DNA of 50,916 nucleotides from Mesotaenium endlicherianum (lineage: Eukaryota): the NCBI GenBank assembly GCA_009602735.1, contig WELA01000805.1, positions 745,115 through 796,030 on the forward strand, read 5' to 3'. This document shows positions 1 through 50,916 of the stretch, one piece after another (positions within the stretch are counted from its first letter, which is position 1; each line of letters begins with the position of its first letter). The notes beneath the pieces were generated by a model that searched no databases, had not been told where the DNA came from, and saw only the letters and a program-made list of their open reading frames with translations. Both the position numbers and the translations under genes were made by a program.

Positions 1-1018
1 CCCCCCTCCTTCCCTTCTCCTCCCTTCCCCTCCTGGAGCCAGCGTCCCAGCCCTCAGTCACATATAGTGCAAACTTTCCCTCTCTAACCTGCGGCGTGCC
101 CATTTGAGAGCACGCCGAGTGCGTCTGCGAGACCCCCTCTTGAATACTCCCTCGTCCCGGGAGCCTACCCTCAAGGGCCAGGGCCCATCTAGGGTGAGCC
201 CACTTCTCAAACCCTACGTTGACAGGTGTCGCTTCCGAGAGCACGGCTCGGCGACGACTTCTGAGCCTTCTTTCCCTCCTCGACGGCAATTCTGGCTCTT
301 TGTCCGCTCAGGGACCCCGCACATCTTGAACTTTGGGCTCCGTGGCTCAGACCCTCAGGGGACTCGGAACGTGCAGAGGAGCTCTGCGCGAAGCGCGAGG
401 GGCGGAAAATTTGACCCCCTGATCCCGGAGCCCTGATTCTCCAAGACCTGTAAGTTTCCGTGCAGACGTTACGCCCGGTTCCTCGCTCTCGAGAGGGACT
501 CGACTTCTTGACTGGTGCGAAAAACTCTGCACGCACGGTATCGCGGACGTGAGCGTCGGCTCCTTCTCGATCTGCCCACAGGTTCTGGGGTCAGGGTCAT
601 GCTGCTCTTTCTCCTGACGCCCTTCCTCTGGAGCGACCCTCACCCCTGGCTGAGCTTGCTGCCTAAACCTGATCCTGGCCCTAACCCTAATCCCTGGATG
701 CGGGGAGAACCCGAGCCCTCGTCTGATGATATCTGCACCCAGGATGGGCTTCTCACGGTTGGGCCCCCTCTGAAACCTTTAGCCCTAGCCCTTGTGCCAA
801 ACAAGGCCCAGACCTCTGGTCTCCAATATGGCCAGAGTTCAGATCACAGGAGTGTGTGTGGCGGAGCACTCCATGCTGGACCCTTTCTTCGAAAAAAACA
901 GAGCTGGAGTTGGACAGGCCTGGGTTTCTTCCTTGAGGGCTCGGCGGGGCTGCCGACTGACTGGATCTCGACCTACGTGGCTGGCGGTGTCTGCGGGGCT
1001 GCATTGGGGGGGGGGCAG

Positions 1019-4000
1019 GTGTCTTCAACGACATCGCTCTGGCCGCCGTGGGAGCCCTCGACCACTACGGCGACCGCTGCCACCTGGCAGCTCCTGTGCT
1101 CGTCATCGACCTGGACGTGCATCAGGTGCGCTGGCTGACTGGCAACCCAGCAGACCAAAAGCCAACTGCTTGTTTGTTTCCGCAGTGTCTACTCGGGCAG
1201 CGCCCCTCTCCCCCCTTTCTCTGTCTGCCTGGGCGCCGTGCGAGGCGACGATACAACGATGCAACGATGCGACGGTGCAACGCCGTGCTTGTCCTTTGCT
1301 GTGTTGCCTGTGGAGCGCGGGCGCCCCTGTGCTCAGCCGTGCTGGGCTTCACACTTGCGCCCCTCCCCCCCGCTCCTTCGACTCTTCCCTTCCCGCTTGA
1401 GGTTTCAGTGAGTGAGAGGCAGGCGACGGCTATAGCTCTCTGCTCGTTGCTGCGCCCTTAACGCCGTCCCCGCTCTGGCATCTCGAGGGGCGGAGCTGAT
1501 TTCTTGTGTAACAGTATGCTGCAAAGTGCTGCCGTGCTGCACATCGGCACAGTCAGGCTGTTCAGTCTGCCGGATGTGCTGTTTTCCCTGTGGCTTTTTG
1601 GGCCAGTCAAGCCGCCCCGCCTGATGTCCCAGGTGGTCTCTCCCCCGGGGGCCAAGGCTGAAGCCGGAGCTGGTGCTGATGTGCTCTGGTGCTCTTCTGG
1701 TGCCGATGCTCATGCCGGTTCAGAGTCCGATCCCTTTGGTTGAACTGAGGATGGGATGTGCCTCTGCCTGAATCATCACGATGGCTCCACTCCAGCCCCC
1801 CCCCTCCCCCCNNNNNNNNNNNNNNNNNNNNNNNNNNNNNNNNNNNNNNNNNNNNNNNNNNNNNNNNNNNNNNNNNNNNNNNNNNNNNNNNNNNNNNNNN
1901 NNNNNNNNNNNNNNNNNNNNNNNNNNNNNNNNNNNNNNNNNNNNNNNNNNNNNNNNNNNNNNNNNNNNNNNNNNNNNNNNNNNNNNNNNNNNNNNNNNNN
2001 NNNNNNNNNNNNNNNNNNNNNNNCCCCCCCCCCCTTCCGCGTTGTCGAAGTGCCAATCTCCACATGCATGCCTTGTGTTTGGCCATGGATGCACGCACAT
2101 GCTCTTTTGTGCTCATGCCAGGGACACGTTTGTGCACGCTCGCACGCGCATACACACGCACGCCCGCTCGCACACGAACAGACACTTGCACAAAACACGC
2201 TGACTGCAGCCTGCAAAGTGAAGACCTGCACTCGTGTCCCGCATATTTTGAAAGCCAAGGACAAAGCCGATGCACGCCCGCACCCTCACCCACAAATAAA
2301 CAAACACACACAAAGGTGCGCAGGCGTGCAGAGCTGTTGCAAATGCTGACAGTGCAAAAGGCAGAGCACACGGGGCACTGACAGGACAGGTGGCACCCAC
2401 CTGGTGGTGCAGCATCCGTGCAATGGGGCAAGATGGCCCTCCCCAGCGCCGGTGGGGAGACGCCCGCCGCCCGAGCCTATCACAGCATGACACGTGTCGG
2501 CAAGCGCCTGCTTCTCCTGGGGGGCTATGACGGGAAGGCCACATTTGACGACACCTGGTGGCTCGTCCCCGACGGTCAGATCTCCCTCCCTCTCCCCCTC
2601 CCCCTTCCTCCTCCTCCTCACCTCTGCTCTTCCCCCAGCTCTACCCGGCACCAGCTCTAACCTGCCCTTCCCTGCCCTCTCCTGCCTGCTGTGACCAGAA
2701 CCCCACAGGCGTGCCAGGTGTCTGGTGCTCACATGCAAAGTGCAGCCTTGGTTTCAATTAGCAAATTACTTCCTGTCTGTATCATTGCTTCGCTCTGAGC
2801 TGTTGTCTTGCGCTGCTACTGACAGGACAGGGGACCTTTCGTGAGCCTCTCGCGCTCGGTGGCTCCTCCAAGGTGCTTGCTGAGTGGCTCTGTACAGGCG
2901 CCACGCGGGAGCACTTGCCTTGTGGTCCAGATGCGTCGTACCTCACACTGGTCTCCATGATCGTCCTGGTGCAGTGTATCTTTGTCAGCCAGGCTCCTGC
3001 AACGGCGCTCCCCGCCCTGTGCTCTAGTTCCCGTCCTGTGTGTTTGATTGGTAGGGAGTCCGGCTCAACCGCGTGCGTCTAGCATTGCAGCGCTCATTCT
3101 CGAGCTCCCTTGGTCCCTTTGTGTGTTTAGTTTCTACATGGGCGCGCGTGCCCTGTCTTTTGGTGAAGAAAGAAAGCGACAGGTGTGGGTGCCGATGGCT
3201 TGCAGGCCCTGACTCTGGGTTCTGAAATCTGGATTGGCAGGCTGGCGTGGACGCCCTCAAGGAGGACAGTTTTGGACGCCTGTCGCTCACCAGGTAACGC
3301 CGGCAAATGAACCTGCAGACACACAGATGAGCGAAGGCAGACAGGTTGACAGATAAGGTAGACTGACAGACAGGCAAGGGCAGACGCACAGACCGAGGCT
3401 GCAACCTCGCCAGCTCTGTGGGGACCGCTCGTCAAAGTGGGCCGAGCGGGCGTCACGAGTGTTGATGTGCTGACGTGTTGATGCTATCCGTTGCTTCCTG
3501 ATTGCTCGAGGACACTGCTTTCTTCTTGAGCAGCTCTTTGTCTCGTGTGCCTCCCAGCTTAGTGGTGTCAGAGCAGCGACTGGTGTTAAGTTGTTGAAAA
3601 CATTCTACTCACGCCGATGCGTGGATCATGCGTGTGCTCTATGTCTTCGATTCCAACAACGGCAAGGGATCATATTCTGCTTGCAATCTCTACCAGTGGT
3701 TCAGCGAGGGCAGCGCTTGTGCTTGCTCCGTTTCCTGCAGGCAGGGCATGCTGAGAAGGAACAATCTTGTGTACAGCGCGTGCATTGAGGCGAACGTCCC
3801 CCTGGTCATCACCATGGGGGGAGGCTACTCCCGTCCCAGCGATGGTAGGGCGCATTGTGTGTTGACCTCACTTATGTGTTCTATCCTCTGCTTTCTGCAC
3901 ATGAGATTCTGCCACTTCATCCAGCATCTCTCCTTCTCTTTCACTTCTGCTTGTGAGTGCGTTGTGTCCATGTGTGTCGTTCTCTCTTTTTGTGCGTGTG

Positions 4001-4359
4001 TGTTGGCCTGCGCGTCCGTGCCAGCTGCACGCTTGTGTCGTAGATTGTGTTGCTGTTGTGAGCAAGTGAGATCAGTGCAGACAAGGGTCGCTGGAACTTC
4101 ATGAGCTTAAATTGTAAGGCAGTTGTGCCATCTTCTGATCATAGCAGGTCTTTCAATACTGACACAGTACTATGTGTCGAACATGTCAAACCGGATCTTC
4201 GAACCCAAATTTTGAAGGCTTCACTGATGCGAGCCGACCTGGACTGGTGATGCAGCCTCCATTCTGGCGCACGCGGATGTATATCGGTCTGCAGCCTACA
4301 GATACACTGCGCAGTACGGCTTGAAGCCGTATGCAAGAGCTGCTGGCGCAGCCTTGTAG
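1019..4359 (+). CDS. Histone deacetylase family protein (class IV/HDAC11-like or cyanobacterial-type), 3' part; spliced, incomplete
   Basis: AG/GT-bounded exons: 1019-1125 ((C)[35 protein letters not shown]), 3241-3293 ([17 protein letters not shown]), 3741-3844 ([34 protein letters not shown]), 4256-4359 ([14 protein letters not shown]...TAG). These carry the HDAC motifs FND, DLDVHQ, AGVD and GGGY. The last three exons join in phase. The exon(s) expected between DVHQ and AGVD were not found (gap at 1812-2023), and no upstream exons were recognised in the window. Confidence 0.85.
2413..2574 (+). CDS. Isolated exon encoding a Kelch repeat (resembles plant GPA3-type Kelch proteins)
   Basis: tgcag|CA...GACG|gtcag, a 162-nt phase 1-1 exon reading [53 protein letters not shown]. 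This matches the Kelch consensus P.AR..HS.....LLLFGG.DG...F.D.W. The family call is from memory, not a search. Confidence 0.75.
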
Positions 4360-5640
4360 GGCTTCGGGCAACAAAGTAGGCAAGAGCCAGATGAGCAATC
4401 GCACTTAAATAATGCTTGAAGCTATTCGCAGCTCTGACGTCACCAGCCAAGTAGTGGCAGTTTGTCCATTCTCTGGAACTTTTTTCATTTAATCGAGACT
4501 GAGTTGTTGGGTGTGCTCTGCAGCCTGCTGTGCACAGATCAAGGAGTTGCTCTGCAAAATCTGGACTACAGATTTAAAAGACATCTGCTGTGAGACCCTT
4601 GCTGAGGTTTGACTGACTTCAGAGTTTAAGGATATCATTGCACATTTTTAAGATGCAAACCTCAACTCTCTGCCATGTACAACTAAGCTGTATGCTTGCG
4701 GTTTTGATTTTTTCCATGCCTGCAAAAGTTTGTTGCAATGAGGGACGTGGATTCAACATTCTAATGGCAACCATAGGTACCCACTGCGCGACCTTTCAGC
4801 TTGGGCTGCATGAGGACCTTGGCATCCCCAATAGAAAGAGTTGCAGGATTTGCTGGCCTCTAACAAAGTAGAAAGGTTCATGAATAACATACGCACCATT
4901 TGCAGATTCTACTTCATCCAGAAGGCATTTCTTTGCAGCTTTGCATTCTCGATACTTCTGGTGGTGCTATGCAGAAACTAACACGTACTGTTGCTGAAAC
5001 TTTTTGCATACCCTACATGATGCTAGCTCTTTGCCGCGAAGGTTTTGATCTTGCCGTTACAATCGCTGGAAGTTCTTAACACGGCTATACAAAGCACGGA
5101 AGTGGGCTTTGAAATGATATTTTGACAAGAGTTTTGACCACCGACGGGTTTTGATTGCAAGGGGCGGGGGCGGGAGCACATGAAGTCAAGGTCCGACCCA
5201 AAATTGGCTGGCTTTTTAGTGTGGGCTCGGGACTTGTTTAGTCTAGGCAATTAACTTAATGATTTGTGAAAATTTAATACGGTCGATCCGACTGGGGCTA
5301 AATGTAGACGGCAGTCTAGAGCAACATGCATCAAACCGGTTACTACCGGTAATTTGTGGCTGGAACCAAAAGTCGTGCTCGCCCGTCAAACGCACGTGCT
5401 GTCTTTACACTTACCACGAAATATGTAAATGATTTCTCTTTCAATTCGACTCACCGCTACGTGACATACTTCGACAGACGGGAGGTGCAGGAGTGAAGTT
5501 CTAAACATCGCCTGCGGCGGAGTAATATAGACAGTTCACCGAGGGAAGCAACGCTGGGGCTATTGGAAAAGGAATTAGCTAGCATGTTGGATGTTAGGAG
5601 TATTCTCAGACTAGGTCCTTGCACCGTCTAGATTGGTGCC

Positions 5641-26197
<20,557 letters not shown>

Positions 26198-27974
26198 TGC
26201 GGTGGTGTTGGGGGTATATTGTTTTTGTGGGATGTAGGAATATCGTTTGGTAGTCATCAACTATGATGATGAGTCTTGGTGTATGTGAGCTCCCAAGGCG
26301 TCTGAGGCGGTCGAGATATTGTAAACAGGGGGCTCATTACAGCGAACTTACTCTATTGTAGTTACCCCGTGCAATTGCACAGGGTTGGAACAAAAGTGAC
26401 TGCAGATAATAAAGATGAAGGTACAGATCATGCTAATGGTTAAGATTACTCGCACATTGTCTCAAATTTTCCCTCGAAAAGCTTGTCAATAAGTGTAACT
26501 TGCTGGTGTCATGTGTACATGTGAGGTGAGTAGTAAGCGCTTCAATAAATTTGTAAATTTGTCCATTTGTGGGGAACAAACGTTTAGGTGAACATAGGGA
26601 AATTGTAGGGGGGTGACGGCTAAACAATGTTAGCAGCCGTGGCGTTTTTAAGTGCATCATATCTAAGCATCTTGGGTAATATTGTCCACTCAATGCTATG
26701 TCAATGTGTAAGACTCCCCATCTATAGTAAAAGGCCTATTGCTAATTAAAATGTATCAATGATTGATCCAAATGATGATGTGCAAGTAGTAAGCATTAAA
26801 AGGAGTAATCTTATTGAGTTTTTGCACATCCACATCGTACGGTTCCCCTCACGTAACGTTTATCAAGGGCGCGTCTCTGCCTCACCTCGTTGCTCCTAGA
26901 AAAATCTTGGATCAAGGTACTTTAAGGAAAAGTGCTTCTAGAGGAAAGCGCCTTTAAGAAATTTTGAAAGTTGTTCTTTTGATCGGGCAACTCACAAAAC
27001 GGAAGATTGCCATTGTGGGGCCTACTTTGCTTGCCATCCGCTTTTGGGGCCAGAGCATGCCCATGGGACGCTCTTGTGAGCGACCATGTAGCCACTAACG
27101 AAGCGCAAAAAACATTTTGTGAGAGAGCGTTTTGACGAAGGAGTGCGTGGAAGGAGAGGAAATTAGGAGGCGGCCAGCCATGGTTGGCCGCAAGGACAAA
27201 TCTTGGGGTCCGATGTTGTTGAACACTAGATATTCCACGATAACTCACACTTTTTGCTGCATCTACTACCTTCACTCTTGATTTATTTGTGATCACAGTA
27301 GTAGTCCAATCATGCAATGAAGCACAATTTTGAAAATCTGTCATCACAACTTTGCTGACCGGATGACTTTTTTAGAGTAAAAAATCGAAAAGAATGACAC
27401 CCAAACATTTATTGCTAACACTGCAAAACTTGGGTCTGTATAACTCTTGGGGCCTCAATTTTCAAGGCATGGGAATCTAGCCAGGGATATGTATGTGGGT
27501 AGTCACTACATGTGCAAAATTTGAGGCCTGTTGGAGAAGTACTCTGCCTTATGGAGCTCTTCGCAAAAATGCACCGCATATGACGCGCAAAAAAAACATG
27601 ATGCAACAAGCATTTCAATGGACACCTTCACATAGCATGACTTTATGAAATGCACACATATCACATGTATCTGAAACTCAGCATTACACATTTTTGTGTC
27701 CTTGGCTTGTCAATTTTTTTGATTTTGGTTTCAAATATACCTTAATTATCATAATTAGTCATCATTCAGGAACAAAGCAAACAATTAATGTATTTTTTGA
27801 AAACACAAAGACTAAAAGCGAATACAAACTGATGAACTCATTCATGTCATAAGCTTATGCATCTCACTCATCCCACTACAATTGTTTAGATCTCCTACCA
27901 GATTGCCTCAACTTCGTCGATTCTCGCCTACTTGTGTCTCTTAAGACCTCTTCTCCCTGAAAGGTCCTTTATCT

Positions 27975-30497
27975 AGATGGGGAATGACCCTGGTTGTGTG
28001 GTGTACTTGAAAACAGGGGGCAGCACACAAGTACACATTACAAAGCTAACACTTGTAATCAATGAACTTAGCGCTCTTTCTACTAGCACGGTGTCCATAC
28101 GTACCCCCAACACACTAGACACAATACTTCCTCTTCTCAGCTTCTGTAGGAAAGTACCTTCCACTGAATCTGCCTTCTAGTGTAGGTTTTGTTGCTGCTA
28201 CCCTGGTTGCCATTCCACTAGGTCCTCATGAAGGTTATTAGAAAGAGCACATGTCATCCATGATGTCCATGTAATTGTCTAATCTGTCTGCCTTTTGGCT
28301 GCACCGTCTTGTACATGATAAAGACATTGGCAAGAAGGCCATAAATGCCCCAATATACCTTGTGCCACCACTTCCTGTTGACTAAGCCTCTCTTAGCACT
28401 GTAACCTTTTCCAAACAATATGCATCAAGCTGTACATATTGTAATGCTCAACTAGCTCAAGGGCTGCAATTTTGAGTTTTTCTTTTTTCGTTGCGCCAAC
28501 TCTGTATAGTCGGAGCCAGCCCTCTGGCTGTTGACAAGAAAGCACATGGAGCTTTATTATTCCACACAGTTGCTACCATAGGGGGCTGCTCATTGTAAGT
28601 TGCAAGTGTGTAGCCTTTAGGGTGGGTATCATGTACAACTACTGCTTAAGATAGTTCTTTCTAGTAGATACTATAGTGCCTGTGGTTCCGTGTCCTAGCT
28701 GTGCAAGTTTAGAAAAGAGGTGAGGAGAGCTGAAGTCTTTGTTAAGTATGAGAGTTAAGTGTTTGCTACTAAGTCTAACACAAAATCAATCTTTGCACCT
28801 TTCTTTCATTAAACTCTATTATATATGATGAAGGCATAGCATAAATATGTGTTTACATCACAAACTCTGAAGACTCATATACCATATGAAAGGGGGAAGG
28901 ATGCGGAGAGTGCGCCTATACACACTCACGCACCCTCACCCGCGAGTGGAAGCGTGCACGAGGATCTTTCCTAGTCGCATGCACAAGGTGGAGTGGCCTG
29001 GTGATATGCCACCCTTGCAAGAGTTAGAGAGGTACATGAGAGCGGAGGAAGAAAAGAACTCCCTTCATTAAGAAAAGTCGTGTACAAGATAAAACAAGAT
29101 TTGGTAAGACTAGACTAGACAAGACTAGACTCCATCTTCTTCTTTATGCTTCCTATTTATGCTTCAACTCTAAGTGTCCTCTCTAGCAAAATACCTCCAA
29201 AACCTTATACTATGGCTCCTCTCATGTAGGTGACCTTGCCTTGTTGGACAAGCTAGCACACTTACACGCACACAATCACACTCTAATATTCTACTACACA
29301 GTCCACTAACACCTCACGGAGTTTCTAGAAATTACACTATCATTTTGGCACTCTACGTAATCAATTGTACGTGTTTTTGGAACCATCATGATTTAGTGTC
29401 CCACTCCTTGGACTCCAAACGAAGTTTTCGTCAGTGGACCTGTCCTTGTCACTATCCGTGACATTTAAGATTCATTAAAAACTCTCAAAACTCATAACTT
29501 TCTCAATACTTATCCAAACAAATTGAAACACAGTTCAATATTCTTCTATAATTACGCTCTATGCATATAAAATGCTAAAAATTTACAAAGTACACTTTCA
29601 TGACCATACACCATATTTGTATGGCTTAGATGCATAATAGACTCTAACAGGACATCGTCAATGGTTCTCTCATCCACTGTGAGAGTACTAAACAAAGTTT
29701 CTCTATGCACAAATCTGTAAAAGGTTGCAATTGCCAAAGCTTGAATGCTCTAGAGTCTGTAATAAACAATCTTATTGTCTGTTGTTTCTGACATGAAAAA
29801 TCTTCTTATTTGTTTAAATCTATTCTTACTCATGAACCTGCCAAAGGTCAGGAGAGTGATAGGCGCTTTCACTGTCTTCTGTCGTTAACTCTTTAGCCTA
29901 GGAAGAGCATGTAGCTCCATAGCCATGCACAATCCATGGAAGACAACCATCTCTGTGCATGTCACAGGACTCCAACCCTTCACACTGTGTTGTGATGCAT
30001 AGTTGTTTGTCTCCACAGCCAAATATGGGAAGAAAGCATTAGGTATGAAGAGACACAACATGTCAAAGGGACTTATACTTTTAAATCTCTTGTCTCGAAT
30101 GCCTTGGAGGTCATGGTCGTGGTTTTGACTTGGTTGCAACAGGTCTTCATAACAGTTGTCTCTTGGAGCAGGCACCTTCCAATTCCATACTCTTCAAACT
30201 CCTCCTCCTCCTCCTCCTCCTCTACTATATTTACTATAAGAGGAGCCTCCTCTGTGTCTTCAAAATCCAAGAAGTCTTTTTCTTTAATGCTGCTGCTGTC
30301 AGGCCCAGACTCAGAGTCCAGATCACTTCTTTTTCTTCCTTACTAAACATTGACTTTCCTTGAAACATGAACTTACTTCTTACTGCAAGGGCTGCTATTT
30401 TAATTGAACCTGTAGATGTGCCCCTCTTCTTGCTACGTTGACTGACAGTAAGACTAGATTCAGGGTCTTGCATCTCTGTACTGACTTGTGTCTTCAT
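27975..30497 (-). pseudogene. Decayed piggyBac (PGBD/DDE_Tnp_1_7) transposase
   Basis: Minus-strand segments occur in the canonical order: acidic N-terminus; SPFDMLCLFIP..AVETNNYA..WSPVT..EM; FGRFMSKNRFKQI; TVDERTI; RCPVRVYYASKPYKYG|I*VFRVCD; NKDFSSPHLF..LGHGTTGTI..RKN; MVATVWNNKAPCAFLSTA; VEHYNMY; RKWWHKVYW; C-terminal Cys-rich domain KRKYCV*C...YKC*LCNVYLCAAPCFQVHH. Many stops and frameshifts. TIRs were not identified. Confidence 0.85.
28887..29610. mobile_element. Solo LTR (724 bp) inserted in the piggyBac transposase
   Basis: Ends TGAAAG...CATACA with a perfect 5-bp TSD CCATA (28882-28886 and 29611-29615). Removing it restores the transposase KYG motif. Confidence 0.85.
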
Positions 30498-30666
30498 AAG
30501 TGTAGTCTAAGACACTCTAAAAGATGACTGTAGGTTATCTTGACTCTCGAGTGCTTTTGGAGCCGCTTGTTGCTCACTTTCCCGCAAGTATACTCCCTCA
30601 CAAATCTTATGGAAGCACTCAGAATCTTTCTTAATTCTCCCTTCAACAAAATCCTGCATAAATTTT

Positions 30667-32833
30667 AGGCGTACGCTATGAGATCGAGTGTGCATCATCG
30701 GTATACAACACATATCAAACAAGCAGACTTTGCTACAATATAGTCAAAATTACATGTGGCTTTATAGCCAAAAAAGGGAGTCAACCGTCGAATGTTTATA
30801 TTTATAAGTGTGTACTATCCAGAGCAAGCACCTCAAGACTGTATATTGGTAAAAGAACAATCACTGAAGTATGGTCCAAAAGATCACTAGAAGTCCATGG
30901 TCTGATCTTTGTAGAGTAGTCTCATGCAAGGATTTAAGCTGTGACTTTTCTCACCACTTGTGAAGTTCTTCAAGTGATTGGAAGCCAGAAGGGCTTGTTC
31001 TTCACAAGAGAGACTAGTGCACCTAAAAACACAAGAGATAGAAGTGTAAGTTTCACTGATAACTCTGTTACTTACAACTTGCCATGGTGCACTCTTAAAA
31101 AGATGTCACACTAGGTACATCTCTACTACTTTATACTCTTGGAAAATTGGCGTGCAATGCAGCGGATTCAATGCACGATGTCACTTTAGGAAGCTCTTAT
31201 ATGTCCACAAATGTGTGCAAGGCACGTACTAGCTCTTCTATAGGTGTCGTGCGTTACGAGGTCGGGTGCAAGGAGTGTGTACTCTCGAGAGTGAGCACCT
31301 CAAGATTGTGATCGGGTAGGAAAACAACTAATGAAGTATGGCCCAAAAGATCACTGGAAGCACATCATGATCTTCAAGAGTAGTCCTATGCAAGAGTTTA
31401 AGCTGTGACTTTGCTCACCACTTGTGAAGTTCTTCAAGTGACTGGAAGCCAGGAGGGCTTGCTCTTCACCAGAGAGAGACTAAGTGGTCCTGAAAACACG
31501 AGAGATAAAAATGTAAGCTTTACTGATGATCTCTGTCATTTACATTTGGCATGATGGACTTCTAAAGATATGGTTCTCTAGGGTGATCTCTAGTACTTAT
31601 ACTCCTGGAAACGCGGCGTCGTATGCGGCGGATCCAATGCATGTAGTCACTCTAGGAGGCTCTCTTATGTCCACTAATGTGTACAAGGCATGTACTAGCA
31701 CTCCTATAGGCTAAGCATAACTCAAACCAATCAAAGAAGCACGTAGAATATGCTACGTGTCTCTCATTGGTGGAGCTTACCTTGGGTGATTCTACCTAGA
31801 TAGCGCCTCAAAAGTGGATTTGGAACTTGAGGAAACTTCCTCAAGGAGTAGGTGATGCAGTCACCAAGTTATAGCCTCAATGATGCACTTATAATATGGA
31901 AATGTAAGACTTATATAGCCTAAGGGGCTCGCGGGTTTGTGCGCACAAAGCAAAGGGTCCTTAGGGTCACGAATAACGAACAATGTCACCTTTCGGTACA
32001 TTGAGTCACAAATTGGCCGTTGGGTGTAATTCCGCTAGGGGCCAAAAAAGGGTGCGGACTAGATCGCGCCTATCTTGCTCGATACTTGACCAAATGACGC
32101 GAAACCGGTGCCATTCGGAAGATGCTTCAACGCGCTACACATTAGTAACTTGGAAATCTAGAAAAGATCAACATATGGATGCGTAAAGTCAATGCAAAGT
32201 TGGTCTTCCTCGGTTGATGGTTCACACATGTGGAGCTCGATTTTGTACGCCAACCTCGACTTAATAAATCATGACATAGGCTAGGCATAACTCAAACCAA
32301 TCAAAATTAGATGCAATGAGTATGCTAAATGCTTCTCATTGGTGGAGCTTACCTTGATCAATGCTACCTAGATAAAGCCTCAAAAGTAAATTTGGAGGAA
32401 GCTTCCTCCAGGGTTAGGTGATGCAGTCACCAAGTTATAGCTCCTATGATGCACATTTATCATTGAAATGCAAAGATTATGTGGTCTAAGGAGCTTGCAA
32501 ATTTGTGTGCACAAAGCTAAGGGTCCTTGGGGTCACATATAGCCAACAATGTGACCTCTGGGGCTCAAGTTGGTCTCTGGTGACATTCCGCTAGGGGCCC
32601 TCTTGGTGGTGCAAACTAGATCGCGAATATCTCGTTCGATACTTGACCAAATGACGCGAAACCGGTGCCATTTGGGAGGTGACTCGACGCGCTACACTTT
32701 AGTGACTTGGAAATCTAGGGGAAAAAAACATATGGATACGTAAAGTCAAATGGAAGTTGGTCCTCCTTGGTTAATGGTTTATACTTGTGTAGCTTAGTTT
32801 TGTGCATCGACCTCGACTCAATAAATTATGACA
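30667..32833 (-). mobile_element. Short non-coding X+Y element, older copy (contains nested copy 31245-32276)
   Basis: The right end reads TGTCATAATTTATTGAGTCG on the minus strand. The left end aligns, with decay, to the CACGACA end of the family. Flanked by TTTT on both sides (30663-30666 and 32834-32837). Confidence 0.75.
31245..32276 (-). mobile_element. Short non-coding X+Y element nested in a copy of its own family
   Basis: Plus-strand ends TGTCGTG...CATGACA with a 4-bp TSD TAGG (31241-31244 and 32277-32280). Removing it rejoins the host copy. Confidence 0.88.
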
Positions 32834-33339
32834 TTTTTGTCTTCGCATATTGTAGCCAAAGAACACTTGATAAACAACGCCTTGGCTTTTTGGGCCTCAA
32901 TCCGCTTCTTGATCACTTCCTCTAATAACACTTCATCCCAATTAAGTGTCAGAATAACCAAAGTGTGCAGCGAGTATGAAAATTTTAGTTCTTAAAAGAG
33001 CGTCGAGAGAGCATTTTGCGACAGCCATGGCTAAAGAGAGCACGCAAAGAAGGAGGACTTTTGCATTCTTTTTCGATGACTTTCTCTATCGACACTTATT
33101 TTTGCATCGTACATATTTTAGTGTAACTTGTACGTAAGGATTCGGTTTGAATCGTTGATTTAATTCTGAACACATTGTAAAGTAGCTCATTATTGACTAA
33201 TTTCAACAAAAATAATTGAGTATATAGAGAAACATAATAGAGACAAAGAGGGCAAGTCATTGCATCAAAAAATGTGAGTTACATCATATAAGATGCACTC
33301 TAAAACCGGTTACTAGGAGATTGTCAATTCCGAACCAAA

Positions 33340-33800
33340 ATAGAGAGGCGTAGAAATACCCAATCTATGCTTTTTTTGTGATAAGGAGAAATGGTAGACG
33401 TAGATGCACTCCAACGGACCCATTTGCCTTTCTCCGCTACTAAATGGAGATAGTTTTTCCGATTAAAAGCGAAGAAAGGCGTAGACGATGCATCTCCGCT
33501 TTGATTGACCAATCAGTTACATGCATTGACGACATAACCGGCCAAAAACATCCTATTCAAAGCACTAAAGTCAAAAAGTCAAATATCGCTGACCGTTTTT
33601 GCAAGCGAGAAACTATTGACTTTTTAGATAAAACTTGTTTTCGCCACCGGCAATGTTGACTTCTAATTTTGAAAGTCGTTCTCGCTGCCGTCAGTCTGAC
33701 AAGCTAAATCCGATTTTAACTCTGTTTTGATTGGCGGTTCTAGCCGCGCCAACACACTTCAACCAACTTAAAATCCGGATACGCGTGACAATACAAATCG
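33340..33800. repeat. Dispersed repeat G, an inverted diverged copy of about 38600-39060
   Basis: Its reverse complement shares blocks such as aaatcggatt..tgtcaga and cgagaacgactttc...aagtcaa with 38660-38775. Both copies are rich in GGCG(G/T)AGA-type motifs. Boundaries are approximate. Confidence 0.55.
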
Positions 33801-35449
33801 CATGTGCAAATGTTACGCATGTGGAAGTAAATTCGTACTAGGAAGTGCCTAGGAAAGGTCATCCCACAAACCCGCCCGCCTCAGAGGGAGTAGATCCCGT
33901 AAGGTTCTAACACCGAAGAGCTGAGGGTTTTTACCCCGGAGGAGATTCCCACGAGGAGCGTAGAATAAGTCATTTGTTTCACCCGTTTGGGCGTCATTCC
34001 GAACGGGCCACATTGAAATGTGGCCTAATAGGCGTGTCCTGATTGGTCCGCGCCGTTCGTCGACGTGTTTCGGCCAAAGAGACTCGCTCTAAGGGGAGCG
34101 AGTCCTTTCGGCCCCCTTTGCCCGGTGAAATAGTGTGCGAGCAAGGGCGAGTGTTCTTCAAGTGGGGACGGCCCTGTCAGGGTCACCCATGCCGCTCAAC
34201 GACACGCGCCCAGAGCCTACTGACACAAGTGATCGGGCAGCGGGAGCTGCCAGGTTCACCCCTGCGGGCCGGTAATTTCAGCTCATTGCCCCACGTTGCT
34301 CATTGAGTTGTAACTGGCAAAGGCGAAGAGCCCTGAGAAGGCCACCTCTGTCGCCCGGCGACTGTGACCAAGGAACTTTGAAGTTCCTTGGCCCCACTTG
34401 GCCCCCTTGCCCGCTTCTACAACACATGAGAGGCAACGGGGAGCGGGCCTGTCAGGTCACCCCCGCCACCCGGTATCTTTGCAAATGAACTTAAGTCAAA
34501 TTTTGCTCTTTTTTCTTTGGACTTTTCTGACCAAGTACTCCATGATAACGTTATGGGCACACACGAGCTTAACGACGACCAATCAGAAGACGGCGGCCGT
34601 GACCATTTCAATCCTTGGTTTAGTTGCGGTTGTCATACTTAGAGCATTATCCCATTAGAGCATATTTCCTCGCCTGAGACGCTGCCTAAGACTATCTTGC
34701 GTGTGGACCGAAAACGAACTAATGGCCAACAGGCACGAAAGCACACTCGAGGCTCCTTAATTTGCCAAGCTGGCACTTAGGGAACTCCCTATAATTTGTC
34801 ACCTAGTTTCAGGCATATTTCTGTTGGCCGAGGTGATCGACTATGTTTTGTATAGGTCATGTCGGTGGTCGTTGGAGATTTTTATAGAAAAAACTCGCCT
34901 GTATGTTTCCAAACGCCTCCTCAAGCATCCCAATGCTATGATTGGGCGTTAAAGATACCCCTCGATTCTTGGCACACTCCCACCCACACTCCTGCACATT
35001 CCATTTCGAATTGCCTTTAGCGCAAACACGGGCAAAAGTTTTGAGACTATCGAATTTCACATTTTTTCCAAGAACACGAAGTATCACGCAACATCATTAA
35101 TGTGCATTTCGACATTCGAACTTGAACTGGAACCTCACGCAGGCACTCCCCAAGATCCGGTCAATAATACGTCAATGACAAGTGATGTCGGCGGCCAAAT
35201 CAGACGTGGCATAAGTCGCTTGAATAGGTTTGCGGTCCTATTGCGCCGTCGACGCGCTTCCCTAAAGCTTAGGGAGGGCGTTGCTGACGAAGCCTACGAG
35301 TTTAAGGAGCTCCCTATAAATTATGGGGAGCGCAAAACAGCGTAATGGGACAGCACCCTTAGCCCAAACTGCATGGTGCACTTGCATGAGGCGAAGAAGT
35401 CTTCTCCGGTTCCAAATTGAAGAAATTTTCCTCAGTTTCGCAAGCGAAG

Positions 35450-35610
35450 AAACGTTTCCGGTCACAATCTTTGCCTTTTGGCGTAGATATACCATTTTTG
35501 CATGTTGTTTCAGAGATCATGTTCTTCAATTTCCTCATGTAACGTAGAAAAAATTGTCTACGCCCTTGGCGGAGATGGGCGTAGATCCAATTCCTGGGGC
35601 GTTTTTCGGA
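35450..35610 (-). repeat. Dispersed repeat F, inverted copy
   Basis: Reverse complement aaaaacgccccaggaattggatctacgcccatctccgcc matches 36026 onward and 41086 onward. Confidence 0.75.
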
Positions 35611-36020
35611 GTTGGTTCATATTTTTGGCCAAACCGATTTCAGAGTGTGCTCTGGGCTATATAGTGCTACTAAACTTTGAATTTGCAACTCACGTGTAGA
35701 CGTTGGCAATATGTTCCAACTTAGGAAATTGTCGTGAGGTAAGAAGAGGAACAAACGAAGGCGTTGCGAGTGAAAAGCAATAGAAAAATGAGTATCAACA
35801 TATCACGCTCATATATCATATGTATTTACCAACTTCTTCACTCTAGAAGTGGTCCACGGTGCGACATATTTCAGGATCCCTACGATTTACTAGCAAGCGG
35901 TTGGGAAGTGCCCTAGGTCCTTAACATGATTCATCACGTTTTTTGGGACGCTCCCTAAATTGTAATATCAGGGTTCACAAAGTAGATTCGTTTGCATTCT
36001 GAAATTGGTTTGGGCCCGGA

Positions 36021-36860
36021 CGCCCAAAAACGCCCCAGAACTAGATCTCTCCCCATCTCCGTCCAAGGCTTATACGGATATTTTCTCCACTAACCCAGGC
36101 AAAGACGGAGAAAATGACATCTCCGCCACAGGCGGAGATGGTATTTCTACGCTCAATGGCAAATATTGTGTCTCTGAACAAATCTTCACCTTTGCCAAAA
36201 CTGTCAAAAAATGGCGAAGTATGGAAAGCCAATCCGAAAATGGTCACTTTCAAAAATGGTCATGGAAATTGACCACTTTGTTGTAAATGGTTAGTGCAAT
36301 TGGCCAAGTGTGCCAATAATGTTATTGTAGATCAATAAGTTAAAACAAATGAGAGGTTGACTCCCAATTTCACTTTGTTTGAGTTCGAGTCGTGGGGTGG
36401 CGGAAGTGATATGCACGTTTATTGGTCGAAAAATTGCGTAGTCGCACTGTGCATGGTCGCTCGTGGTCGCTCGGGCTCACGACAAATTAAGAATGGCCTG
36501 ATTGGCCCTAGCCTTTACGAGGAGCCCAAAGTCGACGGGTGGTAGGGGTACTTCTAACAAGCCTGTCCCCACTTGGCTTCCCCTCGCACCCCTGCTTCAT
36601 TCCTATTGGTCAACAATAGGTTGGTACCGAGGGGGGCTCTAACAAGCTCGTCCCCCTTGGCCCGGTCCCTTATATCAGCGCCGAGGGGGAGAAAGTCCTT
36701 GCCTCCCCCTTGCATGTGATTGGTCGAGGGCCGTAGGGTGTCCTTATTGCTGGTACACCCGTGGCCGCTCGAAAGATAATAAGTTATTTGTTTTCATGCG
36801 AGATGTGGGGAAGTGTGTCGTGGCCAAAAATCTGTTGCCACCAAGTCGCCCGCCGTGGCC
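36021..36860 (+). repeat. Dispersed repeat F (unclassified element end)
   Basis: cgcccaaaaacgccccagaact...ggcggagatggtatttc...aaaaatggtcatgg...tggtacacccg is collinear with 41081-41740. Confidence 0.7.
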
Positions 36861-36924
36861 TCCGCGTCAGCACTTAAGGTAACTTATTTACTAACTCTGC
36901 AGTCGGATGACCCCCGCTCGTCGT

Positions 36925-38192
36925 TGTCATGATTTATTGAGTCGAGGGCGTCGCACGTACCCGTGCTTCAAGCGTGTGAGCGATCAACCTCGGACAAGCA
37001 TTTGCCTCTTTGAATTTGTGTGATTTAGTCTATTATGTTGCTATGCTTGCATGCCTAGGGTATAGATGCCACGTGACAAGTCAACACTTGACACATGCGC
37101 TAGACCTACTTTAGGCATCAGGTACAAGTCACCGCCCGCTTGGTCCCAAGTAGCAGCTCAAGCTACCCGGCACTTAGGAGACAGTGCCTAAGAAGGCCAC
37201 GTGGCACCACCGGAAGGTGGCGGGCTCCAGTTTTGGCCCATGTCCCCCTCTCTGCCCGTCATCAAGCAACAGGAGCCACCATGGGCCACGTGGAGCCACC
37301 GGAAGATGGCGGGCTTCACGACTTGGCCCGGGTACACTTACGTACCCGTCACTCGGGCCCAGGCACTCCTAAGTGCCCGACACTCAAATGGCGAGGCCAC
37401 CAAGGGCACCCAGGGCCACCGACCGACAGCTGCAGCCCGTCGGTTGGCCCATGCGCACCCGACCAAGATGTGCTCAGCCGACAGGAACCGTCACAGCCTG
37501 CAAGAGTACCACAGCTTAGCGGGCAACCGTCCGATTGCACAAACATAAGTGTGCAAGCTTGTCTTACAAGCTTAGCATGTGCTAAAGTGAGCTCGACCTA
37601 TCACACGCATTTAGCATATTCTAGCATCTCGCTTTTGATTGGATTGAGTAGTAACTAGCCTATTGGAGCGCAAGCACAATAGGTACATGTGTGTGCGTGT
37701 AGAGGTAGATCTTAGATGAAGACTACATGCATTGAATCTGCGCCTAACGCGCCGGGTTTCCAGGATTATAAGTGCTAGAGATGTCCCTAGAGAGACATCT
37801 TTTTAGAAGTCCCATTATGCCAGTTGTAAGTCAGAGAGATTATCAGTAAAGCTTACACTTTTATCTCTTGTGTTTTCAGGACCACTTAGTCTCTCTCTTG
37901 TGAAGAGCAAGTCTTGCTGGCTTCCAGTCACTTGAAGAACTCTACAAGTGGTGAGCAAAGTCACAACTTAAACCCCTGCCATAGGACTACTCTTGAAGAT
38001 CATGATGTGCTTCCAGTGATCTTTTGGGCCATACTTCATTAGTTGCATTCCTACCGATGAAAACATCCAACGCTTGCCTCCCTCTTTGGCTATAAAGCCA
38101 CATGTTTTGTAGACTTCATTGCAGCAAAGCCTGCTTGCTTATTATGCATTGCTTGTGTCGATAGTACGCACCCGACCTCCTACCGCACGACA
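36925..38192 (+). mobile_element. Short non-coding X+Y element (1268 bp)
   Basis: Ends TGTCATG...CACGACA with a 4-bp TSD TCGT (36921-36924 and 38193-38196). 36925-38057 is collinear with 45189-46388 (X) and 38058-38192 with 50646-50779 (Y). Confidence 0.92.
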
Positions 38193-38599
38193 TCGTCGAG
38201 AGAGCCAAGGAGAGCCTTGGCACAAGTCGGGTGGCGAGGCTGCCCCACACAGGGTCGAATCCTTTTCTTCGACCAATCACATTTCTTTTAAACACCCATA
38301 TATAAGTTTGTATAGTTACCCTCACTCACCATGATCAGGCAACGGGCGCCAAATTAAATTCATACTTATTTTCAAGCGCTCATAGCGTCTGCCTGGGCTG
38401 GAGTCTGCCCTTCATGATTCAGGCCCTGCTGGGTTTGAACTTGATGGGTGTACAAACCCCGTCGGGTTTGGCTCTAGGTTGGCTTGGTGTCGAACCTCGT
38501 TGGATTTGGCCCAGGCTGGCCTAAGGTTAAGCCCTCTTGGGTTTGGCTCTAGGTTGGCCTGGAGGGTTAACCTTCCAAGTCATCCCCGCAAGATTTTTA

Positions 38600-39060
38600 T
38601 CTTGCGCGTCACACGATACACGTGCGGGAAAAGTCAATGGCATCCGCCATCGTGTCAGTCGTAAAATTTGGCCGCGACTGGAGCGACCAATTAAAAAAGC
38701 CAAATCGGATTCTGAGTGTCAGAGGATTGTCGAATTGCATTTACAAACGAGAACGACTTTCCTTTTGAAAGTCAATATGTTCATGGTTTTGGAAGCGGTT
38801 GCCGGCAAGCGACTTTGGAATGTAGTGCTTCAAGTGGTCTATTCTTATTGGTATAGGTAGTTGTTGATTGCGTCAAGGGTGCATTTTGATTGGCCAGCGT
38901 TTTTGTCATTTGCATGTAACTAAGTGGAGATGAGGCGGAGTGAGGCCGAGAAACGCCTTTCTCCGCCCCCAACTCTCCGGCGGAGAAATGGTCATCTCCG
39001 CCTTGAATAAACCTCTCCGAAAAGCGGCTATCTCCACTAGACCAATCTCAGAGTGTGGTA
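38600..39060. repeat. Dispersed repeat G, an inverted diverged copy of about 33340-33800
   Basis: See 33340-33800. There is a cluster of TCTCCGCC/GGCGGAGA motifs at about 38925-39040. Confidence 0.55.
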
Positions 39061-39277
39061 CTTCACGTTCAACCATCAAATCGTCAACGTTATTGAAAGT
39101 CGTCATTTTGAGTTCACAGTTGCTTTAATTGTTGTTTGTGATTAATCTAAATATAAGCACGTGTTCATAATGTAGTGTTATAGCCTCAAGAATTTCCACC
39201 TAAAATAAGAGATTGCAAAAGTCGTAAATGGTTATCAAATATCGATTTTGGTCTCCAACGTTTGATTAAACACACAT

Positions 39278-40930
39278 TGTAAGCGGACGCAAAGTGGTTG
39301 TTGACTTTCAAAGTAATGAATATGTATATTAATAGATATCATAATCTAGTAATTGTAGTAGTTTATTGTGCTGAATTTTAGCCCGCTATACTTTTAGTAA
39401 TATTCAATATAATGACTCATCCGATAGCGGCAGGCTTAAGTCAACTTACGTCAGCTTGTTGACACATTCTTTGATAGCCAGCTGACCGCCTTAACCCGTA
39501 CTAGCGAATTGCCTAGTATTGCTTCTAAGTGTGATATGCAAGATAAATGGCCAAATGACGCCTTGGGCGGATGGCGATTCGAGATGATGGGAGATGGTTG
39601 TGGATTTGGTTAGCCGAGGTCCTATTGACGTGGTTAAGTCCTATCCAACTCCGGGTAGGTGGTACCATCGCAGTTGCCGTTGAAGAGTAAACTCATTCCA
39701 TGTACATATACTAGAATTGCTTTCGAGTTTGACATTCAGAAAACTCTTTGTAGAGACTACTGAGGGAACATCTGAATCCAAATCTGCAAGTCGTTATACA
39801 ATTTGCTTACTAATATTGCTTATGTATGAGTGAATTGATTGCATTATTGATACTCCTTACTTGCATTTGACTTGAAGAGATTACTTACGCTAGTTGTGTC
39901 TTCTTCTGCTATTTAATGAGTTACCAAAAAATACCACAAAAAATTACTTATTGATATAAAAATCTTGTATTAATCGTTAATTGATTATAAGTAAGTTGAT
40001 TCATTTCAATAGTATCGAAGCTCTTATCACAATTCTCTTTGTATGGTGACGATGCGGTCTTAAATTTGCAACTCTCAAAATATGGAGGGTCAGAATAATA
40101 GTAACATGGAAGGTCGGTCAAAGAAACGTGAAGAAGAAATGTGTACCTACGCTGAGGATATTGCGGCTAGAGAAGCTAGAGAAGTCGAGGAGACTGCGCA
40201 TCAGCCATAGCCGCAATAGCAGCCCAGCAGGCTAAGGAAGAACGTGTCTGAAGAAAAGCTGAGCGTTGAGCCATGGTAGAAGAGGACACGGAAGCAGAAG
40301 GAAGGTGTCTTGCTGACGCCATGACGATGGAAGAAATGATGGCTGAAAGGGCCAATCATTTAAATCCACCTCATGTTGTACCTGCTGATGTACCTCTTGC
40401 TCAAATTTGCAAGCAGCTGAGCGAAACGGGGATTGCTAATGCAACAGCAAGAGGAAATGCTGAAGCAGCTGCTGAGTGAGCCAATGTTGTTGCTGTTGCT
40501 GTTGCTAGGTTACCACCCCAAAATGTGGACACTGGTGCATTGTTCATTCAGATGTAGTTACAAATGAACAATAAATATGAGACCCAGCAAGATGATAAGA
40601 GGATGTTGATGACTATGCTGCAAGGGAGGAACCAATTGGATTCTTAAATTGATTGCAGGGCAATAGCCGAGGGCTTAGTAGGCCAAAGCCAAAGGCTCCT
40701 CGGGACTATAAAGATGAAAGAAACAAGAACAATTATTTGATCAAATTTCTTGGTGATGTTGGTTGGAGAATTATCCCGACTCGCAAAACTCTGAGAAGAT
40801 CAGGCAAAGTGGTGCTTTGCTGAAAGGTAGCGCAGCAGATTGGTGGCTCTTCTGGAAGGAAGAAAAGAAAATAAATCAACTTGATGATTCCATGTGGGAG
40901 GAGTTTGTGAAAAAGTTGCATGATAAGTCT
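39278..40930 (+). mobile_element. Truncated, decayed Ty3/gypsy-type LTR retrotransposon (5' LTR, PBS, gag fragment)
   Basis: Candidate LTR TGTAAG(39278)...TTTCA(40008), followed by TAGTATCGAAGC, a 9/12 match to the tRNA-iMet PBS TGGTATCAGAGC. Then a broken ORF with gag-like EKIRQSGALLKGSAADWW...MWEEFVKKLHDK. The LTR start is tentative. Confidence 0.65.
40082..40930 (+). pseudogene. Retrotransposon gag fragment
   Basis: E/A/R-rich coiled-coil-like start, then PKPKAPRDY and the L.G.A..WW...W..F capsid motif. Multiple stops and frameshifts. Confidence 0.7.
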
Positions 40931-41080
40931 TCAGCTGTCTCTGCAGTGTTGGCTTGCTTGAAATTGCCGCTCTTTTTCTTGATTTGAAAATTAAAGTTAA
41001 CGGCCTCAAGCCAAAAGATTTTTCTTCTTTCTCAGGCACCATTGGCATCTTGGAAAGTCTACTTGATTACTCTGAGCCAA

Positions 41081-41740
41081 ACGCCCAAAAACGCCCCAGA
41101 ACTGGATCTACGCCCATCTCCGCCCAGGACGTAGACGGTTTTTTCTTCCCTAAGCTAGGCAAAGGTGGAGAAATGGACATCTGCACGATAGGCGGAGATG
41201 GTATTTCATTGCTCAAAGGCACAGATGTTGTCTAGGAACAAATTTTCATCTGGACCAAAATAGTCGAAAAGTCTAAGTATGGCACAATGGCAAGCCTTTC
41301 AAAAAATGGTCATGGTCGTTTTCCAACTTCGTTTCCAAGAGTTAAGTTGCTGAACATATAATGTTATTGTGACCACGTAGTCCAAAAAACTTTGAAAAAA
41401 GAAGCAAAAGGTACAACTTGTCAATGGTCCGAGATTGGCCGACCACAGTCGACCGGCTAGTTACTTGGACGTGGCCCAAGTCGTGGGCTGGCGGAAATGG
41501 GATTGACAAATCCGTCCCCCCTTGTTTGTTCCCTTTTGGACTTTCTTGTCAGCGAGGGGGGGTCCTCGCTTGTCCTTGACCCCCTCCTTATCCATGATTG
41601 ATCGTCGGGCAAGCATGGTCGTCGTTGTTGGTACACCCGCGGCCATGTTGTCAGGTCGATATATTTAGTTGACGCAAATTTGCGTCATGAAATCACGTTA
41701 TTGTGTCGGCACGGCTTGCTTGCCGTGCCGTTCAACTCAG
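41081..41740 (+). repeat. Dispersed repeat F, second direct copy
   Basis: Collinear with 36021-36860; interrupted at 41741 by an X+Y element. Confidence 0.7.
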
Positions 41741-42290
41741 TGTCGTGCATTAGGAGGTCGAGTGCGCATCAGCAGCATAAGCAATACACAAATGGGCAAG
41801 TAGGCTTTGGTGCAATGGAAGCGGAAATGCATGTGGTCTTAAGGCCAAAAAGAGGGTCAACTGTTAAATGTTTTAAGGCTGTAATTTGGTAGGACAACAA
41901 TTAATGAAGTATGGCCCAAAAGATCATTGGAAGCACATCATGATCTTCAAGAGAAATCCCTTGGCAGAGGTTTAAGCTTTGACTTTGGTCACCACTTGTG
42001 AAGTTCTTCAAGTGACTGGAAGCAAAGAGGGCTTGCTTTTCACAAGAGAGATTCTAAATGATTCTGAAAATACGAGAGATAAAAGTGTAAGCTTTAATGA
42101 TACCTCTGCTACTTACAAATGCCATAATAAACTTTTATAAATTTGGCCTTCGAAGGGCATCTACTGCTATATACTCCCTGCAAAACCAGCGCTGAAGGCG
42201 GCGGATTCAATGCACACAGTCACAATGGGAGGCTCTCCTATGTCCACGAAAATAGAGGCAAGGCGCGTACTAGCTCTTCTATTGGCTAAA
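41741..42290 (-). mobile_element. Truncated X+Y element
   Basis: Starts with tgtcgtgcattaggaggtcg (the Y end) and continues through the block gaagtatggcccaaaagatca...caccacttgtgaagttcttcaagtgactggaagc shared by all copies. The other end was not found. Confidence 0.8.
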
Positions 42291-42857
42291 TTTGCTCTTG
42301 CATAACAACAATTAGTCATTTGCGACTTTTGAGACCTTGAAAACTGCCACAAAATTTGCCATTTTATATGCTCTTTACACTCTTGTGGTATTCTTCTTAA
42401 TCCTGCACTGGAATCTTCTAGCAGTTTTGATATGCAAGTTCTTTGTCTTTCATAAAGGAAATCCTCCTTTGAGATTTCTTAATTGTAACTTCTTATGGTA
42501 CAAAGCACGGATCTTTAAGTGTCGGCAAAAGCGTGCCTTCTTGGGCTCCTTGTGGCCTTGGGAACTTCTTCTTCACGTCTTTCTCTTCCTTCCTCCTTCT
42601 CCTCTTCTCATCCTTCCTTCTGCTATTCTGGCAGAAATGTGGGAGAGAATGAGAGAAGTTTGTGCAAGGCTCGTGCCTTACCCAAGCACCATGAATGCCA
42701 GCATTCTTGAATTTAATGTTAGCTTAACTTATGTCAAAACAGTCATCGTGCACGCTTGCCTCGTAAACATCGCGCGTGACATCTCAACTTTTCGAGCAAT
42801 GTCCATGCTGACGTGGATTTTGAGGCCACTCCTATGTCATGGCAGTGCCACCGTGGC

Positions 42858-45188
42858 CGAAATGAATCTTGCCTTATTCAAGATATATATTTCATTTAAA
42901 TATACAAGATCAGAGCTATATAGAAGCATGTAATTGAGGGAGCAATCTTTGCCCTTACAATGAATTTCGTTTACTCACCTCTACCCCTTGACTCACTTAT
43001 CGTAGTGTGCCATAGTCTTACACTAACTCAAGGCATATGAAAAGTAGGAACTTGAGGACTAGAGCTTCTCCTCTAGAAAATCATGGCATTTTCCCTAACA
43101 AGCATACAAGCATGTATAAGCGCATACATAACATCAGAGGATTGAATAGCAAAGGCGTTCTCATTCAAATGACCATAATGTAGCTAAATCACATCTTACT
43201 GACAAAAATGAATCTTGCTTATTCACAATAAATATATTTCATTTAGGTATATAAGATCAACGATAGGTGGAAGCGTGTAAAATCAAGGAGCGATCTTTGC
43301 CCTTAGAATGAATTCCGTTTACTCATCTATTCCCCTTGACTCACTTACCGTAGTGTGCCATAGTTGCACACTAACACAAGGCACAAGAAAGAGGCGAGCT
43401 TGAGGACTAAAGCTTCTCCTTTAGAAACTCATGGCCTCTTGCCTACCAGGCATACAAGCATGTATAAGCACATACACAACACCAGGGGCTAAATAGCAAA
43501 GGCGCTCTCATTCAGATGACCATTATGTAGTTAAAACACATGCCACTGACTTAGGTGCAAAACTATGGAATCTGTTCGCTATGTGACCCCAAAATGTCAA
43601 AAAGGCATAACTCTGTCAATACTTCTCCAAATTGAGCACACTTAATGGAAATGGACGCATCTTGACAAGACCTTTTCAAAAAGTTCTAGTTCGCTCCATT
43701 TGCAGCACAGACAAAGACGCCATGTCAATTTCCGTGAAAGCTGGTCATAATAACGAACCCAAAAGTGCACACATCACTTGCAAGAAGAAAATTCGACTCT
43801 AAAGCCTCCTGTCCAGATTGAGGGACCACGAGATCCCAGCCTGCTATGTACCTAGTGACCACCTGCTTGACCACGGCGCAAGGTGCGCCGTTTCGTGGGA
43901 AACCCGTTATGTTGAGACCCACGGATCTAGGTATAACGACCATATTATTGGTCGGTTGACTGAAGTCCTAACTGTTCAGTTGATTGACAACGGCTCCGCT
44001 TACCCAGGAGTTAACCACACTGGTAGGACATCGGTTTACCAAATCTAGTCAACCTCCCGACTTTCAGTATACTACGATCACATGTGCCAATCTACAAATA
44101 ATAATACAAATGAATATATATATTCTCAGCGTACCGAAGCTAAGTATATTGACTAATATCAAACGAGCTTACTATATGTCAACCTACTGATATTATATCC
44201 TATACATATCTGATAAATAAATCTCAGCAAAGTATACTATGATACAAAAGTCATCCTGCTGACCTTTTCATCAAAGTCAGCAAACTACAATATGATACAA
44301 AAGTCATCCTGCTGACCTTTTTGACAAAGTAAGTAAATTCGCATTATATCGACATACATTCATTTAGATGAACTCGCACATGAAAGTATATTGACATAAT
44401 ACTTATTTAGTGCTGTATTTATACATGCAAATAATTAAATAAATAATGAACTGATTCATTACACTGACTTAGGTGCAAAACCATGGAATTTGTCCACTAT
44501 GTGACCTCGAGACATTAAAATAATAACTCAGTCAATACTTAACCAAATTGAGCACAATTAACAACAACGGCCGCGTCTCGACGGTGCTTCCAAATAGGTC
44601 TTGGTTGCTTAATTTGGTGCGCAGACGAAGACGCCATGTTCATTTAAGGAAAAGCTGGTCATAATAACGAACCAAAAATGCCGCACATGACTTGCAAGCA
44701 GAAATCCGATTGTAAAGCCTGTTGTCCGATATGAGGGACCACGAGCTCTCGGCCTGCTAGGTACCTAGTGACCACCTGGTTGACCACGCGTTAAGTTGGG
44801 ATCCACGGATCTAGGTGTAACGACCGTATAAATTGGTCGGTTGATCAAAGTCCTAATTGTTTAGTTGACTGACGACAACTTCGCCTTCCCAGGAATTGAC
44901 CACACTGGGAAGACATCGATTTACCGAATCTCAGTCGACCTCCCAACTTTCAGTATACTACGAATTGGTCACGTATGTCAATTTACATATAATTATCTAA
45001 ATGATGACATCTATCCTCCGCGTACTTAATCCAAGTGTACTGACTATTATTATGCGAGCTTACTATATATCAACGTACTAATGTTATATTTTATATATAT
45101 TGACAATCTGAGCAAACTTTACAATGATACAAAAGTCATCCCGCTGACCTTTTTCACAAAGTGAGCAAATTACACTATGAGACAAAAG
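42858..45188 (+). mobile_element. Family D solo-LTR-like element, outer copy (interrupted by 43204-44463 and again at 45189)
   Basis: 42858-43203 plus 44464-45188 is collinear with the inner copy. Contains 53-bp sub-repeats (gatacaaaagtcatcctgctgaccttttt). Confidence 0.65.
43204..44463 (+). mobile_element. Family D solo-LTR-like element, inner copy (1260 bp)
   Basis: Ends (aaa)AATGAATC...GATTCATTACA, with the first three bases of the left end degenerate. Flanked by CTGAC (43199-43203 and 44464-44468). Confidence 0.7.
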
Positions 45189-46487
45189 TGTCATGAATTA
45201 TTGAGTCGAAGTCGTTGCACGTACCCGAGCTACAAGCGTGTGAGCGATCAACCTCGAACGGGCACTTGCCTCTTTGCATTTGTGTGATTTAGTTTATTAA
45301 GTTGCTATGCTCGCATGCCTAGGGGATAGATGCCACGTGACAAGTCAACACTTGTCACGTGCGCCAGACCTACTAGACGCACCAGAGGTACGGGCCGAAT
45401 ACCCGTCCAAAACTGGACGGTGGCACTTGACTTTGTTTTCATAGCCACTACAGGCCGCAGGGACCCAAGCGACAGCCCGAAGCAAAGGCAACAAGGGTCG
45501 AGGAGGCCACGTGGAGCCATCGGAAGGTGGCGGGCTTCTGCGCTTGGCCCAGGCTCACCCGGCAGCCAGCCCGAGCACTTGATTGTGCTCGGCGCCAAGC
45601 GACGGGAGCCACCGAGGCCACGTGGCGCCACCGGAAGGTGGCGGGCACCTTAAGTGGCCCAAGGGCACTTAAATGCCCGTCACTCGAGCCCAGGCACTCC
45701 TAAGTGCCCGACACCCAAGTGGCGAGGCCACCAAGGGCACCCAGGGCCACCAACCGACAGCTGCAGCCCGTCGGTTGGCCCATGCGCACCCGACCAAGAT
45801 GTGCTCAGCCGACAGGAACCGTCACAGCCTGCAGGAGTACCACAACTTTGCGGGCAACCGTCCGATTGCACAAACATAAGTGTGCAAGCTTGTCTTACAA
45901 GCTTAGCATGTGCTAAAGTGAGCTCGACCTATCACAAGAATTTAGCATATTCTAGCATCTCGCTTTTGATTGGATTGAGTAGTAACTAGCTTATTGGAGC
46001 GCTAGCACGATAGGTATATGTGTGTGTATGCAAAGGTAGATCTTAGATGAAGACTACATGCATTGAATCCGCGCCTAACCCGCCGGTTTTCCTGGAGTAT
46101 AAGTACTAGAGATGTCCCTAGAGAGACATCTTTTTAGAAGTCCACATTATGCTAGTGGTAAGTCACAGAGATCACCAGTAAAGCTTACACTTTTATCTCT
46201 TGTGTTTTCAGGACCACTTAGTTTCTCTCTTGTGAAGAGCAAGCCTTGCTGGCTTCCAGTCACTTGAAGAACTTTACAAGTGGTGAGCAAAGTCACAGCT
46301 TAAAACCCTGCCATAGGACTACTCTTGAAGATCATGATGTGCTTCCAGTGATCTTTTAGGCCATACTTCATTAGTTGTATTCCTACCAATTTATAGTTTT
46401 GAGGTGCTCACTCTGGAGAGTACACACCCCTTACTCCTAAAAAGATCTCTCTTTGCTTCGCTTACAAGCATTTAGAATCTTCAGCGT

Positions 46488-49400
46488 ATGCCTACTCGTA
46501 GTGGGCTCACTTATCAGCCTTACAACGAAAGGGTTAGTGGGGAAGACTCAGACTCAGATCTCAGTGCCATCACTGAACCTTCTGAAGGGGATTATCAAGT
46601 GCCTCTTCAACCTGTAGCTGTCATTGAGCCACAGCCTCATTGGACTTACATTGATCTACAGAGCTCTATGGCTGGAGACCAAGATACGAAGGTAGATAGG
46701 GCCTCTCTCTTCCGTTTCAGCGGTAGGCCATGCACCTGTGATCTGGACGACACCATTTCTGAGTTCGAGGCTGACTTTGAGAACGCAAAGCTCAAGACTC
46801 CTACGCTCACCAAACGCCAGGTGTTTGGCACGCTTATGCGTTACTTTCTTCACGAGGCTCGCGACACCTACCATGAGAAGTCGGCTGAGATCTACGCACG
46901 CACAGAGCCCGTGGGGGACCCGCCAGTGGATACCCCCATATTTGATCTTGTCCAGGCCTTCTAGAACGTTCTCAGAGAGGAGTTTCAGTCTGCCACCGAA
47001 GAGAAGGTGTACGAGCTGCACCGCTTCTACCGCCGCAAGGATGAGACGATTCGCATGATGTACCGGCGCCTGACCCACCTACGACGAGATGTGGGCACTG
47101 TTACCGACCGGGAGGCTGTGGAGATCTTCTTGCGAGCCATCGATCCGCGTCTGAGGGAGAGGGCCATCGCTCCTCTCATTGATCGCGCCGGCGTCGACTA
47201 CACGCTGGAAGACGCCTGCAAAGCTGTAGAACGTCAAAGTCTGGCTGCCGCACGGAGCAACATCAGTGATCGTGTGGGCTTGGCATCCACTGGCATACGC
47301 CAGGAAGCACCGGTGTTGCCCTCCTCGACAGCACGCGTTGCTCCTGCCCGCCAGCATCAGCAACAGCAATCGCAACGCTCGCAGTTGCCAGCACAGACCC
47401 AGTCTCACAACGCGCCACGTGGCCGTATCTCCATGGCCGCAACGACGGGCGACCTTTGCTGGGCATGTGGAGAGACGGGCCACACACGTCGTGAGTGCAC
47501 TCTGGCGCAGAACGGCAAGCCAGGCGACTGCACCTACTGCGGCAAGGCAGGCCATTTGCAAGTCGTATGCTTGCAGAAGCAGCGCGACACGGAGGTTGGA
47601 CGCGCTCATGATGATCCTGCGCCCTCTTCAGGCCAGCAAGACATGCAAAACCCTCGCATAAGAGGACGCCCCACAATCACGGCAGCCACGGCTACGACAA
47701 ACGCCGCGTTGACCCCCAGGGAGGACATCTTCAACTATGACAATCTCAGCGATGCGCTAGCTGCGTCCGAGGCGGAGAACGCGCGACACCGCGCCCTATT
47801 CGCAGCCGACAGCTTCGACGCCTGCGGAGCCTTGAACGCGCACACACTCCCGGCCGACGCTGTGGCACTGACATCTGGCGACAACGCAGCACGTGCACGC
47901 ACGCCCAATGCCGACATCTGGCAGTCCCTGCGCCGGCCACATGCCGCAGCAGCAGTGTTGCAGCCATGCGCTCGTCCGCATTACGACAGAGCGCCTATGA
48001 CGACAGCTACGGCTACAACGAATGCCGCGCTAATCCCTGGGGCCGACTATTGCAGCTTTGACGACATTAGCGATGCGCTCGTGGAGGCCAATGCCGAGAT
48101 CGCGCGTCTACGAGGCCTCTGTGTCGCCGACAGCTATGATGCGTGCGCAGCGCAGTTCATGCACAATCCTTCGATCGACGTTACAAGGGTAACATCCGCT
48201 GGTGGCGCAACTCTTGCGTGCACTCCCAGCGCCGACATTAGGTAGCCAGAGTGCCTGCCAAGTTGTGTAGCAACAGCGTTGCAACCACGCTCATGTTCGC
48301 ATGACGACGAAGCGCCTACGACGGGAGCTGCAAGCGCCGACGGCGATGCGTCTACAGTCTCAACGCACCTCGCGCTGACACCTCTCAGCTGCGAGAGGGT
48401 ATGCGCCAACGCGTTGACAGATGGCAGACCCCAGGCCTGCGCAGCTCTGGAAGCCCACGCTGCACACGACCCCACTGACGGGTCGATGCTGCAGCTACGC
48501 GCACGTCCGCACGACGACGAAGCGCTCTCGACGAGGGCTGCATTCGCCGACAGTGACGCGTTTGCAGATCCATCGCGCCCGGCTCTGACAGCTATCAGCA
48601 GCAACAGGGCGGGCCTCGACAAGCTGACAGGTGGCAGGCCCTCGGCCTGTGCAATCCTGGCAGCCCACGCTGCACACGGCCCCGCTGACGGGTCAACGCA
48701 GCCGCCTCGCGCACGTCCGCACGACGACGGAGCGCCCATGACGAAGGCCGCAGGCACCGACATCGACGCCTATGCAGGCCCGCCTCGCCCCGCGCTGACA
48801 CCTGTCAGCAACGACACGGCGAGTACCAACAGGATAATCGGTGGCAGGCCCAAGGCCCGTGTAGTCCTGACAGTCGACGATGCGAGCGTACCCACTGACG
48901 GGTCCCCGCAGCAGCCAGCGCAGCCCGCAAAGGCGTCGACACACGCGCCCTTAGCGTTCGCTGCCCTGATGGAGCCAGCAGGGCTGCACAGCGCATGTGC
49001 AACGACAGGTGACGCCCTGACGCGGACCCGCCAGTCGGTCATTCCGGCTGCAGCTTCAGCAACCATGCGAGTTACGGGCGCGCGGACGTGCCCAGTGTTG
49101 CGGACGAGCACGCAGCCACGGGACAGCCGCCCGCTGCTGGCTGCTGCTAGCAACAGGTCCCAGCGGTCGCCGCCACGTATCGCGCACACGCTGGCCAAAG
49201 CGCCGACCTTCGGCAGTGGCATGGCCAGGCGCACACGCCCATCTATACCGACGCAACAAGTTGCTCAACGCACGTTCGGCAGCAGCGCAGTCGACACAGC
49301 TCCGACACCAGCTGCGCACAGCAATTGCGCACATGGCGCAACACCGGCAGCCAACGACGCGGACGGCTCCTATGTTGCCACGCGCCCTACCACAGCATCT

Positions 49401-50588
49401 CCAGCCTGGCACAGGTCTGGGACAAACCTGCCGCAGGACTGGCAGAAGTCTGGCAGAGGTTCAGGCCAAGTTGGGAGTAGGCTAGGCACAGGCCTGGCAG
49501 AGGTTCGACACAGGTCCGGCTCGCACCTGCTTGCAGCCGCCGCAACTACGCCCTCTCGTCGTTCCACGCACGCCTCGACCACCTTCGTCTGCCACGCACG
49601 CACGCTGCCACTTGGCAGGAGCGCAACAGCCGCCAAGGCACCACGCAAGCGTATGCTGCTGACAGCAGCCGGTCGGCCAGCAGCCTCACACAAGAGAAAT
49701 GGGCCTGACTAGGGACGCCGCACAGAGGAGGCACCACGTCTTCCGCGTTCCTTCCGCGTGCTCGAGCCGCCGCCAGCGCCTGTTGCTCTCGCGCCTCACG
49801 CGCTCGCCTCGCCTATGACGATGGTGCAGCTGAACGCTGAAGTCATCTCCCTGGCCTTGCACCGCATGATAGCGGTCTCCTTCGCAGACCTTGGAGTAAC
49901 GCTGGAGGCGACGAGGCAGGCAGCTCAGCTGCTGCTGCAACCTCGCGGTGCCGGTCTACACACCGCCGCGGGCAAGCCAGCGTCCGACGCCGCAGCCGCG
50001 GTGCTCTCTGCACCCGCGCGATCTGCGCATGAGCGCAGGATGATAAGCAATCCTAACGCTGCCTTTTTGGATAACGCGCAGGGGATCGTGCTCGTCAACA
50101 CTCAGGCTCCGCAGCGGATCATGTTCGACATGGGCGCGCAGCCGGTCCTCATTAGCCTCAGCTACTTCCGACGGCTGGGCCTTTCTTCGAACGACTTGGA
50201 GGATTTGCCGACGCGGATCAACACGGCAGCTGGCACCTCCGAGTTCGTGACCGGGCGCACACGACTGGCGCTTCGCTTCACCTTCAGGCCAGGGACAGCG
50301 GACGAGACAACCATCCATCGGCACGCCCTCGTGACTCGCTCTGAGACCTTTGACGTCCTCTTGGGACAGGAGGTGCTCTTTCCCATCGGCGCCGCGGTTG
50401 ACAACTGGACCGAGCGCGTCCAGTATCGGCCCGACTGGCGTTCAAGAGGAACCCGCACGACTTCTTTGCCGCTTGACATCGTGGACCGACGTCCGACCAT
50501 GACCACTCTCTACGGCTTCCACGTCGGCTGCCCAAACCTACAACTGGCGCACGTGCCAGCTGAGACTGGTTCTGTCGCAAGTGCTTAG
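46488..50588 (+). pseudogene. Gag (two CCHC zinc knuckles) fused to a retropepsin-type aspartic protease; no RT, RNase H or integrase
   Basis: Four ORF-track entries lie in one frame, separated by single TAG codons (46962, 48243, 49710). Motifs: gag-like F.NVLREEF...ETIRMMYRRL; CWACGETGHTRREC (47457); CTYCGKAGHLQVVC (47529); protease IMFDMGAQPVLIS...FDVLLGQEVL (D at 50127). Confidence 0.9.
47670..48920 (+). repeat. In-frame tandem repeats within the gag-PR ORF (2 x 321 bp, then 3 x 210 bp)
   Basis: TATTNAAL recurs at 47688 and 48009. HDD(E/G)A recurs at 48300, 48510 and 48720. Confidence 0.85.
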
Positions 50589-50627
50589 CGTTAGCACTAG
50601 GCAGCAAGAGCTCATCAGCTGGAGGCT

Positions 50628-50643
50628 GAGAGCTGGGGGGGGG
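50628..50643 (+). other. Polypurine tract (plus-strand primer) candidate
   Basis: gagagct followed by G9, then AT and TGAAAC, directly downstream of the ORF. Confidence 0.7.
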
Positions 50644-50841
50644 ATTGAAACATCCAACACTTGCCTCCCTTTTTGGCTATAAAGCCCCATGTATTGTAGA
50701 CTTCATTATAGAAAAGCCTGCTTGCTTATTATGCATTGCTTGTGTCGATAGTACGCACCCGACCTCCTATTGCACGACAGCTGTCATGAGTTATTGAGTC
50801 GAAGTCGTTGCACGTACCCGAGCTACAAGCGTGTGAGCAAT

Positions 50842-50916
50842 TGTAATGAATCAGTATATTAGTAGATATAATATTCATTTAAATATAATAGTTAATTTAG
50901 TTCACCCTGCTGAACT
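50842..50916 (+). mobile_element. Left end of a family D-related element inserted in the second X repeat
   Basis: Begins TGTAATGAATCAG, the reverse complement of the D end at 44451-44463, and shares ttcatttaaatata with about 42890. X homology stops exactly here. Confidence 0.65.

Follow-up and report, generated by a model that had tools for sequence, protein, structure and literature searches.

Retroviruses and LTR retrotransposons integrate from linear cDNA, and circles that carry two LTRs are regarded as by-products. Integration from the junctions of such circles was put forward in the 1980s and has been largely abandoned. The element family described below resembles several known systems in part. 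KnitGypsy-Dnmt3 of Klebsormidium nitens is presented in figure legends of de Mendoza et al. 2018 (PMC5890265) as carrying DIRS-like repeats in the order A-coding-B-A-B together with Gypsy domains, and the passages of that paper covered here contain neither a mechanism nor an analysis of a palindrome, self-priming or junctions. Compared by description, our family is alike in that its protease relatives carry C5-DNMT, RT, RNase H and integrase domains, and differs in that its long copy lacks both the DNMT and pol. The A-ORF-B-A-B layout in a Gypsy element had thus been noted in a 2018 legend, and the mechanism is what is proposed here.

The same split order of direct repeats (A1-B1-A2-B2) is exhibited by PAT, Ngaro, VIPER and TATE, which are arranged as A1-ORF-B1-A2-B2 and, like our family, have a short non-autonomous A+B unit, SIRE being a solo A2-B2 unit (according to the relevant passages of PMC6681497). 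However, those elements use a tyrosine recombinase, whereas the clade examined here has a DDE integrase, a protease, a polypurine tract (PPT), TG...CA ends and 4-bp duplications. In Tf1/sushi elements and Tcn1, the RNA 5′ end pairs with the primer-binding site (PBS) instead of a tRNA, by means of the first 11 nt in Tf1 (PMC7175516 and PMC6317226). Our clade likewise has a PBS that pairs with the predicted RNA 5′ region over 10-16 bp and not with a tRNA, but it differs from these elements in that they are described there as normal two-LTR proviruses made from linear cDNA, with no internal att site. Finally, HIV-1 and foamy virus integrases can, in vitro, cleave a palindrome of the form CA-spacer-TG internally (PMC1180852, PMC1905944 and PMC11680205). 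The two-LTR circle junctions of these viruses are fused cDNA ends, which is the likeness to the joints described here; their palindrome arises by joining and is itself the junction (CAGT|ACTG, with a 4-nt spacer), and the circles are a side path. In our clade, by contrast, the palindrome is part of the LTR sequence and has a 2-nt spacer, and the junction lacks an att site. The literature covered, which lies outside Repbase, theses and most subscription papers, yielded no description of circle-dependent integration or an internal att palindrome in this clade.

The stretch of DNA analysed in full (the window; 50,916 nt) is eukaryotic, dense in repeats and interrupted by N gaps. Comparison of the window with itself yields one family made up of a long copy, L (45189-50843), and four short copies. 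L runs from a first X repeat through a gag-protease frame, the PPT, Y and the dinucleotide GC into the first 62 bp of a second X. The first X (X1, or repeat A; 45189..46432, + strand) begins TGTCATG, is preceded by unrelated DNA without Y, and is interpreted as the distal U3-R-U5. It includes a TATA-like TATAAG (46098..46103, +), a putative promoter element about 30 nt upstream of the predicted primer described below. The decayed gag-protease frame (46488..50588, +) has a CCHC motif at about 47457-47501, an aspartyl protease at about 50094-50372 and three internal in-frame stops, and no RT, RNase H, integrase or DNMT domain was found in it, which marks L as non-autonomous. Degenerate tandem repeats of about 210-320 bp (47676-48929) enlarge this frame, and in contigs their number differs between copies. 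The PPT (50630..50643, +; G-run 50635-50643) leads into the first Y (Y1, or repeat B; 50643..50779, +), which ends CACGACA and is interpreted as the proximal U3. Together, Y, GC and X form the palindrome GACA-GC-TGTC (GACAGCTGTC; 50776..50785, +), the predicted integrase cutting site, which has no second exact copy in the window. The start of X2 (50782..50843, +) is identical to X1 at 58/60 positions; an unrelated repeat interrupts it from 50844, and the remainder of L lies outside the window. Two complete direct LTRs flanking an internal region are not seen, the 5′ end of L consisting of X only.

The ends that the linear cDNA of this family should have can be predicted from L, and the self-priming site was located independently of the joints. 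Positions 46119..46141 (+), the predicted self-primer at the RNA 5′ end, are complementary to 46433..46455 (+), the predicted PBS, and no tRNA-type TGG follows 46432. This pairing ranks first among 466 internal 27-mers and was matched by 0 of 1000 shuffles. If the Tf1 mechanism applies, the first base of the PBS at 46433 places the right cDNA end at 46432, and the PPT G-run, which stops at 50643, puts the left cDNA end at 50643/4. An earlier note on this DNA had used the TG after the PPT as its landmark for the Y side, which must be abandoned: that TG is not conserved, contigs reading GATTAAAAC or GATAAAAAC at this place, and the landmark is therefore the PPT end. Nor does the PPT stand directly before the terminal TG of a 3′ LTR, as the next letters are GATT, CGAG or CACT and the PPT lies about 50-200 bp ahead of the TG that opens X. 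Two further candidates were discarded, namely the post-PPT TG as an att end, for the same lack of conservation, and a normal element with Y-X LTRs, given that the ends and target duplications sit at the start of X and the end of Y.

The reading that we consider probable is that the joint between X and Y in the short copies is the end-to-end junction of a two-LTR circle that was opened by integrase at the internal palindrome. The RNA would start about 30 nt past the TATA box in X1 and end in X2; since it must hold R at both ends, it has to run from X1 into X2, which makes Y-GC-X the true LTR. Its 5′ end would prime on the site after 46432 as in Tf1, for which the complementarity is seen directly, and normal LTR reverse transcription would then give Y-GC-X-gag-pol-Y-GC-X, whose ends presumably offer no TG/CA site to integrase. 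These cDNA ends would be joined, mostly flush within 1 nt and at times with loss from one end, microhomology or filler; it is the position of the joints that is observed. The DDE integrase is then predicted to nick after each CA of GACA-GC-TGTC, in keeping with the observed termini and 4-bp duplications, and this staggered cut would leave the CA of both ends recessed behind a 5′ overhang of 2 nt, as retroviral 3′ processing does. Because the circle is opened at the internal palindrome, its junction would end up in the genome. Three products are seen, X-ORF-Y-GC-X-joint-Y, X-ORF-Y and X-joint-Y. Cutting of linear cDNA or of a one-LTR circle would give X-ORF-Y, which could not supply a 3′ R, and joined ends alone would yield X-ORF-Y-GC-X-joint-Y; the solo X-joint-Y units likely result from recombination between X1 and X2 or from a double cut.

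Alignment to L bears out the earlier note in that the four short copies join X to Y differently and at the positions it gave. Copy A (36925..38192, +) reads TGTCATG...CACGACA within a TCGT target duplication, and its joint (38056-38058) links X at about 46387-46390 to Y at about 50643-50646 in L numbering, with the loss of about 45 bp of the X end and a 3-nt microhomology, GAT. Copy B (30667..32833, -) is older, is split by copy C and has a degenerate right end and a plausible but weak AAAA duplication; at its joint (30808-30798), 46427 is followed by about 10 nt (TTATAAATAT) and then 50648, making it near flush, with a few bases lost and an AT-rich filler. Copy C (31245..32276, -), nested in copy B within a CCTA duplication, joins the full X end at 46432 to 50755, that is, to the final 25 bp of Y (joint 31270/31269). 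A tandem duplication was entertained as the source of this last joint and rejected, the copy being a nested insertion with its own duplication. Copy D (41741..42289, -) is truncated at its 5′ end and joins X at about 46396-46398 to 50645 (joint about 41877-41874), with about 35 bp of the X end lost and a 2-nt microhomology, TT. The claim that the Y side stays near the PPT also holds, since three of the four breakpoints fall within 5 nt of the end of the G-run. The X side was said to vary over about 50 bp, and a spread of about 45 bp is indeed seen; however, it too has a landmark, 46432, which copy C reaches exactly and copy B to within 5 nt.

A joint at both predicted ends is expected by chance at about 5e-5 per copy, and all four window joints lie there. 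Within the conserved block of the four copies (X 45990-46432 plus Y), no other gap of at least 8 nt occurs, the listed gaps all lying at or before 45893, and all three large deletions touch the X/Y seam. A rough null model that ignores microhomology gives 4e-6 for three deletions that all have an end no more than 3 nt away from the flush joint. TG...CA ends with 4-bp duplications are observed for copies A and C and for two X-ORF-Y monomers among the relatives (L057 and L058), and weakly for copy B.

Joints in contigs from four DNA runs of one sample (runs labelled X1-X4), which may be the sample from which the window itself comes, place these four in context. Among the joints listed (15 of 174, and 15 of 124 in a second listing), the best supported links 46432/3 to 50643/4 and is thus flush within 1 nt, and the 15 of 174 include joints that connect 46427-46433 to 50643-50644 once the intervening letters are read. 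The flush joint reaches a depth of 2081 (run X4) as against 48-110 for the long contigs listed, although depth is not copy number, and its variants differ by a single base (CCTT|GATT versus CCTTA|ATT). Raw RNA reads from three studies contain the same flush joint as loose ends (6, 6 and 11 reads). One contig joint keeps 46432, has lost 20 bp of Y and carries a 9-nt filler, of which 8 nt match X nearby in copy C. Given that the usual joint is flush, the four joints of the window are variants, and the claim that joints are generally imprecise is not supported in that form: 4/4 independent joints in relatives (see below) are flush as well. One-sided deletion, microhomology and filler together are the signature of end-joining repair. 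Relative to the flush joint, the four in the window are small indels or have lost sequence on one side; they are likely end-joining scars, and we lean towards regarding them as the imprecise minority of such joining. That the joints are all different is true of the window's four only; beyond it, the best-supported joints are flush and shared. Identical joints, which the earlier note would have counted against its reading, were therefore found in part. A single flush joint is common to many copies, which fits precise joining and inheritance equally.

The window joints could also be viewed as ordinary internal deletions, in which case the short copies would be MITE- or Ginger-like derivatives of a TG...CA element. 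Short terminal inverted repeats and 4-bp duplications are in agreement with this view, as is one listed contig joint that lies elsewhere (46376 to 49200), and solo units may later have been mobilised as DNA. However, the scatter of breakpoints through gag and pol is not seen, as all four window joints lie at the two predicted ends, and the relatives are RT-bearing Gypsy elements with an X-joint-Y unit at the 3′ end. We therefore judge this explanation very improbable. Even less credence is due to an assembly artefact or a chance nesting of repeats, notwithstanding the N gaps and dense repeats of the window and the several metagenome contigs that are collapsed circles: target duplications flank copies A and C, the joints recur in independent contigs and raw RNA reads, and the same anatomy recurs in unrelated records.

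Among the few RNA reads aligned (49-165 per run), no pile-up of starts or ends was found. In two studies, 11 and 28 RNA reads enter X at 46210 from an exon upstream of the start presumed near 46125, which counts against the model. This point of entry (46210-46212) is a polypyrimidine-CAG site, and the exon matches the upstream X of copy C; the short copies thus appear to be spliced in transcripts.

On the basis of its domains and repeat layout, the window family belongs to a Gypsy-Dnmt3-like clade. The nearest protease relatives carry C5-DNMT within the Pol polyprotein, full proteins having the order gag-PR-DNMT-RT-RH-integrase (for example, P0058), and this domain is missing from the deleted copy in the window. 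Likewise, the Ty3/Gypsy order gag-PR-RT-RH-IN with a DDE integrase is found in relatives (P0058 and L083), the window copy having gag-PR only. The named relatives are from Closterium, Scenedesmus and Monoraphidium, and a PHD finger is present in many relatives whose labels read Scenedesmus or Monoraphidium. The PHD-bearing chlorophyte Gypsy elements REM1 and Chlamyvir, cited here as a lead only, resemble them in this respect. Because 32 aligned protease domains proved too diverse for scanning, further relatives were fetched with a Pol alignment, which supplied 80 metagenome loci, the best among 345, and another 10 from bacterial bins.

The palindrome proved to be a property of the clade. It is present 3′ of the integrase in 23 of the 76 integrase-bearing loci, with 24 hits against 0.34 expected and 0 hits in 393 kb upstream, and it ranks first of 1024 palindromic 10-mers, the next having 5 hits. 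Grouped at 90% integrase identity, these 23 loci fall into 20 clusters, with a median of 51% identity between pairs, and in 21 of the 23 a G-run lies no more than 320 bp upstream of the palindrome. The exact palindrome is missing from the other 53 loci, of which many stop early or are monomers. Beyond the palindrome, a perfect primer/PBS repeat of at least 12 bp occurs in 10 of the 15 relatives with enough sequence, compared with 1 of 150 shuffles, and the sequences of these repeats differ between loci. The parts of the A-coding-B-A-B layout are seen as A-ORF-B-A in L, L047 and L081 and as ORF-B-A-B in L017, L035 and L084, the five parts never standing on one contig. All six 5′ X starts in relatives (6/6) are preceded by unrelated DNA.

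This repeat order is that of DIRS, PAT and Ngaro elements, and the palindrome could conceivably serve as a recombination site for a tyrosine recombinase. Such a recombinase domain was sought in 41 of 50 listed ORFs (9 from two decayed loci were left out) from L047, L064, L081 and L083, two of which are whole-element circular contigs, and none was found, which refutes integration of this type for these loci barring action in trans. Moreover, 30 of 31 loci retain an intact DDE triad, and the duplications outside the TG...CA ends are 4 bp long and variable in sequence (TCGT, CCTA, ATTA and TGTG). We regard integration by tyrosine recombinase as highly implausible.

The best matches of the window protease are two families, S and T (E 6e-25 to 8e-12), and these provide the closest view of complete ends. 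In family S, L057 and L058 are X-ORF-Y monomers within TGTG and ATTA duplications; six independent 3′ ends stop at Y and three continue via GC into X. L017 (= L049), L035 and L025 share the joint TTTTC|AGTTG, in which the last base ahead of the PBS (L058 and L007) is followed directly by base 3 past the PPT G-run. In family T, L084 ends PPT-Y-GC-X-joint-Y with the same geometry, its joint position being good to about 2 nt because the PBS boundary is taken from its sister L083. Across these two distant families, 4/4 independent joints are flush. An internal att site, as the earlier note had proposed, accordingly finds support: elements end at a clade-wide palindrome with 4-bp duplications, and the predicted X-ORF-Y-GC-X-joint-Y ends and X-ORF-Y monomers both exist in relatives. 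Its reading of the joints as cDNA end junctions is upheld insofar as the ends predicted by primer site and PPT are fused in three families, circularisation itself being likely.

A single flush joint that recurs in many copies, and in 3/3 joints of family S, could instead be an old seam, fixed in an A-ORF-B-A-B template and passed on with it, with the four window variants arising as deletions after insertion. The window copies are indeed old (73-92% identical to L), and the microhomology of 2-3 nt at the joints of copies A and D could also drive later slippage. In family S, a T is common to 3/3 independent Y2 copies, with C in 8/9 Y1 copies (14 of 220 random triples do likewise), and the distances between an element's own Y1 and Y2 (7 and 10 of 115) are no smaller than those between elements; the Y2-specific base and these distances fit an inherited terminal unit. 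Other comparisons oppose it. L084 has Y1 identical to Y2 at 106/106 positions when its sister differs at 5, and no X column separates X2 from X1 (0/112 variable). PBS and PPT boundaries are hit in three families with unrelated repeats, and a seam made once need not track them. All three large deletions fall at the seam and none in the rest of the conserved block. In addition, standard LTR strand transfers are not known to copy sequence 3′ of R. On balance, an old seam is unlikely.

Alternatively, the cDNA ends may have been brought together by a jump of reverse transcriptase or by head-to-tail joining of two cDNAs, with no circle being closed by host repair. Flush joints that vary by one base (CCTT|GATT versus CCTTA|ATT) would suit a jump, and the Y2-specific base of family S could reflect a second template. 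A switch of this kind can be seen in one relative: the terminal X2 of L062 (L062:3361-3878) runs into inverted X positions 1-180, the switch lying at the primer/PBS repeat, and the element ends at an inverted att half, followed by flank. L062 is a fold-back cDNA that nevertheless integrated, and since its terminus is an inverted X start, the att half can serve as a right end whichever repeat it belongs to. However, one-sided deletions with microhomology, and a filler that matches nearby X, speak against these routes as the source of the joints, and we consider them unlikely.

If the preferred reading of a circle junction opened at the internal palindrome is correct, its implications extend beyond this locus. 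Our judgement is evenly balanced on the broader claim that a widespread green-algal and streptophyte Gypsy clade has shifted its integrase site to the inside of the LTR, that the two-LTR circle is the obligate precursor of a replication-competent insertion, and that each full copy stores a fresh junction. Should this be true, a natural family of DDE integrases would be built on the circle-junction route, the joints would record host end-joining events, and genomes would store thousands of fossil records of cDNA end repair. The clade would also form a bridge between LTR elements and the split-repeat DIRS and Ngaro elements and explain the puzzling layout of KnitGypsy, and it would provide a defined 10-bp substrate for tests. 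Element finders that require two LTRs would overlook these elements or mistake X-joint-Y for a solo LTR.

Several observations on the relatives are recorded here in their own right. The DNMT domain precedes RT in some loci (families S and T) and stands between RNase H and integrase in others (L023 and L064); both arrangements (L003-L082) carry the palindrome, and many have a PHD finger. L083-L089 are eukaryote-type Gypsy elements inside bacterial genome bins, probably as contamination, and the palindrome is exact in four of the seven. At the end of one contig (L081:15120-15193), two GACAGCTGTC words stand 64 bp apart with a G-run before each, and L018:1-7285 has two pol regions, tandem or nested, the second without an intact Y after it. 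Searches for gag homologues among longer proteins, which were weak, found none. Viral contigs retrieved by protein comprised two loci, where the repeats are only terminal assembly overlaps; those retrieved by a 16-nt pattern comprised 27 loci, none with a retroelement domain, and were set aside as chance.

The window itself holds further features. At 25040-26194 (+), a host-like frame includes the Pfam dsrm motif for binding double-stranded RNA (E 5e-6). Unclassified repeats comprise three segments related to one another, of which two are mutually inverted (35463-35613, 36020-36224 and 41080-41282), and a 345-bp tandem pair (42860-43550). A second repeat family, whose sequence starts TGTAATGAATCAG, occupies 43544-45188 (-) and 50844-50916 (+) and is arranged in tandem units; a CA-G-TG seam lies near 44461, and this family, too, may have its att seam inside. 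L is inserted into one unit of this family, and a new copy of the same family has in turn inserted into the X2 of L.

What the first reader, a model, noticed from the sequence alone, without database searches (positions are those of the whole stretch)
45189..50841. Candidate new retroelement architecture: a protease/PPT-type element with a split, circularly permuted LTR and internal integration ends
Seen in the sequence: the element reads X (about 1.28 kb) - gag - protease - PPT - Y (134 bp) - GC - X again. The sequence after the PPT (TGAAAC..., Y) is not the sequence at the 5' end (TGTCATG..., X). Related copies begin at the X start and finish at the Y end (CACGACA), three of them with 4-bp TSDs (TTTT, TAGG, TCGT). 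Established: in ordinary LTR retrotransposons the sequence after the PPT equals the 5' end. An A-ORF-B-A-B split direct repeat layout is known from tyrosine-recombinase elements (PAT, TOC1, Ngaro), which typically make no TSD and lack a protease. Inference: the reverse-transcription LTR is Y-gc-X, but integration uses an att-like site inside it, as if a 2-LTR circle were opened at CA-GC-TG by a DDE integrase. That would give X-ORF-Y-X-Y. I do not know a described family with this combination but cannot exclude one.
Basis: partly seen in the sequence, partly recalled or inferred. Interest (0 to 1): 0.9.

Follow-up and report, generated by a model that had tools for sequence, protein, structure and literature searches.

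The report
Gypsy retrotransposon integrating via internal palindrome
This is a broken, helper-dependent copy of a plant/algal jumping-gene family whose inserted copies start and stop at a short palindrome in the middle of their end repeat, which likely means the integrase cuts there and the ends made by reverse transcription are joined to each other, unlike in well-studied LTR elements.

Summary
The layout is X-gag-protease-PPT-Y-GC-X. Solo X|Y copies carry 4-bp duplications, and other genomic copies show both junction types.

The gag and protease match DNMT-bearing Ty3/Gypsy elements with RT, RNase H and a DDE integrase and no tyrosine recombinase. A distant autonomous family from metagenome contigs has the same A-ORF-B-A-B layout, the same CACGACA-GC-TGTCATG site and 4-bp duplications.

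New here: (1) a Tf1-like self-priming hairpin replaces a tRNA primer site in both families; (2) only the left-hand palindrome is used (14 of 20 3' ends read B-A; 0 of 12 5' ends carry B), so a circle opened at random is excluded.

The layout is not new in print. One 2018 figure legend notes DIRS-like repeats on Klebsormidium KnitGypsy-Dnmt3, without mechanism. This scan also found the kind before in other genomes. Whether a closed circle is the substrate is untested, and this copy's right end lies outside the window.

The parts
45185..45188 (+). Left target flank AAAG (predicted 4-bp duplication); lies in register with an empty paralogous site at 44301-44304
45189..46433 (+). X1 (repeat A1): left integration end TGTCATG; inferred rest of U3, R and U5; ends where the primer-binding site begins
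   Evidence: X end from joints and loose ends behind 46433
46098..46103 (+). TATA-like box (TATAAG), 30 nt upstream of the self-complementary segment
   Evidence: function inferred
46128..46140 (+). Putative 5' end of the RNA and self-primer (ATCTTTTTAGAAG), complementary to 46434-46446
   Evidence: (11/12, 0 of 300 shuffles); start site not shown by RNA
46434..46446 (+). Putative self-priming primer-binding site directly after X1; 12/13 complementary here, 13/13 with the C>T read at 46436 in all 27 contigs covering it
46488..50588 (+). Single gag-protease frame (about 1366 codons) with TAG stops at 46962, 48243 and 49710, where most other copies read sense codons; no DNMT, RT, RNase H or integrase
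47457..47501 (+). CCHC zinc knuckle of gag (PF00098)
47676..48909 (+). In-frame internal repeats (2 x about 321 bp, 3 x 210 bp) in the spacer between gag and protease
50094..50372 (+). Aspartic protease domain (PF13650); catalytic motif reads DMG here, DTG/DSG in many relatives
50635..50643 (+). Polypurine tract (G9 at the end of a purine-rich stretch)
50644..50779 (+). Y1 (repeat B1): inferred first part of U3; starts AT directly after the PPT and ends CACGACA
50773..50788 (+). Internal att-like near-palindrome CACGACA-GC-TGTCATG; the GC is absent from integrated ends
50782..50841 (+). X2 (repeat A2), first 60 bp, 58/60 identical to X1
50842..50916 (+). Left end of an unrelated high-copy element D that interrupts X2
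   Evidence: 92, 114 and 94 contigs with unlike sequence before 50842
36925..38192 (+). Solo X|Y copy with TCGT duplication; about 45 bp lost on the X side of the junction
31245..32276 (-). Solo X|Y copy with TAGG duplication, nested in another solo; about 105 bp lost on the Y side of the junction
30667..32833 (-). Older solo X|Y copy (interrupted by the nested one) with TTTT duplication and a decayed Y end
41741..42289 (-). Partial X|Y copy: Y end and the last part of X; its X start is not in the window

Best explanation
This is a dead, non-autonomous gag-protease copy of a Ty3/Gypsy lineage whose inserted copies begin and end at a palindrome inside the repeat, likely because a DDE integrase supplied in trans cuts the cDNA there while the ends made by reverse transcription are joined to each other. 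SHOWN: the layout X-ORF-PPT-Y-GC-X; integrated ends TGTCATG and CACGACA with 4-bp duplications; X|Y junctions that join the primer-site border to the PPT border; relatives with PR-DNMT-RT-RNase H-integrase and the same 16-bp site. INFERRED: (1) RNA starts about 30 nt after the TATA box in X1, and its first 11-13 nt pair with the site behind X1 and prime the minus strand, as in Tf1. (2) The PPT primes the plus strand, giving a cDNA with LTR = Y-GC-X at both ends. (3) Integrase nicks both strands 3' of CA at the LEFT palindrome and joins them to target with a 4-bp stagger; the GC is lost in repair. (4) The free U5 and U3 ends are ligated, mostly flush and sometimes with small indels, either before (2-LTR circle, my odds about 0.45) or after strand transfer (about 0.30), giving X-ORF-Y-GC-X|Y. 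(5) The left site is probably used because the left LTR becomes double-stranded first during reverse transcription (untested). (6) X1/X2 recombination leaves the solo X|Y copies; A-ORF-B copies arise from B1/B2 recombination or from 1-LTR circles.
For: Window: layout and solos; left flank in register with an empty site, so no Y was lost in front of X1. Other copies in the same species: joints 46427>50643, 46427>50648 and 46432>50664; 10 contigs with loose letters before 45189 whose consensus matches Y-end+GC at 22/30, agreement 0.5; RNA reads in 3 studies (8, 17 and 11 reads) running from 46433 into a Y start; a 3470-bp contig of another sample spanning ORF-PPT-Y. Relatives: the protease's hits carry a C5 DNMT downstream, one full protein has RT, RNase H and rve, and none of the 46 proteins lists PF00589. 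Gag and protease both hit the split-repeat loci (protease E 1e-14 to 1e-26 for most; ordinary-LTR loci about 1e-4). Of 80 metagenome loci, 26 (23 distinct) hold this family's repeats: 3' side B-A-B in 11, B-A then cut off in 3, B alone in 5, B truncated in 1 (of 20); 5' side without B in 12 of 12. Duplications in the 6 copies with both ends: 3 exact, 2 with one mismatch, 1 with two. B starts AT after a G-rich run in 17 of 17 examined. The best complement of the primer site lies 30-34 nt after the TATA box in the window and in 11 of 12 relatives; the 3 ordinary-LTR controls lack this, and two show TGGTATCAGA. All split-repeat loci form one RT clade (SH-aLRT 100) inside the DNMT group (88), apart from the ordinary-LTR loci (quick tree).
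Against: This copy's own right end is unread. No autonomous element of this species was recovered (searches found nothing); only 12-14 contigs that share the last 35 bp, PPT and Y but differ upstream hint at one. RNA is sparse (33, 71 and 126 reads, mostly 88-95% alike): it shows no start-site pile-up, almost no gag cover and no read through Y-GC-X. Reads lie upstream of the proposed start, and 3, 10 and 26 reads look spliced into 46212, which would remove the TATA box and primer. The self-priming match alone is not above shuffles in 5 of 12 relatives (16-103 of 300). The relatives are one decayed family, so they count as one independent case. A-ORF-B copies do not prove circles. No intermediate or enzyme activity was observed. 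The RT tree was the quick one, not the careful one.
Confidence: 0.76

Rival explanations
1. Plain 2-LTR circle opened at either palindrome with equal chance.
For: X|Y junctions look like end-to-end ligation of a linear cDNA. Foamy-virus integrase is reported to cleave a palindrome at 2-LTR junctions (PMC1180852, abstract).
Against: It predicts A-B-A-ORF-B about as often as A-ORF-B-A-B. Seen: B-A at 14 of 20 3' ends, and B before the first A in 0 of 12.
Confidence: 0.05
2. The unit moves as a cut-and-paste DNA element with 7-bp inverted ends (Ginger-like, recalled), and Y-GC-X is an abutted-end junction from a tandem or circular DNA intermediate; the retro features are relics.
For: TG..CA ends with a 7-bp imperfect inverted repeat and 4-bp duplications. 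A 2-bp spacer between abutted ends is like IS30/IS21 junctions (recalled).
Against: It does not explain why the internal X|Y junction falls on the primer-site and PPT borders, why relatives keep RT and RNase H, or the kept hairpin and PPT.
Confidence: 0.08
3. An ordinary LTR element rearranged by nesting, tandem insertion, deletion or mis-assembly at this one locus.
For: The region is a nest of repeats, the assembly is gapped (9 N runs), and no listed piece spans the locus.
Against: Both junction types recur in other copies and samples; the ORF block has no flanking duplication; the left flank matches an empty site; a distant family shows the same layout and site in 11 distinct loci.
Confidence: 0.06
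4. A PAT/Ngaro-like element integrated by a tyrosine recombinase supplied in trans.
For: Same A1-B1-A2-B2 layout (PMC4157794 and PMC3783388, passages).
Against: Variable 4-bp duplications and a protease; relatives carry rve with D-D(35)-E and a PHD running up to the PPT; no PF00589 in the 46 proteins or in six frames of L017's leader.
Confidence: 0.04

Closest known systems
KnitGypsy-Dnmt3 of Klebsormidium nitens (de Mendoza et al. 2018, PMC5890265; I read passages, section 9 with the Fig. 4 legend, and supplement hits; the figure itself is not held)
   Same: Gypsy domains with DIRS-like repeats, given in the paper as A-coding-B-A-B; DNMT inside pol, as in this element's closest relatives.
   Different: This copy has only gag-protease. 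In what I read the paper gives no termini, duplication, palindrome, priming or mechanism. K. nitens sequence was not compared directly.
Ty3/Gypsy (Metaviridae) LTR retrotransposons (PMC6317226, passages)
   Same: gag-CCHC, aspartic protease, PPT, TG..CA integrated ends, 4-bp duplication; relatives have the order PR-RT-RH-IN.
   Different: The sequence after the PPT is not the 5' end; integration ends lie inside the RT-defined LTR; the U5 and U3 ends are fused inside the element.
Tf1/Sushi and Tcn1 self-priming chromoviruses (PMC7175516 and PMC6317226, passages)
   Same: No tRNA primer site; the 11-13 nt just past the TATA-predicted start are complementary to the site behind the 5' repeat.
   Different: Those elements have ordinary LTRs (recalled); relatives here carry PHD and DNMT. 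Kinship was not tested.
PAT, TOC, Kangaroo, Ngaro and VIPER tyrosine-recombinase elements (PMC4157794, PMC3783388, passages)
   Same: Split direct repeats A1-B1-A2-B2; solo A|B remnants (TOC1, recalled).
   Different: They integrate by tyrosine recombinase and, per PMC3783388, lack aspartic protease and DDE integrase; here both are present in the lineage and targets are duplicated.
Integrase cleavage of 2-LTR circle junctions in foamy virus (PMC1180852, abstract only)
   Same: A DDE integrase cutting an internal palindrome formed by two att ends.
   Different: There the palindrome is the ligated U5-U3 junction and the product is a normal provirus; here it is a templated site inside U3, separate from the U5|U3 junction.

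Membership tests
Ty3/Gypsy LTR retrotransposon | gag with CCHC knuckle and aspartic protease | tested here: met
   capsid domain itself not detected by Pfam, but the gag region matches relatives at E down to 3e-19
Ty3/Gypsy LTR retrotransposon | pol order PR-RT-RNase H-DDE integrase | tested here: inconclusive
   absent from this copy; met in relatives P0083, P0160, P0162 and loci L010-L058
Ty3/Gypsy LTR retrotransposon | two identical LTRs at the termini; sequence after the PPT equals the 5' end | tested here: not met
Ty3/Gypsy LTR retrotransposon | TG..CA ends and 4-6 bp target duplication | tested here: met
   3 solos in the window; 3 exact and 2 near-exact of 6 relatives; this copy's right end unread
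Ty3/Gypsy LTR retrotransposon | primer-binding site and PPT | tested here: met
   PPT; no tRNA-type site, self-complementary site instead
KnitGypsy-Dnmt3-like split-repeat Gypsy | A-ORF-B-A-B repeats | tested here: inconclusive
   A-ORF-B-A seen, second B outside the window; A|B junction seen in other copies; complete in relatives
KnitGypsy-Dnmt3-like split-repeat Gypsy | DNMT inside pol | tested here: not met
   the frame ends after the protease; DNMT present in 14 of 38 scanned protease hits
KnitGypsy-Dnmt3-like split-repeat Gypsy | same clade as the K. nitens element | not testable with these tools
   no named K. nitens sequence was obtained, and this copy has no RT
PAT/Ngaro/VIPER (YR, split repeats) | tyrosine recombinase | tested here: not met
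PAT/Ngaro/VIPER (YR, split repeats) | no DDE integrase or variable target duplication | tested here: not met
Tf1-type self-priming elements | first about 11 nt of the RNA complementary to the primer-binding site | tested here: inconclusive
   complementarity and TATA spacing met; the RNA 5' end is not mapped

The most novel reading that the evidence does not exclude
A whole Gypsy lineage of streptophyte algae and bryophytes has moved its att site inside U3 and uses a covalently closed 2-LTR circle as its obligatory integration precursor: the DDE integrase acts as a site-specific endonuclease on a 16-bp palindrome that is conserved across the lineage, and the RNA primes itself. This is convergence on the DIRS/Ngaro layout with a different enzyme.
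Probability: 0.45. Interest if true: 0.88.

Novelty: new variant of a known kind. Interest (0 to 1): 0.68.

Why it matters
All well-studied LTR elements integrate by the ends of linear cDNA, and circles count as dead ends; the early proposal that circles are precursors was dropped for retroviruses (recalled). This lineage gives a natural case in which integrase appears to cut an internal site as its normal route, with a defined 16-bp substrate that can be tested in vitro. It links Gypsy and DIRS/Ngaro architectures by convergence. It also means that LTR finders, which require two terminal LTRs (PMC6317226, methods passage), would miss the lineage in algal and bryophyte genomes.

Tried and rejected
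No whole genome is held, so no genome-wide census. Word-based protein searches with the protease (longer proteins) and with the gag region gave nothing, which is weak evidence. A viral-contig scan with P0153 gave nothing. The protease alignment was too variable to scan with. No tRNA genes in the window. No RNA holder was listed among indexed runs. The RNA lay gave no start or end pile-up. No DNA similarity between X/Y and the related family beyond the palindrome.

Rejected: the ORF block as a separate insertion (no flanking duplication; its borders are the primer site and PPT); Y starting at TG 50646 (junctions keep the AT); A-ORF-B copies as proof of 1-LTR circles (B1/B2 recombination gives the same); a shared target preference from the 10-bp flank likeness at 32834-32854 (one case only).

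The six-frame Pfam scan covered only L017's leader and integrase tail, not whole elements. Paper searches for a description of the mechanism found only PMC5890265 for the layout; subscription journals, Repbase and Dfam were not searchable, and Supplementary Figs 13-14 of that paper were not seen as figures. Look-ups of earlier findings by place and by sequence were empty.
Full report
Setting. The window is eukaryotic. An intron-rich, GC-rich helicase gene (Helicase_C) fills the first 26 kb, and a nest of repeats the rest. No genome is held. Named protease relatives come from Closterium and the liverwort Calypogeia, so a streptophyte alga is likely; the organism was not identified.

Observation. 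The layout is real. X1 begins TGTCATG at 45189. One frame runs 46488-50588 with three TAG stops and has a CCHC knuckle and an aspartic protease. Most other copies read sense codons at those stops, so the family frame is gag-protease and this copy is decayed. The frame is followed by a G9 tract, Y (50644-50779), GC and 60 bp of X (58/60 identical). A high-copy element D then interrupts (92-114 contigs with unlike sequence before 50842). Three solo copies run from the X start to the Y end with 4-bp duplications (TCGT, TAGG and a weak TTTT); chance per pair is 0.0043. The left flank is in register with an empty paralogous site up to AAAG, so no Y was lost in front of X1.

Other copies in the same species. 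Contigs join X to Y at 46427>50643, 46427>50648 and 46432>50664. RNA reads from three studies leave the reference at 46433 and continue with a Y start beginning AT (8, 17 and 11 reads). Ten contigs have loose letters before 45189; their consensus matches Y-end+GC at 22 of 30 places with agreement 0.5, so part carry the Y-GC-X junction and part other flanks; one of them may be this locus's own junction. Twelve to fourteen contigs share the last 35 bp, PPT and Y but differ upstream, which may be the autonomous partner.

Relatives. phmmer with the protease gave 176 hits. Of 38 longer hits scanned, 14 carry a C5 DNA methyltransferase and one (P0083) reads gag-PR-DNMT-RT-RNase H-integrase. None of the 46 proteins found with its pol lists a tyrosine recombinase. 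A metagenome scan gave 80 loci; 26 of them (23 distinct) hold one family of repeats. Of 20 readable 3' sides, 11 are B-A-B, 3 are B-A then cut off, 5 are B alone and 1 is a truncated B. Of 12 readable 5' sides, all start TGTCATG and none has B within 1.5 kb upstream. Of 6 copies with both ends, 3 have exact 4-bp duplications, 2 differ at one base and 1 at two. Their B1-A2 junction has the consensus CACGACA-GC-TGTCATG, identical to the window's, although X and Y show no other DNA likeness to that family. The integrase has D-D(35)-E in P0153 and is decayed in the loci; in L017 it runs through a PHD finger to the PPT. The window's gag and protease both match these loci far better than ordinary-LTR loci. 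In a quick RT tree these loci form one clade (support 100) within the DNMT group (88), apart from the ordinary-LTR controls.

What the borders mean. B starts with AT directly after a G-rich tract in 17 of 17 loci examined and in the window. A ends where a 12-13 nt segment begins that is complementary to a site 30-34 nt after a TATA box inside A. In the window this is 11/12 (0 of 300 shuffles) and 13/13 with the variant read in all 27 contigs at 46436; the best match lies at that spacing in 11 of 12 relatives, though 5 of the 12 are not above shuffles on score alone. Folding pairs the two segments in the window and in the 5 relatives folded, which were chosen among the better matches. Three ordinary-LTR controls lack it, and two show a TGGTATCAGA tRNA-type site. 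This is the geometry of Tf1 self-priming (PMC7175516, passages). So the reverse-transcription LTR is inferred to be B-GC-A, and the A2|B2 junction is the fused U5 and U3 ends: about half of 11 junctions are flush and the rest have 1-3 bp indels or a short filler, and three of the four solos in the window have larger losses.

Mechanism. The ends, the variable 4-bp duplication and the lost dinucleotide are what a DDE integrase leaves (established knowledge), here at a templated site inside U3. A 2-LTR circle has two such sites, yet only the product of cutting the left one is seen (14 of 20 against 0 of 12). I infer a timing bias, since the left LTR is duplexed first after the second strand transfer, or capture near the U3 end; neither is tested. 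Sequence cannot tell whether the U5 and U3 ends are ligated before integration (circle) or after it. A-ORF-B copies fit 1-LTR circles or B1/B2 recombination equally.

Results against. The right end of this copy is unread. RNA is thin (33, 71 and 126 reads, mostly from diverged copies), shows no start site and almost no gag, extends upstream of the proposed start, and includes reads that look spliced into 46212, which would remove the TATA box and primer; these may be read-through of a solo copy. The relatives are one decayed family. No autonomous element of this species was found.

What is known. De Mendoza et al. 2018 (PMC5890265; passages, section 9 and supplement hits) state in the Fig. 4c legend that KnitGypsy-Dnmt3 has the repeat structure of a DIRS element with Gypsy domains. 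In what I read they give no ends, duplication or mechanism. The name occurs in that paper only, and eight further searches found no account of the mechanism in the held library. YR elements share the layout but lack protease and DDE integrase (PMC3783388 and PMC4157794, passages). Foamy-virus integrase cleaves circle-junction palindromes (PMC1180852, abstract). Three earlier notes of this scan on other genomes reach a similar reading; I had the paper and the reading before seeing them, and they are not independent support.

Verdict. A real, non-autonomous member of a barely described split-repeat Gypsy lineage: a new variant of a known kind, not categorically new. The added value is the conserved att palindrome, the self-priming geometry and the left-site asymmetry, which make the integration route directly testable. 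Interest 0.68.

Noticed in passing
window 45918-46211 (donor equivalent in the nested copy near 31780): RNA reads in three studies (3, 10 and 26 reads) appear spliced from a GT donor in X to the AG at 46210-46211; the intron would contain the TATA box and the proposed self-primer. Probably read-through of a diverged solo copy.
   Followed up: partly
window 43547-44463 and 44465-45188: Two tandem units of about 917 bp (76% alike), each starting TGAC; the first ends in the reverse complement of element D's first 14 bp, with one base between the units. The main element sits in the second unit. D may have short inverted ends.
   Followed up: partly
window 31241-32280: A solo X|Y copy inserted into another copy of its own family in the same orientation.
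   Followed up: yes
window about 8000-26200, + strand: Intron-rich DExH-box RNA helicase gene (Helicase_C hit; DEAH-type motifs in several exons) with long poly-G and CT tracts and N gaps in introns.
   Followed up: partly
window 35463-35613, 36020-36224, 41080-41282: Related inverted and direct subterminal-like repeats of another decayed element family, probably DNA transposons.
   Followed up: no
window about 40100-40930: Decayed gag-like reading frame of another retroelement; no Pfam hit in the one frame scanned.
   Followed up: partly
protein P0107: A Copia-type rve and RVT_2 polyprotein followed in frame by this lineage's protease and DNMT: a nested insertion or a fusion.
   Followed up: no
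L006, L007, L021, L032, L060: Copies of the related family that read A-ORF-B with no repeat at all, two with both ends visible (TTTT/TTTT and AGAT/AGAC); invisible to LTR finders.
   Followed up: yes
L012:8851-8988 and 14461-14753: The second B is missing after A2, and an inverted B lies upstream of pol: a probable inversion at the A|B junction.
   Followed up: no
att sites of L002-L072 and window 50773-50788: The palindrome contains CG and CHG contexts, and the autonomous relatives encode a cytosine methyltransferase; whether methylation marks one att site is an untested idea.
   Followed up: no

Follow-up and report, generated by a model that had tools for sequence, protein, structure and literature searches.

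In the textbook account, linear cDNA is what LTR retroelements integrate, and circular forms are regarded as by-products or dead ends. According to the available text of PMC1180852, the two strands of the LTR-LTR junction are each cut after CA by the foamy virus integrase, which leaves 5' AT overhangs. The same text calls the circle-precursor model for retroviruses unsubstantiated; a similar junction-cutting activity in vitro is described for HIV-1 integrase (available part of PMC1905944). IS3 and IS256 circles carry abutted ends with donor-derived spacers, as stated in the accessible text of PMC9587614, and self-priming of reverse transcription has been described for Tf1, Tj1 and Tcn1 (excerpts of PMC4600332 and PMC6317226). 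De Mendoza and colleagues reported KnitGypsy-Dnmt3 from Klebsormidium nitens, in which DIRS-like repeats accompany Gypsy domains (Fig. 4c legend, PMC5890265), and the available main text of that paper does not contain the words 'junction', 'circular' or 'target site'.

The element considered here lies in a 50,916-nucleotide stretch of DNA from Mesotaenium endlicherianum (hereafter the window, meaning the whole stretch analysed) and has the layout A1-gag-protease-PPT-B1·GC·A2, where PPT is a polypurine tract; its termini are A and B instead of identical direct LTRs, and its repeats are split. It shows the A1-coding-B1-A2 order, and solo A-B copies of it are present. KnitGypsy-Dnmt3, in the part of the paper available, combines a Gypsy domain set with DIRS-like repeats and has a Dnmt3-like domain, whereas the window copy is without DNMT, reverse transcriptase (RT) or integrase; compared through the published description, the window copy is probably a non-autonomous relative of it. 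Ngaro, PAT and Viper share A1-ORFs-B1A2B2 split repeats, an internal end-to-end junction and solo AB repeats with the window element, but unlike them the latter has a protease, a PPT, a primer site, TG/CA ends and variable 4-bp duplications, with an rve integrase in a relative. The palindromic CA-NN-TG of the foamy virus and HIV-1 2-LTR junctions is also present here, and the integrase cutting seen there is predicted here; the retroviral junction forms only on ligation of true cDNA ends, whereas that of the window element is encoded inside the repeat and kept in integrated copies. A primer site complementary to the predicted RNA 5' end, a PPT, gag and protease are common to the window element, Tf1/Sushi and Tcn1, although the last two, as far as the available text of PMC4600332 and PMC6317226 describes them, integrate by the ends of ordinary LTRs. 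Similarly, the copy-out-paste-in circles of IS3/IS256 and KolobokP resemble the proposed circle in having abutted ends with a short spacer as a DDE substrate, but in the accessible part of PMC9587614 these are DNA transposons with a variable spacer from the donor flanks, whereas the window spacer is fixed and would be reverse-transcribed. The open literature searched contained no account of a Gypsy LTR with an internal att junction, nor of the mechanism proposed here.

Recurrence of the CA-GC-TG junction

The initial annotation had described a CA-GC-TG junction with a 2-bp spacer, forming a perfect palindrome inside an imperfect inverted repeat, and the sequence agrees with this description. 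The junction CACGACA-GC-TGTCATG is centred at 50780-50781, with CA at 50778-50779 and TG at 50782-50783, and GACAGCTGTC is a perfect 10-bp palindrome across it. Symmetry holds at 13 of 21 positions outward from the centre, and a perfect 10-bp palindrome combined with at least 13/21 symmetry occurs at 5 of the 24,872 possible centres between 26 and 50.9 kb; this level is uncommon and by itself not decisive. The wider palindrome is the imperfect terminal inverted repeat of the element with its two ends brought together. A hairpin or cruciform role for the palindrome was considered and rejected, as single-stranded folding was no better than that of shuffled sequences (z 0.36).

Within the window, the left motif opens five copies and the right motif closes four, and a further match to the end motif at 11108, with 7 mismatches, is due to chance. 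Inserted copies terminate exactly at the TG/CA ends of the junction and have variable 4-bp target duplications, two of which are clean and different (TCGT, CCTA) and one degenerate, with two copies unscorable. The GC is indeed missing beside every other inserted end in the window, where left flanks end in CGT, AAG, AAA and CTA and right flanks begin with TC, CT and CC.

Recurrence was measured on contigs and reads of public sequencing runs aligned to 50692-50841. At the contig level, the expectation that the same junction and spacer would be found at many loci was borne out: the junction is crossed by five of the eight listed contigs of run X1 (200 X1 contigs aligned) and by four of seven from X16, which comes from another study and bears another organism label, and all but one of the crossing contigs show 4-18 differences from the window copy. 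The GC spacer is invariant in both DNA runs, with no other letter reaching at least 10% at 50772-50789 among the 24 variant rows listed and no indel listed at the junction in X1 or X16. No contig among those listed carries 31 letters on both sides of the junction, as strict bridging would require, the best having 28 and 57. Summed X1 contig depth is 28,000 at 50767-50771, 55,000-63,000 across 50772-50796 and 14,000 at 50802-50806, compared with 52-54 for contigs leaving into a single flank; short high-depth contigs therefore span the junction, these sums being distinct from copy numbers and X1 possibly being the source sample of the window itself. In addition, 17 X1 contigs leave at 50779 and four enter at 50782, all with unrelated flanks, and the same letters therefore also serve as insertion ends. 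None of the 22 RNA reads on 50692-50841 (6 from X19 and 16 from X22, of which about 6% and 13% were read) crosses the junction; ten reach 50779, nine of them continuing into one common flank. Scanning metagenomes with a loose junction pattern returned 117 loci, none of them similar to the element by BLAST, and the viral and prokaryote sequence collections gave no junction match.

The junction thus belongs, as a fixed feature present in many copies, to a retroelement of the Ty3/gypsy type. The initial annotation proposed that a eukaryotic retroelement here retains its att junction uncut, and this is supported by the recurrence of the junction, by the invariant spacer and by the identity of its two halves with the true element ends. 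The junction is probably a standing part of the LTR, as opposed to an isolated relic of cDNA ends that became ligated.

Element anatomy and candidate reverse-transcription signals

The coordinates of the element, its solo copies and its predicted signals are collected in Table 1. The internal region of 4.2 kb consists of one reading frame with three stops, in which Pfam matches to zf-CCHC (E 3e-6, about 47457-47501) and Asp_protease_2 (E 3e-6, about 50094-50372) were found, and the Atlas neighbours are Retrotrans_gag and Ty3_capsid. The CCHC gag with aspartic protease and the TG...CA termini with a 4-bp duplication are Ty3/gypsy features that the window element has, while the PR-RT-RH-IN order is absent from the window copy and present in its relatives P0058/P0153. 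No RT, RNase H, integrase, DNMT or tyrosine recombinase was detected in the 48 ORFs scanned (at least 85 aa, 26.2-50.9 kb, 50 listed), and a six-frame scan with RT, integrase and recombinase motifs gave only chance-like matches; judged from its sequence, the window copy is non-autonomous. There was no PDB match, and word-based protein searches returned nothing; no Rfam family was found in 26-50.9 kb and no tRNA gene in the window.

Table 1. Positions of the element, its solo copies and its predicted signals in the window
Feature	Position	Strand	Evidence or remark
Older A-B solo, split by the nested copy 31245..32276	30670..32833	-	right end degenerate; possible AAAA duplication
A-B solo, most of B deleted	31245..32276	-	lies within another copy; 4-bp duplication CCTA
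A-B solo copy, 1268 bp	36925..38192	+	4-bp duplication TCGT
Partial A-B copy	41741..42285	-	left part lost
A1, left arm (starts TGTCATG)	45189..46432	+	left end motif and flank; putative distal U3, R and U5 of the 5' LTR
TATA-like box	46098..46103	+	no other TATA-like match in A1; lies 23 nt upstream of the predicted RNA 5' end
Predicted RNA 5' end and self-primer	46121..46141	+	pairs with 46433-46453; start predicted solely from the TATA box
Predicted self-priming primer binding site	46433..46453	+	begins at the A/internal boundary
Gag-repetitive linker-aspartic protease frame	46488..50588	+	three in-frame stops; ORF map
Polypurine tract ending in a G run, then AT-TG	50620..50643	+	purines 20/25 over 50620-50644
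B1, right arm (ends CACGACA)	50644..50779	+	four other window copies; putative proximal U3
GC spacer of the att junction	50780..50781	.	invariant among contigs; would form the 2-nt 5' overhang at each cut end
A2, initial 60 bp of a second A arm, interrupted thereafter	50782..50841	+	58/60 identical to A1
LTR of another, conventional family (starting TGTAATG)	50842..50916	+	inserted in A2; unrelated flanks before 50842

A1 is 84.6% identical to the copy at 36925, and no meaningful similarity was found between A and B, whose longest match is 11 nt. B2 is not visible, as the LTR at 50842 interrupts A2 and the window then ends. The layout extends beyond this locus, since in X5, a run from a different study, a 3,470-nt contig covering 47247-50726 begins in gag and reaches B by way of the protease and PPT, and a second contig runs from A into gag (46403-46765). 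An ordinary LTR consisting of A plus B was rejected, because the internal region sits between A and B both here and in the X5 contigs. Three tandem units of 210 bp, together with a longer repeat that is imperfect, lie in the linker between gag and protease (48280-48929 and 47676-48329), and contig joints show copy-number variation of these repeats among family members.

The TATA-like box is kept in all five copies in the window. The segment at 46433-46453 pairs with 46121-46141 at 18 of 21 Watson-Crick positions (19 with G-U; -19.1 kcal/mol), and no other of the 4,192 internal 21-mers complements A as well. The pairing would fit self-priming of the Tf1 type, although the duplex of about 21 nt is longer than the 11 nt of Tf1. 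The conventional LTR family at 50842 has the same PPT-AT-TG geometry; about 50 X3 contigs join it via a purine-rich flank followed by AT, and about 100 contigs per run join it through unrelated flanks. In the window element, the primer site lies at the inner end of A, 1.24 kb away from the TG end, and the PPT at the inner end of B, 136 bp away from the CA end. Because the predicted primer site lies directly after A and the PPT directly before B, reverse transcription is likely to build an LTR of the form B·GC·A, in which 136 bp of U3 precede the att junction. A junction placed inside the LTR by these signals would thus be copied in every cycle and would serve as a programmed cut site.

Two further observations concern the vicinity of the predicted transcription start. 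A 7-bp inverted repeat at 46110-46131 surrounds this start and overlaps the self-primer, and TGTAA occurs 56-59 nt past the TATA box in four of the five window copies (46150-46165 and equivalents). TGTAA was not adopted as a poly(A) signal, a reading that would put R within A, given that UGUAA is, according to the available text of PMC1868727, absent from streptophytes. B holds a TATAAA hexamer.

The A-B joins vary. In the four window copies, A ends at 46390, 46396, 46427 and 46432, that is, at 46432 or up to 42 nt earlier, and B starts at 50648, 50645, 50648 and 50755, one of the four joins having lost most of B; in addition, 3 of the 15 contig joints listed (156 further) connect 46425-46431 to 50643-50668. 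The A-B joins are imprecise at the ends that would be set by reverse transcription and B·GC·A is invariant, as the end-joining of linear cDNA into a 2-LTR circle predicts. Copying would need B·GC·A at the 3' side with a CA end beyond it, which, we infer, could be obtained only from a 2-LTR circle or a concatemer.

The enzyme class was approached through relatives of the protease. A HMMER search with the protease ORF returned 164 relatives, 150 of them listed, and 84, with longer ones favoured, were scanned for domains together with one cluster member (thresholds 1e-3 and 1e-4). A C5 DNA methylase is present in 14 of these 85, and the cluster P0058/P0153 has the order CCHC-protease-methylase-RT-RNase H-rve integrase (P0058 E 1.2e-9), this integrase-bearing relative being distant from the window copy, at 29% over the protease. 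None of the 85 matched a tyrosine recombinase family, an enzyme that would be a separate ORF. Among 20 relatives looked up, those with a name come from Closterium, Coleochaete and Calypogeia, and one Closterium gene model among the relatives has copia-type domains. The domain content suggests that DNMT-bearing Gypsy relatives extend well beyond Klebsormidium. Neither the viral nor the prokaryote collections gave a protease relative, and 80 loci kept from the viral and prokaryote-type search were set aside, as they match the methylase part of the query only.

Long gag-protease-methylase proteins in which RT had no match were also seen (P0013, P0031 and P0011, with P0036, P0040 and others in the set); one gag-protease-methylase protein is from Closterium, and protease-only relatives are from Coleochaete and a liverwort. 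Two contigs, X5 record 17 and X9 record 24, match the protease and then run on with about 1,070 and 390 nt of sequence that does not resemble the window; these are possible relatives with the missing pol domains.

The neighbourhood is rich in other repeats. The conventional TGTAATG family, high-copy by its contig flanks, is found at 50842-50916, 43204-44463 (-) and 39313-39367, and at 43204-44463 a solo of 1,260 bp, with a 5-bp duplication, lies inside sequence of its own family; the family can act as a control from the same genome. A DDE_Tnp_1_7 transposase remnant (29885-30193, -; E 1.7e-6) adjoins the nested solos, a dispersed repeat occurs in both orientations at 35463-35612, 36020-36224 and 41081-41282 with 70-88% identity, and a host ORF with a double-stranded RNA binding motif (25040-26197, +) lies at the edge of the repeat-rich block.

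Proposed cycle and competing readings

The CA-GC-TG junction is likely an integrase cut site inside the LTR, where we infer cleavage, and that a DDE integrase cuts a programmed junction is the part of our reading in which we are highly confident. The full model, in which self-primed cDNA forms a 2-LTR circle whose internal junction is cut by a DDE integrase, seems to us reasonably probable. Here we propose that the RNA starts in A1 near 46121, reads through the junction and ends in A2, that its 5' end pairs just past A and primes the minus strand, and that the plus strand starts at the PPT. The resulting linear cDNA would be B·A-internal-B·A, whose ends are not att sites and would be joined end to end into a 2-LTR circle, this joining creating the imprecise A-B join. 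A DDE integrase supplied by an autonomous relative would then nick after each CA of one junction, yielding two recessed CA-3'OH ends with 5' GC overhangs that might be inserted with a 4-bp stagger. Cutting at the junction of the 5' LTR would give A1-internal-B1·GC·A2-B2, in which the uncut junction is kept and can be copied again, and the A-B solos could arise through A1/A2 recombination or through double cutting.

A DDE integrase might also act on an element copied in the manner of DIRS and Ngaro, with an RNA running from A1 to B2, template switches at B1·A2 that rebuild a one-junction circle, and an inherited A2-B2 join, before the integrase cuts the junction. We consider this unlikely. The A1-ORFs-B1A2B2 layout and solo AB repeats are those of Ngaro as the available text of PMC8547959 gives them, the TATAAA in B could be a poly(A) signal, and one X3/X9 joint is nearly precise; however, the end of A and the start of B coincide exactly with a conventional primer site and PPT, and the A-B joins differ in all four window copies and in three contig joints while B·GC·A is invariant.

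Quite unlikely, in our view, is a unit A-internal-B that derives from 1-LTR circles or doubly cut linear cDNA, with uncut junctions only in head-to-tail tandems and the solos being internal deletions. A single cut of a 1-LTR circle would yield A-internal-B directly, the A-B breakpoints do vary, and what follows A2 is beyond what the window can show. Random deletions in an internal region of 4.2 kb, on the other hand, would not gather at its primer-site and PPT boundaries, and the published layout of the probable relatives is DIRS-like, A-coding-B-A-B, in the legends of Fig. 4c and Fig. 1e of PMC5890265, as far as that source was available.

A tyrosine recombinase (YR) retrotransposon of the Ngaro/PAT type, for which the junction would be a recombination site, is very improbable, even though split direct repeats are named a hallmark of PAT, Ngaro and Viper in the accessible part of PMC4157794 and no integrase gene is seen in the window. 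YR elements are, in the available text of PMC3783388, without aspartic protease and integrase, and a protease is present here; DIRS-type recombination makes no target duplication according to the available text of PMC3266345, against TCGT and CCTA here. Moreover, the 4-bp duplications are unrelated to the GC spacer, the ends are TG/CA, and a relative carries an rve integrase.

A chance adjacent or double insertion at one locus, conceivable in a region packed with nested elements that include two self-nested insertions, has a negligible probability, as the same junction and spacer recur in many diverged contigs from two runs and two organism labels, the spacer, at 2 bp, differs in length from the 4-bp duplications, and A1 and A2 are identical at 58 of 60 positions.

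Implications for retroelement integration

The DIRS-like layout of a Gypsy element has a one-line precedent, and the mechanism proposed here would be new for LTR retroelements. If the integrase-cut 2-LTR circle is correct, an element with its ends pre-joined inside the LTR would need a DNA circle, and the published one-line oddity of a Gypsy with DIRS-like repeats would be explained. The junction also represents a defined natural substrate of 20-40 bp for junction cleavage by DDE integrases, an activity for which the case has until now come from work in vitro on foamy virus and HIV-1. Given that LTR-finding programs require identical terminal repeats, they would miss such split-repeat elements, and split repeats would, if the model holds, no longer be proof of a tyrosine recombinase.

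We lean, by a small degree of confidence, towards a broader proposal, namely that a self-primed Ty3/gypsy lineage of streptophyte algae and liverworts moved its att sites into U3 as a pre-joined CA-GC-TG, with the 2-LTR circle as the obligatory substrate and the DDE integrase acting on it as a site-specific endonuclease. If true, this lineage would represent a convergent origin of Ngaro-like split repeats independent of a tyrosine recombinase, a third integration route for retroelements, and a natural case of the circle-precursor model once put forward for retroviruses.
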